Assembly: GCF_003334405.1 (NCBI RefSeq)
Contig: NZ_QOWM01000011.1
DNA length: 64,000 nt
Direction: 5' to 3' (one strand)
From: Escherichia coli
GTDB lineage: Bacteria; Pseudomonadota; Gammaproteobacteria; Enterobacterales; Enterobacteriaceae
Below are positions 1 through 64,000 of this stretch, in pieces. How positions within the stretch are numbered: position 1 is the stretch's first letter; every line of letters starts with the position of its first letter. Both the position numbers and the translations under genes were made by a program. The notes beneath the pieces are model-generated. The model had not been told where the DNA came from and made no database searches. It was given only the letters and a program-made list of their open reading frames with translations.

Positions 1-45
1 TCTCTGAGTGCTTTTGACTACCTGATTCGCACCAAAACTGCATAA
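1..45 (+). CDS. ahpF: Alkyl hydroperoxide reductase subunit F, 3' end only (last 14 codons plus stop)
   Basis: In-frame translation SLSAFDYLIRTKTA* at window start, followed by an intrinsic terminator; matches the AhpF C-terminus from memory. Confidence 0.5.
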   Translation, partial: SLSAFDYLIRTKTA

Positions 46-75
46 GAAGAAGTAAGATTCACCTGCAATTGCTTA

Positions 76-106
76 GCCGCCGGGGTCAAACCTGGCGGCT
101 TTTTTA
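76..106 (+). terminator. Rho-independent terminator downstream of ahpF
   Basis: GC-rich hairpin (gccgccgg...ctggcggc) followed by a run of six T. Confidence 0.6.
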
Positions 107-113
107 TGGCATT

Positions 114-150
114 AAAAAGCCCCGCCGGGATGGCTCCGGGCAGGGCGGGA
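114..150 (-). terminator. Putative intrinsic terminator downstream of uspG
   Basis: Imperfect GC-rich hairpin (cccgcc...ggcggg) followed on the minus strand by a U-run; lies just past the uspG stop. Confidence 0.4.
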
Positions 151-165
151 TACTTATTCTGGCAA

Positions 166-594
166 TTAACGCACAACCAGCACCGGCAGATTGGCGTGGC
201 GGATCACGCTCGAGGCGTTAGAACCTAACAGATGGGTCGAAATCGATGGGTTGCGAGAACCAATAACTACAACATCAGCCCCCAGTTCTTCTGCCAACTC
301 ATTGACTTCATCCCGCACGCTACCAAAACGGACATGTTGTTTAATGCGGGAAGGATCGATGGTGAAGTGGCTGACCATCGTTTGCAGACGTTCTTGTGCT
401 TCATGTTGCAGATGCTCTTCAAAACGACGCACATCAGCGGCAAAACGGTGCAGGCTCAGGCTGGCTGACCCGGGTAGTACGTGAAGTAGATGAATAACTC
501 CGTCATCCTGGGCGAGGAATTCAGCGTGGCGAACAGCTTTGTCGCTCAATTCCATTTCAAATACATCAACTGGCATAATGATTGTCTTATACAT
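166..594 (-). CDS. uspG: Universal stress protein G (UspA family)
   Basis: 142-aa ORF recognised as UspA-family protein; position next to ahpF. Confidence 0.9.
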
Positions 595-814
595 AACCCT
601 TTCTCCCTGTTAATCATGAACAAATCATTCGCCATGATTATAATATTTATCCCTGATATTTGTCTGGTTCTTTTTCCTTACGAACTGTTTCTGTGATGAA
701 TATATTCTCACTGAACACCAGGAATTCTCCCAAAACCTGTGGTACCGCCCGTTTTCCCGCTGTGATAGCTACCCTTAAAGACTGACTCTTTTTTGAACTG
801 TCTCTGGAGGTTGC

Positions 815-2053
815 ATGAAAGCATTGACTTATCACGGCCCACATCACGTTCAGGTAGAAAATGTTCCCGATCCGGGCGTTGAACAGGCAGATGATATTAT
901 TCTGCGTATTACGGCAACGGCGATCTGTGGCTCTGACCTCCATCTTTATCGAGGCAAAATACCTCAGGTTAAACATGGCGATATTTTTGGTCATGAATTT
1001 ATGGGGGAAGTAGTTGAAACCGGAAAGGACGTAAAAAATTTGCAAAAAGGCGACCGAGTGGTAATTCCGTTCGTCATTGCTTGTGGCGACTGTTTTTTCT
1101 GTCGATTGCAACAATATGCCGCCTGCGAAAATACCAATGCGGGTAAAGGCGCTGCGCTCAATAAAAAACAGATACCAGCTCCAGCGGCATTGTTTGGTTA
1201 TAGTCACCTGTATGGCGGCGTTCCTGGTGGGCAGGCGGAATATGTCCGCGTCCCTAAAGGGAATGTGGGGCCGTTTAAAGTACCGCCTTTGCTTTCAGAT
1301 GATAAAGCGCTTTTCCTTTCTGATATTCTGCCAACGGCATGGCAGGCAGCAAAAAATGCGCAGATCCAACAAGGTTCAAGCGTTGCAGTCTATGGTGCTG
1401 GTCCTGTGGGATTGTTGACAATCGCCTGTGCACGGTTGCTCGGTGCGGAACAGATTTTTGTTGTTGATCATCATCCCTACCGCTTGCATTTCGCCGCCGA
1501 CCGCTACGGCGCGATCCCGATTAATTTTGATGAAGACAGCGATCCGGCACAGTCAATTATTGAACAAACGGCAGGTCACCGGGGCGTGGATGCAGTAATA
1601 GACGCCGTCGGTTTTGAAGCGAAAGGCAGCACCACGGAAACGGTGCTGACTAACCTGAAACTGGAGGGCAGCAGCGGTAAAGCGTTGCGTCAGTGTATTG
1701 CGGCGGTCAGGCGTGGCGGCATTGTTAGCGTACCGGGCGTCTACGCTGGATTTATTCACGGTTTCCTGTTTGGCGACGCCTTTGATAAAGGGTTGTCGTT
1801 TAAAATGGGACAGACCCACGTTCACGCATGGCTGGGAGAATTATTACCGTTAATTGAGAAAGGATTACTGAAACCAGAAGAAATTGTTACCCACTATATG
1901 CCGTTTGAAGAGGCCGCCCGGGGATATGAGATTTTCGAAAAACGTGAAGAGGAGTGCCGTAAGGTGATTCTGGTACCCGGTGCACAAAGCGCAGAGGCGG
2001 CGCAGAAGGCGGTTTCAGGTCTGGTGAATGCGATGCCGGGGGGAACAATATGA
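815..2053 (+). CDS. ybdR: Zn-dependent alcohol dehydrogenase-like oxidoreductase
   Basis: 412-aa ORF with GHE.MGEVVE and CGSDLH zinc-ADH motifs and a GxGxxG Rossmann motif; GGAGG Shine-Dalgarno upstream. Confidence 0.9.
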
Positions 2054-2283
2054 TCGTCAGGAGTGGTTTTCGAGGTAAAGGACAGCCATGACGATAATCG
2101 CCGCCATAATCAGAAATCCTATCAGGATGTAAAATGCTTCTGCCATGGTTATTCCCACAAACGAAACGGAATAATTTTGCAGCAAAAGTGAACAGTGAGA
2201 ACCAGGAAAAATTGCTGATTTTGCGTAAAGAGGATGCGAGTGCATCCTCTGGGCAAAGCGAGTTATCGCTTGTGCAGATGGGA

Positions 2284-2694
2284 TTAAAGCAGGTAGTCGC
2301 CAGCAGCTTCTGGCTGGTATTCGAGTTCCAGCACTTCAAGGTGGGTTGCAACGCCGCCCGGAAGTTCCCAGTGAATGGAATCGCCAACGCGCAGCCCCAG
2401 CAGTGCGGCACCTACCGGAGCCATAACGGAAAGCTGAGTATTGCTATCGGTCATTTTTGCCGGATACACCAGCGTGCGCACACGCACTTCGCCATCGCTA
2501 AGATTGCGGAATTTAACCCGGCTGTTCATTGTCACCACGTCGTGTGGCATCTCTTCTGGCGAACACATTTGGGCGCGATCCAACTCTGCGTTTAACGCGT
2601 CGGCGATTGGCAAACCAGCATAGGCGGGTTGCTCCAGCAGAATATCGATGCGTTCGGCATCCAGGTCGTTAATGATGATAGTTGGTCTGGACAT
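2284..2694 (-). CDS. rnk: Regulator of nucleoside diphosphate kinase (GreA/GreB-like)
   Basis: 136-aa ORF recognised as Rnk. Confidence 0.9.
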
Positions 2695-2923
2695 TTTTAC
2701 TCCATGTCGTCGGTGCTGCGAGTGTCGCAGATAAACATACCCAAAAGAAAACCCTCACCGTCAGGCGGCGAGGGTTTAACTCACATGATGATACTGACTG
2801 TTGCTCACTCTTTGAAGTGATTTGCGTCACATTCAGGGAATTCCTCAATGCAGCGCATTATGTATAAATCTTAATCGCCTTGGTTTATGGAAGACGAATT
2901 AGCGTGTTTTGTAAATCAGATGA

Positions 2924-3730
2924 TTAATAACCCGCTTTATCAATCACAAAGGTTTTGCCACAGTTACCTGGGTGAGGTTGTGGCAAGAATGAGTTTGCAG
3001 AAAGCGGAGCGTTGATGGCGTCAGCTTTGATCGAGATCTGAATTTCAGTCAAATACGCAGGGTTACCCTGGCACGTTAGCTTAACTGCTTTCACGTTCTC
3101 TTTTCCCCAGCTTTTGGCAAAGGCGGCGTCAAAGTCACGGCGGCTCACTGTTTTACCGTAATTATCCGCAAGGAATTTTCCGGCTTCGCTCTCTTTAATT
3201 TCTTGATTCAGGCGTACCATCGTACCGAAGTATGCGTCCGGATCAAAACCAAAGCAGGCACCGTGTTTGGCATATTCGTAGCGTTCCAGGCAGGAACGTC
3301 CGCCAGCTCCTGGCATGACTTCACTTAGTTTAGCGGCCGTTTCCAGTGATAATCCGGTTTCCGGCGATGAACACATTCGGCTGGCGCGCGCTTCTGGTAG
3401 ATTCGGGATTGGGCGAGTAGCGCAACCGAAGCGCATCCAGCGGCGTTCATCAACACCACGGGCAGCAACCGATTTAGGCAATCCTGGCCACAGACCATGT
3501 ACGGTCAGAAAATCAGCTTTGTTGGTCGTTTCGGTTTGCAGGCGACATTCATCTCGTTCGTTACGATTTCGATCGTGTTGACTCTGGCAAAATCCGGTTT
3601 GCCAGGAGAGGGCCAGGACATAGCGATCAAAATCGCCATACTGTTTTGCCTGCAACGCTAAGGCGTTGGCAGAAGAGAAGGGAAGCAGAGAAACCGCGAG
3701 CAACGCGGCGTTACGCCAGAATGCTTTCAT
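2924..3730 (-). CDS. rna: Ribonuclease I (RNase T2 family), periplasmic
   Basis: ORF 2924..3748; the start at the second in-frame Met gives the signal peptide MKAFWRNAALLAVSLL... and the remembered 268-aa length. Confidence 0.85.
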   Translation of the reverse strand: MKAFWRNAALLAVSLLPFSSANALALQAKQYGDFDRYVLALSWQTGFCQSQHDRNRNERDECRLQTETTNKADFLTVHGLWPGLPKSVAARGVDERRWMRFGCATRPIPNLPEARASRMCSSPETGLSLETAAKLSEVMPGAGGRSCLERYEYAKHGACFGFDPDAYFGTMVRLNQEIKESEAGKFLADNYGKTVSRRDFDAAFAKSWGKENVKAVKLTCQGNPAYLTEIQISIKADAINAPLSANSFLPQPHPGNCGKTFVIDKAGY

Positions 3731-3778
3731 AATGGGTGTGGAACTCATACATACACTGAATACTATCTATTAAATCAT

Positions 3779-3811
3779 AAAAAAGCCCGCCAGGTGGGCT
3801 TACCTGGCGGG
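3779..3811 (-). terminator. Rho-independent terminator downstream of citT
   Basis: Perfect 11-bp stem (gcccgccaggt/acctggcgggc) followed on the minus strand by a six-U run. Confidence 0.7.
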
Positions 3812-3843
3812 CGTGATGATTTATTCAGCGTTTGGCGAACGTA

Positions 3844-5307
3844 TTAGTTCCACATGGCGAGAATCGGCCAGCCAACCAACAGCAACATAGAGATGTAAAT
3901 CACCCCGAAGATTGCGCCAAGACGCCAGTAATCTTTTGATTTCACATAGCCACAGCCGTAAATAATCACCCCAGGACCGGTTGCATACGGCGTCAGACAG
4001 CCCATGATACCGATAGACAGCACCAGCAGGATACACAGTTGTTCCATTGGTACGCCCGGAATACCTTTACCGACGGCCAGAATAACCGGCAGCATGGTTG
4101 CGGTGTGCGCAGACAGGCTGGCAAACAGGTAGTGTGCAAAGTAGAACACCAGAACCAGTACAATCACCGTTGCGTTTGGTGAGAATCCTTCCAGGTGCGT
4201 ACTCATGGTACCGGCGAACCAGTCAATAAAACCAGAACGAGTCAGGCCGTTAGCCATCACAACCAGAGTTGCCAGGTTGACCAGTGTGTTCCATGCGCTG
4301 TTATAGCGGGTAATGTCTTTCCAAGGCACAACGTGCAGGGCCAGCATTAGCGAAACTGCCAGCAGACCAACCGCAGTAGCATTAATGACTTCACTGCCAA
4401 ATACCCACAAACCTAAGCTGAGCAATACAAGGCCAATCAGTGTCCACTCTCTGCGTGTCAGCGCACCCATGGTTTTCAGTTCATCACCCGCCCAGGTTGC
4501 CACTTCTTCACTGTGTGTGATTTCCGGTTTGTACAGCACGTAGGAAAGCCACGGCGCAATGATAAGCAAGATAACCCCAACCGGCAGGAAGCAGAGGAAC
4601 CACTGCAACCAGCTAATCTGGATACCGGCAATTTTGCTGACGAACTCCAGACCCAGCACGTTTGGTGCCGCACCGGTGACAAACATGGACGAACTCAGAC
4701 TGGTACTAATGACCATCATCCACATCAAATAGCCGCCAATACGACGCGCGGACGGATCGTTCGGGAATGATTTAAACAACGGCGGCAGGTTTTTAATGAC
4801 CGGAAAAACCGTACCCCCGGTACGCGCGGTGTTGGAAGGTGTAAACGGTGCCAGCAGAATGTCGATAATGACAATCGCATAACCCAACGTCAGCGTGCGT
4901 TTGCCCATGAATTTCACCAGGAAAAGGGCAATGCGACGACCTAACCCGGAAACTTCATACCCTAATGCAAAAATAAATGCGCCAAATACCAGCCATACCG
5001 TGGTGCTGGAAAAACCAGCCAGGCCCCATTTCAGCGCCTGTTTTTGCGCATTAAACGCTGGGTCAGCTAATTCTTTGGCATCAAAGAGCAGGTAATTACT
5101 GCCAATAACGCAAATAGTAACCGCAATAAAACTGATCGCTGTTGCCGGAATTGGCTCGAGGATCATGCCGACAATCATTGCCACAAACACAGCGAAGTAA
5201 TGCCATGCCTGCGGCGGCATACCGTCGGGGACAGGGATAAGAAACATGACACCCATCACCACCAGTGGGGCCAATAGTTTCCATATATTATCTTTTGCTA
5301 AAGACAT
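3844..5307 (-). CDS. citT: Citrate:succinate antiporter
   Basis: 487-aa polytopic membrane ORF recognised as CitT; adjacent to the citrate lyase genes. Confidence 0.9.
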   Translation of the reverse strand: MSLAKDNIWKLLAPLVVMGVMFLIPVPDGMPPQAWHYFAVFVAMIVGMILEPIPATAISFIAVTICVIGSNYLLFDAKELADPAFNAQKQALKWGLAGFSSTTVWLVFGAFIFALGYEVSGLGRRIALFLVKFMGKRTLTLGYAIVIIDILLAPFTPSNTARTGGTVFPVIKNLPPLFKSFPNDPSARRIGGYLMWMMVISTSLSSSMFVTGAAPNVLGLEFVSKIAGIQISWLQWFLCFLPVGVILLIIAPWLSYVLYKPEITHSEEVATWAGDELKTMGALTRREWTLIGLVLLSLGLWVFGSEVINATAVGLLAVSLMLALHVVPWKDITRYNSAWNTLVNLATLVVMANGLTRSGFIDWFAGTMSTHLEGFSPNATVIVLVLVFYFAHYLFASLSAHTATMLPVILAVGKGIPGVPMEQLCILLVLSIGIMGCLTPYATGPGVIIYGCGYVKSKDYWRLGAIFGVIYISMLLLVGWPILAMWN

Positions 5308-5357
5308 ACGGGTTCTCCGAAAATTAATATTTCCAAATTTATCAAGTGCTTAAATAA

Positions 5358-6762
<1,405 letters not shown>

Positions 6763-6765
6763 GGC

Positions 6766-8298
6766 TTATTCCTTCACCTGATGCACAACATCGATCACCG
6801 AGCCATCGCGGTAACGCACAACGGCAACGACGCGGTCTGTGAATTCAATCGGCTGTGGTTCACCGGTCAGCAGACGCGCACGTTCGCGCAGCCACTCAAT
6901 GGAAACCACTTTAATGCCCGCTTCCTGCAGACGTTCTGCCAGTTCCGGACGTGCCGGGTTAACTGCGATACCGTGGTCTGTGACCAGAATATCGACACTG
7001 GAGCCTGGGGTGATGCAGGTCAGTACGTTATCCACCAGAGTCGGAATACGACCGCGTACCAGCGGCGCGACGATGATGGAAAGCGCAGAGGCAATCGCGG
7101 TATCGCAGTGACCACCGGAAGCACCACGCAGTACGCCGTCAGAGCCGGTCAGCACGTTAACGTTGAACTGGGTGTCAATTTCCAGCGCGCTCAGTACCAC
7201 CACGTCGAGACGATCAACCGATGCGCCTTTCGAACCCCAGTTAGCGTACTGGTTGGCGCTGATTTCGATGTGATTGGGGTTACGGGCCAGCGATTGCGCA
7301 GCATGGCTGTCAAAGCTCTGCACATCCAGCAGTTTGCGGATCAGACCTTTTTCGTGCAGGTCAACCATCGTCGCGGTAATACCGCCAAGGGCGAAGTCGG
7401 CGCGAATATCGCGGCTACGCATTTTGTCTTCCAGGAAACGGGTTACCGCCAGCGATGCGCCGCCGGTGCCGGTTTGCATGGAGAAACCTTCTTTGAAGTA
7501 GCCAGAGTTGACAATCACATCCGCAGCGCTACGGGCAATAAGCAGTTCGCGCGGGTTAGTGGTCATACGGGTCGCGCCAGCGCCGATTTTTGCAGCATCG
7601 CCAACGCGGTCAACTTTGACGATCAAATCAACCTGATCTTGCTCAATGCTTGCCGGATTATGCGGATAAGGCAGCAGTTCTTCGGTAAGCATCACGACCT
7701 GTTTTGCGTTGTCGGCATCAACCATTGCATAGCCGAGGGAGCCGCAGCAGGCTTTACCGGTGTAGCCGTTGGCATTACCGAATTCATCACAGGACGGGAC
7801 GCCGAGGAAAGCCACGTCGATATTCAGTTCGCCGCTCTGTACCAGATGCACACGACCGCCGTGAGAGTGGATCTGCACCGGTTCTGCCAGCAGACCACGG
7901 GAGATCTCTTCCGCCAGTGGACCACGCAGGCCGGAGGTATAAATGCGGGTAACCACGCCCTGGCGAATGTGTTCTACCAGCGGCGCATGGCAATCACTCA
8001 GGGAGCTGGACGCCAGGGTCAGGTTTTTAAAGCCCATCTTCGCGATGACGTCCATCACCATATTGACGGTCAGGTCACCGCCACGGAAAGCGTGATGGAA
8101 GGAAACCGTCATGCCGTCCTGTAAACCAGAGCGACGAATCGCTTCTTCCAGGTTGGCGCACAGTTTGCGATCGCGCGCTTTTTCAGCCTGGTAGGTTTGC
8201 TTTGGCGAGTTCTGGAAAGCGGCAAGATCGCATTCAGCGCGACGATTCCAGGCCGCTACCCGTTCTTGTCGTTGAGATTGTTCAATTTTCTGCGTCAT
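6766..8298 (-). CDS. citF: Citrate lyase alpha subunit (citrate CoA-transferase)
   Basis: ORF 6766..8340; the internal start MTQKIEQSQ... gives the remembered 510-aa product. Confidence 0.9.
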   Translation of the reverse strand: MTQKIEQSQRQERVAAWNRRAECDLAAFQNSPKQTYQAEKARDRKLCANLEEAIRRSGLQDGMTVSFHHAFRGGDLTVNMVMDVIAKMGFKNLTLASSSLSDCHAPLVEHIRQGVVTRIYTSGLRGPLAEEISRGLLAEPVQIHSHGGRVHLVQSGELNIDVAFLGVPSCDEFGNANGYTGKACCGSLGYAMVDADNAKQVVMLTEELLPYPHNPASIEQDQVDLIVKVDRVGDAAKIGAGATRMTTNPRELLIARSAADVIVNSGYFKEGFSMQTGTGGASLAVTRFLEDKMRSRDIRADFALGGITATMVDLHEKGLIRKLLDVQSFDSHAAQSLARNPNHIEISANQYANWGSKGASVDRLDVVVLSALEIDTQFNVNVLTGSDGVLRGASGGHCDTAIASALSIIVAPLVRGRIPTLVDNVLTCITPGSSVDILVTDHGIAVNPARPELAERLQEAGIKVVSIEWLRERARLLTGEPQPIEFTDRVVAVVRYRDGSVIDVVHQVKE

Positions 8299-8308
8299 TT
8301 TGATTGCC

Positions 8309-9217
8309 TTATTCTTCGCGGATGCCGGAAAGTTCTGCACGGGAGAGCACCAGACGGGCGCGATCGATAACCGGACCGTCCACCATCTTGCCGTTCAGGG
8401 AAACCACGCCGAGGCCTTCGCGAGCGGCGGCTTCAGCGGCTTCTACGACGCGGCGGGCGTGATCCACTTCTTTCTGGGTCGGTGCGTAGAGGTTGTGCAG
8501 CAGATCAATCTGACGCGGGTTGATCAGCGATTTGCCGTCAAAGCCCAGCTGTTTGATGTGGGCGGCTTCTTGCAGAAATCCGGCTTCGTTGTTAGCGTCG
8601 GAATAGACGGTATCGAACGCCTGAATACCCGCAGAGCGCGCGGCCTGCAAAATGGAACAGCGTGCGAACAGCAGTTCAGTTCCTTCCGGGGAGCGTTCTG
8701 TACGCAGGTTGCGCACATAGTCTTCTGCACCGAGGGCGATACCGATCAAACGCTCGGAAGCGTGAGCGATTTCCACTGCGCGGGTAATCCCCAGCGGAGA
8801 TTCAATCGCCGCCAGCAGGCCGGTGCTGCCGGGTTCACGACCACAGGCTTTTTCGATACGCAGGATCTCTTTTTCAATATCCAGAACATCCTGAGCGGTA
8901 TCGGTTTTCGGCAGACGCACAACGTCCGCACCACCGCGAACGACGGCTTCCAGGTCGTTAACACCCCATTCGGAATCCAGCGCGTTGACACGCACAATGG
9001 TTTCAATATCGCGATACAGCGGATGTTGCAGCGCGTGGTAAACCATGCGGCGGGCGGTGTCTTTTTCACGCAATGCTACGGAGTCTTCGAGGTCAAACAT
9101 CAGGGCATCAGCCGGGTAGATGAAGGAGTTGCTGACCATCGCGGCATTGGCACCAGGCACAAACAACATGCTGCGGCGGGTGCGAGTTTTACGTTGTTGC
9201 AGCGAAGCGGAAATCAT
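8309..9217 (-). CDS. citE: Citrate lyase beta subunit (citryl-CoA lyase)
   Basis: ORF 8309..9232; the start at [10 protein letters not shown]... (302 aa) overlaps the citD stop in an ATGA arrangement. Confidence 0.9.
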
Positions 9218-9510
9218 TGGCAATCCTCCCATGGCAGAGCCGGGATACCGCTGGCGCGTGCCAGCAGGGCTTCCAGTCGTGCACGTAAAATGCAGTCCAG
9301 TGCGCCTTTGTCATCGACATTCAGCTGTACGCCGCGCACGTTGTAGCGGGCGAGAACGTCCAGAATGGTGGTGCGAATTGCATCGCCAAACTGTTTCTCA
9401 ACGCTGCTATTGATTTGCAGGTCGATATCCTGCGTATCGAGTGGGGCGATGCGTATCATCACATCCCCAGACTCAAGGGTGCCTGCAACGGCGGGCTGGT
9501 TTATTTTCAT
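9214..9510 (-). CDS. citD: Citrate lyase gamma subunit (acyl carrier protein)
   Basis: 98-aa ORF recognised as CitD. Confidence 0.9.
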
Positions 9511-9524
9511 TTTTCACCTGTTTC

Positions 9525-10583
9525 TCATGCGGGGGTCTTTTGACGAGCTGCCGCGTCCTGGCGGGAGTGCTCAAGCAGGTTCTGCAAATAATGCAGCGTG
9601 ACTGCAGGGACCAGCGGCGCGATAGCCGTGAGATCGTTTTTCGCCAGCAGTTGACGTACCCGGGAAGCGGATATCGGCATCTCCTGGTAACGCAGCCGCT
9701 CAATTTCAACCAGTTCGATGGGCGGTGCGGAGATAGTCGGCGTTTCCAGCCAGTAGCGCATATCCTGGTTGTACTGGGCGGTAACGCGACAAAAGGGTTC
9801 AGTACCGACAAAGCGGTGAGTTACACCCAGCGCGGGAGCGAGGTACTGACGGAAAATCTTCAGATCAATTTCGGTGTAACAATGGTTAATGACGCTCTGT
9901 TCTTTAATGAAGTAGCAAGGGAACGTAGCGCGGGAGATGATGTATTCGGAGCCACGATGCACAGTCAGGCGTGGAATATCGGCGGTGCCTTTTAACACCA
10001 AATCCAGCCGGTCTTCATAGGGGAAGCGTGAAGAATCTTCTTTGACTAAAAACAGATGCAACCAGTCGCACTGTGCCGCAGCCTGTTGAATCAGATAACG
10101 GTGACCATTCGTAAAGGGATTGGCGTTCATCACAATGCAGCCAATCTTGTTCCCTGGATGACGAAATTTTTTCAGCGATTCGGCATAGCGTTTCAGTCGC
10201 GTGGCGCTGTTTTCCATCAGCACCATCACGCCGGGTACGCTGGTCAGCGTGGAAAAACCGCACTGGCGGAACAGCGCCTCGTATTCGGTTTTGGTATAAA
10301 TAAACAGATGCGTGCTGTGCCGCTCATAGGCGAGGTTTATCAATTCAGTGGCTAATGTCAGCGCCAGTCCTTCACCGCGGACGGATTCACTGATAGCAAC
10401 GCATTTAATAATATTTCCGGCAATTCCACCGCACGCGATAAGCTTTTCATCGCGGGTTACGGTAATAAATACTTCGACTGTGGTGTCAACGCTCAAATCA
10501 TTTTCATGCAGGAATTGGGCGATTTCCGCCATTTTTTTATTTTCTGAACGTTTTACGCGGGTGAAAATATCATTGCCGAACAT
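9525..10583 (-). CDS. citC: [Citrate (pro-3S)-lyase] ligase
   Basis: ORF 9525..10670; the internal start MFGNDIFTRV... gives about 352 aa, the length I remember; exact start uncertain. Confidence 0.8.
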   Translation of the reverse strand: MFGNDIFTRVKRSENKKMAEIAQFLHENDLSVDTTVEVFITVTRDEKLIACGGIAGNIIKCVAISESVRGEGLALTLATELINLAYERHSTHLFIYTKTEYEALFRQCGFSTLTSVPGVMVLMENSATRLKRYAESLKKFRHPGNKIGCIVMNANPFTNGHRYLIQQAAAQCDWLHLFLVKEDSSRFPYEDRLDLVLKGTADIPRLTVHRGSEYIISRATFPCYFIKEQSVINHCYTEIDLKIFRQYLAPALGVTHRFVGTEPFCRVTAQYNQDMRYWLETPTISAPPIELVEIERLRYQEMPISASRVRQLLAKNDLTAIAPLVPAVTLHYLQNLLEHSRQDAAARQKTPA

Positions 10584-10961
10584 AATAAATAGTATCCTGA
10601 AGGTGCATGTTGTTATCGATTTGCAACGAATGTTGTTCAATGTTGCAAACTGATAACCTTTTATTTTCACTTGGGAGAAAGGGGGTGATCGAGGTATATC
10701 TTTTTCTCCTTTCGCTATACATCCTAAGGAGTATTTCGGCGTGAAATTTTGATTTATTTCACATAGAGTTAGTGGTTTTTTATTTATTTAATGATTTTAA
10801 GTTTTTTAATTAATGTAATTACGAAATGACTCGCAGGTTTAAGTGATTTAATTGATTTAATGAATAAAATTTGCCACGATCATAATTAATATCTATGTAT
10901 TTTGATTCAACATTTTAATTACATCCGTCAAAGAGGCTCGGGACAACCCGCAAGGAAAACA

Positions 10962-12620
10962 ATGTTGCAGCTTAACGAGAATAAACAGTTTGCATTTTTC
11001 CAAAGACTGGCATTTCCGCTGCGTATCTTTTTGCTGATTCTGGTGTTCTCAATATTTGTCATTGCAGCCCTGGCGCAATATTTTACGGCCAGTTTTGAGG
11101 ACTATTTAACGCTTCATGTACGCGACATGGCAATGAATCAGGCGAAAATTATTGCCTCCAATGACAGTGTCATCTCTGCGGTGAAAACGCGTGACTACAA
11201 ACGGCTGGCGACCATCGCTAACAAATTACAAAGAGATACCGATTTTGATTATGTGGTGATTGGGGACCGGCACTCGATCCGCCTTTACCATCCTAATCCG
11301 GAGAAAATTGGTTATCCTATGCAGTTCACCAAACAGGGCGCGCTGGAGAAAGGGGAGAGCTACTTCATTACCGGGAAAGGGTCAATGGGGATGGCGATGC
11401 GCGCCAAAACGCCAATCTTTGATGACGATGGAAAAGTCATCGGCGTGGTGTCGATTGGCTACCTGGTGAGTAAAATCGATAGCTGGCGGGCTGAGTTTTT
11501 ATTACCGATGGCAGGTGTGTTTGTCGTGCTGTTAGGGATTCTGATGTTGCTGTCGTGGTTCCTGGCCGCGCATATCCGTCGGCAGATGATGGGCATGGAG
11601 CCAAAGCAAATCGCACGCGTGGTCCGTCAGCAAGAGGCGCTGTTTAGTTCGGTTTATGAAGGGCTGATTGCGGTGGATCCGCATGGTTACATTACCGCCA
11701 TCAATCGTAACGCAAGAAAGATGCTGGGGCTGAGTTCCCCCGGACGGCAATGGTTGGGTAAACCCATTGTTGAAGTGGTCAGGCCCGCCGATTTCTTTAC
11801 CGAACAGATTGATGAAAAACGTCAGGATGTGGTGGCGAACTTTAACGGTCTGAGCGTTATTGCCAACCGGGAAGCTATTCGTTCAGGTGATGATTTGCTG
11901 GGGGCCATTATCAGCTTTCGTAGTAAAGACGAAATTTCCACCCTCAATGCGCAACTGACGCAAATAAAACAATACGTTGAGAGCCTTCGTACATTGCGAC
12001 ACGAGCATCTCAATTGGATGTCGACGCTCAATGGTCTGTTGCAGATGAAAGAGTATGATCGCGTGCTGGCGATGGTGCAGGGGGAGTCTCAGGCCCAGCA
12101 ACAGCTTATTGACAGCCTGCGCGAGGCGTTTGCCGATCGCCAGGTGGCGGGGCTGCTTTTTGGTAAAGTGCAGCGCGCCCGGGAACTGGGGCTAAAAATG
12201 ATCATTGTCCCCGGTAGCCAGCTTTCGCAACTGCCGCCAGGACTGGATAGCACCGAGTTTGCAGCCATTGTGGGCAATTTACTTGATAACGCCTTCGAAG
12301 CCAGCCTGCGTAGCGATGAAGGAAACAAGATCGTTGAATTATTCCTCAGCGATGAAGGCGATGATGTGGTGATTGAAGTCGCCGATCAGGGCTGCGGCGT
12401 TCCAGAGTCTCTACGAGACAAAATATTTGAGCAGGGGGTCAGTACGCGTGCTGACGAGCCCGGTGAACATGGCATTGGGTTGTACTTGATTGCCAGCTAC
12501 GTAACGCGCTGCGGTGGTGTTATCACTCTCGAAGATAATGATCCCTGCGGTACCTTATTTTCAATCTATATTCCGAAAGTGAAACCTAATGACAGCTCCA
12601 TTAACCCTATTGATCGTTGA
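10962..12620 (+). CDS. dpiB: Sensor histidine kinase of the citrate-responsive two-component system
   Basis: ORF 10902..12620; start at MLQLNENKQF... (552 aa); two transmembrane segments flanking a periplasmic domain; HATPase motifs DQGCGVP and GIGLYL. Confidence 0.9.
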   Translation: MLQLNENKQFAFFQRLAFPLRIFLLILVFSIFVIAALAQYFTASFEDYLTLHVRDMAMNQAKIIASNDSVISAVKTRDYKRLATIANKLQRDTDFDYVVIGDRHSIRLYHPNPEKIGYPMQFTKQGALEKGESYFITGKGSMGMAMRAKTPIFDDDGKVIGVVSIGYLVSKIDSWRAEFLLPMAGVFVVLLGILMLLSWFLAAHIRRQMMGMEPKQIARVVRQQEALFSSVYEGLIAVDPHGYITAINRNARKMLGLSSPGRQWLGKPIVEVVRPADFFTEQIDEKRQDVVANFNGLSVIANREAIRSGDDLLGAIISFRSKDEISTLNAQLTQIKQYVESLRTLRHEHLNWMSTLNGLLQMKEYDRVLAMVQGESQAQQQLIDSLREAFADRQVAGLLFGKVQRARELGLKMIIVPGSQLSQLPPGLDSTEFAAIVGNLLDNAFEASLRSDEGNKIVELFLSDEGDDVVIEVADQGCGVPESLRDKIFEQGVSTRADEPGEHGIGLYLIASYVTRCGGVITLEDNDPCGTLFSIYIPKVKPNDSSINPIDR

Positions 12621-13269
12621 GGACGAAACGCCGCTGGCAGAGATGCATGCGGAATATATTCGTCACATTCCCGGATTCAGTCAGATATTACTGGCGGGAA
12701 ATCTGGCGCAGGCCCGAATGATGATCGAGCGTTTTAAGCCGGGGCTAATCTTGCTCGATAACTATCTTCCTGACGGTAGAGGGATTAATTTACTGCATGA
12801 ACTGGTGCAGGCGCATTATCCCGGCGACGTGGTGTTTACCACTGCAGCCAGCGATATGGAAACGGTGTCTGAAGCCGTACGTTGTGGTGTATTTGATTAT
12901 CTCATTAAGCCCATTGCCTATGAACGGCTGGGGCAAACGCTAACCCGTTTCCGCCAGCGTAAACATATGCTGGAAAGTATTGATAGCGCCAGCCAGAAGC
13001 AAATTGATGAGATGTTTAATGCTTATGCTCGCGGTGAACCTAAGGACGAGCTACCGACCGGCATTGACCCCTTGACGCTAAACGCGGTGCGAAAACTGTT
13101 TAAAGAGCCTGGTGTGCAACATACGGCAGAAACGGTGGCGCAGGCACTGACCATCAGCCGCACCACTGCCAGGCGTTATCTTGAATATTGCGCCAGCCGC
13201 CATCTGATTATTGCTGAAATTGTTCACGGCAAAGTTGGCAGACCACAACGCATATACCACAGTGGGTGA
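12589..13269 (+). CDS. dpiA: Response regulator (CitB family)
   Basis: 226-aa ORF with a receiver domain and C-terminal HTH; start overlaps the dpiB 3' end. Confidence 0.9.
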   Translation: MTAPLTLLIVEDETPLAEMHAEYIRHIPGFSQILLAGNLAQARMMIERFKPGLILLDNYLPDGRGINLLHELVQAHYPGDVVFTTAASDMETVSEAVRCGVFDYLIKPIAYERLGQTLTRFRQRKHMLESIDSASQKQIDEMFNAYARGEPKDELPTGIDPLTLNAVRKLFKEPGVQHTAETVAQALTISRTTARRYLEYCASRHLIIAEIVHGKVGRPQRIYHSG

Positions 13270-13270
13270 C

Positions 13271-13310
13271 ATGATAAAGCCGGAGGAAACTTGCCTCCGG
13301 CATTACTATT
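13271..13310. terminator. Bidirectional hairpin between convergent dpiA and dcuC
   Basis: 8-bp GC stem (gccggagg/cctccggc) with U-rich flanks on both strands. Confidence 0.5.
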
Positions 13311-14695
13311 TACTTGCCTGTGACCGCTGCTGCCGTTCCTGGCACCATCAGCTCTGTAGCAACGATAACAATCACCAAACCAACAAGCACCGGTACCGAG
13401 GTGCGTTTTACGACTTCAAACGGCGAGATCTTCGCCATCCCGGCAACCGCAACGACTACGCCAGAAACGGGCGAAAGGGTACGGCCAAGGTTTGACGCCT
13501 GCAGCATCGGGATAGTCAAATACGCCGGGTTAATGCCGGAAGAGTGCGCCAGTTTCGGGATCATCTCAACAAACGCATAAAACGGCGCATTGCCTGAACC
13601 GGTCGTGACTGCCGCCAGCATTGTCAGAATCACCAATACCAGCATCAGGATGATACTCGCCGAACCAAACGAGGTAGCGATAGAAATCAGACTTTGAATA
13701 AAGCCGATGGTGCTAAGCCCCTGAGCGAATACCCCAGCGGCAACCAGCAGCATCACCACGTTAGCAAACGCATCTGCCATCCCGCGATAAGCCACTTCCA
13801 GACCAGAGAAAACTTTCTGGGTATTAAAGCTGCGGAGGAACTCCAGAATGGAGGCAATCAGCATACAAATCACCAGAATAGTGATGATGTGTAATTGCGG
13901 ACCCCATTTACCGTCAAAAATCAGTACACCGATGATCGGCGTGAACGGCAAAATGGCATAAAACGCAGGAGCAGTGGTGGTGATTTCACTGACATCTAAC
14001 ATTTCATGAGAGATGTGCTCTTTTTTATCCAGATAACGTTGCCAGAAGAAGTGGGCGATCGCCATGCCGATAATTGCAGCAATTGAGATAGGCAGCGTCG
14101 TTTTGAAGGCGAAGTCAATCAGCGACATTTCGGAAGCTTGCGCCGCCAGCACCACATCCCCTGAAGTCGGTGCGAGAATAATCGCCGCCGGGGAGGCACA
14201 AATGGCAGCAGCTGCGCCACGACTGATACCAACGTTTACCATCACCGGAAATAGGGTTGCCATCAGCAAAACACCCAGACCGGTTGCGGAAGAGACGGCC
14301 AGAGACATCAGACAGGCGACAAAATAGGCGGCAATCATCAGCAGGTAAGGGGAGTTAATATACTGCAATGGTTTTGACGCCAGCTTGACCACCATATCAT
14401 TCGCGCCGATATGGGTCATGTAAGCGGCAAATCCACACAGCATCATAATCATCATGCCGAGGTCGCCGCCGCGGCTCATTAGTAATATTTTAACGTATTC
14501 AACGATATCCGTGGCGCTGTAGCCTGTTGAAGCCTGGCTGGACGGTAACACTTTGTGCCCCATAATGGCACTGATAATCAGCAATAACAGGCCACCGACA
14601 AATAACACACCAGTGGCGGAATACCCTTTAATGATGTAGCGAGCTACACCCACAATAACCACAACCCCAATAAGGAGCTCAATGAATGTCAGCAT
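13310..14695 (-). CDS. dcuC: Anaerobic C4-dicarboxylate transporter
   Basis: 461-aa polytopic membrane ORF recognised as DcuC. Confidence 0.9.
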   Translation of the reverse strand: MLTFIELLIGVVVIVGVARYIIKGYSATGVLFVGGLLLLIISAIMGHKVLPSSQASTGYSATDIVEYVKILLMSRGGDLGMMIMMLCGFAAYMTHIGANDMVVKLASKPLQYINSPYLLMIAAYFVACLMSLAVSSATGLGVLLMATLFPVMVNVGISRGAAAAICASPAAIILAPTSGDVVLAAQASEMSLIDFAFKTTLPISIAAIIGMAIAHFFWQRYLDKKEHISHEMLDVSEITTTAPAFYAILPFTPIIGVLIFDGKWGPQLHIITILVICMLIASILEFLRSFNTQKVFSGLEVAYRGMADAFANVVMLLVAAGVFAQGLSTIGFIQSLISIATSFGSASIILMLVLVILTMLAAVTTGSGNAPFYAFVEMIPKLAHSSGINPAYLTIPMLQASNLGRTLSPVSGVVVAVAGMAKISPFEVVKRTSVPVLVGLVIVIVATELMVPGTAAAVTGK

Positions 14696-14784
14696 AATTT
14701 TTCCTGTCTCCAGGCCCCAAAGTAAATAATAAAAAATTCCTAAAGCTTAAGGAAAAAATATGCCCAATAAATTGGCGATGAATG

Positions 14785-14798
14785 CTGATTAAAATCAA
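14785..14798. promoter_or_regulatory. Putative FNR binding site upstream of dcuC
   Basis: cTGATtaaaATCAA matches the FNR consensus TTGAT-N4-ATCAA at 9 of 10 positions, about 90-105 nt upstream of the dcuC start codon. Confidence 0.4.
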
Positions 14799-15283
14799 TA
14801 AAAACTGCCATTAAGACATTGAAGTTGCTGTTTTTATACATAGATAACAAAACGCATATTTAGCGGTTGGCAATTATCACATAATAATGTGTGCAAATTG
14901 ATGGTGGATTGATGCAAATTTGTTAATTGCAATGGTGTTAGCTGCGGCTGTGCGCTCAAAAAATAATCTAATATGAGCATAGGTTGACGATATATATTAT
15001 ATACTTCGTTAAGATGATTGTTGTATCTCGTTAAAAAATAAAATAATTTTTCCTTGATTGCATTTTGTCATCAAAAAAGACTTGGTTTTTCTTTTTTGAC
15101 TATTCCCATCGCAGAAAACGACGCATCATCTTTAATCGATGCGCGGAAATATTTAACTTGAACAAGCGGAAATAAATAGAGCAGCTATTCAGATTATTCT
15201 TTATGTTGGGTCTATTAAGGTTATGTTAATTGTAGCTTTGCTATGCTAGTAGTAGATTTTTGATAAATGTTTTATGGTCACAA

Positions 15284-15844
15284 ATGAACGTGAGTAAATA
15301 TGTCGCTATCTTTTCCTTTGTTTTTATTCAGTTAATCAGCGTTGGTAAAGTTTTTGCTAACGCAGATGAGTGGATGACAACGTTTAGAGAAAATATTGCA
15401 CAAACCTGGCAACAGCCTGAACATTATGATTTATATATTCCTGCCATCACCTGGCATGCACGTTTCGCTTACGACAAAGAAAAAACCGATCGCTATAACG
15501 AGCGACCGTGGGGTGGCGGTTTTGGCCTGTCGCGTTGGGATGAAAAAGGAAACTGGCATGGCCTGTATGCCATGGCATTTAAGGACTCGTGGAACAAATG
15601 GGAACCGATTGCCGGATACGGATGGGAAAGTACCTGGCGACCGCTGGCGGATGAAAATTTTCATTTAGGTCTGGGATTCACCGCTGGCGTAACGGCACGC
15701 GATAACTGGAATTACATCCCTCTCCCGGTTCTACTGCCATTGGCCTCCGTGGGTTATGGCCCAGTGACTTTTCAGATGACCTACATTCCGGGTACCTACA
15801 ACAATGGCAATGTGTACTTTGCCTGGATGCGCTTTCAGTTTTGA
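15284..15844 (+). CDS. pagP: Lipid A palmitoyltransferase (outer-membrane beta-barrel)
   Basis: ORF 15260..15844; start at [10 protein letters not shown]... gives the 186-aa precursor with a signal peptide. Confidence 0.9.
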
Positions 15845-16018
15845 GACAAATGAAGTTTTAGTAACTTCTTTAAAATCAATAGCTAAAATAAGTAACATCA
15901 AAAATAACGCGACTTTTATCACTTTTTAGTAAAGTTACACTGGACAAAGCGTACCACAATTGGTGTACTGGTAACCGACACAGCATTTGTGTCTATTTTT
16001 CATGTAAAGGTAATTTTG

Positions 16019-16228
16019 ATGTCTAAGATTAAAGGTAACGTTAAGTGGTTTAATGAGTCCAAAGGATTCGGTTTCATTACTCCGGAAGACGGCAGCAAAG
16101 ACGTGTTCGTACACTTCTCTGCAATCCAGACTAATGGTTTTAAAACTCTTGCTGAAGGTCAGCGCGTAGAGTTCGAAATCACTAACGGTGCCAAAGGCCC
16201 TTCTGCTGCAAACGTAATCGCTCTGTAA
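16019..16228 (+). CDS. cspE: Cold-shock-domain protein E
   Basis: ORF 15989..16228; start at [20 protein letters not shown] (69 aa) with the RNP1 motif KGFGFI. Confidence 0.95.
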
Positions 16229-16244
16229 GATACGTCAGCAAGAA

Positions 16245-16277
16245 TTCAAAACCCGCTTAATCAGCGGGTTTTTTTTG
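16245..16277. terminator. Bidirectional rho-independent terminator between cspE and crcB
   Basis: aaaacccgcttaatcagcgggttttttt: 7-bp stem flanked by an A-run and a T-run. Confidence 0.8.
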
Positions 16278-16281
16278 GTCT

Positions 16282-16665
16282 TTAGTGTGCGGTTGAGGCC
16301 GAAAACAGCCAGAATGCCAGTGCGGTCATGGCAAAAGACCCCAGAAGGTTGACGAAAACGTTCAGTAATGCCCAGCCAAAGCGGCCCTCTTGTAACAAAA
16401 ACACCACTTCTGCCGAAAATGTTGAGAAGGTTGTTAGACCGCCACAAAATCCGGTGGTGATTAATACTTTCCACACTGGATCAATGTTCGTCATCCTGCT
16501 GAACCATGCGAATCCTATTCCTATGATGAATGCCCCAATCAGGTTTGCTGTCAGCGTCCCCAACGGAATCGCCTGATGCAGTGGGTTAAATCGCATACTT
16601 AACAGCCATCTCGCCACGCTTCCCGTACCACCGCCAATAAAAACTGCTAAAAGAAGTTGTAACAC
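16282..16665 (-). CDS. crcB: Fluoride ion channel (CrcB/Fluc)
   Basis: 127-aa small membrane ORF recognised as CrcB. Confidence 0.9.
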
Positions 16666-16751
16666 TGCAAAATCCTGCTATTTGATTTGTATGAGTGATA
16701 AGTGTAACGCCGAATAATCGTCGTTGGCGAATTTTACGACTCTGACAGGAG

Positions 16752-17545
16752 GTGGCAATGCTGGTTGCCGCAGGACAGTTTGCTGTTACATCTGTGTGGG
16801 AAAAGAACGCTGAGATTTGTGCCTCGTTGATGGCGCAGGCGGCGGAAAACGACGTATCGCTGTTTGTCCTGCCGGAAGCATTGCTGGCGCGCGATGATCA
16901 TGATGCAGATCTATCGGTTAAATCAGCACAGCTGCTGGAAGGCGAATTCCTCGGACTTTACGGCGAGAAAGTAAACGTAACATGATGACGACAATTCTGA
17001 CGATTCATGTTCCTTCAACGCCGGGGCGCGCATGGAATATGCTGGTGGCACTTCAGGCAGGAAACATCGTCGCCCGTTATGCCAAACTGCATCTCTATGA
17101 TGCATTTGCCATTCAGGAATCACGCCGTGTTGATGCTGGTAATGAAATCGCTCCGTTACTGGAGGTGGAAGGGATGAAGGTCGGTCTGATGACCTGTTAT
17201 GACTTACGCTTTCCAGAGCTGGCGCTGGCACAGGCATTACAGGGAGCTGAAATCCTGGTACTTCCTGCCGCCTGGGTTCGCGGGCCGCTCAAAGAGCATC
17301 ACTGGTCAACGCTGCTTGCCGCTCGTGCGCTGGATACCACCTGTTATATGGTGGCGGCGGGGGAGTGCGGGAACAAAAATATCGGTCAAAGCCGGATTAT
17401 AGATCCCTTTGGCGTCACCATTGCGGCAGCGTCAGAAATGCCTGCACTCATTATGGCGGAAGTGACGCCCGAACGTGTGCGTCAGGTGCGCGCGCAACTG
17501 CCCGTCTTAAACAACCGTCGCTTTGCGCCGCCGCAATTATTATGA
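16752..17545 (+). pseudogene. ybeM: Carbon-nitrogen hydrolase family gene disrupted by a frameshift
   Basis: Two consecutive ORFs in different frames (16752..16985 and 16982..17545) together resemble one CN-hydrolase protein; the frame break is near 16980. Confidence 0.6.
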
Positions 17546-17673
17546 TGTTTTTTTACTCGGCGCTTGATTCACCTTGTTACAGATTGCTATTGTGTGCGCG
17601 CGTCGAATGACCGTTAATATTCTCTGGTTTTTAAGGCGCGTTCTGTTGCCGGTTATATGTCAAGAAGGTATCT

Positions 17674-17877
17674 ATGGGTGAGATTAGTATTACCAAACTG
17701 CTGGTAGTTGCGGCGCTGGTCGTTCTGCTGTTTGGGACTAAGAAGTTACGTACGCTGGGCGGAGACCTTGGAGCGGCCATTAAAGGGTTCAAGAAGGCGA
17801 TGAATGATGACGATGCTGCGGCGAAAAAAGGCGCAGACGTTGATCTTCAGGCTGAAAAGCTCTCTCATAAAGAGTGA
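17674..17877 (+). CDS. tatE: Twin-arginine translocase subunit TatE
   Basis: 67-aa ORF with an N-terminal transmembrane helix typical of TatA/E. Confidence 0.9.
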
Positions 17878-17916
17878 CGTGGCGAGCAGGACGCTCCCTC
17901 AATATCTTGTTCGATA

Positions 17917-17948
17917 CAAAAAACCCGCTTCAAAAAGCGGGTTTTTTA
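17917..17948. terminator. Bidirectional rho-independent terminator between tatE and lipA
   Basis: aaaaacccgcttcaaaaagcgggtttttt: 8-bp stem flanked by an A-run and a T-run. Confidence 0.8.
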
Positions 17949-17977
17949 TCAGACAGATGTAAGTAATTATTACAGGA

Positions 17978-18943
17978 TTACTTAACTTCCATCCCTTTCG
18001 CCTGCAAATCGGCGTGGTAAGAAGAGCGGACAAACGGACCGCATGCAGCATGGGTAAAGCCCATCGCCAGCGCTTCGGCTTTCATTTCGTCGAACTCATC
18101 CGGGCTAACGTAACGTTGAACCGGCAGGTGATGGCGGCTTGGCTGCAAATATTGCCCCAGCGTTAACATCGTCACACCATGACGGCGCAGGTCGCGCATT
18201 ACCTCAATAATTTCTTCATTGGTTTCACCCAGTCCCACCATCAGACCAGACTTGGTCGGGATTTCCGGATGCGCTTCTTTAAAGCGTTCCAGCAGCTTCA
18301 GCGACCAGTTGTAATCTGCACCAGGCCGTACCTGACGGTAAATACGCGGTACGTTTTCCAGGTTATGGTTGAACACATCTGGTGGCGTTGCAGTCAGAAT
18401 ATCCAGAGCACGATCCATACGACCGCGGAAATCCGGCACCAGAGTTTCAATTTTGATTTGCGGGCTTTTTTCCCGAATGGCAGTAATGCAATCCGCAAAG
18501 TGCTGGGCACCGCCATCGCGCAGGTCATCACGGTCAACGGAGGTGATAACCACATAACGCAGCGCCATATCGGCAATGGTCTGAGCCAGTTTCACTGGTT
18601 CATTGGCATCAGGAGCTACCGGGCGACCGTGGGCAACATCACAGAACGGACAACGGCGGGTACAAATAGCGCCGAGGATCATAAACGTTGCTGTGCCGTG
18701 GTTGAAGCATTCCGCCAGGTTAGGGCAGGAGGCTTCCTCGCAGACAGAATGCAGGCCATTTTTGCGCATTGCGGCTTTGATGCCCTGGATACGTGTAGAG
18801 TCCGCTGGAAGCTTGATTTTCATCCATTCCGGCTTGCGCAGCAGGGCTTCGCGCTCTGTTGCCACGTTTTTAACCGGGATAAGGGCCATCTTATCGGCAT
18901 CGCGGTATTTAACACCGCGTTCCATCACAATGGGTTTACTCAT
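17978..18943 (-). CDS. lipA: Lipoyl synthase (radical SAM)
   Basis: 321-aa ORF with the radical-SAM cysteine motif CTRRCPFC. Confidence 0.95.
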
Positions 18944-19151
18944 AGCGTGCGTGTTCCAGTTGCGAATTACGAAGGAAAGCGTTTCAATTCAATAGATTGT
19001 TGTAATTATCAACTATTTTTGAATTAACGACTGGCAGTATATCATTGAAACGGACCTGAAAGCAGCCAAAGCGGTCGCGAAAATGTAAAATTGTTGTTGG
19101 ATTGTGCCATTTTATCGTTCTGCGCTGTGATCTGGCTGTAACAATACTTTT

Positions 19152-20105
19152 TCAAAATGCATTACGGATAACATCTATTACTCCGTGCAGGATGGGATCA
19201 CGCAGGCTGAATTTGTTGTAGTGGATAGAGAAATCTATTTGCTCCTCATTTAAGGACGGAAAAGGCAGTTTTTCCAGCGGCCAGCAGCGGCTAAACAGGT
19301 TATAAAAACGGCTGGGAATAATCGCTAACATGTCACTGTTGGCAACCAGTGCAGCGATTGTCAAAATGTTGTAGCTGGTGAAATTGATTTGCCGGTCCGG
19401 AAACATTTCTTGAACTCTCTGCCGCAGACCGCTGAAATTTTGCTCTTCCGGTAACAGAAGTACATGCGCAGCGTTGTCGATAGTCTCTCTGTCATCTTCT
19501 AAAGAGAGTAGTGGATTTCCCTCGCGGCAAATTAACACCATATTGTCGGTGAACAGAACATGATGTTGCACCGTACGATTGGTGCAAAACATGTTATCGA
19601 TGATGAGATCGGTTTGAAACTGACTGAGTTGGTTTTCCGCGTCGCTGATGGGCGGGTTGCGCAGTAAAAGCTGCGGATAGTGAGTTTTAATCGCCCGATA
19701 GATGACAGGAAGGACCAGTGCTCCGACCGAGGGAGTGGTCGCAATAGTTATCGTTCGTTGCTTATCATAGCTTCCTTCGATATCCAGCGCGCCAAGAATG
19801 GACTCAAGGCCCTGACTGATATACTCATGTAGATGCATCGCAAATGCGGTAGGAGTGACACCCTGGCCTTTGCGAATAAACAATGGGTCAGGGAATATAA
19901 CGCGCAGTTTCTGAATAGACTGACTGATTGCCGAGGGGGTCAGATTAAGCACTTTCGCTGCATTAACGATCCCTTTATGTACATATACAGCTTCAAAAAT
20001 AGTCAGAAGGTTAAGATCAATATTTCGTAAGGTTGTAAATATTTGTGGTTTACCTTCTGACGACTTTCTGCTTAAACAGGGTTCAATTTGATTATTACTA
20101 TCCAC
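19152..20105 (-). CDS. ybeF: LysR-family transcriptional regulator
   Basis: 317-aa ORF with an N-terminal HTH and LysR substrate-binding domain. Confidence 0.85.
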   Translation of the reverse strand: MDSNNQIEPCLSRKSSEGKPQIFTTLRNIDLNLLTIFEAVYVHKGIVNAAKVLNLTPSAISQSIQKLRVIFPDPLFIRKGQGVTPTAFAMHLHEYISQGLESILGALDIEGSYDKQRTITIATTPSVGALVLPVIYRAIKTHYPQLLLRNPPISDAENQLSQFQTDLIIDNMFCTNRTVQHHVLFTDNMVLICREGNPLLSLEDDRETIDNAAHVLLLPEEQNFSGLRQRVQEMFPDRQINFTSYNILTIAALVANSDMLAIIPSRFYNLFSRCWPLEKLPFPSLNEEQIDFSIHYNKFSLRDPILHGVIDVIRNAF

Positions 20106-20363
20106 GCACTTACTCCAATTTTATTCATGGAAAAATAATATTTAAAAAATTACAATAATCTTATGTCTAATTGGAACGGAACGCTTTTGCTCACCATAAT
20201 CAACTATTTCAATAGGTTAATCAATGGGGTGAGTTACGGAGCAAGGCGTGGCACCGCATTTCTGCAAGTGATAAAGAAAATATACAAACGCGAAGGAGAT
20301 GTAAAGCATTAGCAGATATTATGAGTAATGACCCAGTGTAAATTGGGCCATTGATGTATGGAA

Positions 20364-21005
20364 TTAAGCGGTAATATATTCGAAGTCCGGATTGTTTAGT
20401 AGCGCTAAAATATTTTCCAGTAAACGTGGAGCAATATTATTAGTCGTCGCTTCGGGTTTCCATTGTGATATTTTAGCCATTTCCATTCCGGCATACCCAC
20501 AAGGATTAATACGTAAAAATGGTGAAAGATCCATATTGACGTTTAATGCCAGACCGTGGAATGAACAACCGCGTCGAATACGTAAACCCAGTGAGCAAAT
20601 TTTCTTTTCCCCAACATAGACACCTGGCGCGTCAGCCCGAGGATGCGCTTCTATACCCAGTTCAGCCAGGGTATTCACCACTGTTTGCTCAAGCAAGGTC
20701 ACCAGTTCACGCACACCGAGTTTACGGCGTTTCAGGTTAAGCAACACATACATCACCTGTTGCCCCGGCCCGTGATAAGTCACCTGCCCACCGCGATCGC
20801 TCTGGATCACCGGAATATCACCCGGCATTAAAATGTGCTCCGCTTTTCCTGCCTGACCTTGGGTGAATACCGGATAGTGCTCGACCAGCCAGATTTCATC
20901 AAGGGTACTATCATCGCGGGTATCGGTGAATTCATGCATAGCCTGGGAGATTGGCTCGTAAGGCTGAAGACCGAGCTGGCGGACAAGAATTTTATCCTGA
21001 TACAA
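20364..21005 (-). CDS. lipB: Octanoyltransferase (lipoate-protein ligase B)
   Basis: 213-aa ORF recognised as LipB. Confidence 0.9.
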
Positions 21006-21105
21006 AACGGCATCTCCGTGGAGAATGAGTAAAAGTGGGGGAAAAGTATATCACAGCGAGGAGAGGGGAGTTACCCGACCAGGAGCCGGGTAACGGAGAA
21101 GCGAG

Positions 21106-21369
21106 TTACAGAACCATGCGGACAATATCGATTTTGCCCAGTTCTTCATACAGTGTTTCAACCTGCTCGATATGAGTGGCGTTGATAGTGATAGATACCG
21201 AGTGGTAGTTGCCTTTGCTGCTTGGTTTTACCGTTGGGGTGTAGTCACCTGGCGCATGGCGCTGTACCACTTCAACCACCTGATCAACCAGCTCAGGTAA
21301 CGCCTGCCCCATAACTTTGTAAGTAAAAGGAGTAGGGAATTCAAGCAGTTCGTTAAGTTTGGTTTTCAT
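21106..21369 (-). CDS. ybeD: UPF0250 protein YbeD
   Basis: 87-aa ORF recognised as YbeD; lies between lipB and dacA. Confidence 0.9.
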
Positions 21370-21478
21370 GTCAGCTCCGGCGTAACGTAATTAAATAGCA
21401 ACTCCCGCCAGAAGGCGGGAGTTTTTTACTGATGCTTAGTATATGGGGACGGAAATTACACTTTCAAGTGTTTAATTT

Positions 21479-22690
21479 TTAACCAAACCAGTGATGGAAC
21501 ATTAATTTAATGTAATCAATGATTTTGCCGAAGAAGTTACCTTCCGGGATTTCTTGCAACACAACCAGCGGGCGTTGCTCGATCGTTTTGCCATCAAGCT
21601 GGAAGTTGATAGTTCCGACGACCTGATTCTTTTGCAGCGGCGCATGCAATTCACTGCTGTTCAGCACATAGCTGGCTTTCAGATCTTTCATGCGACCACG
21701 CGGAATGGTCAGGTACACGTCTTTATCAACCCCTAACGAAGCGCGATCAGAATCACCAAACCAAACCGGTTCAGAGGCGAACTCTTTACCTACTTTCAGT
21801 GGGTTAACGGTTTCAAAGAAACGGAAGCCCCAGGTTAGCAGTTTTTTACTTTCGGCTTCACGGCCTTTAAAAGTACGTCCGCCCATTACCGCAGAAATCA
21901 AGCGCATCTGGCCTTCAGTCGCAGAAGCAACAAGGTTGTAACCTGCTTTGTCAGTGTGTCCGGTTTTGATGCCGTCGACATTCAGGCTGTTATCCCATAA
22001 CAGGCCGTTACGGTTCAGCTGGCGAATACCGTTAAACGTAAATTCTTTTTCTTTATAGATCGAGTATTCATTCGGTACGTCACGGATCAATGCCTGGCCG
22101 ATCAGCGCCATATCTCGCGCGGAGCTGTACTGACCATCAGCATCCAGACCATGTACCGTCTGGAAGTGGGTATTTTTCAGGCCCAGTGCGTTAACGTAGC
22201 TGTTCATCAAGCCAACAAAAGCGTCCTGGCTACCAGCGGCAAAATCGGCCATGGCGACACAAGCATCGTTACCCGATTGCAGGTTAATACCGCGGATCAG
22301 CTGAGAAACCGGAACCTGCATGCCCGGTTTGAGGAACATCAGCGAAGAACCTTTAAACACCGGGTTACCGGTGGCCCATGCGTCGTTGCCGATAGTGACT
22401 AAATCAGTTTCTTTAAATTTACCGGCTTTCATTGCCTGGCCGATAACGTAACTGGTCATCATTTTGGTCAGGCTGGCAGGATCGCGGCGGACATCTGCGT
22501 TCTGTTCGGCGAGCACTTTGCCGGAGTTATAGTCAATCAGGATGTAGGACTCCGCATCGATCTGCGGTACACCCGGGATCATAGTTTTGATATTCAGGTC
22601 ATCGGCATGTGCAGCAGAGATAAAGGCTGTGCAAAGAGCCGTGGTGAGCGCCAGGCGCTTCATGATACGAGCGGAAAAAATGGTATTCAT
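21479..22690 (-). CDS. dacA: D-alanyl-D-alanine carboxypeptidase PBP5
   Basis: ORF 21479..22762; start at [17 protein letters not shown]... (403 aa); SxxK active-site motif SLTK. Confidence 0.9.
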
Positions 22691-22828
22691 GGTCTGAACT
22701 ACGACATCCGTGATGGAATTAAAAAAGTGCCCTACTATAGCAAATGCACTACCGGCAGGCATCTGACTTTCCGCGTGACTTTGTTAACGTCATTTACAGA
22801 AATTGACACATCAGATGCCTGCTTTACG

Positions 22829-23917
22829 CTACTGCGCGGTAGTAATAAATGACTGTAATTGGGCTTCGGTTTGCAAACGTTGCTGCAAGGTACTGGCTTC
22901 GGCTTTGCTGGCGAATGGGCCAAGCTGGATCCGCCAGACCGCGCCATTTTGAGTTACGCGACCGGGGACGCCGAACTTCTGTCCCAGTTGCTGTTGGTAC
23001 TGTTGCGCACGAGCCTGATCGCTTACGGCCCCGACTTGCACCATAAAGTTGCCGCTGGCGCTTTGCGAGACGGCTTGCGGTGTCACCATTGCAGGCGAGG
23101 TTGCAGGCGTTGTCGACGGAGCTGTAACAACGGGCTGTGGCGCAGGCGTCGGTTCGCTGCCTTCCAGTACACCAGGCGCTAAGGTCGTTGGTGCGCCGAG
23201 GAAACCGCTACTGGTTACCGGCGCGCCGGTCGGATCTTCGCTTTTTAGCGTCGAATTACTGACCGGAAGAATGTCACCCTGCGGGCCAGACACTGAACTT
23301 GTTCCCGCGCCACCGCTTAAATCGGGAGGTGCAGGCAGGGCGTAAGTCTGTTTGGCGACTGTGGTACAAGCCATACCAGGACCAGAAAGCGAACCATCCT
23401 GGGCAACAATAATCGGATCGATACGAACTTTGGTGTTGTTTGACGTGTTAAGACGGTCAGCTGCCGCGCGAGAAAGTGAAATAACGCGGTCGTTGCCGTA
23501 AGGGCCGCGATCATTAATGCGCACCACGATCATTCGCCCGTTAGCCAGGTTAGTGATTCTGGCGTAGCTGGGGATCGGAAGCGTTGGATGGGCTGCCGTC
23601 AGCTGTGTCGGATCGAATGCTTCGCCAGAGGCCGTCAGGTTACTGCCGGGTTCGGCATCATAGATTGCCGCCAGTCCCGCCTGGCTAAATCGAGACGGAT
23701 CCTGCACGATTTTGTAGCTTTTACCGTCGCGCTGGTAATCCTGATTTGCCGTCGCGTTCAGTGGTTCGAAACGCGGGTCCGCCCCGCTAATTTCAACTAT
23801 AGGGCCGTTACATACCGCAGGCTGCGGTACACTTACCGTCTGTTGCTGACCATCATCGCTTGTACATGCCGCGAGCATTCCTGCCGCGATGCAGATCCCG
23901 AGCCACTGCTTACGCAT
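22829..23917 (-). CDS. rlpA: Septal lytic transglycosylase / rare lipoprotein A (DPBB and SPOR domains)
   Basis: 362-aa ORF with a lipoprotein signal peptide (LAACTS), a Pro/Thr/Ser-rich linker and a C-terminal SPOR-like domain. Confidence 0.9.
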   Translation of the reverse strand: MRKQWLGICIAAGMLAACTSDDGQQQTVSVPQPAVCNGPIVEISGADPRFEPLNATANQDYQRDGKSYKIVQDPSRFSQAGLAAIYDAEPGSNLTASGEAFDPTQLTAAHPTLPIPSYARITNLANGRMIVVRINDRGPYGNDRVISLSRAAADRLNTSNNTKVRIDPIIVAQDGSLSGPGMACTTVAKQTYALPAPPDLSGGAGTSSVSGPQGDILPVSNSTLKSEDPTGAPVTSSGFLGAPTTLAPGVLEGSEPTPAPQPVVTAPSTTPATSPAMVTPQAVSQSASGNFMVQVGAVSDQARAQQYQQQLGQKFGVPGRVTQNGAVWRIQLGPFASKAEASTLQQRLQTEAQLQSFITTAQ

Positions 23918-23927
23918 TGCGCACCTC

Positions 23928-25040
23928 TTACACGCTTTTCGACAACATTTTCCTGTGGGTGTGGATTGACATTACAATCCCGAACCCAGCCATCAGCACA
24001 ATTAGCGCCGATCCTCCATAACTGACCAGTGGGAGCGGAACCCCTACAACCGGCAGAATACCGCTTACCATACCAATATTTACGAAGACATAAACGAATA
24101 ATATCAGCATTAAGCCGCCAGCCATGACGCGACCAAAGGTGGTTTGCGCTCTGGCGGCTATCCACAGCCCGCGCATGATCAGCAGAATGTAGAGAGCGAG
24201 CAGAATCAGAATGCCCACTAATCCCAGCTCTTCCGCCAGTACCGCGAAGATAAAGTCAGTATGGCGTTCGGGGAGAAATTCAAGCTGTGACTGAGTGCCG
24301 TGCAGCCAGCCTTTGCCGCGTAATCCGCCGGAGCCAATAGCAATTTTAGACTGAATAATGTGATAGCCCGCGCCGAGTGGGTCTGATTCCGGGTCCAGGA
24401 GCATCATTACGCGCTGGCGCTGGTAATCATGCATCAGGAAGAACCACAGAATCGGAATGAACGCCGCTACCAGCACTACTGCGACGCCAATCAGACGCCA
24501 GCTAAGGCCAGAGAGGAACAGTACAAACAGACCGGAAAGCGCAACGAGGATTGATGTTCCCAGGTCAGGCTGTGCAGCCACCAGCAGCGTGGGCATAAAT
24601 ATCAGCACCAGCGCGATGCCAGTGTTCTTCAACGATGGCGGGCAAACGTCGCGGTTGATAAAGCGCGCAACCATCAGTGGTACGGCTATTTTGGCAATTT
24701 CCGACGGCTGAAAACGAACAATACCGAGGTCCAGCCAGCGTTGAGCACCTTTAGAGATGGCACCGAAAGCATCTACCGCCACCAGCAAAATAATACAGAT
24801 GATATAGAGATAGGGGGCCCAGCCTTCATAAACGCGTGGAGGAATTTGCGCCATCACCACCATGATGACCAGACCCATCGCGATTTGGCCGATTTTACGC
24901 TCCATCATGCCAATATCCTGACCGCTGGCGCTCCAGATAACCAGGGCGCTGTAAACCAGCAATGCCAGTAAGATCAGCAGCATTGTGGGATCGAGATGGA
25001 CTTTATCCCAGAATGTTTTTTTATTCGGATTATCCGTCAT
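23928..25040 (-). CDS. mrdB: Peptidoglycan glycosyltransferase RodA (SEDS family)
   Basis: 370-aa polytopic membrane ORF recognised as RodA. Confidence 0.95.
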
Positions 25041-25042
25041 GA

Positions 25043-26944
25043 TTAATGGTCCTCCGCTGCGGCAACCGCTGGATTTTCCGCAGGCAGATCGGTGTTGTTA
25101 TCACCCAGCATAATGTGGTCGAGGATCTGGCGCATCAGTGTACCAACCGCCGGACCCGCACCACCGTTCTCCAGAATCATGGCGACAGCCACTTGCGGAT
25201 TGTTGTATGGCGCAAAGGCGGTCATCAGTTTGTGGTCACGTAAACGCTCGGCAATTTTGTGCGCATTATAGGTTTCGTTCGCTTTCAGACCGAAGACCTG
25301 AGCGGTACCGGATTTCGCCGCAATTTTGTACGGTGCGCTAGCAAAGTATTTATGCGCCGTACCGTTAGGGCGGTTAGCAACACCGTACATACCGTCTTTC
25401 GCCAGCTCCCAGTAACCGGAATGAATATCGCCGACGGGCGGTTCATGCGGCTGTACCCATGGCACCTGTTTGCCGTCTTCGGCGGTGCTCATCAGCAAAT
25501 GAGGAACCTTCACGATACCGTCATTAATCAGGATCATCAGTGCCTTACTCATCTGGATTGGGGTCGCTGTCCAGTAACCCTGACCGATACCAACCGGAAT
25601 GGTGTCACCCTGATACCACGGTTTTTTAAAGCGTTTCTGTTTCCATTCGCGGGTAGGCATGTTGCCGGAACGTTCTTCCGCCAGGTCGATACCGGTGTAA
25701 TGACCATAACCGAATTTACCCATCCATTCGGAGAGGCGATCGATCCCCATATCGTAGGCCACCTGATAGAAGAAGGTATCCGCAGATTCTTCCAGCGATC
25801 TTGTGACATTCAGACGCCCGTGGCCCCATTTTTTCCAGTCACGATAACGTTTTTCCGAACCTGGCAGTTGCCACCAGCCTGGGTCAAACAGCGTCGTATT
25901 GCGCGTGATCACCCCGGCGCTCAATGCCGAAACCGCCACATAGGGTTTAACTGTAGACGCGGGAGGATAAACCCCCTGTGTGGCGCGGTTCACCAGCGGT
26001 GTATTCGGATCGTTCAACAAGGCGGAATAATCTTTGCTGGAGATACCGTCAACAAACAAGTTTGGGTCATAACTAGGCGTGGAAACCAGCGCCAGCACCC
26101 CACCTGTACGCGGATCGGTGACTACCACAGCTGCGCGGCTACCCGCCAGCAGCGTTTCAATATATTGCTGGAGTTTGAGATCCAGCGTCAGGTAAATATC
26201 GTGTCCGGCTTGCGGTGGTACTTCTTTTAACTGGCGAATAACACGCCCACGGTTGTTAACTTCAACCTCTTCATAACCGGTCTGACCGTGCAGCACATCT
26301 TCATAGTAACGCTCAATGCCCAGCTTACCGATATCATGCGTTGCCGCATAGTTGGCCAGTTTGCCGTCATTATTCAGGCGTTCGACGTCTTTATCGTTGA
26401 TTTTCGACACATAGCCGATGACGTGGGTCAACGCCGAACCGTAAGGATAGTAACGACGTTTATAGCCTTTAACTTCGACACCCGGAAAACGGTACTGATT
26501 GACGGCAAAGCGAGCTACTTGTACTTCGGTCAGGTTAGTTTTCACCGGAATAGAGGTGAAACGGTGTGAACGTGCGCGCTCTTTTCGGAATGCAGCAATA
26601 TCGTCATCGGTCAGATCTACCACGCTGCGCAAAGCGTCCAGCGTTTGCTGCACGTTATCGACTTTCTCCGGCATCATTTCTATCTGGTAGATAGTGCGGT
26701 TGAGGGCCAGAGGGATACCGTTACGATCGTAGATAATGCCGCGGCTGGGCGCGATAGGCACCAGCTTAATGCGGTTTTCATTAGAGCGGGTCTGGTAGTC
26801 GGTAAAGCGAACAATTTGCAGATTATACAGGTTGGCGATAAGCACGCCGGTCAGCAGCAAAATCCCCAAAAAGGCGACCAGCGCCCGGCGCACAAACAGC
26901 GCGGACTCTGCCGTATAGTCGCGAAAAGAGTTCTGTAGTTTCAT
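25043..26944 (-). CDS. mrdA: Penicillin-binding protein 2 (elongasome transpeptidase)
   Basis: 633-aa ORF with the SxxK motif STVKP. Confidence 0.95.
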
Positions 26945-26974
26945 CCGCTGCGTTTTCTACTCAAAGCTCCCTTA

Positions 26975-27442
26975 TCACTCACGGTGATAAGGATGGTTGG
27001 TGGTGATGCTCCACGCCCGGTACAGACTCTCTGCGACCAGCACGCGAACCAGCGGATGGGGGAGGGTAAGCGCCGACAGCGACCAGCTCTGCTCAGCCGC
27101 CGCTTTACAGGCAGGCGACAACCCTTCAGGCCCGCCAATCAGTAGACTGACGTCGCGACCATCCAGCTTCCAGCGTTCCAGCTCAGCGGCTAACTGCGGC
27201 GTATCCCAGGGCTTGCCTGGAATATCGAGGGTGACAATGCGGTTTTTGCCTGCGGCCGCCAACATCTGCTCACCCTCTTTGTCGAGTATGCGCTTGATGT
27301 CCGCATTCTTGCCGCGTTTTCCGGCCGGAATTTCAATCAGCTCGAAGGGCATATCTTTCGGAAAACGACGCAGGTACTCGGTAAAACCGGTTTGTACCCA
27401 GTCCGGCATTTTCGTTCCCACGGCGACAAGTTGCAGCTTCAC
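26975..27442 (-). CDS. rlmH: 23S rRNA (pseudouridine1915-N3)-methyltransferase (SPOUT)
   Basis: 155-aa ORF recognised as RlmH. Confidence 0.9.
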
Positions 27443-27445
27443 GCA

Positions 27446-27781
<336 letters not shown>

Positions 27782-28022
27782 TCAAATAGATAAAAATGGT
27801 CTGTCAGTATACCTGAACCAGAGGCGATTTCGGGACAATTGTCGCCGAATCGGCTTTCGAAAGTGGGCTATCATCCCACCCCGCGCCGCAGATTGCATCG
27901 CCATTTTTGTAAAACAATTTCTACAAAGTCGTGTCTGGCGGAAAAAGTCTGGCTGCGGAGAATATCAGCCTGCCCGGGTCTGTCAATGGTCGTTGCGGCT
28001 TACCCGTAAAAAAACAGAAAAG

Positions 28023-28637
28023 TCATGCATTCTCGACCCCGATGGCACGGCTATTGAGGACGCGTAGCGTCGCGAATTTTTGGTTGATATCAATGGCGCT
28101 CCAACACCCCTGGTCAACGCGAAAATGCCACATAGCCTCGGCAGGCATGCCAATTAAACGGGCGATTAACAGACTCAGTACACCCTGATGGCTGACGACT
28201 AAAATATTCTGATAGTGCTGAAATTCACTAAGCCTTGCGATAAAGCGTTCCACACGTTGCGAAAATGCCTGAAATCCTTCACCGTTCGTGGGGATTGCAT
28301 GCTGCCAGTCATTGCACCACGCGCTATAGTTTTCGGCATCTTCTTGCATGAGGTCGCGATGATGTCGCATCTCCCAGTCGCCAAAAAACATTTCGTTGAG
28401 TTCAGGTATGATTTGCACGGGGAGCTGGCGGTCACTGAGAACCAGTCGCGCGGTATGCTGTGCCCGTTCCAGTTCACTGCATAAAACCAGATCAAAGGAA
28501 ACACCATGTAGCAGCGTATGCAGATTTTGCGCTTGCTCAATACCGCGCGCGGTCAGGGGGGTGGGCGCATGACCGCTGTAAAGACCATCGATATTCGCTT
28601 GCGTTTCACCATGACGAATTAACCACAGTCGCATCAT
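28023..28637 (-). CDS. cobC: Histidine-phosphatase superfamily protein (adenosylcobalamin/alpha-ribazole phosphatase)
   Basis: ORF with the RHGET phosphohistidine motif; the true start may be the second Met (28634). Confidence 0.85.
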   Translation of the reverse strand: MMRLWLIRHGETQANIDGLYSGHAPTPLTARGIEQAQNLHTLLHGVSFDLVLCSELERAQHTARLVLSDRQLPVQIIPELNEMFFGDWEMRHHRDLMQEDAENYSAWCNDWQHAIPTNGEGFQAFSQRVERFIARLSEFQHYQNILVVSHQGVLSLLIARLIGMPAEAMWHFRVDQGCWSAIDINQKFATLRVLNSRAIGVENA

Positions 28638-28657
28638 GCCCTCCGTAACGACAGGTA

Positions 28658-29299
28658 TCAGCGATACAAGCCTTGTTGGTTAATGTAAGTCAGTACCGGT
28701 TCCGGCAATAAATCCTCACATGATTCACCGTTTTGCAAACGTTCGCGGATGATGGTCGCCGAGATGTTAAACCACGGCGTTTCAGCCAGATAAATTTTAC
28801 CGGCAGGCTGAAGGTGAAGATCTTCCGGGTTATGTGTCAAATGATCTTCCAGCCATTGCTGGTATTGCGGTTGCGCCATTTCAAGTGGGTAACCTGGACG
28901 CCGACAGACGATCAAATGTGCATTGTCGAGTATCGTTTCGTATTCGTACCAGGTCGGAAAGGTCAGCAGTGAATCCTGACCAATAATAAACGCCAGCGGC
29001 ACGTCCGGTCCTTGTTCCTGCCGCCACTCTTTCAGTGTTTGCGCAGTGTAAGAGGGGGCATTGCGCTTTAGCTCGCGTTCATCAAGAGTAAATAATGGCT
29101 TGTCGGCAATCGCCAGTTCAAGCATGTGTTTACGCTGCACGCTGTTCGCTTCCGGCTGGGGACGATGCGGAGGAACATTATTAGGGATGATTGTGACCCG
29201 CGTCAGACCAATCAAATTCGCCAGCGTTTCCACGGGTTTTAGATGACCATAGTGCACCGGATCAAAGGTGCCGCCAAACAGAGCCTGTAAAGATTTCAT
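28658..29299 (-). CDS. nadD: Nicotinate-mononucleotide adenylyltransferase
   Basis: 213-aa ORF with the nucleotidyltransferase motif [11 protein letters not shown]. Confidence 0.95.
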
Positions 29300-29300
29300 A

Positions 29301-30332
29301 TCAACCGTCGATAAATACGTCCGCCAGGGGTTTATGGCACAACAGAAGAGATAACCCTTCCAGCTCTGCCCACACTGACTGACCGTAATCTTGTTTGAGG
29401 GTGAGTTCCGTTCGTGTCAGGAGTTGCACGGCCTGACGTAACTGCGTCTGACTTAAGCGATTTAACGCCTCGCCCATCATGCCCCGGCGGTTCTGCCATA
29501 CCCGATGCTTATCAAACAACGCACGCAGTGGCGTATGGGCAGACTGGCGTTTCAGGTTAACCAGTAACAACAGTTCACGTTGTAATGTGCGCAACAAAAT
29601 AACCGGTTCGCTGCCTTCCAGACGCAGTTGCTGAAGAATATGCAATGCGCGCTTACTTTTTCCCATCAACAAAGCATCAACCCAATGAAAAGGGGTGAAA
29701 TGCGCGGCATCATTCACCGCCTGTTCAACGCGCGGTAATGTCAATTTGCCGTCTGGCCAGAGCAGCGATAAACGCTCCAGTGCCTGAGCCAGCGCCAGCA
29801 GGTTACCTTCATAACAGTAGCAGAGCACCTGATTTGCCGCGTCATCCAGTTCTAAGTTGAGCTGTTTTGCGCGCGCAGCAACCCAGCGGGGAAGCTGAGC
29901 CTGCTCCGGTGTCTGACAGGTCACCTGCACGCTGCGATTCGCAAGCGCAGTAAACCAGGCGGCATTTTCTTGCGCTTTGCTTAATTTATTACCGCGGACG
30001 ATCAACAGCAGGTCGTCATGCAGAAGTCCGGTGAGTGTGAGAAGTTGCTCATTGATCGCCGCATTCGGTCCGTTTTCTGGTAACAACAGCAATAGCGTTT
30101 GTCGACTGGCAAACAGACTCATAGCCTGGCATAACGAAAAGATCGCATTCCAGTCAGTGTTGGGATCAATGGAAAAAGTGTGGTGTTCTTCGAATCCTTG
30201 TGCCGCAGCTACCTGACGAACAGCGTCCTGGCTTTCCTGCAATAACAGAGGATCGTTACCAAGTAAAAGATACGCCGCGCGCAGCCCTTCATTGAGCTGC
30301 GCGCGGAGTTGTTCCGGGTACAACCGAATCAT
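29301..30332 (-). CDS. holA: DNA polymerase III delta subunit
   Basis: 343-aa ORF recognised as HolA; conserved lptE-holA-nadD context. Confidence 0.9.
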
Positions 30333-30913
30333 CAGTTACCCAGCGTGGTGGAGACGCGTGCAGGCGTTGCCGGAGTATCCGTTGTGGTCGACGTCTGTTC
30401 TTCGTCGGAACGAATATCCGCAGCACGGATGCTTGGCAGCTTACGAATCAGCTGTTCGGCAGCACGGTCGTACATCTCTTTTACGATCATGTCTTGTTCG
30501 TTATCTTTCGCTAACGCCATTTGCGGGTTATCGAAGAACGAACGGAAGACTTTGGCGCTAATCGGGTAGATATCACGGCCGGGGATCAACACGGTCGCAT
30601 TAACCGTCATGATCATCTGATACTCTGCTGTTTGACCGTTACGGAATACCGATGCGGTATCTTTCGCGATGCTCACTTTACCCAAACGCAAGGATGGAAC
30701 GTCCTTACGCGTGGTTTCTTTATCAAGCAACTCGACACCATTCAGACGTAACTGGTTACGCACCGCACGGCTTAATGGCCCGTTCGGATCGCCTGAGTCC
30801 AGGATCATGACCTTCATAGTGGAAGGAACCTGCGTGGTATCACGCAGATGCCAGCCACACCCGGCGGTGATTAACACCGCCAGAGATAACAACAATGTTG
30901 CCAGATATCGCAC
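30332..30913 (-). CDS. lptE: LPS-assembly lipoprotein LptE
   Basis: 193-aa ORF with lipobox LITAGC; 1-nt overlap with holA. Confidence 0.9.
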
Positions 30914-30927
30914 GCTTCCTCCCGCGC

Positions 30928-33510
30928 TTAGCCAACGACCAGATTGAGGAGTTTACCTGGTACGTAAATCACTTTACGTACAGTAACGCCATCAAGATAT
31001 TTTGCTACCAGATGTTCCTGGCCAGCACGTTCGCGAACCTGTTCTTCCGTTGCGTCCACCGGAACGGTGATTTTGGCACGGACTTTACCGTTAACCTGCA
31101 CCACGACCAGCGTGGAGTCTTCCACCATCGCTTTTTCGTCAGCAACCGGCCACGGCGCGTTGTCGATATCGCCTTCGCCTTTCAGTTCCTGCCACAGCGT
31201 GAAGCAGATGTGCGGGGTGAACGGGTTAAGCATACGGACAACGGCCAGCAGTGCTTCCTGCATCAGAGCGCGATCCTGCTCGCCATCGGTTGGTGCTTTC
31301 GCCAGTTTGTTCATCAGCTCCATAATCGCCGCAATTGCGGTGTTGAAGGTCTGACGACGGCCGATATCATCGGTCACTTTAGCGATCGTTTTATGCACAT
31401 CGCGACGCAGCGCTTTCTGATTTTCAGTCAGCGCATCAACGTTCAGTGCCGCAACATCACCTTTTGCTGTGTGCTCGTAAACCAGTTTCCAGACACGTTT
31501 CAGGAAGCGGTTAGCCCCTTCCACACCGGATTCCTGCCATTCGAGAGTCATATCAGCCGGAGAAGCAAACATCATAAACAGACGAACGGTGTCCGCGCCG
31601 TAACGTTCAACCATCACCTGCGGGTCGATACCGTTGTTCTTCGACTTGGACATTTTGCTCATGCCGGTATAAACCAGTTCATGGCCTGCCGCATCTTTCG
31701 CTTTCACGATACGGCCTTTCTCGTCACGTTCAACGATAGCATCAACCGGGGAAACCCAGTTACGTTCGCCGTTTTCGCCAACATAGTAGAAGGCATCTGC
31801 CAGCACCATACCCTGACACAGCAACTGTTTCGCTGGTTCGTCAGAGTTCACCATGCCTGCATCACGCATCAGTTTGTGGAAGAAGCGGAAGTAGAGCAGG
31901 TGCATAATGGCGTGTTCAATACCACCAATGTAGATATCCACCGGCAGCCAGTAGTTAGCCGCTTCGGAATCCAGCATACCTTCTTTGTACTGCGGGCAAG
32001 TGTAGCGCGCATAGTACCAGGAGGACTCCATAAAGGTGTCGAAAGTGTCGGTTTCACGCAGTGCTGGCATACCGTTAACGGTAGTTTTCGCCCACTCCGG
32101 ATCTGCTTTAATCGGGCTGGTAATGCCGTCCATTACCACATCTTCCGGCAGGATCACCGGCAGCTGGTCGTCCGGGGTCGGCATTACGGTACCGTCTTCC
32201 AGCGTCACCATCGGAATCGGCGCGCCCCAGTAACGCTGACGGGAAACACCCCAGTCGCGCAGGCGGTAGTTCACTTTACGCTCGCCAACGCCCATCGCAG
32301 TCAGTTTATCGGCGATGGCGTTGAAGGCCGCTTCATGGTCAAGACCGTTGAACTCGCCAGAGTTGAACAGCACGCCTTTTTCAGTCAGGGCTTGCTGAGA
32401 AAGATCTGGCTCAGAGCCGTCAGCTGCCAGGATAACCGGTTTGATGTTCAGGCCGTATTTAGAGGCAAACTCGTAGTCGCGCTGGTCGTGCCCCGGTACC
32501 GCCATAACTGCGCCCGTGCCGTACTCCATCAATACGAAGTTTGCTGCCCAAACGGGAATTTCTTCGCCCGTTAATGGGTGAACCGCTTTAAAGCCAGTAT
32601 CGACGCCTTTTTTCTCCATCGTCGCCATTTCAGCTTCGGCAACTTTGGTGTTACGGCATTCGTCAATAAAGGCCGCCAGTTCAGGATTATTTTCCGCCGC
32701 TTTCTGCGCCAGCGGATGACCCGCAGCTACCGCCAGGTAGGTACAACCCATAAAGGTGTCCGGGCGGGTAGTGTAAACGGTCAGCGTGTTGTCATAGTCG
32801 TTAACGTTGAAGGTGATCTCCACGCCTTCGGAACGACCGATCCAGTTACGCTGCATGGTTTTAACGGTGTCTGGCCAGTGATCCAGTTTATCCAGATCGT
32901 TGAGCAGCTCGTCAGCGTAAGCAGTGATTTTGATAAACCACTGCGGGATCTCTTTACGTTCAACTTTAGTATCGCAGCGCCAGCAGCAGCCGTCGATAAC
33001 TTGTTCGTTCGCCAGTACGGTCTGGTCGTTCGGGCACCAGTTGACCGCAGAAGTCTTCTTATATACCAGGCCTTTTTTATACAGCTCGGTGAAGAATTTC
33101 TGTTCCCAACGGTAGTATTCCGGCGTACAGGTTGCCAGCTCGCGGCTCCAGTCATAACCAAAGCCCAGCATTTTGAGCTGGTTTTTCATATACGCGATGT
33201 TGTCGTACGTCCACGGTGCCGGAGCGGTGTTGTTTTTCACCGCCGCGCCTTCCGCAGGCAGACCAAACGCGTCCCAGCCGATCGGCTGCAGGACGTTTTT
33301 GCCCAGCATACGCTGGTAGCGGGCGATCACGTCACCGATGGTGTAGTTACGTACGTGGCCCATGTGTAGTCGACCAGAAGGATAGGGAAGCATAGACAGG
33401 CAGTAATACTTCTCTTTGCTCTCGTCTTCGGTTACTTCAAATGTGCGCTTCTCATCCCAATGAAGCTGTACTTTGGATTCTATCTCTTCCGGGCGGTATT
33501 GCTCTTGCAT
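30928..33510 (-). CDS. leuS: Leucyl-tRNA synthetase
   Basis: ORF 30928..33651; start at [11 protein letters not shown]... (860 aa); class I HMGH and KMSKS motifs. Confidence 0.95.
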
Positions 33511-33744
33511 GGCAGCCAGTGGTCCTGTTTTCAATACGGCTACAAATGTAGCGTTGAGGTGGTTTTTCAGATCCGCATAGCATAGCCCAAACGTCCGCGT
33601 CAAAACAGCCTTTCGCGCACTCGACGTTGAAATGATGCCCGGATTATTCATACATTAATTTACAGAGTTTGTGGGCGTATTAGCAAAGCAAGGAACAAAG
33701 AACGTCTATTATTATAGTCAGTTAACGACCCGGGAGATGAAACG

Positions 33745-34227
33745 ATGAACAAGGTTGCTCAATATTACCGTGAACTGGTTGCGTCACTGAGCGAACGCCT
33801 GCGCAATGGCGAACGTGATATCGACGCACTGGTGGAACAGGCGCGCGAGCGCGTAATAAAAACAGGGGAGTTAACGCGAACCGAGGTCGATGAGCTGACG
33901 CGAGCTGTCAGACGTGACCTGGAAGAGTTCGCCATGAGCTATGAAGAGAGCCTGAAAGAAGAATCTGACAGCGTCTTTATGCGGGTGATTAAAGAAAGCT
34001 TGTGGCAGGAGCTGGCAGACATCACCGATAAAACGCAGCTTGAATGGCGCGAAGTTTTCCAGGACCTCAATCATCATGGGGTTTATCACAGCGGAGAAGT
34101 GGTCGGGCTGGGAAATCTGGTCTGCGAGAAATGTCACTTCCATCTCCCGATCTACACACCGGAAGTGCTGACGCTATGCCCGAAATGTGGTCATGACCAG
34201 TTCCAGAGACGCCCGTTTGAGCCGTAA
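33745..34227 (+). CDS. ybeL: DUF1451-family protein with a C-terminal zinc-ribbon (CxxC...CxxC)
   Basis: 160-aa ORF with CEKCHFH...CPKCGH. Confidence 0.85.
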   Translation: MNKVAQYYRELVASLSERLRNGERDIDALVEQARERVIKTGELTRTEVDELTRAVRRDLEEFAMSYEESLKEESDSVFMRVIKESLWQELADITDKTQLEWREVFQDLNHHGVYHSGEVVGLGNLVCEKCHFHLPIYTPEVLTLCPKCGHDQFQRRPFEP

Positions 34228-34260
34228 TAGTCTGATTTCGCACAGCAATAAAGAGAATAT

Positions 34261-34293
34261 GGGCCGAATGAAATTCCCCGGCCCTTGTTTTTA
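34261..34293 (+). terminator. Putative intrinsic terminator after ybeL (between convergent ybeL and ybeQ)
   Basis: Stem gggccg/cggccc followed by ttgttttta. Confidence 0.5.
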
Positions 34294-34296
34294 TCT

Positions 34297-35280
34297 CTAC
34301 AGTAAATCTTCAGTCTCACGAATTTCCTGACTGACATCTCTGGTTCCGGATGACTGAACTTTACGATACAGGTCGAGAGCCTGTCGGAGATCGACAGGTC
34401 TTCCTTCTCCGTAGTGATACATAATGGCCAGGTTATACCAGGCAGTGGCGTCATTGCATTCAGCGGCTTTCGTAAACCATTCAAAGGCAGCCTGATAATC
34501 TTTCTCAACGCCTTGTCCGTGTTTATACATATAACCGATGTTGACGTAAGCGCCGACGCTCCCCTGAGCGGCAGCCTTCAGATACCAGTACATCGCTTGC
34601 TTATAGTCCTGGTCCACCCCTTCGCCAGCGTTATAATCCCATGCAATTTGAAACTGGGCGTGCCGATTACCCTGCTGTGCGCTTTTCAAATACCAGAATG
34701 CGGCGAGTGTCTTGTTTTGAGCAACGCCTTTTCCGTCTTCATAAAGATCGGCCAGATTGTTTTGCGCGTCACTATGGCCTTGTAATGCAGCTTGTTTGTA
34801 CCAGAAAAATGCCAGCGCATAGTCTTTTGCGACTCCGTTGCCATTTCTGTACATCCACCCAAGATTATTTTGCGCATAAGACATTCCGCTCTCCGCGGCT
34901 ATCTGATACCAGACAACCGCTTCTTTATAATTGGGGGCTTCTCCACGATCCAGTGTCCAGCCAAGGGCGTTGGAAGCGAAAGTATGGCCTTGTAGGGCAG
35001 CTTTTTTCAGCCAGAAGATGGCTTGCTCATTATCTTTATGACGGCTTTTATCCTCGGTATACTTTTGCCCTAAGGAATACTGTGCTTCACAATGACCTTG
35101 CTCAGCGGCCAGCTTCAGCCAGTAAAAGGCTTTTTCGTCGTCCGGAGAATCAATTGCGCTATCGCGATTATAATAAAACCCAACAATATATTGAGCCTCG
35201 CAATCGCCTTTTTCAGCACGTTCGATAATCTCATCTATTGATAAATTATCGCAGCAACTTGACGTGAAAATCATTATCAT
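34297..35280 (-). CDS. ybeQ: Sel1-like repeat (TPR-like) protein, no signal peptide
   Basis: 327-aa ORF with about eight repeats of the pattern A..W(Y)..AA.QG...AQ..LG..Y..G.GV..D. Confidence 0.85.
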   Translation of the reverse strand: MIMIFTSSCCDNLSIDEIIERAEKGDCEAQYIVGFYYNRDSAIDSPDDEKAFYWLKLAAEQGHCEAQYSLGQKYTEDKSRHKDNEQAIFWLKKAALQGHTFASNALGWTLDRGEAPNYKEAVVWYQIAAESGMSYAQNNLGWMYRNGNGVAKDYALAFFWYKQAALQGHSDAQNNLADLYEDGKGVAQNKTLAAFWYLKSAQQGNRHAQFQIAWDYNAGEGVDQDYKQAMYWYLKAAAQGSVGAYVNIGYMYKHGQGVEKDYQAAFEWFTKAAECNDATAWYNLAIMYHYGEGRPVDLRQALDLYRKVQSSGTRDVSQEIRETEDLL

Positions 35281-35437
35281 TTCCTTATGGTTGCAGATAA
35301 AACATATTATATTTTTATGTGTTCCATTTTTGCGTAAGCCTTATTTTATGCGTATTATGTCGCGTCAGAAAAGTATAAATAAACGAGCCTCGCAATGCGG
35401 CTAATATTCATTTAATGAATATTTAAGGATAAATTAT

Positions 35438-36145
35438 ATGGACATGGAGTCGCAAAAAATATTGTTTGCACTTTCCACTCCGATGGAAATACGCAATGAA
35501 TGCTGTTTACCTTCGCATTCATCACCCAAAATGTATTTAGGTACATGCTTTTTTGACCTTTCTTCCTCATGGGGAATTGATGACCGTGATGACCTGCTGC
35601 GCACAATTCACCGAATGATCGATAACGGTCATGCCGCTCGGTTGGCAGGGTTTTATCACCGCTGGTTTCGTTATTCGCCATGTGAATGGCGTGACTATCT
35701 TGCTGAACTAAATGAGCAAGGTCAGGCTTATGCGCAATTTGTCGCCAGCACCGCCGAATGCTGTGGCGAAGGGGGAATCAAAGCCTGGGATTATGTCCGG
35801 ATGGGTTTTTTAAGCCGAATGGGCGTACTTAATAACTGGTTGAGCGAAGAAGAAAGTCTATGGATCCAGTCGCGCATTCATCTACGGGCTCTACGTTATT
35901 ATAGTAACTGGCGGCAATACTTTGCCGGTTATACCTTTGGTCGGCAATATTGGCAGTCTCCCGAAGATGATCATCTGCCTTTATTACGCGAATTCTTAGC
36001 GCGTAAAGAATACGACGATTCCGGCAATGATATGTTTTATCAATTATTTGCCAGTGATGATGCGTATTACCCTACCTTGTCCTGGCAACCATTGGCTTAC
36101 TATTCTGCATGCCCGGAAACGCTTAAGGATATGAGCGACCTATGA
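35438..36145 (+). CDS. ybeR: DUF1266-family protein (paralog of ybeU)
   Basis: 235-aa ORF about 60% identical to the ybeU product by eye; stop overlaps the djlB start (ATGA). Confidence 0.85.
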
Positions 36146-37569
36146 AAAATTGCTGGAAGATCCTCGATATAGAGGAAACGACTGACGTCGATATTATCCG
36201 CCGCGCTTATCTGGCGCTGTTACCGTCCTTTCATCCAGAAACCGATCCGCAGGGTTTTAAACAACTTCGTCAGGCGTATGAGGAGGCGCTACGGATTGCG
36301 CAGTCGCCTGCTAAATCTGTTTGGCAACCAGAAGAATATGAGGTAGCAGAACATGAAATTCTGCTCGCCTTTCGTGCGTTACTTGCCTCTGATAGTGAAC
36401 GTTTTCTGCCCTCCGCCTGGCAGCGATTCATTCAGCAATTAAATTATTGCTCGATGGAGGAGATTGATGAATTACGCTGGTCGCTGTGCACAATCGCCAT
36501 GAACACTGCCCATTTATCCTTCGAGTGCGTGGTGTTATTAGCAGAAAGATTGCGGTGGTTACAGGAGGAAAATACCGGGGAAATAGACGAAGAAGAACTG
36601 GAATCCTTTTTATATGCCATTGCGAAGGGGAATGTTTTTAACTTCCAGACCATTCTGCATCTGCCCGTTGCCGTGCAAAATGACACCATCGATTTTTACC
36701 AAATGTTCGCTCGGATTTGGTCATCGCATCCACAATGGCTGACATTGTATTTAGCGCAACATCGCGCAGTGATTATCCCCGATGATGCAAAACTGCACAG
36801 AAATTTACTCCGCTGGTATAGCGCAGGTCGCCTGGATATCCCCGAACTTCTGGATTACGCCCAGTCATGGCGGGAAACTGAACCTGATAATGAAGATGCG
36901 CCTTATTATGAATACGCGCAACGCGTCTATTGTGGAGAAGGCGAAAGCCTGTTGGCAGAACTTTGTGACTACTGGCGCGAGTATCCCTCCACCCAGGCGG
37001 ATGCTTTAATGTTGCAATGGTGCCGTCAGCATCGGGTCGATTATTACCCATTACTGGTGATGATGATTGAAGCGCGTGATCTGGTTAACGATCAGGGAAA
37101 ACCGCTACTTTATGTCCCCGGCGACAGCGCCCGTACGCGTTTTCATTTATACGAAATACTCAGCGATGAAAAACTCTCTGCGCTGGGGCGTTCACTGGTC
37201 GAGATGGTTTTGCACAAAGGACGTAAGCCGCGGATCTCACTCACGCGTGATACAGAACATACCTTATGGCCATTATATCTAGTTGCCAAACAATTAGTGC
37301 AGGCCTGCCAACCTACAGAAGAATCATTAATGCCGATTGTGAGCCGCCTTGATGCAGAAAATCGTTGTCCACTGGAAGCATTAATTATTCGTCGATTATT
37401 AATTCAGGCGGCGAATTTTACCGAGAAGCAAACTGTTGAACCGGAGCCGCAACCGCAGCCAATGCCCGTTGACGATGGTGGGCCAGGCTGTCTGGGCATC
37501 ATTAAAATTATTTTCTATATTTTTATCTTTGCTGGTTTGATAGGGAAAATACTCCATCTGTTCGGGTGA
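36142..37569 (+). CDS. djlB: J-domain-like protein with a C-terminal transmembrane tail anchor (putative HscC co-chaperone)
   Basis: 475-aa ORF; N-terminal J-like helix pattern with HPE in place of HPD; C-terminal hydrophobic segment [20 protein letters not shown]. Confidence 0.85.
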
Positions 37570-37578
37570 CAGTCGACG

Positions 37579-38133
37579 TTAATGTGCGGGAAGCCCGGCA
37601 AGTAATCTTTCCGCATTTTTGTAATGTTGTTTGGCGGCCAGTTTTAACCATTTTTGAGATTCATAATGGTTAACATTAATACCTGAGCCATTTCTGTAGA
37701 TCAAACCTAAAGTATATTGAGCATGAGCATACCCTTGTTCAGCTGCTTCCTTATACCAGAGAATTGCTTTACGGGTGTCGGGTTTGACCCCCAGACCTTT
37801 GAGGTAGATCCACCCCAGTTTACTTTGCGCGCGTGGATTTTCCTGTTCCGCTGATTGCTCATACCAGTATCTCGCCTGTGTATAATCCAGTGGTTTACCG
37901 TCGCTACCATGAAGATAAAATTCTCCAAGGCGATATTGCGACGTTGAGTGACCATGAATCGCGGAAAGCTCCGTGGCTGCCGTGGTGAATGGAAGACTGC
38001 CCGGTGAGCTTAAATAATCAAAGGCATAATTCACCATGGCTTTATCACGCAACGTCGTTTTCTTGGGTTGGCTAATACAGGTAATTGCTGCAACTATAAA
38101 AATTGCGAATATATACATTAATTTTTTATTCAT
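37579..38133 (-). CDS. ybeT: Sel1-like repeat protein with an N-terminal signal peptide or anchor
   Basis: 184-aa ORF; N-terminal [19 protein letters not shown] followed by three Sel1-type repeats. Confidence 0.85.
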
Positions 38134-38234
38134 GTGTGAATGCTTCGATTTTCTTTTTATTTTGAAAGCGTCAAGTTTATACTCATCAATAATAAAAAAG
38201 TAGTCAGTTAATGCACTTAAGGGATTATTAACAA

Positions 38235-38942
38235 ATGAATAAGGAAGAACAATATCTTCTTTTTGCGCTTTCTGCGCCCATGGAAATACTTAATCAGGGT
38301 TGCAAACCCGCGCATGACTCGCCAAAAATGTATACTGGGATAAAAGAATTCGAGCTCTCATCATCCTGGGGAATAAATAATCGTGATGATTTAATTCAGA
38401 CTATTTATCAGATGACTGATGATGGTCATGCCAATGATTTAGCTGGCTTATATCTGACATGGCATCGCTCTTCCCCTGAAGAGTGGAAAGCATTAATTGC
38501 TGGTGGCTCGGAGAGAGGGTTGATTTATACCCAATTCGTTGCCCAAACCGCTATGTGCTGTGGGGAAGGGGGAATCAAAGCCTGGGATTATGTTCGAATG
38601 GGGTTTCTGTCACGGGTCGGTGTGCTCAACAAGTGGCTGACGGAAGAAGAGAGTTTATGGCTGCAATCGCGCGTCTATGTACGAGCTCACCATTACTATC
38701 ACAGCTGGATGCACTATTTTTCCGCCTATTCGTTAGGACGTCTCTACTGGCAATCTTCTCAGTGCGAAGACAACACTTCGCTACGCGAGGCGCTAACCCT
38801 GTACAAATACGATAGCGCCGGGAGTCGTATGTTCGAAGAGCTGGCAGCGGGAAGCGATCGTTTCTATGCCACGCTTCCCTGGCAGCCATTAACTGTCCAG
38901 TCTGAATGCCCGGTAACGCTTAAGGATGTGAGCGACCTATGA
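38235..38942 (+). CDS. ybeU: DUF1266-family protein (paralog of ybeR)
   Basis: 235-aa ORF; stop overlaps the djlC start (ATGA). Confidence 0.85.
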
Positions 38943-40390
38943 AAACATGTTGGCAAATCCTCGAAATTGAAAGCACGACGCAAATAGACATTATCCGCCA
39001 GGCTTATCTTGCTCGCTTACCGTTGTGTCATCCCGAAACCGATCCGCAAGGGTTTAAAGCATTACGCCAGGCCTATGAAGAGGCCCTGCGACTGGCGGTA
39101 AATCCTGTCGAGGAAGCAGATGATGAAGAAAAAGATGCTGCCGCTGAACATGAAATACTACGTGCATTCAGGACATTACTGGATTCAGAAAGTGATCGTT
39201 TTCAGCCTTCCGCCTGGCAGAAATTTATTCAGCAATTAAATACCTGGAACATGGAGGATGTCGATCAATTACGCTGGCCGCTGTGTGCAATCGCCATAGA
39301 AGCGCGATATCTTTCATTAAATTGTGCTTCTTTGCTGGCAGAGCGTTTGAACTGGCATTCATTTAATGACAGCGAAGGAATGGATGAGGAAGAAAGGGAG
39401 GCTTTTCTTGAGGCCATTCAGGCTGGTGATTGTTTCGATTTCCTTAGCCTTCTGGAATATCCCATTGCGTTGCAGAACCAGACTGTTGAGTATTACTTCG
39501 CGCTGGAACGTTGCTGCCGTTACCATCCTGACTATGTCACTGCGTTTTTGGCGATGGAAGGTCCGTGGTTAATTCCTGATGATGCAAAGTTACATCGCAA
39601 ACTGTTGCGCTGGTACAGCTCGGTGCAAACAGGTATGGCGGAACTCATTCCTGTCGCTCAACAGTGGCAAACGGAAGAACCAGAAAGCGAAGATGCCCGG
39701 TATTACTTGTGTGCACAACGTTTGTACTGCGGCGAGGGGGAAAGCCTGCTTGCCGATCTCTGCGCGTACTGGGAAAGTTACCCATCTACACAAGCTGATA
39801 ATTTGTTGTTGCAGTGGAGCAAGCGTCATTGCCCGGATTATTTCGCGTTATTAGTGATGGTTATCGAAGCGCGGAGCATGGTAGATGCGCAAGGTCAACC
39901 GCTGAAATATGTTCCTGGTGAGAGCGCCCGGACGCGGCTGTTATGGGCGGAGATTTTACATAGCGGAAAATTATCGCCGTTAGGTCAATCGTTTATTGAG
40001 TCGTTATTCTTCAAGCGCAAAGCATGGGCGTGGTGGAAATCGAGAGTCGGTAGCGAGACAGAGCAAGATTCACCGTTCCTGGATTTGTATCGGGTAGCGG
40101 AACAGGTAGTACTTGAAGCGTTTCCGAAACAAGAGATGCTGGCCCGTCTTAATACAAGGCTGGAAGGCGGAGATGCTCATCCATTAGAGGCCATTGTCAC
40201 CCGGATGCTTTTGACGAAAGTGAAACTCGAGCCGGAGGATGAAGATGTCGATGAGCCAACACCTGAAAATCATGAAGAAAAAAATGATGAGGGTGAAAAA
40301 CCACAGAGCATTACCAGCATTATCAAAATCAGTTTAACGGTGCTGGTGATAGGTTATGCTCTCGGCAAAATCGCGATGTTGTTTAGCTGA
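38939..40390 (+). CDS. djlC: J-domain-like protein with a C-terminal transmembrane tail anchor (putative HscC co-chaperone)
   Basis: 483-aa ORF paralogous to djlB; HPE motif; C-terminal hydrophobic segment [21 protein letters not shown]. Confidence 0.85.
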
Positions 40391-40410
40391 CGATGTGTTT
40401 TTTGCGCCGA

Positions 40411-40442
40411 TGCCGGATGCAGCGTTTACGCCGCATCCGGCA
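40411..40442. repeat. REP-like palindrome between convergent djlC and hscC
   Basis: tgccggatgcagcgtttacgccgcatccggca resembles the REP consensus (GCCGGATGCGGCG...). Confidence 0.45.
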
Positions 40443-40449
40443 GCCGTGT

Positions 40450-42120
40450 TTATGGGATCTCAATGGCTAAATAATCGCTCGCCCGCCGCCGAACTTCATC
40501 CACGCGGGCCATATCGTTTGACTGCAACGCCGCATCAAAATCGGTGATCACCCGGCCGATCTCTTCTCGCTCGTCACCCAGCGCCCGCGCCCACAACTCT
40601 TCCAGTTTGGCTTTAAAGGTGCGATTGATGAGCATATCGCGCGGATAAATTTTCAATGCGGATAACCGCGTCCGACTCTCTTCAATCTGCTGCGCGCTCA
40701 ATGTTACCGGGCTGTGGTTAATCACTCTGGACTTAACGCTGCCGTCTTCCAGAAGCACGTCAACTTCAAGCAACCCGTTGATATCATAACTAAAGCGAAT
40801 ATCAATCGACTGATAAGCCCCGGTTTTCTTCAACGGCACATCGAAGGATTCCACCAGAATGTTGTTTTTAACTTTGTGGTTTTCTCCCTGATAGACGTTA
40901 ACCGTAATTGAATCCTGTTCCGGGTGCATGGTTGAATAAGTTTCTACACGCGACACGGGCACAGTGGTGTTTCGTTCAATAATCGGCGAGAAAATGCCGG
41001 AAACGCCCTGGCGGTTAACTTCAACGCCCAACGAGTAAGGGCAAATATCAGTGAGGATTACCTCTTCAATATCTTCACTGCGTAAGCGGCAGGCGGCCTG
41101 GATTGCTGCGCCCAGCGCGACAATGGTGCTCGGATCGTAACTTTGATACGGTAATTTGCCAAACAGACGCACGGCGATTCGCTGCACCAGCGGCATTTGT
41201 GACGCGCCGCCAACCAGCACCAGACTGTCGATTTGACTCGGCTTCAGACGCGCATCGCGCAACGCCTGTTCAATCGGCACTCGCAAGCGATTGAGCAGCG
41301 GCAACCACAAATCTTCCAGTTCGTTCTCGTAAAATTCGCATTCCCGCGTTTCTTCCTGATACTGCCAGCGAATGTGCAATGGCGATTGATTGCTACATTT
41401 TGCCGCTTCCACACAGGCGTACAAGGCTGCCAGTTCACTCTCGTTAAGCGTGGTCCTGGCGACATCCGCGCGTTTTAAAACCTCATCGACCAGCATATGG
41501 GTAAAATCTTCGCCACCAAGAAAGTTGTCGCCAGCGGAGGCGTGAACTTCAATCACCGGCGTGGCGTACTCAAGCACCGTAACGTCAAACGTGCCGCCAC
41601 CGAGATCAAACACCAGCGAACGGGTATTTTGTTGGGTATGCAGGCCATACGCCATCGCAGCTGCTGTGGGTTCATTAATTAAGCGTACCGCATTTAACCC
41701 GGCTAACTCCGCTGCTAAACGGGTATGCTTGCGTTGTTCATCGCTGAAATAAGCCGGAACGGAGATCACCACATCTTTAATCGGACGTTGCAGAAATTCT
41801 TCGGCATCTTCTTTTAATGAGCGTAATACCAAAGAGGACAGTTCTGGCGCGTTAAATGTGTCGCTGCCTAACCGCCAGTTGGTATTACTGCCCATTGCAC
41901 GTTTAAATAACGCTGCCGTTTTATCCGGATGCGAAGTACGCCGTGATACAGCCGGTTTTCCGACTAAAATATGATTATTTTCATCCATGCTAATTATGGA
42001 TGGTGTTAAATATTCACCGAACTTATTTGGAATTAATTGCGCGGCACCGTCTTTCCAGACGGCAATTAAACTATTGGTAGTACCGAGATCGATACCAATG
42101 GCGAGTTCTGCATTATCCAT
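40450..42120 (-). CDS. hscC: Hsp70-family chaperone HscC (Hsc62)
   Basis: 556-aa ORF with Hsp70 signatures IDLGTTNS and DLGGGTFD; shorter than DnaK. Confidence 0.9.
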   Translation of the reverse strand: MDNAELAIGIDLGTTNSLIAVWKDGAAQLIPNKFGEYLTPSIISMDENNHILVGKPAVSRRTSHPDKTAALFKRAMGSNTNWRLGSDTFNAPELSSLVLRSLKEDAEEFLQRPIKDVVISVPAYFSDEQRKHTRLAAELAGLNAVRLINEPTAAAMAYGLHTQQNTRSLVFDLGGGTFDVTVLEYATPVIEVHASAGDNFLGGEDFTHMLVDEVLKRADVARTTLNESELAALYACVEAAKCSNQSPLHIRWQYQEETRECEFYENELEDLWLPLLNRLRVPIEQALRDARLKPSQIDSLVLVGGASQMPLVQRIAVRLFGKLPYQSYDPSTIVALGAAIQAACRLRSEDIEEVILTDICPYSLGVEVNRQGVSGIFSPIIERNTTVPVSRVETYSTMHPEQDSITVNVYQGENHKVKNNILVESFDVPLKKTGAYQSIDIRFSYDINGLLEVDVLLEDGSVKSRVINHSPVTLSAQQIEESRTRLSALKIYPRDMLINRTFKAKLEELWARALGDEREEIGRVITDFDAALQSNDMARVDEVRRRASDYLAIEIP

Positions 42121-42203
42121 TGCATTTATATCTTGAAAGAAAAAGAGATAAACAGATTAAGACCACCCAGGTAACGCGTGGTGATCTTAATCAATGACGT
42201 GTG

Positions 42204-43139
42204 TTAAGCGTAAAATTTCAGACGATCAGCCAGTAAATCAACAAAGCCCTGACGATCAACATCGACCATTACGGTGGCATTCGGTTTATTGCCTGTCAGA
42301 TAATAATAATCAACAACCGTCATACCCTGGGTATATTTCCCCTGTGTTTCCACGCCAACCCAGCGCTCAACAGAGGTAAATAACTCCGGTTTCAACAGCC
42401 AGGCGATGGTGCATGGGTCATGCAGTGGTGCGCCGACAAAGCCCCATTTTTCGTCTTTATGATATTCGAGGAAGAAATCCAGCAGTTCGGCAACAATGGT
42501 TGAAACAGGGTTACCAATCGCGCGGAAACGCTCGGTGTCTTCAACGTGGATTTGTGCTTTATGAGTAACATCCAGACCGGCCATCACCACCGGGATCCCT
42601 GACTGGAAGACAATTTCTGCCGCTTCCGGGTCAACGTAAATATTAAATTCAGCCGCAGGCGTCCAGTTACCCAGCCCCATAGCGCCACCCATAATCACGA
42701 TACGGGCAATTTTGCTATGCAGTTCCGGATGGCTATTGAGCAGCAAGGCAACGTTAGTTTGCGGTCCGGTAGACACAATGGTGACAGGTTCCGCACTTTC
42801 ACGCAGCGTTTTCGCCATCAGCTCTACCGCCGTACAGTTTTGCGGTGCGAATGTCGGTTCCGGTAATGCCGGGCCGTCGAGACCGCTTTCGCCGTGCACA
42901 TTGTCCGCGATAATCAACTCACGCATTAACGGTTTTACCGCGCCGCCTGCTACCGGAATATCGGTGCGATTAAGCAAGGTCAGCATACGCAGAACATTGC
43001 GTAAGGTTTTTTCTGGTGTCTGGTTTCCGGCGGAAGACGTAATTGCTTTGACATCAAGCTCTGGTGAGGCGAGGGCGAGAACTATTGCGATAGCGTCGTC
43101 ATGACCTGGGTCGCAATCTAACAGAATTGGCAGTGCCAT
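42204..43139 (-). CDS. rihA: Pyrimidine-specific ribonucleoside hydrolase
   Basis: ORF 42204..43172; start at [16 protein letters not shown] (311 aa) with the nucleoside-hydrolase DxDxxxDD motif. Confidence 0.9.
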
Positions 43140-43256
43140 TGTTGCTCCTTGTTGTGTGCTTCTTTGCGACAAGGGTAACGCCAGGATGTAACAGATACGA
43201 GGGGCGAAACGATAAAGCGTGAGATGGCGCGCAATTGGGTATGCGCGCCAGAGTGA

Positions 43257-43982
43257 TTAATGCAGGATTTTCGCGAGGAAGTCTTTTGCGCGGTCCGATT
43301 TCGGATCATCGAAGAAAGCGTCTTTCGGCGAGTCTTCGACAATTTTACCCTCGTCCATAAAGATCACCCGATTCGCCACTTTACGGGCAAAGCCCATTTC
43401 GTGGGTCACCACCATCATGGTCATTCCTTCGTTCGCCAGTTCCACCATCACGTCCAGTACTTCGTTGATCATCTCCGGATCCAGCGCCGATGTCGGTTCG
43501 TCAAACAGCATCGCAATAGGATCCATACACAACGCGCGAGCGATTGCCACACGCTGCTGCTGACCGCCGGAAAGCTGCGCCGGAAACTTATTGGCGTGAG
43601 CAGAAAGCCCGACACGCTCCAGCAGTTTCAGGGCTTTTTCACGAGCCGGCGCTTTATCGCGTTTAAGCACTTTCACCTGCGCCAGGGTCAGGTTTTCGAT
43701 AATCGACAGATGAGGGAACAGCTCGAAATGCTGGAATACCATCCCGACGCGGGAACGCAGCTTTGCCAGATCGGTTTTCTTGTCGTTAACCACGATACCA
43801 TCGACGGTGATTTCACCTTGCTGCACCGGTTCGAGGCCGTTGACGGTTTTAATCAGCGTTGATTTGCCGGAACCAGACGGGCCGCAAACCACCACCACTT
43901 CGCCTTTTTTCACTTCGGTTGAGCAGTCGGTCAGCACCTGAAAGTGACCATACCATTTTGAAACATTTTTCAGGGTAATCAT
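43257..43982 (-). CDS. gltL: Glutamate/aspartate ABC transporter ATP-binding protein
   Basis: 241-aa ORF with Walker [10 protein letters not shown] and ABC signature LSGGQQQR. Confidence 0.95.
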
Positions 43983-44656
43983 TATGCTGTCCTTCTTTTC
44001 AAGTAGCTGACCAACAACGACGCGCTAAGACTAATAACGAAATAAACAAATCCGGCAAACAGGATCATCTCAACCTGCGTACCATCACGCTCACCAATGG
44101 TTGAGGCGGTACGGAAGAAATCGGCCAGGGATAACACATACACCAGTGAGGTATCCTGGAACAGTACGATGCCCTGAGTGAGCAGCAGCGGCACCATCGC
44201 GCGGAACGCCTGCGGCAGAATAATCAGTTTCATCGACTGCCAGTGAGTCATTCCCAACGCCAGCGCGGCGCTCGATTGACCACGAGAAATACTTTGAATA
44301 CCAGCACGGATAATCTCTGAATAGTAGGCCGCTTCAAACATCGAAAACGCCACCATCGCCGAAATTAAACGGATATCATTTTTTGGCGATAATCCCAGCA
44401 CGTTTTGCAGAAAACCCGGCACGATCAGGTAAAACCACAGCAAAACCATAACTAAAGGAATCGAGCGGAATACGTTAACGTAGGCTTTGGCAAACCACGC
44501 CACGGGCGCAAAGCTGGATAAACGCATCACCGCCAGCATCGTGCCCCACAAAATACCAATCACTACCGCCGTGACGGTGATTTTCAGGGTGATCACCAGC
44601 CCGTCGAGCAGATATGGCAGGGAAGGGACAATGGAACTCCAGTCAAACTCGTACAT
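43982..44656 (-). CDS. gltK: Glutamate/aspartate ABC transporter permease
   Basis: 224-aa membrane ORF; 1-nt overlap with gltL. Confidence 0.9.
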
Positions 44657-45396
44657 TATTTGCCCCCCATGTTGCCAGGCAGGCGAACTTTACGTTCAAC
44701 CAGCGTCATCACCAGCATGATAAAAGCGTTAATCAACACATACGCCAGCGTAATGGCGGTAAACGACTCCCAGGCATGGGCTGAGTAATCGAGCAATTTA
44801 CCCGCCTGCGCCGCCATATCCACCAGACCGATAGTCGAGGCGATGGCGGAGTTTTTCACCAGGTTCATCATCTCTGAGGTCATCGGCGGGACGATAACGC
44901 GATAAGCATTAGGCAGCAGTACGTATCGATAAGCCTGCGGTAGCGTCAGGCCCATCGCCAGCGCGGCATTTTTTTGCCCTCGCGGCAGCGACTGAATCGC
45001 GGCGCGTACCTGTTCGCAAACACGGGCGGCGGTAAACAGCCCCAGGCAGAGCATGGATGAAAGGAAAAACTGAATATTGGGATCCAGCTCGGCCTTAAAC
45101 CACATGCCGATTTTCTCCGGCAGCAGCTCCGGGATCACCAGATACCAGGTAAAGAATTGCACAATCAACGGCACGTTGCGGAACAGTTCGACATACAACG
45201 TACCCAGACCAGAGAGAAAACGGTTTGGAACGGTACGTAAAATGCCGAAAAATGAACCGACGAGGAAAGCGATAATCCAGGCGCAGATCGACAAAGCGAT
45301 CGTCACCTGAAAACCACTCCAGATCCAACCAAGATAGGTGGTGTTGCCGAACGGGGCTTGTTGTAAAAAAATACCCCAGTTCCAGTCTATAGACAT
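44656..45396 (-). CDS. gltJ: Glutamate/aspartate ABC transporter permease
   Basis: 246-aa membrane ORF; 1-nt overlap with gltK. Confidence 0.9.
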
Positions 45397-45407
45397 AAAT
45401 CTACTCC

Positions 45408-45443
45408 AGAAAAAAGAGGGTAGCAGCGTTAACTGCTACCCTC
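45408..45443 (-). terminator. Intrinsic terminator in the gltI-gltJ intergenic region (likely SroC 3' end)
   Basis: Perfect 11-bp stem gagggtagcag/ctgctaccctc followed on the minus strand by six U; ends about 2 nt before the gltJ Shine-Dalgarno. Confidence 0.7.
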
Positions 45444-45570
45444 GAAGATTGTTACCCAGCGTATTGCGGTTTTCAGGCCCGATGGGGAACGACCATCAGG
45501 CGTATAGTCTGTCCGTGCTACGTAACAATCGAGAGGGCTGGAATTTCCGCCCCTGGTTCTTGTAATTAGT
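45410..45570 (-). ncRNA. sroC: SroC small RNA region (3'-derived from the gltI transcript)
   Basis: Position in the gltI-gltJ intergenic region ending at the intrinsic terminator; assignment from remembered K-12 annotation; 5' end not determinable from sequence. Confidence 0.45.
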
Positions 45571-46474
45571 TCAGTGCCTTGTCATTCGGTTCTTTGAACA
45601 GTGCTTTCATTTCGTCTGACAGTTCGAAATTCATGTTCAGGTTTTTCGGCGGAATTGGATTTTTGAACCACTTATCAAACCATTTTTCCGCTTCACCGGA
45701 GGTCTGCACCTGAGCGATGGTGTCATCCATCAGCTTTTTGAACTGCGGATCATCTTTACGCAACATACAACCGTAGGCCTCCTGAGACTGCGGCTTGCCG
45801 ACGATTTCCCAGTTGTCTGGTTTCTTCGCTTTCGCACGTTCACCGGCCAGCAGAGCGTCATCCATCATAAAGGCAACGGCACGACCGCTTTCCAGGGTGC
45901 GGAAAGAGTCACCGTGATCTTTGGCGCTGATGATGCGCATATTCATTTTTTGCTCTTCATTCAGTTTGTTGAGCAAAACTTCAGAGGTAGTGCCGGAAGT
46001 GACGACTACGGCTTTGTCTTTCAGGTTGGCAAAATCTTTGATATCGCCACCCTTTTTGGTCAACAGGCGCGTACCGACCACGAAAATAGTGTCAGAGAAA
46101 GCCGCCTGTTTTTGGCGTTCGACGTTGTTGGTGGTAGAACCACATTCAAAATCGAAAGTGCCGTTTTGCAGCAGTGGAATACGGTTTTGTGAGGTAATCG
46201 GAATCAGTTTTACCTGCAAGTCCGGTTTGTTGAGTTTCTTTTTCACTGCTTCAACAATGGCGTTGGAGTAATCCTGCGAGTAACCCACCACTTTTTGCTG
46301 ATTGTCGTAATAAGAGAAAGGCACTGAAGATTCACGGTGACCGACGACAATCACACCGTTTTTGGCGATTTTGTCCAGAGTACTGCCCGCTGCCGGGGCG
46401 GCGTCATCTGCCTGTGCCAGTCCTGCGGAAAGCGCCAGGGCGAGGATTGCTGTGGCAGGTTTACGTAATTGCAT
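45566..46474 (-). CDS. gltI: Glutamate/aspartate periplasmic binding protein
   Basis: ORF 45566..46549 (TTG-initiated in the track); probable true start MQLRKPATAILALALSAGLAQA signal peptide (302 aa). Confidence 0.9.
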   Translation of the reverse strand: MQLRKPATAILALALSAGLAQADDAAPAAGSTLDKIAKNGVIVVGHRESSVPFSYYDNQQKVVGYSQDYSNAIVEAVKKKLNKPDLQVKLIPITSQNRIPLLQNGTFDFECGSTTNNVERQKQAAFSDTIFVVGTRLLTKKGGDIKDFANLKDKAVVVTSGTTSEVLLNKLNEEQKMNMRIISAKDHGDSFRTLESGRAVAFMMDDALLAGERAKAKKPDNWEIVGKPQSQEAYGCMLRKDDPQFKKLMDDTIAQVQTSGEAEKWFDKWFKNPIPPKNLNMNFELSDEMKALFKEPNDKALN

Positions 46475-46870
46475 ATCCAACTCCTTTATCTTCTGCGTTA
46501 AGAACGCATGGATACCCGTTGTGAGTGTTTGTGTTGTTATCGTCTGCAACTTTATTGTGCAGTGTTGTGCCTGTTAGGTAACATTTAGTTTGGCTAAATG
46601 TAAAGATATTGCTGTTTTATTGTTTGTTTTTGCGAGATGCGCCGCACCATTCCGAAGCAAAATTCTTAAAATGCACTCTTTTAGTGCTACCGCTGGATTA
46701 CTGTGGTGCAACTAGGTTGTACTGATGCTGATTCAGGGTTTGCCTTGTATAACAAAGCAATAGATGTGCCAAAGTTGGATAGGAGAATATTGTTATCCGG
46801 ATAATGCACTGATGCCGCATCCGGTGAGCGTGCCGAAATATGGGATGTATTCCGGCACGATAAGAAGGGA

Positions 46871-48409
46871 TTATTTACGTCGCTGACGCAGACTCATCAA
46901 CACAGCAGCAAAACCAAACAATGCCGTCAGCACCCACAGCGGCCAGTTGCCGGTACGTGCGTATGGTGTGAGTCCGGTGGTCGGCGTCACGTTAGTGGTT
47001 AACACCTCGCGGGTGAACTGCGGGATCATCGCCTGAATCTCACCCTGCGGGCCAATCACCGCCGTAATGCCGTTGTTGGTGCTGCGCAACAGTGGGCGCG
47101 CCAGCTCCAGCGCACGCATTCGCGCCATCTGGAAGTGTTGCCATGGACCAATAGATTTACCAAACCACGCATCGTTGGAGATAGTCAGCAGATAGTCGGT
47201 ATCCGGGCGGAAGTTATCGCGCACTTGCTCGCCGAGAATGATCTCGTAGCAAATAGCCGCAGTAAGCTCAATACCATTTGCCGACAGCGGCGGCTGGATA
47301 TATGGCCCACGGCTGAACGACGACATCGGCAGATCAAAGAACGGTGCTAACGGACGCAGAATCGACTCCAGCGGGACAAACTCGCCAAACGGCACCAGAT
47401 GGTTTTTGTTATAGCGATCGGCTGATTCGTAGCTGTACGGCGCACCTTTACCCAGCGTGATGATGGTGTTGTAGGTATCGTAGCGGTTCTGCTTATTGAG
47501 ACGCGCGTCGACAATCCCGGTTACCAGCGAGCTACCTTTATCACGCAACTCACCGTCCAGTGCTTTGAGGAACGGTTGCTGATTAATTTCCAGATCGGTT
47601 ATCGCCGACTCCGGCCAGATAATCAACGATGATTTGCCCATCAGCGGTGCCGTTGCGTTGTAGTAAATCTTCAGCGTATTAAGAAGCTGGCCTTCGTCCC
47701 ATTTCAGCGATTGCGGAATATCGCCCTGAACCATCGAAACCTGAATGGTTTTCTCCGGTTGTGGGGTAAACCACTGGATGTAACGCAGCGGGAAGGGAAG
47801 GGCAAACAGCACGACGGCCACCACCAGCGGACGCCAGTTGCGTTTGACCAACGCCAGTGCCAGCAGGCCACTAACCATCATCAGCAGGAAGTTAATGGCT
47901 TCCACGCCCATTATCGGTGCCAGCCCTTTTAACGGGCCATCAATCTGGCTATAGCCGAACTGTAACCACGGGAAGCCGGTCAGTACCCAACCGCGCAGAA
48001 ACTCGGTCACTTGCCAGAGGGCAGGGGCGGCAATCGCTACGCGCAGCCAGGTGGTTTTCGGCCACAGACGCGACAGCACGCCAGCAAACAGTCCGGTATA
48101 CAGCGACAAATACGCCGCCAGCAGCACCACCAGGAAGATGTTAACCGGGCCAGGCATTCCGCCAAAGGTCGCGATGCTGACATAGACCCAGTTAATACCG
48201 CTGCCAAAGAGGCCAAATCCCCAGCAAAAGCCAATAGCGGCAGACTGGAGTGGACGGCGGTTAAAGGTCAACGCCTGAAGCCCCATCAGCGAAATAATCG
48301 CCGCAGGCCAGACGTCGTAAGGAGAGAAGGCCAGCGTTCCGCAGGCACCGAATAATAACGCCAGCAGCAGGCGAATGCGCTGGCGTTCAATTAATGAGGC
48401 AAAAGCCAT
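46871..48409 (-). CDS. lnt: Apolipoprotein N-acyltransferase
   Basis: 512-aa ORF with N-terminal transmembrane helices and a CN-hydrolase domain. Confidence 0.95.
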
Positions 48410-48433
48410 GTAGTTATCTATCCAGTTTCGGTT

Positions 48434-49312
48434 TTATTCATCCAGCTTCGGCTGGGGTGAGTCATCCGGGATTTTGACATGAACCTGAATAATACGCCGA
48501 CTGTCGGCCATCGCCACTTTGAACTGGTAACCGTCGATGTCGATAGTTTCGCCACGCGCCGGAAGATGCCCAAATGCCTGCATCACCAGACCACCGATAG
48601 TGTCGACTTCTTCATCGCTAAAGTGGGTGCCGAACGCTTCGTTGAAGTCTTCAATGGAAGCCAGTGCGCGTACGGTCCAGGTATGACGACTCAGCTGACG
48701 GAAGTCGATATCATCTTCTTCGTCATACTCGTCTTCAATCTCACCAACAATCAGTTCCAGGATGTCTTCAATGGTCACCAGACCGGAAACCCCACCGAAT
48801 TCGTCAATAACGATCGCCATGTGGTAACGCTGAGAGCGAAACTCTTTCAGCATCCGGTCTACGCGCTTACTTTCAGGAACGACAACCGCCTGACGTAACA
48901 CTTTGTCCATGCTGAAGGCTTCAGCATCGCTGCGCATAAACGGCAGCAAGTCTTTCGCCATCAGAATCCCTTCAATGTGATCTTTGTCTTCGCTAATCAC
49001 CGGGAAACGTGAGTGGGCGGACTCGATGATGACATCAAGACATTCGTCCAGCGTCTGGTTGCGTTTCAGGGTAATCATCTGGGAGCGGGGGATCATGATG
49101 TCGCGAACGCGTTGGTCTGCGATGTCCATCACCCCTTCGAGCATATCGCGCGTATCTTCGTCGATAAGGTCGTTCTGCCCGGAATCACGGATCAGCGCCA
49201 GCAGTTCGTCACGGTTTTTCGGTTCACCGTGGAAAAGTTGGCTGAGTAACAGGGAGAAAAATCCCTTCTTGTTGCTTATCGTGTCACTACTGTGTGAATT
49301 GTCGTCGCTCAT
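48434..49312 (-). CDS. corC: CorC/YbeX-family protein (CBS pair and transporter-associated domain)
   Basis: 292-aa ORF recognised as CorC; ybeZ-ybeY-corC-lnt context. Confidence 0.9.
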
Positions 49313-49401
49313 GGCGTCGTATGGGTTCTCATGTTAGTTAATCAAAACGCCGTCGTTAATCACCAACGGCGGGGACGTCTGCCAGTCAAATGCCTGGCAA
49401 A

Positions 49402-49869
49402 TTATTCTTTCTCGGCAATGTACGGATCCTCATAGCCCAGAGCAAGCATAATCTCTGTTTCGAGGGCTTCCATTTCTTCTGCTTCGTCATCTTCGATGTG
49501 ATCGTAACCTAACAAATGCAGACTGCCGTGCACCACCATATGCGCCCAGTGCGCCTCCAGTGGTTTGCCTTGCTCCTGAGCTTCCTTCTCAACCACCTGA
49601 CGGCAGATAACCAGATCGCCCAGTAGCGACATTTCCATGCCAGGCGGCACTTCAAACGGGAAGGAGAGCACGTTGGTCGGCTTATCCTTACCGCGATAGG
49701 TCAGATTCAGACTGTGGCTTTCGGCGGTATCGACCACGCGAATCGTCACTTCCGATTCTTCCTGAAACTGCGGGATCACCGCATTCAGCCATGTCTGAAA
49801 CTGGCTCTCTTCCGGTAACCCGGAATTATCTTCACATGCCAGTTGTAAATCGAGGATCACCTGACTCAT
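49402..49869 (-). CDS. ybeY: Endoribonuclease YbeY (rRNA maturation factor)
   Basis: 155-aa ORF with the zinc motif [11 protein letters not shown]. Confidence 0.95.
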
Positions 49870-50906
49870 TTTTGTTCCTGTTCTTCGCGCTTGCGTTCTG
49901 CTGCCAGCGCCGCTTTTCGTTTTTGTTCGGCTTCTTCCCAGGCTTCATAGGCGTTAACGATACGCGCCACCACAGGGTGACGAACCACGTCTTCGCTGTG
50001 GAAGAAGTTAAAGCTGATCTCTTCGACATCGGCCAGCACTTCGATGGCGTGACGTAAGCCTGATTTAGTATTACGCGGCAGGTCGATCTGTGTGACGTCG
50101 CCGGTGATAACCGCTTTTGAGTTAAAACCGATACGGGTCAGGAACATCTTCATCTGTTCGATGGTGGTGTTCTGGCTCTCATCGAGAATGATAAACGCGT
50201 CGTTCAGCGTACGACCACGCATATAGGCCAGCGGTGCGACTTCAATAACGTTGCGCTCAATCAGTTTCTCGACTTTCTCAAAGCCCAGCATTTCAAACAG
50301 CGCGTCGTACAGCGGGCGCAGATACGGGTCTACTTTCTGGCTTAAATCGCCAGGCAGGAAGCCCAGTTTCTCACCGGCTTCTACTGCCGGACGAGTCAGC
50401 AGAATACGGCGAATTTCCTGACGCTCCAGGGCATCAACTGCCGCAGCCACTGCCAGGTAGGTTTTACCCGTACCCGCCGGGCCAACGCCGAAGGTAATGT
50501 CATGGTCGAGAATATTGGCGATGTACTGCGCTTGGTTTGGCGTGCGCGGCTTAATTACGCCGCGTTTGGTTTTGATATTGACCGCTTTGCCGTACTCCGG
50601 CACGCTCTCCGCGCTTTGCTCCAGTACCCGCGCTTCTTTAATCGCAAGGTGGATCTGTTCCGGTTCGATATCCTGAATCTGACCGCGCATCGGGGCAGTA
50701 TCGACATACAGGCTACGCAGAATGTCTGCCGCAGCGGTGACGCAAATCGGACGGCCGGTCAGTTTAAAGTGGTTATCGCGGCGATTGATCTCGATGCCGA
50801 GACGGCGTTCGAGCTGCTTGATGTTGTCATCAAACGGGCCGCACAGGCTCAACAGACGCGCATTGTCTGCTGGCTCCAGGGTGATTTCGCGAGTGTCTAT
50901 GTTCAA
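49866..50906 (-). CDS. ybeZ: PhoH-like ATPase
   Basis: Walker [12 protein letters not shown] track starts at ATG 50945, but a TTG at 50906 is preceded by AAGAGGA at about 7 nt and gives 346 aa. Confidence 0.8.
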
Positions 50907-51058
50907 ACCGTTCCTCTTATCTGTATGCCGCCGGAAGCTGAACATTCACCGGCCTATAAGGAAATTATTCACGCCACAGGAAAAAGGCGCAAGCATTGCA
51001 ATAAAGATGGGGATAAAGAGAGAAAAAACAAGGCCCACCGGAACGGCAGGCCTGAGAA

Positions 51059-52483
51059 TTACGGCTGATAATAACCCACGCCAAGGTCGTTTTCTTTGCG
51101 GGTACGGGCAATCACTGATTCCGGTGTTTCTGCCACGCGCAGACCCATTTCATCTTCAGTACGCACCACTTTACCGCGCAGAGAGTTCGGGTAGACGTCG
51201 GTAATTTCTACATCGACGAATTTACCGATCATATCCGGCGTGCCTTCGAAGTTGACCACGCGGTTATTTTCCGTACGCCCGGAAAGCTCCATGATGCTCT
51301 TACGCGATGTACCTTCTACCAGAATACGCTGGGTGGTGCCGAGCATCCGGCGGCTCCACGCCATCGCTTGCTGATTAATGCGCTCTTGCAGAATATACAG
51401 ACGCTGCTTCTTCTCTTCTTCCGGAACATCATCAACCATATCGGCGGCTGGTGTACCCGGACGTGCAGAGAAGATAAAGCTGTAGCTCATGTCGAAATTG
51501 ACGTCGGCAATCAGCTTCATCGTTTTCTCGAAGTCTTCGGTGGTTTCGCCAGGGAAGCCAACGATGAAATCAGAACTGATCTGAATATCTGGACGCGCCG
51601 CACGCAGTTTACGGATGATCGCTTTGTACTCCAGCGCCGTATGGGTACGGCCCATCAGGTTCAGAATGCGATCGGAACCGCTCTGTACCGGCAGATGCAG
51701 GAAGCTCACCAGCTCCGGCGTGTCGCGATACACTTCGATGATATCGTCGGTGAATTCGATCGGATGGCTGGTGGTAAAGCGAATACGATCGATCCCGTCG
51801 ATCGCAGCAACCAGACGCAGCAGATCGGCAAACGATCCGGTGGTGCCGTCGTAGTTTTCACCACGCCAGGCGTTCACGTTCTGACCGAGCAGGTTGACTT
51901 CACGCACGCCCTGAGCCGCAAGCTGGGCAATCTCAAACAGAATATCGTCGGACGGACGGCTTACCTCTTCACCACGGGTGTAAGGCACCACGCAGTAGGT
52001 GCAATATTTATTGCAGCCTTCCATGATGGAGACAAACGCGGTCGGCCCTTCGGCGCGCGGTTCCGGTAGACGGTCAAACTTCTCGATTTCCGGGAAGCTG
52101 ATATCTACAACCGGGCTGCGGTCGCCACGCACGGAGTTGATCATCTCCGGCAGACGGTGCAGCGTTTGCGGCCCAAAAATAATATCGACATAGTGGGCGC
52201 GCTGGCGAATGTGCTCGCCTTCTTGCGATGCCACGCAGCCACCGACGCCGATAATCAGGTCTGGATTCTTCTCTTTTAACAGTTTCCAGCGACCCAACTG
52301 ATGGAAGACTTTTTCCTGAGCCTTCTCGCGGATTGAGCAGGTGTTCAGCAGCAGCACATCCGCTTCTTCCGCCACGTCGGTCAGTTGATAGCCGTGGGTG
52401 GCATCCAGCAGATCGGCCATCTTCGATGAATCGTACTCGTTCATCTGACAGCCCCAGGTTTTAATATGGAGTTTTTTGGTCAT
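51059..52483 (-). CDS. miaB: tRNA-i6A37 methylthiotransferase (radical SAM)
   Basis: 474-aa ORF with the radical-SAM motif CNKYCTYC and a C-terminal TRAM domain. Confidence 0.95.
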
Positions 52484-52628
52484 CGACTTGCTCTTGCGAA
52501 ATAGTAGCCAGGAATGCAGGGCGCATAGTGTAATGCTTTGCTGCCGTTGTGACCAGTATGAGCGTTATCAGCCCTTAGGGGTAAAAATCCTGTAAACTTA
52601 AAGCATATTGCTAACAGGATGATTGACC

Positions 52629-53804
52629 ATGACAAATCAACCAACGGAAATTGCCATTGTCGGCGGAGGAATGGTCGGCGGCGCACTGGCGCTGGGGCTG
52701 GCACAGCACGGATTTGCGGTAACGGTGATCGAGCACGCAGAACCAGCGCCGTTTGTCGCTGATAGCCAACCGGACGTGCGGATCTCGGCGATCAGCGCGG
52801 CTTCGGTATCATTGCTTAAAGGGTTAGGGGTCTGGGATGCAGTACAGGCTATGCGTTGCCATCCTTACCGCAGACTGGAAACGTGGGAGTGGGAAACGGC
52901 GCATGTGGTGTTTGACGCCGCTGAACTTAAGCTACCGCTGCTTGGCTATATGGTGGAAAACACTGTCCTGCAACAGGCGTTGTGGCAGGCGCTGGAAGCG
53001 CATCCGAAAGTAACGTTACGTGTGCCAGGCTCGCTGATTGCGCTGCATCGCCATGATGATCTTCAGGAGCTGGAGCTGAAAGGCGGTGAAGTGATTCGCG
53101 CGAAGCTGGTGATTGGTGCCGACGGCGCAAATTCGCAGGTGCGGCAGATGGCGGGAATTGGCGTTCATGCATGGCAGTATGCGCAGTCGTGCATGTTGAT
53201 TAGCGTCCAGTGCGAGAACGATCCCGGCGACAGCACCTGGCAGCAATTTACTCCGGACGGACCGCGTGCGTTTCTGCCGTTGTTTGATAACTGGGCATCG
53301 CTGGTGTGGTATGACTCTCCGGCGCGTATTCGCCAGTTGCAGAATATGAATATGGCACAGCTCCAGGCGGAAATCGCGAAGCATTTCCCGTCGCGTCTGG
53401 GTTACGTTACACCGCTTGCCGCTGGTGCGTTTCCGCTGACGCGTCGCCATGCGTTGCAGTACGTGCAGCCAGGGCTTGCGCTGGTGGGCGATGCCGCGCA
53501 TACCATCCATCCGCTGGCGGGGCAGGGAGTGAATCTTGGTTATCGTGATGTCGATGCCCTGATTGATGTTCTGGTCAACGCCCGCAGCTACGGCGAAGCG
53601 TGGGCCAGTTATCCTGTCCTCAAGCGTTACCAGATGCGGCGCATGGCGGATAACTTCATTATGCAAAGCGGTATGGATCTGTTTTATGCCGGATTCAGCA
53701 ATAATCTGCCACCACTGCGTTTTATGCGTAATCTCGGGTTAATGGCGGCGGAGCGTGCTGGCGTGTTGAAACGTCAGGCGCTGAAATATGCGTTAGGGTT
53801 GTAG
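52629..53804 (+). CDS. ubiF: FAD-dependent ubiquinone-biosynthesis hydroxylase
   Basis: ORF 52623..53804 (TTG in the track); ATG at 52629 gives MTNQPTEIAIVGGGMVGG with an FAD-binding GxGxxG (391 aa). Confidence 0.9.
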   Translation: MTNQPTEIAIVGGGMVGGALALGLAQHGFAVTVIEHAEPAPFVADSQPDVRISAISAASVSLLKGLGVWDAVQAMRCHPYRRLETWEWETAHVVFDAAELKLPLLGYMVENTVLQQALWQALEAHPKVTLRVPGSLIALHRHDDLQELELKGGEVIRAKLVIGADGANSQVRQMAGIGVHAWQYAQSCMLISVQCENDPGDSTWQQFTPDGPRAFLPLFDNWASLVWYDSPARIRQLQNMNMAQLQAEIAKHFPSRLGYVTPLAAGAFPLTRRHALQYVQPGLALVGDAAHTIHPLAGQGVNLGYRDVDALIDVLVNARSYGEAWASYPVLKRYQMRRMADNFIMQSGMDLFYAGFSNNLPPLRFMRNLGLMAAERAGVLKRQALKYALGL

Positions 53805-53814
53805 CCTTACAACA

Positions 53815-53900
53815 TTGCCGGATGCGTGCCAACCGTAGGTCGGATAAGACGCGGCAGCGTCGCATCCGACATTGAAGGATAAGACGTGTCAACATCGCAT
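53815..53900. repeat. REP/BIME palindromic elements downstream of ubiF
   Basis: tgccggatgcg...taggtcggataagacgcg...cgtcgcatccgacatt match REP-type palindromes. Confidence 0.6.
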
Positions 53901-53925
53901 TCGACATTGAATGAACGCAGAAAAG

Positions 53926-53953
53926 CAAAAAGCTCGCCGAAGCGAGCTTTTTT
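53926..53953. terminator. Bidirectional rho-independent terminator between ubiF and the tRNA operon
   Basis: aaaaagctcgccgaagcgagctttttt: 7-bp stem, GNRA-like loop, flanking A- and T-runs. Confidence 0.8.
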
Positions 53954-53957
53954 AATG

Positions 53958-54032
53958 TGGCTGGGGTACGAGGATTCGAACCTCGGAATGCCGGAATCAG
54001 AATCCGGTGCCTTACCGCTTGGCGATACCCCA
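53958..54032 (-). tRNA. glnV: tRNA-Gln (anticodon CUG)
   Basis: 75-nt reverse complement matches the tRNA-Gln cloverleaf with anticodon loop TTCTGAT and 3' CCA; could equally be called glnX. Confidence 0.9.
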
Positions 54033-54079
54033 ACAAATTGGTTTTGAATTTGCCGAACATATTCGACACATTCAGAATT

Positions 54080-54156
54080 TGGTGGCTACGACGGGATTCG
54101 AACCTGTGACCCCATCATTATGAGTGATGTGCTCTAACCAACTGAGCTACGTAGCC
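54080..54156 (-). tRNA. metU: tRNA-Met elongator (anticodon CAU)
   Basis: 77-nt reverse complement GGCTACGTAGCTCAGTTGG...CCA with anticodon loop CTCATAA. Confidence 0.9.
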
Positions 54157-54171
54157 AGATTGTTTCTTCGA

Positions 54172-54246
54172 TGGCTGGGGTACCTGGATTCGAACCAGGG
54201 AATGCCGGTATCAAAAACCGGTGCCTTACCGCTTGGCGATACCCCA
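54172..54246 (-). tRNA. glnW: tRNA-Gln (anticodon UUG)
   Basis: 75-nt tRNA-Gln with anticodon loop TTTTGAT; could equally be called glnU. Confidence 0.9.
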
Positions 54247-54269
54247 TCCGTACAACGCTTTCTGGTGAA

Positions 54270-54354
54270 TGGTGCGGGAGGCGAGACTTGAACTCGCACA
54301 CCTTGCGGCGCCAGAACCTAAATCTGGTGCGTCTACCAATTTCGCCACTCCCGC
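54270..54354 (-). tRNA. leuW: tRNA-Leu (anticodon UAG)
   Basis: 85-nt reverse complement GCGGGAGTGGCGAAATTGG...CCA with a long variable arm and anticodon TAG. Confidence 0.9.
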
Positions 54355-54363
54355 AAAAAAAGA

Positions 54364-54440
54364 TGGTGGCTACGACGGGATTCGAACCTGTGACCCCATC
54401 ATTATGAGTGATGTGCTCTAACCAACTGAGCTACGTAGCC
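54364..54440 (-). tRNA. metT: tRNA-Met elongator (anticodon CAU)
   Basis: 77-nt copy of the same tRNA-Met as 54080..54156. Confidence 0.9.
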
Positions 54441-54480
54441 ATCTTTTTTTTCGCGATACCTTATCGGCGTTGCGGGGCGC

Positions 54481-54509
54481 ATTATGCGTATAGAGCCTTG
54501 CAGCGTCAA
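54481..54509 (-). promoter_or_regulatory. Putative sigma70 stable-RNA promoter of the tRNA operon
   Basis: On the minus strand: TTGACG, 17-nt spacer, CATAAT, then the GC-rich discriminator GCGCCCCGC, about 40 nt upstream of the first tRNA. Confidence 0.55.
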
Positions 54510-54819
54510 CCTCTTTTTCAAGGAAAATTGCTCGAAAGTGACTGTTTGGTTAGGTTGCGAACAGCGTGGCGCTATATTCGTCAATTATTGTTTACTTTGT
54601 GTTTTTTCCCACCCTACAGCCATTCTTTTGTCATACAGGATGAAATTCGGAATTTAACAATAGTGGTGGGAAATTAATCTATGAAATACTGGCCTACAGT
54701 GATGAGTTGTCAAACAGTGATGTGGCAAACCCGGAACATTTCCTTACTGCATATCAGAATCAACAAGCACCTCAATAACTGAAACAGCCCCGGATTTCAC
54801 CGGGGCTGTTTCGCATTTC

Positions 54820-56484
54820 TTACTTATACGCCGACTGGTGAACACCAACCGCGCGACCAGACGGATCGTCCATTTTCTTGAACGCTTCATCCCATTCGAT
54901 CGCTTTAGCGGAAGAACAAGCGACGGAAGGACCGCCCGGCACGCACTCAGCGGCGCTCGGAAGCGGGAATAGTTCTTCAAAGATCTCCCGATACAAGTAC
55001 GCTTCTTTAGAGGTTGGCGTGTTGTACGGGAAGCGGAAGCGGGCAGTTTCCAGTTGCTGATCAGAAACCTGCTGCGCAGCCACTTCTTTCAGGGTGTCGA
55101 TCCAACTGTAACCGACGCCATCGGAGAACTGCTCTTTCTGCCGCCAGGCCACGCTTGCAGGCAGATACGCTTCAAAACATTCACGCAGGATGTGTTTTTC
55201 CATTTTGCCGTTACCGCACATTTTATCCTGTGGGTTAATACGCATCGCCACATCAAGGAATTTTTTGTCGAGGAACGGAACGCGTGCTTCCACGCCCCAG
55301 GCTGACATCGCTTTGTTGGCACGCGCGCAGTCATACATATGCAGGGCCAGCAGTTTACGCACCGTCTCTTCATGCAGTTCTTTGGCATTCGGTGCTTTGT
55401 GGAAGTAAAGATAACCGCCGAACACTTCATCAGAACCTTCACCGGACAGCACCATTTTAATGCCCATCGCCTTGATCTTACGCGACATTAAATACATCGG
55501 TGTTGAAGCGCGAATAGTGGTCACATCATAAGTTTCGATGTGGTAAATCACGTCGCGGATGGCATCCAGACCTTCCTGTACAGTGAAGTGAATTTCGTGA
55601 TGCACCGTGCCCAGATGGTTTGCCACTTCCTGGGCTGCTTTCAGATCCGGTGAACCCGGCAGACCTACAGCAAAGGAGTGTAACTGCGGCCACCAGGCTT
55701 CAGAGCGTTCCTGATCTTCCACGCGACGGGCTGCGTATTTCTTGGTGATAGCGGAAATAATTGAGGAATCCAGACCACCAGAAAGCAGCACACCGTAAGG
55801 CACATCAGACATCAGATGGCTTTTAACTGAATCTTCCAGTGCCTGACGCAGCTCGTTTTTGTCGGTCACGTTATCTTTCACCGCATCGTAGTCGAACCAG
55901 TCGCGATGATAGTAAGAACGGATTTCGCCGTCCTGGCTCCACAAATAGCTCCCCGCCGGGAACTCTTTAATCGTGCGGCAAACTGGCACCAGCGCTTTCA
56001 TTTCTGAGGCCACATACAGCTGACCGTGTTCGTCATACCCCATATACAGTGGGATGATCCCCAGATGGTCGCGACCAATCAGGTAGGCATCTTTTTCGCT
56101 GTCGTACAGTGCAAAGGCAAACATGCCCTGCAAGTCGTCGAGAAATTCCGGCCCTTTTTCCTGATACAGCGCGAGGATCACTTCACAGTCAGACCCGGTC
56201 TGGAACTGGTAACGATCGCCATATTCGGCGCGCAATGCCTGGTGGTTGTAGATTTCACCGTTTACCGCCAGTACGTGGGTTTTTTGTTGGTTGTAGAGAG
56301 GTTGCGCCCCCGCGTTAACGTCAACAATTGACAGACGTTCGTGGGCGAGAATGGCGTTATCGCTGGCATAAATACCGGACCAGTCCGGGCCACGATGACG
56401 CATCAGGCGTGACAGCTCGAGGGCTTTCTTACGCAGCTCAACTGCGTCTGTTTTGATATCGAATACGCCAAAAATTGAACACAT
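54820..56484 (-). CDS. asnB: Asparagine synthetase B (glutamine-hydrolysing)
   Basis: ORF 54820..56565; start at MCSIFGVFDI (554 aa) with N-terminal Cys nucleophile and PP-loop SGGLDSS. Confidence 0.95.
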   Translation of the reverse strand: MCSIFGVFDIKTDAVELRKKALELSRLMRHRGPDWSGIYASDNAILAHERLSIVDVNAGAQPLYNQQKTHVLAVNGEIYNHQALRAEYGDRYQFQTGSDCEVILALYQEKGPEFLDDLQGMFAFALYDSEKDAYLIGRDHLGIIPLYMGYDEHGQLYVASEMKALVPVCRTIKEFPAGSYLWSQDGEIRSYYHRDWFDYDAVKDNVTDKNELRQALEDSVKSHLMSDVPYGVLLSGGLDSSIISAITKKYAARRVEDQERSEAWWPQLHSFAVGLPGSPDLKAAQEVANHLGTVHHEIHFTVQEGLDAIRDVIYHIETYDVTTIRASTPMYLMSRKIKAMGIKMVLSGEGSDEVFGGYLYFHKAPNAKELHEETVRKLLALHMYDCARANKAMSAWGVEARVPFLDKKFLDVAMRINPQDKMCGNGKMEKHILRECFEAYLPASVAWRQKEQFSDGVGYSWIDTLKEVAAQQVSDQQLETARFRFPYNTPTSKEAYLYREIFEELFPLPSAAECVPGGPSVACSSAKAIEWDEAFKKMDDPSGRAVGVHQSAYK

Positions 56485-56730
56485 AACCTTCTCCGTTAAC
56501 CTGGTATTTGTTGCTTGTTGTGTTTGCTTGTTTAAAAAAATGCCGCAAAGCAGCACTGTGCGCAAGCGATTTGGCGGTGAAAAAATAAAAAACGTAATGG
56601 TGATTGTCGATTGGTGAAAAAAGGTCTGGTGTGAGGATATATTTATTGATGAATCGATAATTTTTAGCGGGTTTTATTGAATGTTTATATTTTACGGGGG
56701 CCAAATTGCTGACAAAGTGCGATTTGTTCA

Positions 56731-56830
56731 TGCCGGATGCGGCGTGAACGCCTTATCCGGCCTACAAAAGCATGAAAATTCAATATATTGCAGGAGCTGC
56801 GTAGGCCTGATAAGCGTAGCGCATCAGGCA
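56731..56830. repeat. REP/BIME cluster between asnB and umpH
   Basis: tgccggatgcggcgtgaacgccttatccggcctac and gtaggcctgataagcgtagcgcatcaggc match REP consensus palindromes. Confidence 0.65.
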
Positions 56831-56880
56831 GTTTGGCGTTTGTCATCAGAGCCAACCACGTCCGCAGACGTGGTTGCTAT

Positions 56881-57633
56881 TCAGATAACGTCGATTTCAG
56901 CGACTGACGGGTAAATCCAGCTGGGGCGGAAAGGCATACTGTCGATATCGTCGAGCGACGAAACACCAGAAAGCACCAGAATCGTCTCCAGACCTGCCTG
57001 GAAGCCGGCCAGAATATCGGTACGCAGGTTATCGCCGACAATCACCGTTTCTTCCGAATGCGCCTGCATTTTGTTTAATGCTGCGCGGATGATCCACGGG
57101 CTGGGCTTACCAACATAGAACGGTTTGCGCCCGGAGATTTTCTCAATCCCTGCACACAACGCGCCACAAGCGGGATAAAAACCGCGCCCGTGGGTGTCCG
57201 GATTGGTGGCGATAAAACGTGCACCGTTAGCGACGAAATAGGCTGCTTTATGCATCATGTCCCAGTTGTAGGAACGCGTTTCGCCAACAATCACGAAATC
57301 AGGGTTCACATCGGTAATAGTGAAACCGGCTTTGTACAGTTCATGAATCAGTGCGCCTTCGCCCACCACATACGCTTTCTTGCCTTCCTGGCGACGCAGG
57401 AAATCGGCAGTCGCCATCGCAGAGGTATAAAACACGCTGTCAGGTACATCGACACCTGCGGTGGCAAAGCGGTTCGCCAGATCTTGCCCAGTCTGCGAAG
57501 GATAGTTGGTCAGCAACACCAGCGGCAGGCCTTTATCCATAATCCCGTGCAAAAATTCCGCTGCACCCGGTACGGCGACGTTATCGTGCATCAGCACGCC
57601 GTCGATATCGCAAATTACATTTTTAATGGTCAT
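56881..57633 (-). CDS. umpH: HAD-superfamily UMP phosphatase
   Basis: 250-aa ORF with the HAD motif I DIDGVL. Confidence 0.9.
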   Translation of the reverse strand: MTIKNVICDIDGVLMHDNVAVPGAAEFLHGIMDKGLPLVLLTNYPSQTGQDLANRFATAGVDVPDSVFYTSAMATADFLRRQEGKKAYVVGEGALIHELYKAGFTITDVNPDFVIVGETRSYNWDMMHKAAYFVANGARFIATNPDTHGRGFYPACGALCAGIEKISGRKPFYVGKPSPWIIRAALNKMQAHSEETVIVGDNLRTDILAGFQAGLETILVLSGVSSLDDIDSMPFRPSWIYPSVAEIDVI

Positions 57634-57680
57634 GGACTACCCAGAATATTGACAACAATAAGCGCCACTATAAAAGCACA

Positions 57681-58901
57681 TTAATTTTCCAGCAAATGCT
57701 GGAGCAAAATACCGTTGAGCATGGCGCGTTTTACCAGCGCAAAAGCGCCGATTGCCGAGCGGTGATCCAGCTCAGAACGTACCACCGGCAGATTAGTGCG
57801 AAACGCCTTCAGCGCCTGGGTATTAATGCAGCTTTCAATAGCAGGGAGCAGCACTTTATCGGCTTCGGTGATTTCACCGGCAATAACAATTTTTTGCGGA
57901 TTAAATAAGTTGATAGCAATGGCGATGGTTTTACCCAGATGACGACCGACATACTCAATTACTTCCGACGCCAGACTATCGCCTTTGTTCGCGGCTTTGC
58001 AGATAGTTTTGATGGTGCAGTCGTCCAGCGGCACGCGGCTCTGGTAGCCCTGCTTTAACAGATTCAACACCCGTTGTTCAATGGCAGCGTTGGCAGCGAT
58101 AGTTTCCAGGCAGCCAAAGTTGCCGCAGTGGCAGCGTTCACCCAGCGGTTCGACCTGAATATGGCCAATTTCACCGACGTTGCCGTTGCGGCCAATAAAA
58201 ATGCGCCCGTTAGAGATAATCCCGGCCCCGGTTCCGCGATGGACACGCACCAGAATGGAGTCTTCGCAATCCTGACTTGCACCGAAGTAGTGCTCCGCCA
58301 GCGCCAGACTACGGATATCGTGACCAACGAAACAGGTCACTTTAAAACGTTCTTCCAGAGCTTCTACCAGCCCCCAGTTTTCTACCTGAATATGCGGCAT
58401 GTAATGAATTTTGCCGCTGTCCGGGTCAACAAGCCCTGGCAGGATCACCGAAATCGCGATCAGCTCGCGCAGTTTGCGCTGGTAGCTATCAATAAACTGA
58501 GCAATGGCATTCAACAGGGCATGTTCCAGCGTTTGCTGGGTACGTTCCGGCAGCGGGTAATGTTCTTCTGCCAGCACTTTGCTGCTGAGATCAAACAGAG
58601 TGATGGTGGCGTCATGACGACCAAGCCGTACGCCGATTGCGTGGAAATTGCGGGTTTCGGTGACGATGGAGATAGCGCGGCGGCCCCCGGTGGAGGCCTG
58701 CTGATCAACTTCTTTGATCAGCCCGCGTTCGATAAGCTGACGCGTAATTTTGGTTACGCTGGCGGGGGCAAGCTGGCTTTGCTCGGCAATCTGAATCCGC
58801 GAGATTGGCCCGTACTGGTCAATCAGGCGATAAACCGCCGCGCTGTTAAGCTGTTTTACGAGATCAACATTACCTATCTGAGCTTGTCCGCCTGGTGTCA
58901 T
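57681..58901 (-). CDS. nagC: N-acetylglucosamine repressor (ROK family)
   Basis: 406-aa ORF with an N-terminal HTH and ROK sugar-kinase-like fold. Confidence 0.95.
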   Translation of the reverse strand: MTPGGQAQIGNVDLVKQLNSAAVYRLIDQYGPISRIQIAEQSQLAPASVTKITRQLIERGLIKEVDQQASTGGRRAISIVTETRNFHAIGVRLGRHDATITLFDLSSKVLAEEHYPLPERTQQTLEHALLNAIAQFIDSYQRKLRELIAISVILPGLVDPDSGKIHYMPHIQVENWGLVEALEERFKVTCFVGHDIRSLALAEHYFGASQDCEDSILVRVHRGTGAGIISNGRIFIGRNGNVGEIGHIQVEPLGERCHCGNFGCLETIAANAAIEQRVLNLLKQGYQSRVPLDDCTIKTICKAANKGDSLASEVIEYVGRHLGKTIAIAINLFNPQKIVIAGEITEADKVLLPAIESCINTQALKAFRTNLPVVRSELDHRSAIGAFALVKRAMLNGILLQHLLEN

Positions 58902-58909
58902 ACTTTCTC

Positions 58910-60918
<2,009 letters not shown>

Positions 60919-61010
60919 TATTCACCTCAATAAGTAAAATGTAAGCCGTTGGCGGATTAGGCATCTTTAAGCGTAACCTGGATTTGCGCAGACAGGCGTC
61001 AATCCGACCT

Positions 61011-61033
61011 GATTTTTTGAATGATAAAATAAG
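61011..61033. promoter_or_regulatory. Putative NagC operator, nagB-proximal
   Basis: AT-rich pseudo-palindrome gattttttgaatgataaaataag, about 95 bp from the second box. Confidence 0.35.
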
Positions 61034-61077
61034 TTTTCTGGTTTAGCCAGTAAAAGGGAGTGATGATAACGATATTT

Positions 61078-61093
61078 GGTGACAAAACTCACA
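61078..61093. promoter_or_regulatory. Putative CRP binding site in the nagE-nagB divergent region
   Basis: GGTGA-caaaac-TCACA matches TGTGA-N6-TCACA at 9 of 10 positions. Confidence 0.45.
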
Positions 61094-61106
61094 AAAGACA
61101 CGCGTT

Positions 61107-61128
61107 TAATTTGCGATACGAATTAAAT
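61107..61128. promoter_or_regulatory. Putative NagC operator, nagE-proximal
   Basis: Pseudo-palindrome ttaatttgcgatacgaattaaa resembling NagC/Mlc-type operators. Confidence 0.4.
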
Positions 61129-61250
61129 TTTCACACACTCTGTAGCAGATGATCTAACAATCTGATTACAGAACATCGGCAGTACAATTTGCAGCAAAAT
61201 AAAAATACGGCTTGAAACGAGCCAAATAGGGTTCTCGTAGGGGGAATAAG

Positions 61251-63197
61251 ATGAATATTTTAGGTTTTTTCCAGCGACTCGGTAGGGCGTTACAGCTCCC
61301 TATCGCGGTGCTGCCGGTGGCGGCACTGTTGCTGCGATTCGGTCAGCCAGATTTACTTAACGTTGCGTTTATTGCCCAGGCGGGCGGTGCGATTTTTGAT
61401 AACCTCGCATTAATCTTCGCCATCGGTGTGGCATCCAGCTGGTCGAAAGACAGCGCTGGTGCGGCGGCGCTGGCGGGTGCGGTAGGTTACTTTGTGTTAA
61501 CCAAAGCGATGGTGACCATCAACCCAGAAATTAACATGGGTGTACTGGCGGGTATCATTACCGGTCTGGTTGGTGGCGCAGCCTATAACCGTTGGTCCGA
61601 TATTAAACTGCCGGACTTCCTGAGCTTCTTCGGCGGCAAACGCTTTGTGCCGATTGCCACCGGATTCTTCTGCCTGGTGCTGGCGGCCATTTTTGGTTAC
61701 GTCTGGCCGCCGGTACAGCACGCTATCCATGCAGGCGGCGAGTGGATCGTTTCTGCGGGCGCGCTGGGTTCCGGTATCTTTGGTTTCATCAACCGTCTGC
61801 TGATCCCAACCGGTCTGCATCAGGTACTGAACACCATCGCCTGGTTCCAGATTGGTGAATTCACCAACGCGGCGGGTACGGTTTTCCACGGTGACATTAA
61901 CCGCTTCTATGCCGGTGACGGCACCGCGGGGATGTTCATGTCCGGCTTCTTCCCGATCATGATGTTCGGTCTGCCGGGTGCGGCGCTGGCGATGTACTTC
62001 GCAGCACCGAAAGAGCGTCGTCCGATGGTTGGCGGTATGCTGCTTTCTGTTGCTGTTACTGCGTTCCTGACCGGTGTGACTGAGCCGCTGGAATTCCTGT
62101 TCATGTTCCTTGCTCCGCTGCTGTACCTCCTGCACGCACTGCTGACCGGTATCAGCCTGTTTGTGGCAACGCTGCTGGGTATCCACGCGGGCTTCTCTTT
62201 CTCTGCGGGGGCTATCGACTACGCGTTGATGTATAACCTGCCGGCCGCCAGCCAGAACGTCTGGATGCTGCTGGTGATGGGCGTTATCTTCTTCGCTATC
62301 TACTTCGTGGTGTTCAGTTTGGTTATCCGCATGTTCAACCTGAAAACGCCGGGTCGTGAAGATAAAGAAGACGAGATCGTTACTGAAGAAGCCAACAGCA
62401 ACACTGAAGAAGGTCTGACTCAACTGGCAACCAACTATATTGCTGCGGTTGGCGGCACTGACAACCTGAAAGCGATTGACGCCTGTATCACCCGTCTGCG
62501 CCTTACAGTGGCTGACTCTGCCCGCGTTAACGATACGATGTGTAAACGTCTGGGTGCTTCTGGGGTAGTGAAACTGAACAAACAGACTATTCAGGTGATT
62601 GTTGGCGCGAAAGCAGAATCCATCGGCGATGCGATGAAGAAAGTCGTTGCCCGTGGTCCGGTAGCCGCTGCGTCAGCTGAAGCAACTCCGGCAACTGCCG
62701 CGCCTGTAGCAAAACCGCAGGCTGTACCAAACGCGGTATCTATCGCGGAGCTGGTATCGCCGATTACCGGTGATGTCGTGGCACTGGATCAGGTTCCTGA
62801 CGAAGCATTCGCCAGCAAAGCGGTGGGTGACGGTGTGGCGGTGAAACCGACAGATAAAATCGTCGTATCACCAGCCGCAGGGACAATCGTGAAAATCTTC
62901 AACACCAACCACGCGTTCTGCCTGGAAACCGAAAAAGGCGCGGAGATCGTCGTCCATATGGGTATCGACACCGTAGCGCTGGAAGGTAAAGGCTTTAAAC
63001 GTCTGGTGGAAGAGGGTGCGCAGGTAAGCGCAGGGCAACCGATTCTGGAAATGGATCTGGATTACCTGAACGCTAACGCCCGCTCGATGATTAGCCCGGT
63101 GGTTTGCAGCAATATCGACGATTTCAGTGGCTTGATCATTAAAGCTCAGGGCCATGTTGTGGCGGGTCAAACACCGCTGTATGAAATCAAAAAGTAA
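61251..63197 (+). CDS. nagE: PTS N-acetylglucosamine-specific EIICBA component
   Basis: 648-aa ORF with N-terminal EIIC membrane domain, EIIB cysteine region (CITRLR) and C-terminal EIIA. Confidence 0.95.
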   Translation: MNILGFFQRLGRALQLPIAVLPVAALLLRFGQPDLLNVAFIAQAGGAIFDNLALIFAIGVASSWSKDSAGAAALAGAVGYFVLTKAMVTINPEINMGVLAGIITGLVGGAAYNRWSDIKLPDFLSFFGGKRFVPIATGFFCLVLAAIFGYVWPPVQHAIHAGGEWIVSAGALGSGIFGFINRLLIPTGLHQVLNTIAWFQIGEFTNAAGTVFHGDINRFYAGDGTAGMFMSGFFPIMMFGLPGAALAMYFAAPKERRPMVGGMLLSVAVTAFLTGVTEPLEFLFMFLAPLLYLLHALLTGISLFVATLLGIHAGFSFSAGAIDYALMYNLPAASQNVWMLLVMGVIFFAIYFVVFSLVIRMFNLKTPGREDKEDEIVTEEANSNTEEGLTQLATNYIAAVGGTDNLKAIDACITRLRLTVADSARVNDTMCKRLGASGVVKLNKQTIQVIVGAKAESIGDAMKKVVARGPVAAASAEATPATAAPVAKPQAVPNAVSIAELVSPITGDVVALDQVPDEAFASKAVGDGVAVKPTDKIVVSPAAGTIVKIFNTNHAFCLETEKGAEIVVHMGIDTVALEGKGFKRLVEEGAQVSAGQPILEMDLDYLNANARSMISPVVCSNIDDFSGLIIKAQGHVVAGQTPLYEIKK

Positions 63198-63399
63198 TCT
63201 GCTTTATGCCTGATGCGACGCTTGAGCGTCGCATCCAACAATGACAAGCGGTGGAGATCTTCTCTGCCGCTTTTTTTTTCATCAATCATCCCCATAATCC
63301 TTGTTAGATTATCAATTTTAAAAAACTAACAGTTGTCAGCCTGTCCCGCTTATAAGATCATACGCCGTTATACGTTGTTTACGCTTTGAGGAATCCACG

Positions 63400-64000
63400 A
63401 TGAGTGAGGCAGAAGCCCGCCCGACTAACTTTATCCGTCAGATCATCGATGAAGATCTGGCCAGTGGTAAGCACACCACAGTACACACCCGTTTCCCGCC
63501 GGAGCCGAATGGCTATCTGCATATTGGCCATGCGAAATCTATCTGCCTGAACTTCGGGATCGCCCAGGACTATAAAGGCCAGTGCAACCTGCGTTTCGAC
63601 GACACTAACCCGGTAAAAGAAGATATCGAGTATGTTGAGTCGATCAAAAACGACGTAGAGTGGTTAGGTTTTCACTGGTCTGGTAACGTCCGTTACTCCT
63701 CCGATTATTTTGATCAGCTCCACGCCTATGCGATCGAACTGATCAATAAAGGCCTGGCGTACGTTGATGAACTGACGCCGGAACAGATCCGCGAATACCG
63801 CGGCACCCTGACGCAACCGGGTAAAAACAGCCCGTACCGCGACCGCAGCGTTGAAGAGAACCTGGCGCTGTTCGAAAAAATGCGTGCCGGTGGTTTTGAA
63901 GAAGGTAAAGCCTGCCTGCGTGCGAAAATCGACATGGCTTCACCGTTTATCGTGATGCGCGATCCGGTGCTGTACCGTATTAAATTTGCTGAACACCACC
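63400..64000 (+). CDS. glnS: Glutaminyl-tRNA synthetase, 5' part (runs off the window)
   Basis: Open frame from ATG 63400 (GAGGAA Shine-Dalgarno upstream) translating [20 protein letters not shown]... with class I HIGH motif (LHIGHAKS); no stop before the window end. Confidence 0.9.

What the first reader, a model, noticed from the sequence alone, without database searches (positions are those of the whole stretch)
45397..45565. Intrinsic terminator abuts the gltJ ribosome-binding site in the gltI-gltJ spacer
A perfect 11-bp hairpin plus six-U tract (45408..45443, minus strand) ends about 2 nt before the gltJ Shine-Dalgarno (GGAGTAG). This layout should release most transcripts after gltI, generating the 3'-derived SroC RNA and setting binding-protein to permease stoichiometry. 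Only read-through transcripts translate gltJKL, and the hairpin could also occlude the gltJ RBS.
Basis: partly seen in the sequence, partly recalled or inferred. Interest (0 to 1): 0.4.

Follow-up and report, generated by a model that had tools for sequence, protein, structure and literature searches.

The report
Known SroC terminator before gltJ
This is the already described leaky transcription terminator between the E. coli gltI and gltJ genes; it forms the 3' end of the SroC small RNA and lets some transcripts continue into gltJKL, so the finding is real but ordinary.

Summary
On the minus strand, a stem of 11 Watson-Crick pairs plus one G-U pair (45443..45416, -21.3 kcal/mol) is followed by U6 (45415..45410) and CU. 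The gltJ GGAG (45407..45404) and ATG (45396) come next. No dinucleotide shuffle of the window produced such a site (0 of 200).

The element is the terminator of SroC. Rfam RF00369 matches full length at 45408..45570 (174.8 bits), the span of MG1655 sroC (b4763). Published Term-seq places 3' ends at positions equivalent to 45410 (LB OD 0.4) and 45416 (LB OD 2.0), and they are Rho-independent.

The "leaky terminator, SroC, binding-protein excess" model was published by Miyakoshi et al. in 2015. E. coli Northern blots show both ~1200-nt and ~2500-nt transcripts.

- "Most transcripts" terminating is unquantified. One dataset gives 102 reads upstream and 82 downstream.
- The terminator hairpin does not pair with the gltJ ribosome-binding site. 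A separate, weak, poorly conserved local hairpin does.

Minor new points:
- The U-tract lies 0-5 nt from the SD in 67 of 74 distinct enterobacterial sequences.
- The E. coli stem is longer than in most of these sequences (12 pairs; 9 is the commonest).

Verdict: already known, low interest.

The parts
45566..46474 (-). gltI coding sequence (periplasmic Glu/Asp-binding protein, 302 aa); stop codon TAA at 45568..45566
   Evidence: ORF list, RefSeq annotation of identical DNA, translation and mass
45408..45570 (-). SroC small RNA (163 nt). Its 5' end lies in the last sense codon of gltI; its 3' end is the terminator
   Evidence: Rfam RF00369 full-length match, 174.8 bits against a gathering score of 45. 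MG1655 sroC b4763 at 686681..686843 maps onto exactly this span
45416..45443 (-). Terminator stem-loop: 11 Watson-Crick pairs + 1 G-U pair, loop UAAC, -21.3 kcal/mol
   Evidence: The core GGGTAGC/GCTACCC is invariant in 62 aligned orthologous sequences
45410..45415 (-). U6 tract of the terminator. Published Term-seq 3' ends are equivalent to 45410 (LB OD 0.4) and 45416 (LB OD 2.0, at the stem base)
   Evidence: Adams et al. 2021 supplementary files 1 and 3. Coordinates converted with window = MG1655 - 641273 and checked against the printed flanking sequence
45404..45407 (-). gltJ Shine-Dalgarno core GGAG, 2 nt after the U tract and 7 nt before the ATG
   Evidence: GGAG or GAGG sits at the same place in all 74 distinct orthologous sequences
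44656..45396 (-). gltJ coding sequence (permease, 246 aa), start ATG at 45396..45394
   Evidence: The N-terminus MSIDWNWG is conserved in 80 orthologous loci
45380..45411 (-). Predicted weak local hairpin of the gltJ translation start region. UUCUGG pairs with CUGGAA (codons 5-6) and GUAGAU pairs with GUCUAU. G1, G2 and G4 of the SD are paired and the AU of the AUG lies in the loop
   Evidence: 59-nt fragment -11.8 kcal/mol, z = -1.8, 7 of 200 shuffles as stable. Found only in Escherichia and some Citrobacter. This is a prediction only
43257..44656 (-). gltK (43982..44656) and gltL (43257..43982), the downstream cistrons reached only by read-through

Best explanation
The element is the Rho-independent terminator inside the E. 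coli gltI-sroC-gltJKL operon. RNA polymerase coming from the gltI promoter transcribes the stem-loop 45443..45416 and releases part of the transcripts in the U tract (3' end at 45410). This gives a gltI-sroC mRNA of about 1.2 kb. RNase E then cuts this RNA at the gltI stop codon (45570) and frees the 163-nt Hfq-bound SroC, which pairs with the GcvB small RNA and triggers its decay. Polymerases that read through continue straight into gltJ, whose GGAG starts 2 nt after the U tract, and produce the full operon mRNA for the membrane components. Shown: the sequence features, the family match, the in vivo 3' ends, Rho independence, both transcript sizes, and a large excess of GltI protein over GltJ, GltK and GltL. 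Inferred: what fraction terminates, and how much of the protein excess comes from termination rather than from translation efficiency or mRNA stability.
For: Sequence and fold. Not chance. Rfam sroC, full length, 174.8 bits. RefSeq and MG1655 annotation gltI / sroC b4763 / gltJ on DNA identical to the window. Term-seq 3' ends at MG1655 686683 (= 45410, 42,928 reads, LB OD 0.4) and 686689 (= 45416, LB OD 2.0), with Rho score 1.10 ('No') and intrinsic-terminator score 3.71 (threshold 3.0). Miyakoshi et al. 2015 (PMC4474525) state that SroC has a 5' monophosphate, needs RNase E, and has its 3' end at a conserved rho-independent terminator; that a 'leaky Rho-independent terminator' gives the monocistronic gltI mRNA; and that the E. 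coli homologues are functional. E. coli Northern blot with a ~1200-nt gltI-sroC transcript and a ~2500-nt longer transcript, and the main RNase E site exactly at the SroC 5' end (PMC11347164). Conservation: hairpin plus T-run next to the SD in 67 of 74 distinct orthologous sequences, with lineage-specific apical stem extensions that keep pairing. Protein: molar GltI:GltJ:GltK:GltL of about 27-42: 1: 1.4-1.5: 4-6.5 in strain NCM3722 (GltK range from conditions C2, C3, C7; GltK reads 0 in sample A1-1), all rising together under carbon limitation (Mori et al. 2021, Dataset EV9).
Against: No direct measurement of termination efficiency was available. DirectRNA-seq coverage in 800-nt windows was 102 upstream and 82 downstream without bicyclomycin. 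If taken at face value, most polymerases read through. However, this assay was not designed for that question, and MG1655 carries an IS5 about 100 bp upstream of gltI that this window lacks. The intrinsic-terminator score of 3.71 is only just above threshold. The experimental work on SroC biogenesis was done mainly in Salmonella, whose stem is shorter (9 pairs).
Confidence: 0.93

Rival explanations
1. The hairpin acts mainly as an RNA-stability element. Full-length gltIJKL mRNA is cut downstream and 3' exonucleases stop at the stem, so the 3' ends arise by processing and not by termination.
For: In LB OD 2.0 the dominant 3' end is at the stem base (45416) with no U tail. Seven Yersiniaceae sequences keep a hairpin 7-9 nt before the gltJ SD but have no U tract. 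DirectRNA-seq coverage is similar on both sides of the site.
Against: A T-run of 5-9 follows the stem in 67 of 74 distinct sequences. In exponential phase the 3' end is the last U of the tract, as expected for intrinsic termination. Plasmid gltI-sroC constructs without gltJKL produce SroC, with a separate band for read-through to the vector terminator. Trimming of the U tail after termination explains the 45416 end equally well.
Confidence: 0.12
2. The excess of GltI over GltJKL is set mostly by translation (strong gltI start region, weak gltJ start region) and mRNA decay. On this reading the terminator's main job is to make SroC, not to set stoichiometry.
For: The molar protein ratio GltI:GltJ is 27-42, against a coverage ratio of only about 1.2 across the terminator. 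The gltI 5' UTR carries a C/A-rich translation enhancer (Miyakoshi 2015 introduction). The gltJ SD is a 4-nt GGAG predicted to be partly paired, with an opening cost of 7-8.5 kcal/mol.
Against: The coverage numbers are small, come from a method made for Rho scoring, and come from an IS5-carrying strain. Membrane proteins GltJ and GltK are hard to quantify, and GltL is 4-6.5 times GltJ in the same data. The local gltJ hairpin is weak (z = -1.8) and not conserved. Two transcript classes do exist.
Confidence: 0.3
3. In read-through mRNA the terminator hairpin itself blocks the gltJ ribosome-binding site.
For: The stem (-47..-20 relative to the A of the ATG) overlaps the upstream part of the region a 30S subunit is generally held to cover (established knowledge, not tested here). 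The stem-to-ATG distance is held at 17-23 nt in orthologues.
Against: No SD or AUG nucleotide pairs with the stem. SD accessibility and opening energy are the same with and without the hairpin: 7.8 against 8.5 kcal/mol for -13..+3. The U-rich stretch between stem and SD is the kind of sequence usually linked to good 30S binding through protein S1 (established knowledge).
Confidence: 0.07
4. Read-through is regulated. A cis alternative structure or a trans factor (Hfq, GcvB, a protein) changes termination efficiency and so sets SroC output against transporter output.
For: [quoted passage not shown] The sequence CAATCTTCGAGGGTAGC before and in the 5' arm is nearly invariant. GcvB influences SroC production.
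Against: No competing structure is predicted. Every terminator pair has probability 0.89-1.00 in 155-nt and 285-nt contexts. The reported GcvB effect is on RNase E cleavage, not on termination.
Confidence: 0.1

Closest known systems
SroC sRNA (Rfam RF00369; E. coli b4763; Vogel et al. 2003; Miyakoshi et al. 2015)
   Same: It is this element. It has the same locus (gltI-gltJ spacer), the same 163-nt span, the same terminator and the same published model of a leaky terminator plus RNase E processing.
   Different: Nothing essential. The characterised Salmonella version has a 9-pair stem, U8 and a 1-nt gap to the SD. E. coli has a 12-pair stem, U6 and a 2-nt gap.
Other sRNAs released at terminators inside or at the end of operons: GlnZ (glnA-glnLG), OppZ (oppABCDF), MalH (malEFG), SdhX
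   Same: An early or terminal intrinsic terminator plus RNase E cleavage yields an Hfq-bound sRNA from the mRNA of the first, most abundant cistron (review PMC9438474; the GlnZ paper is listed).
   Different: SroC mainly sponges another sRNA (GcvB) and does not repress mRNAs directly. I did not compare terminator-to-RBS distances in those operons.
Intercistronic stem-loops (REP elements) after binding-protein genes, e.g. malE-malF, hisJ-hisQ
   Same: A stable hairpin after the first cistron of an ABC-transporter operon is associated with excess binding protein. Miyakoshi et al. contrast the two strategies.
   Different: Those hairpins protect upstream mRNA from 3' exonucleases and have no U tract. 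Here a U tract, a 3' end within it and Rho independence indicate termination. The Yersiniaceae versions without a U tract may work in the REP-like way.

Membership tests
SroC RNA (Rfam RF00369) | Covariance-model score above the curated gathering threshold, over the full model | tested here: met
   174.8 bits against a gathering score of 45, model positions 1-163 of 163, E = 7.4e-37
SroC RNA (Rfam RF00369) | Located between gltI (ybeJ) and gltJ, on the same strand, overlapping the gltI stop codon | tested here: met
   The span is identical to MG1655 b4763
SroC RNA (Rfam RF00369) | 5' end made by RNase E; RNA bound by Hfq; pairs with GcvB at sites BS1 and BS2 | not testable with these tools
   Taken from the literature only. 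These include the statement that the E. coli homologues are functional. gcvB is not in the window, so I did not check the pairing
Intrinsic (Rho-independent) terminator | G+C-rich stem-loop directly followed by a U-rich tract | tested here: met
   12 pairs (7 G-C), -21.3 kcal/mol, U6 starting at the base of the stem. 0 of 200 shuffles give such a site
Intrinsic (Rho-independent) terminator | In vivo RNA 3' ends map in the U tract | tested here: met
   Published Term-seq on identical sequence gives the last U (= 45410) in LB OD 0.4 and the stem base (= 45416) in LB OD 2.0. This is a literature look-up, not a new experiment
Intrinsic (Rho-independent) terminator | Independent of Rho | tested here: met
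   Rho score 1.10, flagged 'No', with bicyclomycin. Intrinsic score 3.71, above the 3.0 threshold
Intrinsic (Rho-independent) terminator | Release by RNA polymerase alone in vitro; measured efficiency | not testable with these tools
   No data found. The searches gave nothing
RBS-sequestering hairpin (translational occlusion) | SD or start codon base-paired within the hairpin in question | tested here: not met
   The terminator stem ends 8 nt before GGAG. No SD nucleotide pairs with it, and the opening energy is unchanged by its presence. A different, weak local hairpin pairs the SD but is not conserved

The most novel reading that the evidence does not exclude
The conserved 0-5-nt gap between the U tract and the gltJ SD could be functional and not just compact gene packing. 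The same U run would then serve three roles: the terminator tract, the Hfq-binding tail of SroC, and the upstream ribosome landing region of gltJ on read-through mRNA. In that case Hfq, or GcvB bound to the SroC module in cis, could tune gltJKL translation or read-through. Two observations hint that the position next to gltJ is kept: two loci with an expanded spacer retain the intact hairpin-U tract copy next to gltJ while the SroC-proximal copy has decayed, and hairpins without a U tract sit at the same distance in Yersiniaceae.
Probability: 0.12. Interest if true: 0.4.

Novelty: already known. Interest (0 to 1): 0.1.

Why it matters
The element matters biologically. It splits one operon's output into abundant binding-protein mRNA, a regulatory RNA that removes the global repressor GcvB, and a smaller amount of full transporter mRNA. 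All of this has been published since 2003-2015 and is annotated in E. coli K-12.

This check adds little:
- It confirms that the window carries the standard allele.
- It shows that the U-tract/SD juxtaposition is a family-wide feature.
- It shows that E. coli has an unusually long stem.
- It shows that the idea of RBS occlusion by the terminator hairpin has no support from folding.

The one open quantitative question is how much of the 27-42-fold GltI:GltJ excess is due to termination.

Tried and rejected
- **Chance:** rejected. 0 of 200 shuffles of the 64-kb window give a comparable site.
- **Rho-dependent end:** rejected on published bicyclomycin data (Rho score 1.10).
- **Antiterminator or alternative pairing of the 5' arm:** none found. 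The Rfam consensus draws the basal helix of the long SroC stem over UCGAG. In E. coli, however, all 12 terminator pairs have probability 0.89-1.00 in 155-nt and 285-nt contexts.
- **Terminator hairpin pairing with the SD:** not seen in any context from -24 to -304.
- **Conserved SD-sequestering hairpin:** the local hairpin 45411..45380 is marginal (z = -1.8). It is present only in Escherichia and some Citrobacter. The mean opening cost over 63 distinct orthologues is 5.0 kcal/mol, against 8.0 in E. coli.
- **Formal covariation count on alignment A1:** not run. The 7-pair core never varies, and loop-length differences misalign the apical and basal pairs. I used per-sequence folding instead (a first version of that script had a bug and is superseded).
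- **Internal promoter for gltJKL:** the consensus scan finds none on the minus strand. It also misses the gltI promoter, so this is a weak negative.
- **Quantitative termination or synthesis-rate data:** Li 2014 and Schmidt 2016 are not held. No supplements are held for Choe 2022. The TERMITe supplements contain no glt entry. PMC4958250 was not informative.
- **Plus-strand ORF 45338..45565 (75 aa, GTG) spanning the spacer**: not pursued. The conservation pattern is that of an RNA stem, with an invariant stem and a variable loop.

Full report
**What is in the sequence**

On the minus strand the spacer between the gltI stop codon (TAA, 45568..45566) and the gltJ start codon (ATG, 45396..45394) is 169 nt. 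Its 3' part reads GAGGGUAGCAGU-UAAC-GCUGCUACCCUC (45443..45416), then UUUUUU (45415..45410), then CU, GGAG (45407..45404), UAGAUUU and AUG.

The stem has 11 Watson-Crick pairs and one apical U-G pair, with a free energy of -21.3 kcal/mol.

The site is not a chance event. Sites with at least 11 perfect pairs, a 3-8-nt loop and T6 within 2 nt occur twice in the real 64-kb window and never in 200 dinucleotide-preserving shuffles.

**Identity**

The window is E. coli DNA. The 401 bases around the site match 5422 of 5426 complete E. coli genomes, and 5384 of them match at 99% identity or more. The match is annotated gltI / gltJ.

Rfam's sroC model (RF00369) matches 45408..45570 on the minus strand over its full 163 positions, at 174.8 bits against a gathering score of 45. 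In MG1655 the ncRNA sroC (b4763) is annotated at 686681..686843. With the offset fixed by the gltJ start codon (window = MG1655 - 641273), this is exactly 45408..45570. The hairpin is therefore the terminator of a named, annotated small RNA.

**Experimental evidence already published**

- *Miyakoshi et al. 2015 (PMC4474525).* SroC carries a 5' monophosphate and has no promoter of its own. It needs RNase E for its 5' end. [quoted passage not shown]
- *The same paper's discussion.* One promoter gives both the full gltIJKL mRNA and the short gltI mRNA. The binding protein is needed in much higher stoichiometry. The E. coli SroC and GcvB homologues were shown to be functional.
- *Adams et al. 2021 (PMC7815308).* For E. 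coli itself, Term-seq lists a 3' end at 686683 (minus) in LB OD 0.4 with 42,928 reads. This is the last U of the tract, window 45410. In LB OD 2.0 the end is at 686689, the last base of the stem, window 45416. The flanking sequences printed in that table are identical to the window. The Rho score is 1.10 ('No') and the intrinsic-terminator score is 3.71, above the threshold of 3.0.
- *A 2024 E. coli study (PMC11347164).* Northern blots show a ~1200-nt gltI-sroC transcript and a ~2500-nt transcript that includes sroC. [quoted passage not shown] It places the main RNase E site exactly at the SroC 5' end.

**How much terminates**

I found no measured efficiency.

The only accessible numbers are DirectRNA-seq coverage in 800-nt windows. 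Without bicyclomycin there are 102 reads upstream and 82 downstream; with it, 333 and 294. These figures show no large drop. However, they are small, they come from a method built for Rho scoring, and they come from MG1655.

MG1655 has an IS5 about 100 bp upstream of gltI. The window lacks this insertion: the lnt-gltI gap is 397 bp.

At the protein level, Mori et al. 2021 (Dataset EV9, strain NCM3722) give absolute mass fractions. Converted with masses computed from the window's own genes, they give molar ratios GltI:GltJ:GltK:GltL of about 27-42: 1: 1.4-1.5: 4-6.5 (the GltK range comes from conditions C2, C3 and C7, because GltK reads 0 in sample A1-1). All four proteins rise together along the carbon-limitation series. 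That dataset was later subject to an author correction.

Differential expression within the operon is therefore real and large. Its division among termination, translation efficiency and mRNA decay is not known. The gltI leader contains a translation enhancer, so translation is a serious contributor.

**Does the hairpin occlude the gltJ RBS?**

The stem spans -47..-20 relative to the A of the ATG, and GGAG spans -11..-8. I folded contexts running from -24, -50, the SroC 5' end or -304 to +40. In all of them the SD nucleotides never pair with the terminator stem.

The free energy needed to open -13..+3 is 8.5 kcal/mol without the hairpin. With it, the cost is 7.8, 7.1 and 7.0 kcal/mol in progressively longer contexts.

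What does pair with the SD is a separate local hairpin (45411..45380). UUCUGG pairs with CUGGAA of codons 5-6, and GUAGAU pairs with GUCUAU, which leaves the AU of the AUG in the loop. This structure is marginal: -11.8 kcal/mol for the 59-nt fragment that contains it, z = -1.8, with 7 of 200 shuffles as stable. It is confined to Escherichia and some Citrobacter. Over 63 distinct orthologues the mean opening cost is 5.0 kcal/mol.

A steric effect of a stable stem 20 nt upstream of the start codon cannot be excluded by computation. Occlusion by base pairing is not supported.

I also looked for an antiterminator. In nascent-RNA contexts of 155 and 285 nt, every terminator pair has probability 0.89-1.00, so there is no competing fold at equilibrium.

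**Comparative view**

A scan of species-representative genomes with GltJ returned 80 loci from Enterobacteriaceae plus some Serratia, Rahnella and Symbiopectobacterium. E. coli SroC finds a homologue in 70 of them.

Among 74 distinct -74..+3 sequences, 67 have a stem followed by a run of 5-9 T. The run ends 0-5 nt before GGAG, and the gap is 1-3 nt in 61 of them. The stem ends 17-23 nt before the ATG.

The 7-pair core GGGTAGC/GCTACCC is invariant in 62 aligned sequences, so it carries no covariation signal. The apical part does differ by lineage while staying paired:
- Most genera have 9 pairs with a 3-nt loop (-13.1 kcal/mol).
- Buttiauxella has 10 pairs.
- Kluyvera has 11-13 pairs.
- E. coli has 12 pairs (-21.3 kcal/mol).
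- E. albertii has the same insertion with one mismatch.

Seven Yersiniaceae sequences keep a hairpin 7-9 nt before the SD but have no U tract. In two loci with an expanded spacer (L057, L066), the SroC-proximal hairpin copy has decayed. The copy next to gltJ is intact and keeps its U tract.

Whether it is selected or simply inherited cannot be decided here.

**Verdict**

Its two additions, 'most transcripts' and 'hairpin occludes the RBS', are respectively unquantified and unsupported.

Novelty: already known. Interest: low.

Noticed in passing
window 45416 and 45410 (minus): Published Term-seq gives the SroC 3' end at the last U of the tract in LB OD 0.4 but at the stem base, with no U tail, in LB OD 2.0. 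In M63 no sense 3' end is listed. A tail-less SroC in stationary phase would be expected to bind Hfq differently.
   Followed up: partly
window 45446 (plus strand): A weak antisense 3' end (965 reads, M63 OD 0.4; MG1655 686719 +) lies 3 nt past the same hairpin read on the other strand. This suggests low antisense transcription across the gltJ 5' end that stops at the stem, which is not followed by a U tract on that strand.
   Followed up: no
window 46475..46870: The lnt-gltI gap is 397 bp. MG1655 and its derivative ER1709 carry an IS5 (IS5D/insH3) about 100 bp upstream of gltI, and this window lacks it. Expression data from K-12 strains may therefore not reflect this strain's gltI promoter context.
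   Followed up: partly
window 45416..45443 compared with L003-L082: The Escherichia terminator stem carries a lineage-specific apical insertion that lengthens it from 9 to 12 pairs (-13.1 to -21.3 kcal/mol). Kluyvera and Buttiauxella have independent, different extensions. E. albertii has the Escherichia insertion with one mismatch.
   Followed up: partly
L057 1800..1990 and L066 (same layout): The gltI-gltJ spacer is expanded by about 150 nt. The hairpin at the end of the SroC homologue is degenerate (GGGTAGCATTGCTGCCC, no U tract). A second, intact hairpin + U6 copy sits directly before the gltJ SD.
   Followed up: partly
L073, L074, L076, L077, L079, L080, L082 (about 1950..2000): The Rahnella, most Serratia and one unclassified Enterobacterales (L080) loci have no nhmmer match to SroC and no U tract. 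Most of them still have a short G+C-rich hairpin 7-9 nt upstream of the gltJ SD, which may be a stability element and not a terminator.
   Followed up: no
window 3785..3812 (minus): This is the only other site in the window with at least 11 perfect pairs plus T6: CCCGCCAGGT-AAGCCC-ACCTGGCGGG followed by CTTTTTT. It lies between the 487-aa ORF 3844..5307 and the ORF 2924..3748.
   Followed up: no
window 2740..2848 (-), 15834..16276 (+), 53961..54440 (-), 56766..56808 (+): Other Rfam matches at gathering score: rnk leader (124.9 bits), a cspA-type thermoregulator (124.1 bits, on a cold-shock-protein gene), five tRNA genes in a cluster, and ES036/CssrF (41.1 bits, just above threshold).
   Followed up: no
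window 45338..45565 (plus): A 75-aa GTG-initiated ORF on the opposite strand spans almost exactly the gltI-gltJ spacer. There is no evidence that it is a gene, and the conservation pattern fits an RNA structure.
   Followed up: no

What the first reader, a model, noticed from the sequence alone, without database searches (positions are those of the whole stretch)
50904..50945. ybeZ probably initiates at a TTG with a strong Shine-Dalgarno, not the upstream ATG
The longest ORF starts at ATG 50945, which has no purine-rich motif upstream. Thirteen codons downstream a TTG (50906..50904, minus strand) is preceded by AAGAGGA at about 7 nt. The TTG start gives a 346-aa PhoH-like protein.
Basis: partly seen in the sequence, partly recalled or inferred. 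Interest (0 to 1): 0.3.

Follow-up and report, generated by a model that had tools for sequence, protein, structure and literature searches.

The report
ybeZ starts at TTG: already known

Summary
The window is E. coli, and the gene is ybeZ in the miaB-ybeZ-ybeY-ybeX cluster. ATG is at 50945-50943, TTG is at 50906-50904, and AAGAGGA is at 50918-50912. The two starts give 359 and 346 aa.

- RefSeq/PGAP, the curated K-12 MG1655 record (NP_415193.2) and UniProt PHOL_ECOLI already use the TTG.
- Tetracycline-arrested ribosome profiling (Nakahigashi 2016, PMC4909307) gave read depths of 79/79/45 at the TTG and 0/0/0 at the ATG. Its table also flags an N-terminal peptide matching the TTG form.

My own comparison of 80 Enterobacterales species agrees.
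- The TTG is present in 73 of 80, always behind a conserved GGA-containing purine tract.
- The 13 upstream "codons" show no codon periodicity. They carry frameshifting indels, or stops within 4-6 codons, in many genera.
- In the few genera that keep the ATG, changes there are almost all non-synonymous.

One side result may be worth a look. No lineage has changed the TTG to ATG or GTG, although synonymous sites in the same gene changed about 23 times each. The weak start codon therefore seems to be selected.

Verdict: real, correctly read, already known. Interest is low.

The parts
49866..50906 (-). ybeZ coding sequence as actually translated (346 aa PhoH-like NTPase, stop included)
   Evidence: RefSeq CDS of 1041 nt starts at this position in NZ_CP025903.1 and NC_000913.3. 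TetRP and an N-terminal peptide flag support it. Pfam PhoH PF02562, E=1.4e-98, residues 118-321.
50904..50906 (-). TTG initiation codon
   Evidence: TetRP depth 79/79/45 here. TTG at the aligned position in 73 of 80 Enterobacterales species. Zero parsimony steps across 73 taxa.
50912..50918 (-). Shine-Dalgarno sequence AAGAGGA, 5 nt before the TTG
   Evidence: -6.0 kcal/mol pairing with the anti-SD, top 4.4% of NTG triplets in the window. The GAGG positions have 0.01-0.03 non-majority frequency across 73 species, while the surrounding leader has 0.3-0.7.
50907..50945 (-). 39-nt in-frame extension from the upstream ATG (50945-50943): untranslated leader, not coding
   Evidence: TetRP 0/0/0 at the ATG. 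No codon periodicity (variability 0.48/0.46/0.40 at positions 1/2/3, against 0.10/0.09/0.47 downstream). In genera that keep the ATG, synonymous:non-synonymous codon differences are 0-1:5-7 over 13 codons, against 12-13:0-2 over the next 39 codons. Citrobacter FP75 has a +1 indel, Citrobacter R56 has ATG->ATA, and Pseudocitrobacter, Pluralibacter, Pseudescherichia and Superficieibacter have a stop within 4 codons.
50964..50992 (-). Conserved promoter-like block TTGCGC-17 nt-AATAAT (sigma70/sigmaS type, inferred). The predicted transcription start is about 50957-50953, only 8-12 nt before the ATG.
   Evidence: GCTTGCGCC...TGGCGTGAATAATTTC is nearly invariant in 23 of 24 aligned Enterobacteriaceae, while the flanks vary. 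An RpoS-holoenzyme genomic SELEX peak lies 67 nt upstream of the TTG, at about window 50973. It was not found by the strict consensus scan, and the transcription start is not mapped here.
51005..51032 (-). Sigma32 heat-shock promoter candidate CTTGTTT-13 nt-CCCCATCT
   Evidence: It matches the sigma32 consensus CTTGAAA-N13-15-CCCCATnT, which I give from memory. It is conserved in the alignment. ybeZYX is reported as sigma32-regulated, citing Nonaka 2006. A start near 50998 would lie upstream of both candidate start codons, so it does not discriminate between them.
51021..51053 (-). miaB intrinsic terminator (10-bp stem plus T-run), overlapping the sigma32 -35 element
   Evidence: Terminator scan.
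49866..49869 (-). ATGA overlap of the ybeZ stop with the ybeY start (translational coupling likely)
   Evidence: ORF coordinates. The four-nucleotide overlap is stated.

Best explanation
ybeZ is translated from the UUG at 50906-50904. The 30S subunit is placed there by pairing of the 16S rRNA 3' end with AAGAGGA 5 nt upstream, giving the 346-aa PhoH-like NTPase [12 protein letters not shown]... . The in-frame AUG 13 codons upstream lies in the untranslated leader and is not used. It has no usable SD, and it is a lineage-restricted accident of Escherichia, some Citrobacter and Kluyvera. If the conserved TTGCGC-17-AATAAT block is the housekeeping promoter, the AUG is only about 10 nt from the 5' end of that transcript. 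What is shown: initiation at the UUG and none at the AUG (published ribosome profiling and an N-terminal peptide flag), the SD strength, and the non-coding evolution of the extension. What is inferred: the promoter assignments and the position of the transcript 5' ends.
For: Published experiment: TetRP 79/79/45 at the TTG against 0/0/0 at the ATG, an N-terminal peptide flagged for the new annotation, and the U00096.3 re-annotation at the same site. Annotation: NP_415193.2 and WP_001018040.1 are both 346 aa, and UniProt PHOL_ECOLI is the 346-aa sequence. SD energy is -6.0 against -2.9 kcal/mol. Comparative: TTG in 73 of 80 species with a conserved SD, and the upstream frame closed without a start codon in many genera. 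There are non-3n indels between the promoter block and the SD. Codon periodicity and the synonymous/non-synonymous contrast both switch exactly at the TTG.
Against: Nothing substantial. The 359-aa form is still deposited in many GenBank records, but those are automated longest-ORF calls. The N-terminal peptide sequence itself could not be read in the held supplement, only the flag in Table S2. TetRP cannot exclude very rare initiation at the ATG.
Confidence: 0.96

Rival explanations
1. The longest ORF is the real gene: translation starts at ATG 50945 and gives a 359-aa protein.
For: ATG is the preferred start codon. The frame is open and intact in all E. coli variants sampled. Many GenBank records carry the 359-aa form.
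Against: Zero TetRP reads at the ATG in three samples, and an N-terminal peptide flagged for the shorter form. No SD. The extension is absent, frameshifted or stopped in most genera and evolves non-synonymously where present.
Confidence: 0.01
2. Dual initiation: most YbeZ starts at the TTG, but a minor 359-aa proteoform is made from the ATG, perhaps only on the longer sigma32 (heat-shock) transcript.
For: Nakahigashi et al. found two N-termini for 5 other genes. A sigma32 transcript starting near 50998 would place the AUG about 50 nt from the 5' end. TetRP was not done under heat shock.
Against: 0/0/0 reads at the ATG. There is no SD and no conservation of the extension, so any such product would be noise without a conserved function.
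Confidence: 0.03
3. The true start lies downstream of the TTG, for example at the in-frame TTG at codon 19.
For: None beyond the existence of further in-frame NTG codons.
Against: Residues 2-12 ([11 protein letters not shown]) are conserved as protein with third-position-only variation. The TetRP peak and the annotated start are at 50906.
Confidence: 0.005

Closest known systems
E. coli K-12 ybeZ (b0660, ECK0652; UniProt P0A9K3 PHOL_ECOLI, NP_415193.2)
   Same: The same gene. The region is 100% identical to E. coli strain 300709 over 1401 nt, and 95-100% identical matches occur in 5425 of 5426 complete E. coli genomes. The annotated TTG start, the 346-aa length and the sequence MNIDTRE... are the same.
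   Different: Nothing.
Other start-site corrections of the 2006-to-2014 K-12 re-annotation confirmed by TetRP (for example caiC, ycgL, mukE, hrpA in Table S2 of PMC4909307)
   Same: The longest-ORF start was replaced by an internal or alternative start supported by ribosome arrest and N-terminal peptides.
   Different: ybeZ is one of the minority that moved to a TTG codon.
Genes with conserved weak (non-AUG) start codons used for expression control, for example infC (AUU). Named from my own knowledge, not tested here.
   Same: A non-AUG start codon is kept over long evolutionary distance next to a good SD.
   Different: No autoregulatory or IF3-dependent mechanism has been shown for ybeZ. UUG is a standard, if weaker, start codon, unlike AUU.

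Membership tests
PhoH-like NTPase family (Pfam PF02562), YbeZ subgroup | Full-length match to the PhoH domain profile | tested here: met
   PF02562, E=1.4e-98, residues 118-321, model positions 2-205 of 205. PDB 3B85 'phosphate starvation-inducible protein', E=5.5e-80.
PhoH-like NTPase family (Pfam PF02562), YbeZ subgroup | P-loop Walker A (GxxGxGKT) and Walker B (hhhhDE) motifs | tested here: met
   GPAGTGKT and FIILDE are both read directly in the translation.
PhoH-like NTPase family (Pfam PF02562), YbeZ subgroup | Genomic context ybeZ-ybeY-ybeX with a 4-nt ybeZ/ybeY overlap, downstream of miaB | tested here: met
   The operon is described.
PhoH proper (NCBIfam NF007827 equivalog, phosphate-starvation-inducible PhoH) | Score above the curated equivalog cut-off (380 bits) | tested here: not met
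   217.9 bits, below 380. YbeZ is a paralogue ('PhoH-like'), not PhoH itself.
Canonical SD-led bacterial translation initiation site | ATG/GTG/TTG codon with anti-SD complementarity 5-9 nt upstream | tested here: met
   TTG with AAGAGGA at a 5-nt gap, -6.0 kcal/mol, top 4.4%.
Canonical SD-led bacterial translation initiation site | Initiating ribosomes detected at the codon | tested here: met
   Taken from published data, not measured here: TetRP 79/79/45 against 0/0/0.
Canonical SD-led bacterial translation initiation site | Mature protein N-terminus matches | tested here: inconclusive
   Table S2 flags 'N'-peptide found: 1. new annotation'. The peptide sequence itself is not in the text held, and TRAINSPOTTER supplements do not list ybeZ.
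Canonical SD-led bacterial translation initiation site | Coding-type evolution begins at the codon and not before it | tested here: met
   The switch in periodicity and in the synonymous/non-synonymous ratio falls at the TTG. Indels and stops lie upstream.

The most novel reading that the evidence does not exclude
The UUG start codon of ybeZ is itself a selected feature. Outside the Morganellaceae it is unchanged in all 73 sampled Enterobacterales species, although AUG or GUG is one transversion away and four-fold sites of the same gene underwent about 23 changes, about 11 of them transversions. No conserved RNA structure explains this. Pairing a deliberately weak start codon with an invariant strong SD may cap or condition YbeZ synthesis. 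One possibility is initiation-factor- or temperature-sensitive initiation in this sigma32 operon. Another is setting the YbeZ:YbeY ratio through the overlapping stop/start.
Probability: 0.35. Interest if true: 0.3.

Novelty: already known. Interest (0 to 1): 0.05.

Why it matters
For the finding as written, it matters little. The correct start is already in RefSeq, UniProt and the K-12 reference, with published ribosome-profiling support.

Its practical value is as a reminder that the 359-aa longest-ORF form still circulates in many GenBank records. Constructs or tags designed from that form would add 13 non-native residues.

The side observation bears on how YbeZ dosage relative to its partner YbeY is set. 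The weak TTG codon is held fixed across an order of bacteria, and the Morganellaceae replaced the whole arrangement with a GTG start directly behind miaB. It is a small, testable question rather than a surprise.

Tried and rejected
1. **Mapped transcription starts.** I looked for a start that would exclude the ATG. Cappable-seq supplements hold no positions 69341x-69347x, probably because the text is truncated. The Rend-seq paper has no held supplements. Nonaka 2006 (PMC1522074) is not held. The promoter positions therefore remain inferences.

2. **Strict sigma70 consensus scan.** No site was found in 50700-51300. The conserved block has only 3 of 6 matches in its -35 hexamer.

3. **RNA thermometer or sequestering hairpin.** In E. 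coli, AUGUUCA (50945-50939) is perfectly complementary to UGAACAU (50905-50899), and UUCC is complementary to GGAA of the SD. I rejected this idea. The leader folds no better than shuffles (z=+1.7). RNAalifold on 17 Enterobacteriaceae gives -0.04 kcal/mol with no covarying pairs. The complementary segment is absent outside Escherichia and Citrobacter.

4. **Rfam.** The only hit is a sub-threshold suhB/mmgR match over the miaB terminator (17 bits against a gathering score of 41, E=0.37). I treat it as chance.

5. **Within-species variants.** 4685 of 5425 E. coli genomes are identical over 76 nt. The four variants I read carry only CGG->CGA and AGC->TGC in the extension and do not break the frame, so they are uninformative.

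6. **TRAINSPOTTER N-terminomics supplements.** No ybeZ entry.

Full report
**What the window is.** The 1401-nt stretch around the finding is 100% identical to E. coli strain 300709. It is present at 95-100% identity in 5425 of 5426 complete E. coli genomes. The genes on the minus strand are miaB (51059-52483), ybeZ, ybeY (49402-49869) and ybeX (48434-49312).

**The observation.** On the minus strand, ATG lies at 50945-50943, TTG at 50906-50904 and AAGAGGA at 50918-50912. The longest ORF, 49866-50945, encodes 359 aa beginning MFSFRRHTDKRNG, followed by L(TTG)-NIDTRE. The TTG therefore gives 346 aa. The gap between AAGAGGA and the TTG is 5 nt, or 6 nt from the GAGG core.

I scored the pairing of positions -18 to -4 with the 16S rRNA 3' end for every ATG/GTG/TTG triplet on both strands of the window (6023 triplets).

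| Candidate start | Pairing energy | Rank among all NTG triplets |
|---|---|---|
| TTG 50906 | -6.0 kcal/mol | best 4.4% |
| ATG 50945 | -2.9 kcal/mol | 30th percentile |

**It is already the reference annotation.** The PGAP record for the identical strain annotates ybeZ as a 1041-nt CDS. Its first base maps to window 50906 (WP_001018040.1). The curated K-12 MG1655 record does the same (NP_415193.2, positions 692338-693378). An exact-sequence look-up shows that the 346-aa form is UniProt PHOL_ECOLI. The 359-aa form also persists in many GenBank records, and each form is seen on at least 1000 contigs.

**Direct experimental evidence exists.** Nakahigashi et al. 2016 (DNA Res 23:193, PMC4909307) mapped initiating ribosomes in E. 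coli K-12 with tetracycline-inhibited ribosome profiling (TetRP). Table S2, row 7, covers ybeZ/ECK0652.
- The new initiation site is 39 nt inside the 2006 annotation, and its codon is TTG.
- It is identical to the 2014 re-annotation (New_2014_diff = 0).
- TetRP depth at the TTG is 79.0, 79.3 and 45.2 in three samples. At the 2006 ATG it is 0, 0 and 0.
- The "N'-peptide found" column reads "1. new annotation".
- The listed product is [12 protein letters not shown]... .

The paper explains that this table lists alternative start sites and that N-terminal peptide enrichment was used as confirmation. The peptide table itself is not in the text held, so I rely on the flag.

**Independent comparative test.** One scan of species-representative genomes returned 80 loci from Escherichia out to Budvicia, Proteus and Photorhabdus. 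The codon aligned with 50906 is TTG in 73 of 80, always preceded by a GGA-containing purine tract such as AAGAGGA, AAAGGA or AGAGGA.

In several groups the frame upstream is closed by a stop after 4-6 codons with no start codon in between. These include Pseudocitrobacter, Pluralibacter UBA7423, Pseudescherichia, Superficieibacter and several Erwinia and Pantoea. An N-terminal extension is impossible in those taxa.

An alignment of the spacer in 24 Enterobacteriaceae shows indels that are not multiples of three between a conserved promoter-like block and the SD. Citrobacter FP75 has a +1 indel that puts the ATG out of frame. Citrobacter R56 has ATA instead of ATG.

Evolution switches from non-coding to coding exactly at the TTG.

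| Measure | 13 codons upstream of the TTG | Downstream of the TTG |
|---|---|---|
| Variability at codon positions 1/2/3, 73 species (13 codons each side) | 0.48 / 0.46 / 0.40 | 0.10 / 0.09 / 0.47 |
| Synonymous : non-synonymous codon differences from E. coli, in Citrobacter and Kluyvera genomes that keep the ATG in frame | 0-1 : 5-7 | 12-13 : 0-2 (over the next 39 codons) |

Upstream, only the SD stands out, with 0.01-0.03 variability at its core.

**The surroundings.** The 152-nt miaB-ybeZ spacer contains three elements.
- The miaB terminator lies at 51053-51021.
- A CTTGTTT-13 nt-CCCCATCT element lies at 51032-51005. It fits the sigma32 consensus as I remember it. ybeZYX is reported as sigma32-regulated.
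- A second, almost invariant block, TTGCGC-17 nt-AATAAT, lies at 50992-50964.

A genomic SELEX peak for RpoS holoenzyme lies 67 nt upstream of the TTG, which is on the second block. Reg-Seq lists one repressor-type site in the ybeZ promoter. If the block is a promoter, its transcript would start about 8-12 nt before the ATG. That would leave no room for ribosome recruitment there. This step is an inference, because I could not find a mapped 5' end.

The leader has no significant structure (z=+1.7), no conserved structure and no credible Rfam match.

**The protein.** The PhoH domain PF02562 matches at E=1.4e-98 over residues 118-321. Walker A (GPAGTGKT) and Walker B (FIILDE) are visible in the translation. 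The nearest solved structure is 3B85. The protein scores below the NCBIfam cut-off for PhoH proper, 218 bits against 380. That agrees with the name "PhoH-like". The start-site question does not touch the catalytic domain.

**Noticed beyond the finding.**
- **The TTG is held fixed.** On a neighbour-joining tree of 73 taxa, all three bases of the start codon show 0 parsimony steps. The 84 four-fold degenerate sites of the gene average 22.6 steps, with a minimum of 5. They average 11.5 transversion steps, and none has 0. T->A or T->G would still give a start codon, so a neutral site would be expected to have changed several times. No conserved RNA structure covers the codon. The weak codon therefore appears to be selected. 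The purpose is unknown; dosage relative to YbeY through the ATGA stop/start overlap is one guess.
- **Morganellaceae differ.** In the seven Morganellaceae-type loci (Xenorhabdus, Photorhabdus, Moellerella, Proteus and one metagenome-assembled genome), the TTG is gone. A GTG 5-6 codons upstream, preceded by AGAGA or AAGGA, is the likely start. In the five of them that I aligned, the miaB stop lies only about 10-25 nt before it, so the separate promoter region is absent.
- **Yersinia has a duplication.** A tandem duplication of a GTGACCyAGAGrAAC unit gives a GTG behind a strong SD and the TTG behind a weakened one.

**Verdict.** The result is already known and already in the reference annotations, so interest is low.

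Noticed in passing
window 50904-50906 (-); loci L003-L082: The TTG start codon shows 0 parsimony steps in 73 Enterobacterales species. Four-fold sites of the same gene average 22.6 steps, 11.5 of them transversions, and none has 0. No lineage has ATG or GTG at this position, so the weak start codon looks selectively maintained.
   Followed up: partly
L070, L074, L076, L078, L079, L081, L082 (about 15-40 nt upstream of the match start): Morganellaceae-type loci lack the TTG (TCA, CCA, TCG or GCA instead). They have a GTG 5-6 codons upstream behind AGAGA or AAGGA. In the five loci I aligned, the miaB stop codon lies only about 10-25 nt before it. There is therefore no intergenic terminator or promoter region, and ybeZ is presumably co-transcribed with miaB.
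   Followed up: partly
L059 and L067 (Yersinia), about 1165-1203: A tandem duplication of a roughly 15-nt unit, GTGACCyAGAGrAAC, gives a GTG 6 codons upstream behind a strong AGAGGAA and the TTG behind a weaker AGAGAAA. Either or both could be used.
   Followed up: no
window 50964-50992 (-): The block GCTTGCGCC...TGGCGTGAATAATTTC is nearly invariant in 23 of 24 aligned Enterobacteriaceae and reads as TTGCGC-17-AATAAT. It coincides with a published RpoS-holoenzyme SELEX peak. It is probably the housekeeping or stationary-phase ybeZ promoter, but no mapped transcription start could be retrieved.
   Followed up: partly
window 50899-50945 (-): AUGUUCA (containing the unused AUG) is perfectly complementary to UGAACAU (overlapping the UUG), and UUCC is complementary to GGAA of the SD. 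This would sequester the start site, but it is not conserved outside Escherichia and Citrobacter, and the leader folds no better than shuffles. It is probably chance.
   Followed up: yes
L033-L072 (Erwiniaceae, Yersiniaceae and relatives), about 10-25 nt upstream of the SD; window 50929-50952 (-): A small stem just 5' of the SD appears in many genera: GGCC or GGTC, a loop, then GGCC or GACC, with apparent covariation (Rahnella GGTC/GACC, Rouxiella and Acerihabitans GGCC/GGCC). E. coli has GCCGG-N14-CCGGC, whose loop holds the unused ATG. It may be a 5'-proximal stabilising hairpin. This was not tested statistically.
   Followed up: no
public protein collection: The superseded 359-aa YbeZ form is still present in many GenBank and ENA records, on at least 1000 contigs, alongside the 346-aa form. 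Longest-ORF calls keep propagating it.
   Followed up: yes
window 52623-52631 (+): The longest ubiF ORF begins at TTG 52623, but the K-12 annotation (695101) corresponds to the ATG at 52629, two codons in. This is another place where the longest ORF and the annotated start differ.
   Followed up: no

What the first reader, a model, noticed from the sequence alone, without database searches (positions are those of the whole stretch)
53958..54441. tRNA operon holds five genes where I remember seven in reference K-12
I find tRNA-Gln(CUG), tRNA-Met, tRNA-Gln(UUG), tRNA-Leu(UAG), tRNA-Met on the minus strand with spacers of about 47, 15, 23 and 9 nt. From memory the K-12 MG1655 operon is glnX-glnV-metU-glnW-glnU-leuW-metT, with two tandem copies of each Gln isoacceptor. 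The spacers here fit loss of one copy of each tandem pair by homologous recombination, so the source is either not MG1655 or carries a contracted array, halving tRNA-Gln gene dosage.
Basis: partly seen in the sequence, partly recalled or inferred. Interest (0 to 1): 0.55.

Follow-up and report, generated by a model that had tools for sequence, protein, structure and literature searches.

The report
Five-gene metT tRNA operon variant
This E. coli window holds the well-known metT tRNA operon with one copy of each glutamine tRNA instead of K-12's two, a rare and already-recorded layout that is either a true small deletion between identical repeats or, somewhat more likely, a genome-assembly collapse.

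Summary
ARAGORN finds exactly five minus-strand tRNA genes at 53958-54440: Met, Leu(UAG), Gln(UUG), Met, Gln(CUG). Over 1.1 kb the window equals MG1655 except for two exact one-unit gaps (109 and 112 bp) and one spacer SNP. Promoter and terminator are intact. The source is not MG1655 (17 SNPs in 64 kb, no IS5D).

Among 5,426 complete E. coli genomes, 13 show the same five-gene form. The glnU-glnW junction is missing in 84 genomes and the glnV-glnX junction in 159.

The sequence alone cannot separate a real deletion from assembly collapse. Collapse occurs at this locus: at least 8 "complete" genomes lack any tRNA-Gln(UUG), which cannot be real. Double losses are about 9-fold over-represented. 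The window's nearest five-gene relatives (ECCTRSRTH03, CEA106S) are also contracted at unrelated tRNA arrays although they are not clonal.

Real contractions also exist. FDAARGOS_1077 is five-gene but intact elsewhere, and BW25113 and J53 consistently have two Val genes against MG1655's three.

My estimate is collapse about 0.6 and real deletion about 0.37. Either way it is ordinary and of low interest.

The parts
54481..54509 (-). metT operon promoter (-35 TTGACG, 17-nt spacer, -10 CATAAT), followed by a GC-rich discriminator
   Evidence: Consensus scan, 10 of 12 matches. The sequence is identical to the MG1655 upstream region.
54364..54440 (-). tRNA-Met(CAU) elongator, equivalent to metT
   Evidence: ARAGORN. 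100% identical to K-12 metT and metU.
54270..54354 (-). tRNA-Leu(UAG), equivalent to leuW
   Evidence: ARAGORN. 100% identical to K-12 leuW.
54170..54246 (-). Single tRNA-Gln(UUG) gene (54172-54246) plus 2 nt. This is the 77-nt stretch that is duplicated as glnU and glnW in K-12. The 109-bp missing unit (75-nt gene + 34-nt spacer) maps somewhere inside it, and the breakpoint cannot be placed.
   Evidence: Alignment to MG1655. Repeat length and period. The upstream spacer matches leuW-glnU and the downstream spacer matches glnW-metU.
54080..54156 (-). tRNA-Met(CAU) elongator, equivalent to metU
   Evidence: ARAGORN. Identical to K-12.
54067..54067 (-). Only base substitution relative to MG1655 within the operon, in the metU-glnV spacer (G on the transcribed strand; K-12 has A)
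   Evidence: Alignment. CFS3292, which has seven genes, carries the same allele (100% blocks).
53958..54034 (-). Single tRNA-Gln(CUG) gene (53958-54032) plus 2 nt. This is the 77-nt stretch that is duplicated as glnV and glnX in K-12. The 112-bp missing unit (75-nt gene + 37-nt spacer) maps inside it.
   Evidence: Alignment to MG1655. Repeat length and period.
53927..53952 (-). Rho-independent terminator of the operon (11-bp stem, GC-rich, T-run)
   Evidence: Terminator scan. Identical to K-12.
52623..53804 (+). ubiF, the conserved flanking gene
   Evidence: ORF list. Annotation of matching genomes.
54820..56565 (-). asnB, the conserved flanking gene. These are mechanical ORF limits; the annotated gene is 554 aa.
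   Evidence: ORF list. Annotation of matching genomes.

Best explanation
The sequence is the canonical E. coli metT (supB-E) tRNA operon between ubiF and asnB, with its own promoter and terminator. It lacks exactly one 109-bp unit (one Gln-UUG gene plus the glnU-glnW spacer) and one 112-bp unit (one Gln-CUG gene plus the glnV-glnX spacer). The most likely origin of the two gaps is collapse of the two 77-nt perfect tandem repeats when the source genome was assembled. In an assembly graph each pair forms a small self-loop, and dropping both loops gives exactly this five-gene string. On that reading the living strain most likely has the usual seven genes. Shown: the structure, the exact unit-sized gaps, the rarity of the form, and that collapse occurs at this locus in public 'complete' genomes. 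Inferred: that it happened in this particular assembly.
For: (1) Both gaps coincide exactly with 77-nt perfect repeats of period 109 and 112, with no scar. (2) Collapse at this locus is demonstrable. MC1061 (a K-12 derivative) is deposited with only Met+Gln(CUG) and no other copy in the record. ST648, WB61, GF47, AVS0947, IPCEC48, HS13-1 and IAL7250 likewise lack tRNA-Gln(UUG). The operon is experimentally essential, and glnUW(UUG) and leuW are unique decoders (PMC11480407, PMC6265465). (3) Loss of both Gln junctions in one genome is seen in at least 23 genomes against 2.5 expected if the two losses were independent (84 and 159 of 5,426; P = 6e-17). (4) The same assemblies are contracted at unrelated tandem arrays. 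ECCTRSRTH03 (4 SNPs in 30 kb from the window) has glyVXY x2 and metZWV x1. CEA106S has glyVXY x2. MC1061 has gly x1. ME8067, AS19, N18-04097 and TUM2805 have fMet x1. List overlaps were 6 and 5 against 0.66 expected. ECCTRSRTH03 and CEA106S are 0.59% diverged at the gly locus, so their shared state is not inherited. (5) There is a batch effect: one project (GF, accessions CP172127-CP172217) contributes 5-, 6-, 2- and 11-gene forms, and the AVS and IPCEC projects also contain impossible arrays. (6) Genomes with flanks identical to the window have seven genes (CFS3292). Nine of ten contigs sharing the window's NagB allele also have seven.
Against: No read-level evidence exists for this window, and its source assembly could not be traced. 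Its other tRNA arrays and its sequencing technology are therefore unknown. Real contractions of tandem tRNA arrays do occur. BW25113 and two independent J53 assemblies all have two Val genes where MG1655 has three. FDAARGOS_1077 carries the same five-gene operon yet keeps three tandem Gly and three tandem fMet genes and resolves IS elements. STK39-3-E also keeps three Gly genes. Two ~100-kb draft contigs resolve all seven genes, so collapse is not the rule. The five-gene set keeps one gene of every tRNA species and is biologically viable.
Confidence: 0.6

Rival explanations
1. The strain really carries a contracted operon. Two separate deletions, each removing one repeat period, arose by RecA-dependent unequal crossing-over between sister chromosomes or by RecA-independent replication slippage between the 77-nt direct repeats (glnU/glnW and glnV/glnX). 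All tRNA-Gln genes of E. coli lie in this operon, so gene dosage of both Gln isoacceptors is halved (4 to 2). The transcript stoichiometry changes from Met2:Leu1:Gln(UUG)2:Gln(CUG)2 to 2:1:1:1. The expected result is a mild cost at fast growth and near-neutrality at slow growth.
For: The gaps are exactly one repeat period and lie between perfect 77-nt repeats, the classic substrate. All native spacers, the promoter and the terminator are retained, so processing sites are intact. Recombination between repeated genes of this very operon has been seen experimentally: metT x metU on a plasmid deleted leuW-glnU-glnW (PMC5400242). Heritable contraction of another tandem array is consistent across many labs (valU array x2 in BW25113 and J53). 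FDAARGOS_1077 and STK39-3-E have the five-gene operon but intact gly arrays, and in FDAARGOS_1077 the fMet array is intact too. A six-gene form is shared by one lineage across three sequencing projects (AVS*, TUM13066, 23AR0151). The locus also shows expansions, with up to 3-4 junctions per genome.
Against: It needs two independent events, and double losses are about 9-fold more frequent than independence predicts. That excess is more simply explained by a per-assembly cause. The window's closest five-gene relatives show multi-array contraction without being clonal. 97-98.5% of genomes keep each pair, so selection evidently maintains the duplicates.
Confidence: 0.37
2. Five genes is the ancestral or lineage-typical state, and K-12's seven arose by duplication. 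On this reading nothing was lost here.
For: None beyond the fact that tandem duplicates must have arisen by duplication at some point.
Against: The tandem junctions are present in 5,342 and 5,267 of 5,426 E. coli genomes across all identity bands. Salmonella has the same seven-gene operon (PMC5400242). Genomes with flanks identical to the window have seven genes. The four five-gene carriers examined are 0.6-0.9% apart at the gly locus, and the thirteen span several local sequence variants, so they are scattered and do not form a clade.
Confidence: 0.01
3. A deliberately engineered or reduced-genome laboratory strain in which redundant tRNA genes were removed.
For: IS5D is absent, and the window is very close to K-12 (99.975% identity).
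Against: There are 17 SNPs relative to MG1655, which match common natural alleles. There are no scars, cassettes or FRT/lox sites at the junctions. The flanks are identical to many wild isolates.
Confidence: 0.02

Closest known systems
[quoted passage not shown]
   Same: Same chromosomal site (ubiF-asnB), same promoter and terminator, same gene order. All five genes and all retained spacers are identical to MG1655 except one spacer base.
   Different: One copy of each Gln isoacceptor instead of two. The operon is 221 bp shorter.
Five-gene alleles already deposited: ECCTRSRTH03, FDAARGOS_1077, CEA106S, STK39-3-E (100% identical over 683-1501 bp) and nine others
   Same: Identical arrangement, and for these four an identical sequence across the operon.
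   Different: None is the window's source: there are 4 to 91 SNPs in the flanking 22-30 kb. They are independent of one another, 0.6-0.9% diverged at a distant locus.
Tandem tRNA array contraction in K-12 sublines (valU-valX-valY to two Val genes in BW25113 and J53)
   Same: Loss of exactly one unit from an array of identical ~76-nt tRNA genes with short spacers. It is heritable and tolerated.
   Different: A different operon and a single event. It is confirmed by many independent assemblies, which the window's state is not.
Assembly-collapsed tRNA arrays in 'complete' genomes (e.g. MC1061 NZ_CP195014.1: Met+Gln(CUG) only)
   Same: Segments bounded by identical tRNA-gene repeats are missing without a scar, at the same locus.
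   Different: Those forms lack essential tRNAs and so are demonstrably artefacts. The window's five-gene form keeps every tRNA species and could be real.

Membership tests
metT (supB-E) tRNA operon of E. coli/Salmonella | Located between ubiF and asnB and transcribed towards ubiF | tested here: met
   ORFs and annotation of matching genomes
metT (supB-E) tRNA operon of E. coli/Salmonella | Gene order Met-Leu(UAG)-Gln(UUG)-Met-Gln(CUG), with gene sequences identical to K-12 | tested here: met
metT (supB-E) tRNA operon of E. coli/Salmonella | Single upstream sigma-70 promoter and a rho-independent terminator after the last Gln gene | tested here: met
   identical to MG1655. Function is inferred from identity and was not assayed.
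metT (supB-E) tRNA operon of E. coli/Salmonella | Seven genes, with tandem glnU-glnW and glnV-glnX pairs | tested here: not met
   Only five genes; both tandem junction spacers are absent
Deletion by unequal homologous recombination or slippage between direct repeats | The missing segment equals exactly one repeat period, bounded by perfect repeats in the parental form, with no novel junction sequence | tested here: met
   109 and 112 bp equal the periods of 77-nt perfect repeats
Deletion by unequal homologous recombination or slippage between direct repeats | The shortened allele is present in the organism's DNA (reads or PCR) and inherited by descendants | not testable with these tools
   No reads are available. 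The source genome could not be traced.
Assembly collapse of tandem repeats | The missing segment coincides with perfect repeats at or above the usual k-mer length. Analogous collapsed forms occur at the same locus in other assemblies. | tested here: met
   77-78-nt repeats. Impossible 2- and 3-gene arrays occur in at least 8 complete genomes.
Assembly collapse of tandem repeats | Other tandem tRNA arrays of the same assembly are also contracted | tested here: inconclusive
   Not testable for the window's own source. Among look-alikes it is met in ECCTRSRTH03 and CEA106S and not met in FDAARGOS_1077 and STK39-3-E.
Assembly collapse of tandem repeats | Two-fold read depth over the retained copy, or reads containing the missing spacers | not testable with these tools
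   No read data

The most novel reading that the evidence does not exclude
The contraction is real and part of a recurrent, possibly selected, genome-wide trimming of tandem tRNA arrays in some natural E. coli. ECCTRSRTH03, for example, would have five fewer tRNA genes across three arrays. This would tune translational capacity downward in slow-growth niches. The cross-locus co-occurrence seen here would then be biology and not an assembly artefact.
Probability: 0.07. Interest if true: 0.45.

Novelty: already known. Interest (0 to 1): 0.15.

Why it matters
The biological importance is small. If real, it is a rare and probably slightly deleterious copy-number allele that halves tRNA-Gln gene dosage. 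That kind of change is long known for tandem tRNA genes, and this allele is already present in 13 public complete genomes. The practical point is about data quality. Tandem tRNA arrays are miscounted in a few per cent of "complete" E. coli assemblies, including at least 8 that lack an essential tRNA. tRNA gene-copy comparisons across strains should therefore be checked against reads before being interpreted.

Tried and rejected
(1) I argued that strain J53 gave discordant valU copy numbers between labs, which would have been a within-strain proof of collapse. Checking showed both J53 assemblies and BW25113 have Val x2. I withdrew the argument, and it now counts as evidence for real heritable contraction.

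(2) The collapsed alaWX probe was uninformative, because the search tool joins the two pieces of a normal two-copy array. The valU probe's count of matches at 80% coverage or more also includes normal arrays, so I did not use it as a contraction count.

(3) Tracing the window's source failed. No RefSeq complete genome matches both the flanks and the array. A 120-nt single-copy Gln(UUG) signature gave 0 hits in GTDB representative genomes and in JGI metagenome contigs. The window's NagB G265D allele turned out to be common, and all ten contigs returned had 7 or 8 genes.

(4) I considered shared ancestry as the explanation for the multi-array contraction in ECCTRSRTH03 and CEA106S. I rejected it because they are 0.59% diverged at the gly locus.

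(5) I rejected the idea that five genes is ancestral.

(6) The eLife 2023 study on translational redundancy (PMC9981150) contains no data on Gln tRNA genes. The fitness effect is therefore inferred only by analogy.

Full report
**1. Observation**

ARAGORN on the whole window returns exactly five tRNA genes, all on the minus strand:
- Gln(CUG) 53958-54032
- Met(CAU) 54080-54156
- Gln(UUG) 54172-54246
- Leu(UAG) 54270-54354
- Met(CAU) 54364-54440

Read in the direction of transcription the order is Met-Leu-Gln(UUG)-Met-Gln(CUG).

A sigma-70-type promoter lies upstream at 54509-54481 (TTGACG, 17 nt, CATAAT). An 11-bp-stem terminator with a T-run lies just after the last gene at 53952-53927. The flanking genes are ubiF and asnB.

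**2.

The MG1655 record annotates glnX, glnV, metU, glnW, glnU, leuW and metT at 696430-697133, so the recollection of seven genes is correct.

I aligned 1.1 kb of the window to MG1655. The two are identical except for three things:
- a 109-bp gap, equal to one 75-nt Gln(UUG) gene plus the 34-nt glnU-glnW spacer
- a 112-bp gap, equal to one 75-nt Gln(CUG) gene plus the 37-nt glnV-glnX spacer
- one substitution in the metU-glnV spacer (window 54067)

In K-12, glnU/glnW are identical over 77 nt with a period of 109, and glnV/glnX over 77 nt with a period of 112. metT/metU are identical over 78 nt with a period of 393. The gaps are therefore exactly one repeat period each. The breakpoints cannot be placed within the repeats, and no junction sequence is new.

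Over the full 64 kb the window is 99.975% identical to MG1655, with 16 mismatches in the aligned blocks plus the spacer SNP. It lacks the IS5D copy that MG1655 has between gltI and lnt. The source is a close relative but not MG1655.

**3. How common the form is**

The collection holds 5,426 complete RefSeq E. coli genomes.
- The glnU-glnW junction is present in 5,342 and absent in 84.
- The glnV-glnX junction is present in 5,267 and absent in 159.
- Some genomes have up to 3 or 4 junctions, which means expansions.
- The five-gene form, as one co-linear piece, occurs in 13 genomes, or 0.24%.

Those 13 are ECCTRSRTH03, FDAARGOS_1077, CEA106S and STK39-3-E (all 100% identical across the operon), plus TUM9757, GF66.1, 2824, IPCEC31, GF43, GF60, AVS0543, AVS0790 and AVS0967.

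Other forms also exist:
- Six-gene forms occur, including the lab strains MG1655p, ME8067, AS19 and the LY180 line.
- A four-gene form, Met-Leu-Gln(UUG)-Gln(CUG), occurs in N18-04097.
- An 11-gene form, [Met-Leu-Gln(UUG)]x3-Met-Gln(CUG), occurs in GF8, GF161 and GF54.
- Two- and three-gene forms occur as well.

Genomes whose 24-kb flank is identical to the window have seven genes, for example CFS3292. Nine of ten contigs carrying the window's NagB allele have seven genes, including two ~100-kb draft contigs. Salmonella has the same seven-gene operon (PMC5400242). Seven is therefore the ancestral and strongly prevailing state.

**4. Real deletion or assembly collapse?**

Both processes give the same string, so the window alone cannot decide. 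I looked for indirect evidence on each side.

*Evidence that collapse happens at this locus*

The deposited "complete" genome of MC1061, a K-12 derivative, has only Met+Gln(CUG) at this site. It has no other match to the operon anywhere in the record. ST648 has Met-Leu-Gln(CUG). WB61, GF47, AVS0947, IPCEC48, HS13-1 and IAL7250 are of the same kinds.

These assemblies contain no tRNA-Gln(UUG). The operon is experimentally essential, and glnUW(UUG) and leuW(UAG) are the only decoders of their codons (PMC11480407; PMC6265465). These arrays cannot be real. In an assembly graph each tandem pair is a self-loop, and dropping both self-loops yields exactly the five-gene form.

*Evidence for a per-assembly cause*

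If the two junction losses were independent, 2.5 genomes should lack both. At least 23 do (P = 6e-17).

I built single-copy "collapsed" probes of two unrelated K-12 tandem arrays. They matched 123 genomes for glyVXY and 226 for metZWV. The same assemblies recur in these lists:
- ECCTRSRTH03 has gly x2 and fMet x1.
- CEA106S has gly x2.
- MC1061 has gly x1.
- ME8067, AS19, N18-04097 and TUM2805 have fMet x1.
- SL112, GF124.3, GF31 and CEA212U have gly x2.

The overlaps between the displayed lists were 6 and 5 against 0.66 expected.

ECCTRSRTH03 and CEA106S are the window's nearest five-gene relatives, at 4 SNPs in 30 kb and 6 SNPs in 22 kb. They are 0.59% diverged at the gly locus. Their shared multi-array contraction is therefore not inherited from a recent common ancestor.

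Variant arrays are also concentrated in a few projects. One project (GF, accessions CP172127-CP172217) contributes 5-, 6-, 2- and 11-gene forms.

*Evidence that real contractions also occur*

BW25113, in dozens of assemblies with different start coordinates, and two independent J53 assemblies all have two Val genes in the valU operon, where MG1655 has three. I had expected J53 to be discordant between labs. It was not, and I withdrew that argument.

FDAARGOS_1077 has the five-gene operon yet keeps three identical tandem Gly genes and three tandem fMet genes, and it resolves IS1 and IS100. STK39-3-E also keeps three Gly genes. Those arrays have the same repeat geometry as the Gln pairs, so in these assemblies the contraction is specific to this locus, as a true deletion would be.

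Spontaneous recombination between metT and metU, deleting leuW-glnU-glnW, has been observed on a plasmid (PMC5400242). A six-gene form is shared by one lineage across three sequencing projects.

*Weighing the two*

Of the 13 deposited five-gene genomes, about 2-3 are expected from independent real events. Nine come either from assemblies with multi-array contraction or from projects that also produced impossible arrays. One, FDAARGOS_1077, looks clean at both arrays tested.

The window's own source could not be traced. It is not a RefSeq complete E. coli genome, and the GTDB-representative and JGI scans found nothing. Its sequencing technology and its other arrays are therefore unknown.

I put assembly collapse at about 0.6 and a real double deletion at about 0.37.

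**5. How it would work if real**

Each deletion would arise by unequal crossing-over or replication slippage between 77-nt perfect direct repeats. Either route removes exactly one period. The promoter, the terminator and all native spacers remain, so transcription and RNase P processing sites are unchanged (inference from identity).

All four tRNA-Gln genes of E. coli sit in this one operon. Gene dosage of both Gln isoacceptors would be halved, and the per-transcript ratio of Gln to Met tRNAs would fall from 2:1 to 1:1. One gene of every species remains, so the strain would be viable.

The fact that 97-98.5% of genomes keep each pair suggests a mild cost. No direct fitness data for these genes were found.

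**6. Comparison with what is known, and verdict**

This is the metT (supB-E) operon. It meets every defining feature of that operon except the seven-gene count. The variant is already present in public genomes.

Both candidate mechanisms are textbook: unequal recombination between tandem tRNA genes, and collapse of short tandem repeats in assembly. Nothing here is new in kind.

Interest is low (0.15). The one useful by-product is a caution that tandem tRNA arrays are miscounted in a few per cent of "complete" E. coli assemblies.

Noticed in passing
L003 (NZ_CP195014.1 MC1061) 1959-2157; also ST648 L006 1601-1869: At least 8 RefSeq 'complete' E. coli genomes have metT operons with no tRNA-Gln(UUG), and most also lack tRNA-Leu(UAG). 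No other copy exists in the record. This is incompatible with viability, so they are assembly errors in deposited genomes.
   Followed up: partly
L004 (NZ_CP172212.1 GF8) 2601-3649: An 11-gene version of the operon: the unit Met-Leu-Gln(UUG) occurs three times, then Met-Gln(CUG), with no tandem Gln pairs. It is shared by GF8, GF161 and GF54. It is either a real expansion through the 78-nt metT/metU repeats or a loop-count error by the assembler.
   Followed up: partly
L007 (NZ_CP047277.1 N18-04097) 1601-1978: A four-gene form, Met-Leu-Gln(UUG)-Gln(CUG). It is as expected from recombination between a Gln(UUG) gene and a Gln(CUG) gene, which share 29 nt at the 5' end. The same assembly has a single-copy metZWV array.
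   Followed up: partly
window 46574-46578: The window lacks the IS5D (insH3) copy that MG1655 has between gltI and lnt. The 4-bp overlap of the alignment blocks fits an unoccupied target site.
   Followed up: partly
L024, L025, L026 (J53 x2, BW25113) 451-728: The K-12 derivatives BW25113 and J53 consistently have two Val genes plus lysV in the valU operon, where MG1655 has three Val genes. This is a heritable tandem-array difference between K-12 sublines.
   Followed up: yes
L018 24304-24723 and L021 32701-33120: In FDAARGOS_1077 and STK39-3-E the glyVXY array has a 157-nt spacer between the first and second genes, against 36 nt in K-12. The extra sequence is not a degraded tRNA copy.
   Followed up: partly
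L034 (GCA_027278895.1 JAPWWQ010000001.1) 17108-17258: An eight-gene operon in which a 74-nt Gln(CUG) gene is followed only 2 nt later by another Gln(CUG) gene. This abutting arrangement looks like a consensus or assembly glitch.
   Followed up: no
window 60118-60918 (nagB, minus strand; SNP at 60125): The window's NagB has D at residue 265 where MG1655, ECCTRSRTH03, FDAARGOS_1077 and STK39-3-E have G. The D allele is widespread in public assemblies.
   Followed up: yes
window ~63400-64000 (+): glnS (glutaminyl-tRNA synthetase) begins about 9 kb from the operon that encodes every tRNA-Gln gene, and is cut by the window end. This is the normal K-12 arrangement.
   Followed up: no
L010 (NZ_CP166722.1 CEA106S) 6812-8263: CEA106S has an IS1A insertion with loss of the ybeQ-hscC segment that is present in the window at about 34.9-42.0 kb.
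   Followed up: no

What the first reader, a model, noticed from the sequence alone, without database searches (positions are those of the whole stretch)
54481..54509. Textbook stringent-type promoter upstream of the tRNA operon
On the minus strand TTGACG, a 17-nt spacer and CATAAT are followed by the GC-rich discriminator GCGCCCCGC, the signature of growth-rate and ppGpp-regulated stable-RNA promoters. An AT-rich stretch further upstream (about 54530..54700) could serve as an UP element or Fis sites.
Basis: partly seen in the sequence, partly recalled or inferred. Interest (0 to 1): 0.3.

Follow-up and report, generated by a model that had tools for sequence, protein, structure and literature searches.

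The report
Known E. coli metT tRNA promoter

Summary
On the minus strand, TTGACG (54509-54504), a 17-nt spacer, CATAAT (54486-54481) and GCGCCCCGC lie 41 nt upstream of the first tRNA gene. The window is E. coli, between asnB and ubiF, so this is the promoter of the metT (old name supB-E) tRNA operon. It is identical to K-12 from -167 to +33.

- **Chance:** hexamer similarity alone is at chance level in the window. Position, conservation and a mapped start make the case.
- **Conservation:** in 112 distinct Enterobacterales orthologues the -35, the -10, the discriminator and +1..+16 are 94-100% conserved, while most spacer positions vary.
- **Mapped start:** published dRNA-seq places a high-confidence start 6-8 nt downstream of CATAAT, in the same register as at tyrT.
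- **Regulators:** EcoCyc, cited in a paper, lists Fis as activator and Lrp and ppGpp as repressors.
- **Upstream elements:** The UP-like A/T tracts sit at 54511-54532, next to the -35. Two conserved Fis-like 15-mers lie at 54548-54562 and 54568-54582. The region 54590-54700 is poorly conserved.

Verdict: already known, low interest. Minor curiosities are the invariant leader box shared with tyrT and a 5-gene operon where K-12 has 7.

The parts
54504..54509 (-). -35 hexamer TTGACG (5 of 6 to TTGACA)
   Evidence: It is 96-100% conserved per position in 112 distinct Enterobacterales orthologues.
54487..54503 (-). 17-nt spacer. Most positions vary between species, apart from T at 54490 and G at 54487.
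   Evidence: Per-position identity is 24-87% for most positions, in contrast with the flanking invariant hexamers.
54481..54486 (-). -10 hexamer CATAAT (5 of 6 to TATAAT), with no TG extended -10
   Evidence: It is 98-100% conserved.
54474..54480 (-). G+C-rich discriminator GCGCCCC, with C at the second position after the -10 as in rrnB P1 and tyrT
   Evidence: It is 98-100% conserved. The same GCGCCCCGC occurs at tyrT and GCGCC at rrnB P1 and leuQ.
54473..54475 (-). Transcription start (G 54473 or the two C residues just upstream)
   Evidence: The class I dRNA-seq TSS at U00096.2 696390-696391 (PMC4681348 supplement) was mapped through the NC_000913.3 metT coordinates. It is in the same register as the tyrT TSS in the same table. 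A T7 template for the native precursor starts at CGCAACGCC (PMC3985628).
54441..54472 (-). Rest of the roughly 33-nt 5' leader removed by RNase P. Its first 16 nt (GCAACGCCGATAAGGT, counted from G 54473) are nearly invariant and can form a weak GCC-GAUAA-GGU hairpin.
   Evidence: The CCGATAAGG box is shared with the tyrT leader. RNase P processing of this operon is described in PMC2241853.
54511..54532 (-). UP-element-like A/T tracts: A5 at 54514-54518 and TTTT at 54524-54527
   Evidence: 11 of 14 specified positions of the full UP consensus and 7 of 8 of the proximal subsite match, each shifted by 1 nt (the consensus is from my own knowledge of Estrem et al. 1998/1999). The A5 tract is 99-100% conserved and the T tract 79-96%.
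54548..54562 (.). Fis-like 15-mer centred at -82 (GTTCGCAACCTAACC)
   Evidence: It matches GNNYRNNWNNYRNNC. The end G is invariant and the end C is 99% conserved. The pattern is present at this position in 96 of 112 orthologues, against 0.29 matches expected per shuffled upstream region. Binding was not tested.
54568..54582 (.). Second Fis-like 15-mer centred at -102 (GACGAATATAGCGCC)
   Evidence: The end G and C are invariant. 46 of 112 orthologues match the stricter pattern GNNBRWWWWWYVNNC here. The E. coli copy itself misses it at one position. This is inferred only.
53958..54440 (-). The five tRNA genes driven by the promoter: Met(CAU), Leu(UAG), Gln(UUG), Met(CAU), Gln(CUG)
   Evidence: ARAGORN, Rfam and the RefSeq annotation of the identical strain.
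53927..53952 (-). Intrinsic terminator of the operon
   Evidence: an 11-pair stem followed by a T run. The terminator of the metT transcript is described in PMC2241853.
54780..54813 (.). Strong hairpin just after the asnB stop codon. It insulates the tRNA promoter from asnB read-through.
   Evidence: 14 pairs, 9 of them G-C.

Best explanation
The site is metTp, the single sigma-70 promoter of the E. coli metT-leuW-gln...-metU-gln... tRNA operon (historically supB-E).

RNA polymerase holoenzyme recognises TTGACG and CATAAT across an optimal 17-bp spacer. It starts at or just before G 54473. The polycistronic precursor it makes is about 545 nt here, ends at the terminator at 53927-53952, and is cut by RNase P and RNase E into five tRNAs.

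The G+C-rich discriminator GCGCCCC has C two bases after the -10. By analogy with rrnB P1 and tyrT, this should give a short-lived open complex. Output would then fall when ppGpp/DksA rise and track growth rate. This step is inferred and listed in a database; it was not tested here.

Activity is probably boosted by alpha-CTD contacts with the conserved A5 and T4 tracts at -41..-54. It is probably also boosted by Fis bound to conserved 15-mers centred near -82 and -102. The positions are inferred from conservation; Fis activation is listed in EcoCyc.
For: - **Identity of the locus:** the window is 100% identical to an E. coli chromosome, with asnB upstream and ubiF downstream. The promoter is identical to MG1655 from -167 to +33.
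- **Anatomy:**
- **Phylogenetic footprint:** in 112 distinct upstream sequences from Enterobacteriaceae, Yersiniaceae, Erwiniaceae, Hafniaceae, Morganellaceae, Budviciaceae and Pectobacteriaceae, the -35 is 96-100% conserved, the block from -14 to +16 is 94-100%, and most spacer positions are 24-87%.
- **Mapped start:** a class I dRNA-seq TSS (PMC4681348 supplement) was calibrated against tyrT in the same table.
- **No competing start:** there is no other reverse-strand TSS between it and 699579 in that table.
- **Family resemblance, read from MG1655 itself:** tyrT TATGAT-GCGCCCCGC, rrnB P1 TATAAT-GCGCCACC, leuQ TAGAAT-GCGCCTCC, thrU TAGAAT-GCGCGC, serT TATAGT-GCGCGTC, valU TATAAT-GCGACTCC.
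- **Database listing:** Fis (+), Lrp (-), ppGpp (-), from EcoCyc as quoted in PMC10100675 Table 2.
- **Upstream elements:**
- **Informative exception:** a reduced-genome endosymbiont keeps the -35 but has lost the G+C-rich discriminator.
Against: - Nothing contradicts the promoter assignment.
- **Limits on the regulatory part:** no kinetic or ppGpp/DksA measurement was available to me for this promoter. The primary papers (Nakajima, Ozeki and Shimura 1981/1982, from my own memory) are not in the searchable library.
- **Departures from rrnB P1:** the 17-bp spacer and 10/12 hexamers differ from the 16-bp spacer that helps make rrnB P1 complexes unstable. The degree of stringent control could therefore be milder.
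- **Weak motif evidence:** the degenerate Fis pattern is uninformative on its own in this window (97 matches against 135 expected). The E. coli -102 site misses the stricter pattern. The UP match is shifted by 1 nt.
- **Start precision:** the exact start nucleotide is uncertain by 1-2 nt, because the U00096.2 to U00096.3 offset (+777) comes from my own knowledge.
- **Sampling:** the orthologues are related to each other and were selected through an exact tRNA-junction anchor.
Confidence: 0.9

Rival explanations
1. It is the genuine metT promoter but behaves as a strong, essentially constitutive sigma-70 promoter. On this view the G+C-rich discriminator is family decoration, and tRNA output is set mainly by gene dosage, Fis and processing, with ppGpp/DksA playing little part.
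For: The 17-bp spacer and near-consensus hexamers favour stable complexes, unlike the 16-bp spacers of rrnB P1, tyrT, leuQ and valU. A G+C-rich discriminator is necessary for stringent control but known not to be sufficient (established knowledge). I found no direct ppGpp assay for this promoter.
Against: EcoCyc lists ppGpp as a repressor of this unit. The discriminator is invariant in 112 orthologues, including the C two bases after the -10. That goes well beyond a requirement for mere G+C richness. The non-consensus C of CATAAT and G of TTGACG are also conserved at 96-98%, which suggests selection against a fully consensus, over-stable promoter.
Confidence: 0.07
2. The conserved block is mainly something other than a promoter, such as a leader RNA processing or stability element or a binding site for another protein. 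Transcription of the tRNAs would then come from elsewhere, for example read-through from asnB.
For: Conservation runs 16 nt into the transcribed leader. Some divergent lineages keep hairpin potential there with different sequences.
Against: A TAP-enriched 5' end with a leading edge of transcription maps right here. A 14-pair hairpin follows asnB. The conservation pattern is two invariant hexamers with a variable spacer of fixed length, which is what a promoter shows and a leader element does not. The leader hairpin is weak, about -5 kcal/mol.
Confidence: 0.02
3. It is a chance consensus match with no function.
For: Sites of at least 10/12 occur at chance frequency in the window: 8 observed against about 10 expected.
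Against: The composite with a 7/7 G+C discriminator is expected 0.2 times per window. This one also lies 41 nt upstream of a tRNA operon, is conserved across an order of bacteria, and coincides with a mapped TSS.
Confidence: 0.01

Closest known systems
E. coli K-12 metTp, the promoter of metT-leuW-glnUW-metU-glnVX (the supB-E operon of Nakajima, Ozeki and Shimura 1981)
   Same: The sequence is identical from -167 to +33. The flanking genes asnB and ubiF are the same. It is the same promoter.
   Different: In the window it drives 5 tRNA genes, not 7. One Gln(UUG) and one Gln(CUG) copy are absent.
tyrT promoter (tRNA-Tyr; the classic discriminator and Fis/UAS model)
   Same: ATGCGCCCCGC spanning the end of the -10, the discriminator and the start is shared, as is the CCGATAAGG leader box. 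The dRNA-seq start register is the same. Both have Fis (+) and ppGpp (-) in EcoCyc.
   Different: tyrT has TTTACA / 16 bp / TATGAT, against TTGACG / 17 bp / CATAAT here. The leader box is offset by 1 nt. The tyrT Fis sites are reported near -71, -91 and -122 (my own knowledge), whereas the conserved Fis-like sites here centre at -82 and -102.
rrnB P1 (the rRNA promoter that serves as the paradigm for ppGpp/DksA, iNTP, UP-element and Fis control)
   Same: Both have AATGCGCC after the -10, with C at the second discriminator position. Both have A/T tracts directly upstream of the -35. Both have a Fis-like site at -102 (the rrnB positions are from my own knowledge).
   Different: rrnB P1 has a 16-bp spacer, TTGTCA, a start 9 nt after the -10 and a near-consensus full UP element. 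metT has a 17-bp spacer, a start 6-8 nt after the -10 and a partial UP match (11 of 14, shifted by 1 nt).
argX promoter (pArgX; argX-hisR-leuT-proM), shown to be inhibited by ppGpp (PMC5137449, abstract)
   Same: It shares the start-site context CCCCGCAACG and is also a tRNA operon promoter with a G+C-rich discriminator.
   Different: Its hexamers differ (TAGACA / 17 / TATTAT), its discriminator is CCACCCCC and not GCGCCCC, and it has no GATAAGG box.

Membership tests
Sigma-70 promoter | -35 and -10 hexamers close to TTGACA and TATAAT, 16-18 bp apart | tested here: met
   TTGACG / 17 / CATAAT scores 10 of 12.
Sigma-70 promoter | A primary (5'-triphosphate) transcript end 6-9 nt downstream of the -10 | tested here: met
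   A class I dRNA-seq TSS lies at U00096.2 696390-1 (PMC4681348 supplement). It maps to 54473-54475 through and is calibrated on tyrT. This is literature data, not a new experiment.
Sigma-70 promoter | Hexamers under selection while the spacer sequence is free and its length is fixed | tested here: met
   In 112 orthologues the hexamers are 96-100% conserved, most spacer positions are 24-87%, and the spacing is kept.
Stringent / growth-rate-regulated stable-RNA promoter (rrn P1, tyrT class) | It drives rRNA or tRNA genes | tested here: met
   Five tRNA genes begin 33-35 nt downstream.
Stringent / growth-rate-regulated stable-RNA promoter (rrn P1, tyrT class) | G+C-rich discriminator between the -10 and +1, with C and not G two bases after the -10 | tested here: met
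   GCGCCCC is 7 of 7 G+C, has C at position 2 and is invariant across orthologues. The same pattern occurs at tyrT, rrnB P1, leuQ, thrU and serT.
Stringent / growth-rate-regulated stable-RNA promoter (rrn P1, tyrT class) | Suboptimal 16-bp spacer, as in rrn P1, tyrT, leuV and valU | tested here: not met
   The spacer is 17 bp. argX and serT also have 17 bp, so this feature is common in the class but not obligatory.
Stringent / growth-rate-regulated stable-RNA promoter (rrn P1, tyrT class) | Inhibition by ppGpp/DksA and a short-lived open complex | not testable with these tools
   The only support is a database listing: EcoCyc gives ppGpp as a repressor, quoted in PMC10100675 Table 2.
Stringent / growth-rate-regulated stable-RNA promoter (rrn P1, tyrT class) | UP element contacted by alpha-CTD at about -40 to -60 | tested here: inconclusive
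   11 of 14 positions of the full consensus and 7 of 8 of the proximal subsite match, each 1 nt out of register. The A5 tract is 99-100% conserved. No binding or activity data are available.
Stringent / growth-rate-regulated stable-RNA promoter (rrn P1, tyrT class) | Fis sites upstream, in helical phase with the core promoter | tested here: inconclusive
   Conserved 15-mers with G and C ends centre at -82 (96 of 112 orthologues) and -102 (46 of 112), 20 bp apart. The motif alone is uninformative. Fis activation is listed in EcoCyc. No footprint is available.

The most novel reading that the evidence does not exclude
The nearly invariant transcribed box at +6..+16 (GCCGATAAGGT) is shared with the tyrT leader as CCGATAAGG. 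It is absent from six other tRNA operon promoters I examined. It could be a distinct, uncharacterised downstream element of a subset of tRNA promoters. Possibilities include a 5' hairpin (stem GCC/GGU, loop GAUAA) that protects or guides processing of the precursor, or a -10-like GATAAG sequence that causes sigma-70-dependent promoter-proximal pausing. On this reading it would not be mere promoter context.
Probability: 0.1. Interest if true: 0.35.

Novelty: already known. Interest (0 to 1): 0.1.

Why it matters
It matters little as a discovery. The promoter of this essential tRNA operon, which holds all the elongator tRNA-Met, tRNA-Leu(UAG) and tRNA-Gln genes of E. coli (PMC11480407), has been sequenced since the early 1980s and is catalogued with its regulators.

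The analysis does add three things:
- An order-wide footprint that delimits the functional parts at single-base resolution: the hexamers, the discriminator, the A5/T4 tracts and two Fis-like sites.
- The corrected position of the UP-like element.
- A conserved leader box that nobody appears to have explained.

Tried and rejected
- **Literature searches.** 'supB-E' returned nothing. One metT/Fis search was wasted on METTL-family papers because of word-start matching. Thomason et al. 2015 is not held. The Cappable-seq supplement is truncated before this coordinate. The main text of Mohanty and Kushner 2008 gives processing but no metT start site.
- **Fis consensus as evidence on its own.** Rejected: 97 matches against 135 expected in the window. 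Only positional conservation is informative.
- **Lrp-site scan.** It gave one 3-mismatch hit at -201 against 0.87 expected. This is not evidence, so I place no Lrp site.
- **Leader RNA structure as the explanation for +1..+16 conservation.** The hairpin is weak and there is almost no variation to test covariation. This is left open.
- **A second, upstream promoter.** There is a TTGACA at 54713, but it has no acceptable -10 hexamer. No TSS is reported there.
- **Hexamer score as proof.** Rejected after the resampling control.

Full report
**1. What is in the sequence**

The consensus scan finds it as a 10-of-12 site, the best in 52000-57000.

ARAGORN and Rfam place five tRNA genes directly downstream:
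- Met(CAU) at 54440-54364
- Leu(UAG) at 54354-54270
- Gln(UUG) at 54246-54172
- Met(CAU) at 54156-54080
- Gln(CUG) at 54032-53958

An intrinsic terminator follows at 53952-53927. Upstream, the asnB reading frame ends at 54820 and is followed by a 14-pair hairpin at 54780-54813.

**2. Is it more than chance?**

Hexamer similarity alone is not. The window has 8 sites of at least 10/12 on its two strands, and about 10 are expected. Requiring a 7/7 G+C discriminator leaves only this site, against 0.2 expected per window. It also lies on the right strand 41 nt from a tRNA operon. The real evidence is in sections 4 and 5.

**3. Where the window comes from**

The 1.2-kb region is 100% identical to E. 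coli strain ECCTRSRTH03 and 95-99% identical to essentially all 5,425 complete E. coli genomes. asnB lies upstream and ubiF downstream.

[quoted passage not shown] From my own knowledge, it is the supB-E operon sequenced by Nakajima, Ozeki and Shimura in 1981. The K-12 sequence from -167 to +33 is identical to the window, so K-12 data apply directly.

**4. Phylogenetic footprint**

I used the metT-leuW junction as an anchor. The anchor does not include the promoter. This fetched 120 loci from other species. They cover seven families:

| Family | Genera sampled |
|---|---|
| Enterobacteriaceae | Escherichia, Citrobacter, Salmonella, Klebsiella, Enterobacter |
| Yersiniaceae | Serratia, Rahnella |
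| Erwiniaceae | Tatumella |
| Hafniaceae | Edwardsiella |
| Morganellaceae | Proteus, Morganella |
| Budviciaceae | Budvicia |
| Pectobacteriaceae | Sodalis and relatives |

Conservation in 112 distinct upstream sequences:

| Element | Per-position identity |
|---|---|
| TTGACG (-35) | 96-100% |
| Most spacer positions | 24-87% |
| Block from G-14 through CATAAT, GCGCCCC and +1..+16 | 94-100% |

Two invariant hexamers at a fixed distance with a free spacer are the signature of a promoter under selection. The non-consensus bases, C of CATAAT and the final G of TTGACG, are themselves conserved. This suggests selection against a perfect, over-stable promoter (inference).

One informative exception is the reduced-genome secondary endosymbiont of Ctenarytaina eucalypti. 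It keeps TTGACG but has TAAAAT followed by an A+T-richer GCCAAGT.

**5. Transcription start**

The E. coli dRNA-seq table of Romero et al. 2014 (PMC4681348, reference genome U00096.2) lists a class I start on the reverse strand at 696390-696391. Class I means TAP-enriched and at a leading edge of transcription.

metT is at 697057-697133 in NC_000913.3. With the version offset of +777 at this locus, the start falls on the two C residues at 54475-54474. The offset comes from my own knowledge; the lacZ coordinates fit the 776-bp part of it. With an offset of +776 the start would be C 54474 and G 54473.

An internal calibration removes the dependence on the offset. The same table puts the tyrT start at 1286889-1286890 and flags it as a RegulonDB-known start. 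This is exactly the same register relative to the shared GCGCCCCGC as at metT. In both promoters the G lies 776 above the lower coordinate.

The same laboratory's T7 template for the native metT precursor begins at CGCAACGCCGATAAGGTA (PMC3985628).

No other reverse-strand start is listed between this one and 699579.

**6. Family resemblance, read from MG1655 itself**

| Promoter | -10 hexamer | Following sequence |
|---|---|---|
| metT | CATAAT | GCGCCCCGC |
| tyrT | TATGAT | GCGCCCCGC |
| rrnB P1 | TATAAT | GCGCCACC |
| leuQ | TAGAAT | GCGCCTCC |
| thrU | TAGAAT | GCGCGC |
| serT | TATAGT | GCGCGTC |
| valU | TATAAT | GCGACTCC |
| argX | TATTAT | CCACCCCCGCAACGG |

metT belongs to this group. 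It shares 11 nt (ATGCGCCCCGC) and the leader box CCGATAAGG with tyrT, and CCCCGCAACG with argX. The argX promoter is described as ppGpp-inhibited in the abstract of PMC5137449.

The role of the G+C-rich discriminator in stringent and supercoiling control of stable-RNA promoters is summarised in PMC8422995 and PMC4681348.

metT differs from rrnB P1, tyrT, leuQ and valU in having a 17-bp spacer where they have 16 bp.

**7. Regulators**

EcoCyc, as quoted in Table 2 of PMC10100675, lists Fis as activator and Lrp and ppGpp as repressors for this transcription unit. It also lists a REP element after the terminator. I could not reach primary measurements of ppGpp sensitivity for this promoter. That step therefore rests on the database listing and on analogy.

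**8. The upstream region**

Conservation is structured:
- An A5 tract at -45..-41 (54518-54514) is 99-100% conserved.
- A TTTT tract at -54..-51 (54527-54524) is 79-96% conserved.
- Two 15-bp blocks are bounded by a near-invariant G and C: -89/-75 (54562-54548) and -109/-95 (54582-54568).

The A/T tracts match 11 of 14 specified positions of the UP consensus and 7 of 8 of the proximal subsite, each 1 nt out of register. The consensus is from my own knowledge of Estrem et al.

The block centred at -82 matches GNNYRNNWNNYRNNC in E. coli and in 96 of 112 orthologues. The block centred at -102 matches a stricter Fis pattern in 46 of 112 orthologues but not strictly in E. coli. Shuffled upstream regions give 0.29 and 0.055 matches. 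The degenerate pattern by itself carries no information in this window: 97 matches against 135 expected.

The two centres are 20 bp apart, and -102 coincides with a known rrnB P1 Fis position (my own knowledge).

Beyond about -115, conservation falls to background. In some E. coli strains a 430-bp insertion sits at about -220 without disturbing anything downstream.

So the UP-like element is at 54511-54532, not in 54530-54700. Fis-like sites occupy 54548-54582, and 54590-54700 shows no sign of function.

**9. Mechanism**

*Shown or taken from published data:*
- It is a sigma-70-type promoter, with a start at 54473-54475.
- It makes a polycistronic tRNA precursor that ends at the terminator and is processed by RNase P and RNase E (PMC2241853; PMC3985628).

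*Inferred:*
- A short-lived open complex caused by the GCGCCCC discriminator, giving inhibition by ppGpp/DksA and dependence on growth rate.
- Stimulation through alpha-CTD contacts with the A/T tracts.
- Stimulation by Fis at -82 and -102.

**10. Verdict**

Interest is low. The most novel reading left open is that the invariant +6..+16 box shared with tyrT is a separate downstream element. I give that about a 10% chance.

Noticed in passing
window 53958-54440: The operon has 5 tRNA genes here (Met, Leu, Gln-UUG, Met, Gln-CUG), against 7 in MG1655 and in the other E. coli genomes inspected. One copy each of the tandem Gln(UUG) and Gln(CUG) genes is missing, presumably through recombination between the repeats. 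Only 24 of 5,425 genomes match the window version at 99% or better.
   Followed up: partly
window 54458-54468 (leader +6..+16): The transcribed box GCCGATAAGGT is at least 94% conserved in 112 Enterobacterales orthologues. It is shared with the tyrT leader as CCGATAAGG but is absent from the lysT, valU, argX, thrU, leuQ and serT upstream regions. It can form only a weak GCC-GAUAA-GGU hairpin. Its function is unexplained.
   Followed up: partly
L129 1506-1933 (E. coli NZ_CP099754.1); breakpoint corresponds to window ~54690-54694: Some E. coli strains carry an insertion of about 430 bp, with a 145-aa hypothetical ORF on the opposite strand, between asnB and the metT promoter. It lies about 220 bp upstream of the start and leaves the promoter region intact.
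   Followed up: partly
L095 about 1640-1716 (secondary endosymbiont of Ctenarytaina eucalypti, NC_018419.1): The orthologous promoter keeps TTGACG but has TAAAAT and an A+T-richer discriminator (GCCAAGT). This may reflect relaxed stringent-type control in a reduced genome.
   Followed up: no
L012 (Budvicia diplopodorum) and L056 (Enterobacteriaceae bacterium B14): These two genomes have two metT-leuW junctions in one locus. In Budvicia each copy has its own promoter, and the second has a diverged discriminator (GCGCTGC) and leader. In L056 the second copy is internal to the operon and has no promoter of its own.
   Followed up: no
window 53800-53920: REP-like palindromic repeats (…TGTCGGATGCGACGCTGCCGCGTCTTATCCGACCTACG…) lie just after the operon terminator, between it and ubiF. 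EcoCyc lists REP60ab here according to PMC10100675.
   Followed up: no
MG1655 U00096.2 696311, inside metT; corresponds to about window 54395: The same dRNA-seq table lists a class II site inside the first tRNA-Met gene. Class II means TAP-enriched with no leading edge of transcription. It is probably an artefact of abundant tRNA or a processing end.
   Followed up: no

What the first reader, a model, noticed from the sequence alone, without database searches (positions are those of the whole stretch)
56731..56830. REP/BIME palindromic clusters at three convergent or 3' gene junctions
REP-type palindromes (GCCGGATGCGGCG...) occur after ubiF (53815..53900), between asnB and umpH (56731..56830), and as a single REP-like hairpin between djlC and hscC (40411..40442). 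They mark sites of mRNA 3'-end stabilisation and possible gyrase/IHF binding. The one between djlC and hscC puts a core-genome type repeat at the edge of the Hsp70 island.
Basis: partly seen in the sequence, partly recalled or inferred. Interest (0 to 1): 0.2.

Follow-up and report, generated by a model that had tools for sequence, protein, structure and literature searches.

The report
Known E. coli REP/BIME repeats
These are ordinary, already catalogued E. coli REP repeats (REP57, REP61 and neighbours) sitting in 3' untranslated regions; the only mildly interesting point is that the one after nagD/umpH has replaced the U-tract of that gene's terminator and is present in only about 42% of E. 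coli genomes.

Summary
All three sites carry REP-type palindromes far beyond chance: a 32-position REP consensus with up to 6 substitutions hits 4 loci in the window and none in 100 shuffles. The window is E. coli chromosome, collinear with MG1655 about 641-705 kb.

- **Site 1 (asnB-umpH)** is a canonical BIME-1/RIP, MG1655 REP61: y REP, 35-nt L linker with an IHF-like site, inverted z1 REP. The repeated unit is about 148 nt (56702-56849), not 100 nt.
- **Site 2 (after ubiF)** is one good REP, a degenerate tandem copy and a truncated arm, lying upstream of a conserved bidirectional terminator.
- **Site 3 (djlC/hscC)** is REP57, a GTAG-less symmetric hairpin. It is published as a mapped bidirectional terminator. 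One strain has the REP-specific IS1397 inserted in its loop.

Corrections to the interpretation:
- umpH and asnB are co-directional, not convergent.
- No BIME-2, the gyrase-linked class, is present.
- REP57 lies inside the Hsp70 island, not at its edge.

In the K-12-type allele (2280 of 5426 genomes) the BIME-1 block replaces the U-tract of the ancestral nagD terminator. Published data place a rut site and Rho-dependent termination just downstream.

Verdict: already known, low interest.

The parts
56702..56730 (.). Conserved left flank motif of the BIME-1 unit (CAAATTGCTGACAAAGTGCGATTTGTTCA)
   Evidence: It is shared at about 90% identity with paralogous BIME-1 copies at fepA-entD and satP-mog. 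It is absent from the BIME-less allele.
56731..56765 (+). y-type REP. On the + strand it reads as iREP ending in CTAC at 56762-56765. On the - strand it reads GTAG + hairpin.
   Evidence: It has 0 mismatches to the REP consensus. The naRNA4 hairpin alignment scores 38.2 bits. It is part of MG1655 REP61, 699426-699523.
56766..56800 (.). L linker of BIME-1. It carries an IHF-consensus-like site, ATTCAATATATTG, at 56778-56790, which matches 8 of the 9 specified positions of WATCAANNNNTTR.
   Evidence: Rfam ES036 (RF02751) matches at 41.1 bits against a gathering score of 37.6. The same model hits the linker of two paralogous BIME-1 copies at 50.6 and 42.2 bits and finds nothing in the BIME-less allele. 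The linker recurs at a median of 8 places per E. coli genome at E<=0.01.
56801..56830 (+). z1-type REP (GTAG at 56801-56804), inverted relative to the y REP
   Evidence: There is an exact match to CTTATCAGGCCTAC on the - strand. The inverted-repeat arms were found. The BIME-1 definition of y + z1 across an L linker comes from PMC3333891.
56831..56849 (.). Conserved right flank motif of the BIME-1 unit (AGTTTGGCGTTTGTCATCAG), partly complementary to the left flank
   Evidence: It is shared with the paralogs. In the minimum-free-energy fold the flanks pair.
56853..56876 (-). nagD/umpH 3' stem-loop: the remnant of the ancestral intrinsic terminator, now without its U-tract
   Evidence: It is a 10-bp perfect stem with dG -17 kcal/mol. 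The T-tail score is 0.56, against 2.1-3.4 in the BIME-less E. coli allele and in four other species. Alignments show that the BIME block replaces TCTTATTTTTACCCATCAT. The promoter/terminator scan calls no terminator here.
56568..56718 (-). Published Rho-utilisation (rut) peak immediately downstream of the BIME on the nag-operon strand (MG1655 699261-699411)
   Evidence: In the Harris 2026 supplement the peak has log10 enrichment 2.31 without NusG and 1.94 with NusG. It lies 15 nt from REP61 and overlaps the bicyclomycin-significant transcript 699148-699502. The Adams 2021 Rho region peaks at 699190(-).
53813..53829 (+). Truncated REP arm (CATTGCCGGATGCGTGC) 9 nt after the ubiF stop codon
   Evidence: It pairs with 53861-53874 in the predicted fold.
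53835..53870 (+). REP with 5' GTAG (GTAGGTCGGATAAGACGCGGCAGCGTCGCATCCGAC)
   Evidence: It has 2 substitutions from the consensus. naRNA4 scores 31.2 bits. It is conserved in E. whittamii and E. albertii and in 5367 of 5426 E. coli genomes.
53873..53906 (+). Degenerate direct (tandem) copy of the preceding REP
   Evidence: The naRNA4 alignment places two hairpins in tandem on the - strand, and the second has broken pairs.
53927..53952 (.). Bidirectional intrinsic terminator shared by ubiF and the metT-glnX tRNA operon. It is not a REP.
   Evidence: It is an 11-bp perfect stem flanked by an A-run and a T-run. It is conserved across Enterobacteriaceae. Rho-region peaks at 696377(-) and 696419(+) flank it.
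40411..40442 (.). REP57: a symmetric REP-like hairpin between the convergent genes djlC and hscC, with no GTAG/CTAC
   Evidence: naRNA4 scores 29.8 and 28.4 bits on the two strands. It is listed as mapped bidirectional terminator 681679-681717, labelled REP57. IS1397 is inserted in its loop with a TTAT duplication in strain 06-00048.
63205..63241 (.). REP62: a chimeric REP-like hairpin between the nagE stop codon and the nagE terminator.
   Evidence: It is annotated REP62, 705898-705933. E. albertii and E. whittamii carry a two-REP BIME at the same place.
46792..46827 (-). REP59: a weak, degenerate REP 45 nt after the lnt stop codon.
   Evidence: It has 7 substitutions from the consensus. It is annotated REP59, 689265-689298.

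Best explanation
The three sites, and two more in the window, are ordinary members of the E. coli REP/PU repeat family. They lie in 3' untranslated regions and act locally on RNA 3'-end formation.

Site 1 (asnB-umpH):
- It is a single BIME-1 (RIP/RIB type): flank, y REP, 35-nt L linker with an IHF-type site, inverted z1 REP, flank.
- In the K-12-type allele this roughly 160-nt block sits immediately after the nagD/umpH terminator stem. It has replaced the 19 nt that held the U-tract.
- Transcription of the nag operon therefore probably no longer stops efficiently at the intrinsic terminator. It runs into the BIME and is ended by Rho at the rut site just downstream.
- The remaining stem-loop and the REP hairpins would protect the processed 3' end. 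The DNA form of the L linker probably binds IHF.

Sites 2 and 4 (ubiF, nagE):
- REP hairpins lie between the stop codon and a retained intrinsic terminator. They are structured 3'-UTR elements.
- The foot of the hairpin lies within 15 nt of the stop codon. That is the distance at which REPs have been reported to reduce translation of the upstream gene.

Site 3 (REP57):
- It is a GTAG-less symmetric hairpin, most simply read as a collapsed two-REP BIME.
- It serves as a bidirectional terminator or exonuclease barrier for the convergent genes djlC and hscC.

What is shown:
- Identity, architecture and copy number of the repeats.
- Presence or absence across genomes and orthologous loci.
- Replacement of the U-tract.
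- IS1397 targeting of REP57.
- The published rut, Rho and terminator mappings.

What is inferred:
- Loss of intrinsic termination at nagD.
- IHF occupancy at site 1.
- Any translational effect.
- The collapse origin of REP57.
For: Family identity:
- Consensus matches are far above the shuffle control.
- Rfam naRNA4 hairpin alignments support all three sites.
- The sites are annotated REP57, REP59, REP61 and REP62 in MG1655.

BIME-1 architecture:
- The published definition is y + z1, single copy, long conserved L linker with an IHF site.
- The L linker is matched by ES036 here and in the paralogs.
- The 148-nt unit is shared with fepA-entD and satP-mog.

Terminator replacement:
- 40 of 74 orthologous nagD-asnB loci have AACCACG...CGTGGTT followed by a T-tract.
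- 13 to 19 of the 74 have REP-like hairpins at that place instead, and none has both. The hypergeometric P is 9e-6 to 9e-9, not corrected for phylogeny.
- BIME-less E. coli and E. albertii keep TTTCTTATTTTT. The K-12 type and E. whittamii have the BIME block there.
- The T-tail score is 0.56 in the K-12 allele against 2.1-3.4 elsewhere.

Rho dependence:
- A rut peak at 699261-699411(-) lies 15 nt from REP61 and overlaps a bicyclomycin-significant transcript.
- At the Rho region peaking at 699190(-), downstream reads rise from 50 to 187 with bicyclomycin.
- Rho-dependent transcripts in general end at stable stem-loops without U-tracts (PMC6061677).

Site 3:
- It is in the published bidirectional-terminator list.
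- IS1397, which inserts specifically into REPs, sits in its loop.

Site 4:
- The Term-seq 3' end at 705969(+) falls in the nagE terminator T-run, downstream of REP62.
- The two-REP ancestor is seen in E. albertii and E. whittamii.
Against: - No 3' end inside the nagD-asnB spacer is listed in the Term-seq tables I could read. The actual nagD 3' ends in K-12 therefore remain unmapped here.
- The Rho score uses 800-nt windows. The Rho signal at 699190 could equally reflect premature termination in the asnB leader rather than termination of nag read-through.
- The rut region is mostly native sequence that BIME-less strains also carry.
- IHF binding at this copy was not tested. The ChIP supplement was not available.
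- Genome-wide, terminal REPs do not lengthen mRNA half-lives.
- Sites 2 and 3 are not multi-copy at megablast stringency.
- REP57 lacks the GTAG that defines canonical REPs.
- The exclusivity statistic ignores shared ancestry among the 74 species.
Confidence: 0.85

Rival explanations
1. The centre of site 1 (56766-56808) is a small-RNA gene, Rfam ES036/CssrF, rather than a repeat linker.
For: ES036 (RF02751) matches the + strand at 41.1 bits, above its gathering score of 37.6.
Against: - The same 43-nt model matches the linkers of paralogous BIME-1 copies at satP-mog (50.6 bits) and fepA-entD (42.2 bits).
- The sequence recurs at a median of 8 places per genome. The model therefore describes a multi-copy repeat linker.
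- Its last 9 positions are the GTAGGCCT of the neighbouring REP.
- No promoter-like or terminator-like site flanks it on the + strand.
- The surrounding transcription (nagD, asnB) runs on the - strand.
Confidence: 0.04
2. The palindromes are locus-specific intrinsic terminators or chance GC-rich hairpins that only resemble REPs.
For: - Sites 2 and 3 have one place per genome by megablast.
- REP57 lacks GTAG and is an almost perfect palindrome.
- REP57 is listed as a bidirectional terminator.
Against: - None of these hairpins is followed by a T-tract.
- They match a 32-position REP consensus at levels never reached in shuffles.
- REP57's arms are each the canonical GCCGGATGCGGCG arm, with at most one change.
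- A REP-specific insertion sequence has used its loop as a target.
- Site 1 is unambiguously multi-copy.
Confidence: 0.05
3. The elements are mainly DNA-level chromosome-structuring sites (gyrase, IHF or HU-naRNA anchors), and effects on transcripts are secondary.
For: - REPs are reported to bind IHF, Pol I and gyrase.
- The L linker carries an IHF-type site.
- The naRNA4 family derives from a REP proposed to organise the nucleoid.
Against: - The gyrase reference cited is titled for BIME-2, and no BIME-2 is present here.
- The 2026 study found no nucleoid compaction by REP325/naRNA4 and no long-range REP-REP contacts. It attributes the main effect to local termination and RNA stability.
- All five elements lie in transcribed 3' regions, oriented and spaced relative to stop codons and terminators.
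Confidence: 0.06

Closest known systems
BIME-1 (also called RIP / RIB elements) of E. coli
   Same: - A y REP and a z1 REP lie in inverse orientation.
- It is a single copy.
- The 35-nt L linker is conserved and carries an IHF-consensus-like site.
- The flanking motifs are conserved.
- It sits at the 3' end of a transcription unit.
   Different: Nothing structural differs. This copy sits exactly where the U-tract of the ancestral nagD terminator was, and it is present in only about 42% of complete E. coli genomes.
Canonical single REP / palindromic unit (y, z1, z2 types; MG1655 REP57, REP59, REP61, REP62)
   Same: - They are extragenic imperfect palindromes of 30-40 nt with GCC(G/T)GATGCG...CTTATC(C/A)GGCCTAC arms.
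- They lie in 3' UTRs between tandem or convergent genes.
- They are targets of IS1397.
   Different: - REP57 and REP62 lack the GTAG/CTAC tetranucleotide and the asymmetric stem bubble required for TnpA(REP) binding.
- Both of their arms are 'left-arm' type, as expected if the inner halves of an inverted REP pair were deleted.
- The second REP at site 2 is decayed.
REP325 in the yjdMN operon (naRNA4), the model 'dual terminator-stabiliser' REP
   Same: - It lies between tandem genes.
- It shows partially Rho-dependent attenuation of the downstream gene together with a protective 3' structure for the upstream gene.
- Site 1 has a rut peak and a bicyclomycin-sensitive transcript immediately downstream.
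   Different: REP325 is a cluster of six y-z2 repeats inside an operon. Site 1 is a single BIME-1 with an IHF linker that lies between two separate transcription units and upstream of the asnB promoter region.
BIME-2 (gyrase-cleaved y/z2 arrays)
   Same: It is built from the same REP family. The site 2 REP has a z2-like upper stem (GCGACGC...GCGTC).
   Different: There is no alternating y/z2 tandem array and no S linker at any site. Site 2 has two REPs in direct rather than inverted orientation.

Membership tests
REP / palindromic unit (E. coli) | Imperfect palindrome of 30-40 nt matching the conserved REP arms | tested here: met
   The number of substitutions from a 32-position consensus is 0 for 56732-56765, 2 for 53835-53870, 6 for 40408-40445 and 6 for 63204-63239. 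No shuffle reaches 6 or fewer.
REP / palindromic unit (E. coli) | Conserved GTAG tetranucleotide 5' of the hairpin foot, and a mismatch bubble in the stem (both required for TnpA-REP binding, PMC3333891) | tested here: inconclusive
   Met for the y and z1 REPs of site 1 (CTAC at 56762-56765, GTAG at 56801-56804) and for 53835-53870 (GTAG at 53835-53838). Not met for REP57 (40411-40442) or REP62 (63205-63241), which have no GTAG/CTAC and have near-symmetric arms.
REP / palindromic unit (E. coli) | High copy number in the genome | tested here: inconclusive
Sites 2 and 3 find a median of 1 place per genome at megablast stringency, so they belong by consensus and not by near-identity.
REP / palindromic unit (E. 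coli) | Extragenic location at the 3' end of genes (tandem or convergent pairs) | tested here: met
   All five elements lie between a stop codon and the next gene or terminator. The published genome-wide distribution is about 40% tandem and about 60% convergent.
REP / palindromic unit (E. coli) | Recognised as a target by REP-specific insertion sequences (IS1397, IS621) | tested here: met
   In strain 06-00048 an IS1397-family element is inserted in the loop of the djlC/hscC hairpin with a TTAT duplication. The specificity of IS1397 comes from PMC1525189. This was not examined for the other sites.
BIME-1 / RIP / RIB | One y and one z1 REP in inverse orientation, present as a single copy (not a tandem array) | tested here: met
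   The z1 assignment rests on that definition (the partner of y across an L linker), because the consensus figure itself could not be read.
BIME-1 / RIP / RIB | Long, conserved L linker carrying an IHF consensus | tested here: met
   The 35-nt linker is matched by the ES036 model here and in two paralogs. ATTCAATATATTG matches 8 of 9 specified positions of WATCAANNNNTTR; the consensus is from my own knowledge.
BIME-1 / RIP / RIB | IHF actually binds the element | not testable with these tools
   The ChIP-seq supplement was not held, and the Boccard and Prentki 1993 paper was not held.
BIME-2 (gyrase target) | Alternating y and z2 REPs with a short S linker, in tandem copies | tested here: not met
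   No such array exists at any site. The whole-window consensus scan finds only the five loci listed.
Intrinsic (Rho-independent) terminator | GC-rich stem-loop followed directly by a U-tract | tested here: not met
   The nagD stem-loop 56853-56876 has a T-tail score of 0.56, and the scan calls no terminator there. No REP hairpin has a T-tract. True terminators exist separately at 53927-53952 and about 63250-63279.
Rfam ES036 (CssrF) sRNA | Sequence and structure match above the gathering score | tested here: met
   The match scores 41.1 bits against a gathering score of 37.6.
Rfam ES036 (CssrF) sRNA | An independent transcript produced from this locus | not tested
   No flanking promoter or terminator is seen on the + strand. 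The model matches other BIME-1 linkers. No transcript data were available.

The most novel reading that the evidence does not exclude
The BIME-1 after nagD/umpH is a natural regulatory switch.
- By replacing the U-tract of the nag-operon terminator it converts intrinsic termination into Rho-dependent termination 15-150 nt further on.
- It places an IHF-bending site about 170-200 nt upstream of the asnB start region.
- In the roughly 42% of E. coli that carry it (K-12 type), GlcNAc-induced nag transcription would leak into, or interfere with, asnB in a Rho- or IHF-dependent way.
- In the roughly 57% without it (O157:H7, ST131, strain 83972) this would not happen.
- The recurrent, mutually exclusive replacement of this same terminator by lineage-specific REPs in Citrobacter, Salmonella, Pseudocitrobacter and Trabulsiella would then mean that REPs are selected as functional substitutes for intrinsic terminators.
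Probability: 0.25. Interest if true: 0.4.

Novelty: already known. Interest (0 to 1): 0.15.

Why it matters
It matters little as a discovery. The elements are catalogued (REP57, REP59, REP61, REP62), and their family has been studied since 1984.

Two points may be useful.

First, the nagD-asnB spacer is a clean natural presence/absence polymorphism: 2280 genomes with the BIME against 3097 without, out of 5426. The BIME-1 exactly replaces a terminator U-tract. This offers a ready-made test of the current 'REPs are context-dependent terminator/stabiliser dials' model without any engineering.

Second, three junctions in this window (nagD, nagE, ubiF) have been colonised independently by lineage-specific REPs across Enterobacteriaceae. 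At nagD the REPs replace the terminator. At nagE and ubiF they are added upstream of it. This bears on how REPs choose and keep their sites.

Tried and rejected
- Literature searches for 'CssrF' and 'ES036' returned only unrelated papers. The nature of ES036 was settled by scanning paralogs instead.
- The Dar and Sorek 2018 and Prieto 2012 supplements are not held.
- Liang 2015 and Boccard and Prentki 1993 are not held. [quoted passage not shown]
- The Adams 2021 Term-seq tables contain no 3' end in 6992xx-6995xx. The nagD 3' end and the asnB-leader hairpin therefore remain unmapped.
- The half-site pattern searches with 2-3 mismatches were too loose to be informative on their own. GCCKGATGCGNCG gave 26 hits against 14.4 expected, and CTTATCMGGCCTAC gave 9 against 6.2. 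They were replaced by the full-length fuzzy consensus.
- I considered that the window differed from MG1655 in the nagE-glnS spacer because the PGAP gene coordinates of strain 720632 differ by 65 nt. The window is identical to MG1655 there.
- I considered that REP57 marks the island boundary. This was rejected after seeing the island-less configuration.
- The RAYT/TnpA(REP) gene was not looked for, because it lies outside the window.
Full report
**Where the window is.** The window is E. coli chromosome, collinear with MG1655 from about 641.3 to 705 kb. It differs from MG1655 in two ways. It has no IS5D between gltI and lnt. It has five instead of seven tRNA genes in the metT-glnX cluster. Relevant genes, in window coordinates:
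- djlC, 38939-40390, + strand
- hscC, 40450-42120, - strand
- lnt, 46871-48409, - strand
- ubiF, ending at 53804, + strand
- tRNA genes, 53958-54440, - strand
- asnB, 54820-56484, - strand
- nagD/umpH, 56881-57633, - strand
- nagE, ending at 63197, + strand
- glnS, starting at 63400, + strand

The stated sequences are present. I scored the whole window against a Stern-type REP consensus: GCCKGATGCGRCGY, a loop of 0-8 nt, then RCGYCTTATCMGGCCTAC. With up to 6 substitutions it hits four loci: 40408-40445 on both strands, 53835-53870, 56732-56765 and 63204-63239. It hits none in 100 dinucleotide-preserving shuffles. With up to 8 substitutions there are 8 hits against a shuffle mean of 0.12. The Rfam model naRNA4 is built on a two-REP unit. 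It aligns one hairpin at each site at 38.2, 31.2 and 29.8 bits.

**Site 1 is a textbook BIME-1.**
- 56731-56765 is a y REP that ends in CTAC.
- 56801-56830 is an inverted z1 REP that starts with GTAG.
- The 35-nt spacer carries ATTCAATATATTG, which matches 8 of the 9 specified positions of the IHF consensus. The consensus is from my own knowledge.

This is the published definition of BIME-1: y + z1, a single copy, and a long conserved L linker that frequently carries an IHF site (PMC3333891).

The Rfam family ES036/CssrF passes its gathering score on the linker, at 41.1 bits. The same model also hits the linkers of two other BIME-1 copies, at satP-mog (50.6 bits) and fepA-entD (42.2 bits). It finds nothing in a BIME-less allele. 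The linker recurs at a median of 8 places per genome. ES036 is therefore a model of the repeat linker and not evidence for a gene here.

In genomes that lack this copy, the best matches elsewhere cover query positions 43-190, which is window 56702-56849, at about 90% identity. An alignment with the fepA-entD and satP-mog copies shows conserved flanks on both sides. MG1655 annotation calls the element REP61, 699426-699523.

**Gene geometry.** nagD/umpH and asnB are both on the minus strand. The BIME therefore lies 3' of the nag operon and 5' of asnB. This is a tandem junction, not a convergent one.

**Population and orthologs.** Among 5426 complete E. coli genomes:
- 2280 carry the BIME allele.
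- 3097 carry a spacer that is 140 nt shorter. Examples are O157:H7, the O25:H4 strain CU568-3 and strain 83972.

I fetched 80 orthologous loci, one per species, using NagD as the query. Of these, 74 include the nagD-asnB spacer.
- In 40 of the 74, nagD is followed directly by AACCACGyC...GrCGTGGTT and a T-tract, which is a canonical intrinsic terminator.
- In 13 (strict rule) to 19 (loose rule) of the 74, a lineage-specific REP or BIME occupies that position instead. These include members of the Citrobacter freundii group, C. sedlakii, Salmonella diarizonae, Pseudocitrobacter and Trabulsiella.
- No locus has both. The hypergeometric P is 9e-6 to 9e-9, not corrected for shared ancestry.

BIME-less E. 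coli, E. albertii and an unnamed Escherichia species keep the stem followed by TTTCTTATTTTT. In the K-12-type allele, and identically in E. whittamii, the stem is kept. The next 19 nt (TCTTATTTTTACCCATCAT) are replaced by the roughly 160-nt BIME block. The T-tail score falls from 2.1-3.4 to 0.56. The terminator scan finds nothing there.

**What this implies, and what published data say.** A stable stem-loop without a U-tract is the typical steady-state 3' end of Rho-dependent transcripts (PMC6061677).
- The supplement of Harris et al. 2026 lists a strong rut peak at 699261-699411 on the minus strand. Its log10 enrichment is 2.31 without NusG and 1.94 with NusG. It lies 15 nt downstream of REP61 and overlaps a bicyclomycin-significant transcript, 699148-699502.
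- Adams et al. 2021 list a Rho termination region that peaks at 699190(-). Downstream reads there rise from 50 to 187 with bicyclomycin.

These data fit a model in which the K-12-type nag operon is terminated by Rho just beyond the BIME, with the stem-loop and REP hairpins acting as exonuclease stops.

The fit is not proof, for three reasons. The Rho score uses 800-nt windows. The rut region is mostly native sequence. No Term-seq 3' end is listed in this spacer. The same paper's general conclusion is that REPs act as context-dependent, partly Rho-dependent attenuators and stabilisers in 3' UTRs, and that REP positions vary between strains. That is the frame into which this locus falls.

**Site 2 (ubiF).** On the + strand the order is as follows:
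- ubiF stop codon at 53802-53804
- a truncated REP arm at 53813-53829
- a good REP with a 5' GTAG at 53835-53870
- a decayed direct copy at 53873-53906
- the bidirectional terminator at 53927-53952, shared with the tRNA operon

The arrangement is fixed in E. coli (5367 of 5426 genomes). It is shared with E. whittamii and E. albertii. Other genera carry different REPs or other repeats in the same slot, while the terminator itself is widely conserved. In the strict count, 15 of 53 loci are REP-like and 10 of those also keep a terminator. Rho-region peaks at 696377(-) and 696419(+) flank the site.

**Site 3 (djlC/hscC).** The 59-nt spacer between these convergent genes holds a 15+15-nt hairpin. 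Both arms are of the GCCGGATGCGGCG 'left arm' type, and there is no GTAG/CTAC. The hairpin therefore lacks two features needed for TnpA(REP) binding. It is nevertheless annotated REP57. It appears in the list of experimentally derived bidirectional terminators that Harris et al. intersected with REPs, at 681679-681717 with dG -24.6. In strain 06-00048 an IS1397-family element, which is specific for REPs, sits in its loop with a TTAT duplication.

The locus is present in about 80% of the genomes (4377 of 5426 with any match, 4299 covering at least 80% of the query). Where it is absent, ybeL abuts rihA. The variable island is therefore ybeQ-hscC, and REP57 lies inside it, one gene from its right end.

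**Missed elements.**
- REP62 (63205-63241) lies 7-10 nt after the nagE stop codon and upstream of the nagE terminator. The terminator's T-run holds the Term-seq 3' end at 705969.
- E. albertii and E. whittamii carry a two-REP BIME at that place. The E. coli hairpin equals the outer arm of the first REP joined to the outer arm of the second.
- This suggests that GTAG-less symmetric hairpins such as REP62, and by analogy REP57, are collapsed BIMEs. For REP57 this is an inference only.
- REP59 (46792-46827) is a weak REP 45 nt after the lnt stop codon.

**Distance to stop codons.** The feet of the hairpins lie at these distances from the stop codon:
- 7 nt for hscC
- 7-10 nt for nagE
- 8-9 nt for ubiF (outer helix)
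- 20 nt for djlC
- 45 nt for lnt
- 50 nt from the nagD stop codon to the z1 REP

REPs closer than 16 nt to a stop codon have been reported to lower translation (Liang 2015, as summarised in PMC12306157). For hscC, nagE and ubiF this is a plausible but untested extra effect.

**Verdict.** The elements are real and ordinary, and they are already annotated. It is wrong on gene orientation at site 1, on gyrase, and on the island edge. The replacement of the nagD terminator U-tract by a polymorphic BIME-1 is a small observation that can be tested directly. It is not a new kind of element.

Noticed in passing
window 53958-54440: The metT-leuW-gln tRNA cluster has 5 genes here (Gln-CUG, Met, Gln-UUG, Leu, Met). 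MG1655 and strain 720632 have 7. About 221 nt are missing, which fits loss of one Gln-CUG gene and one Gln-UUG gene by recombination between repeated tRNA-Gln genes.
   Followed up: partly
window about 46579 (gltI-lnt spacer): The IS5D copy of MG1655 (687851-689045) is absent from the window. The spacer is 396 nt, as in strain 720632.
   Followed up: partly
window 56539-56557 (- strand), asnB upstream region: A terminator-like hairpin followed by T7 (AGTGCTGCTTTGCGGCATTTTTTT) lies 55-75 nt upstream of the asnB start codon. It is conserved from E. coli to Citrobacter amalonaticus. It could be a leader attenuator or the last stop for nag read-through. A Rho region peaks nearby at 699190. No Term-seq 3' end is listed there.
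   Followed up: partly
window 56766-56808; L005 1266-1307; L006 1262-1304: Rfam family ES036 (RF02751, 'CssrF sRNA') is in effect a model of the BIME-1 L linker plus the first bases of the adjacent REP. It will therefore be called at every BIME-1 copy in enterobacterial genomes.
   Followed up: yes
L087 2599-4037 (E. coli 06-00048): An IS1397-family element is inserted in the loop of the djlC/hscC REP hairpin, with a TTAT target duplication. Its transposase is annotated as a pseudogene (internal stop).
   Followed up: yes
L007 about 7368-7372 (E. whittamii nagD-asnB spacer): E. whittamii shares the same BIME-1 insertion with the same junctions as K-12-type E. coli. However, the GTAG of its y REP reads GTAA and the stem carries further changes. 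This suggests decay of an old shared copy, or a copy that was transferred.
   Followed up: no
L037-L067 (Enterobacter, Lelliottia, Leclercia and related genera), ubiF 3' junction: In these genera a different repeat-like hairpin (CCCTCTCCCyGTGGGAGAGGG followed by CCAGGGTGAGGG) occupies the slot between ubiF and the tRNA-operon terminator, where Escherichia has REPs.
   Followed up: no
window 56600-56700 compared with L002: The roughly 90 nt on the asnB side of the BIME indel differ at about 17 positions between the BIME+ and BIME- haplotypes. The next 137 nt towards asnB are identical. This fits a recombined or long-separated haplotype block around the insertion.
   Followed up: no
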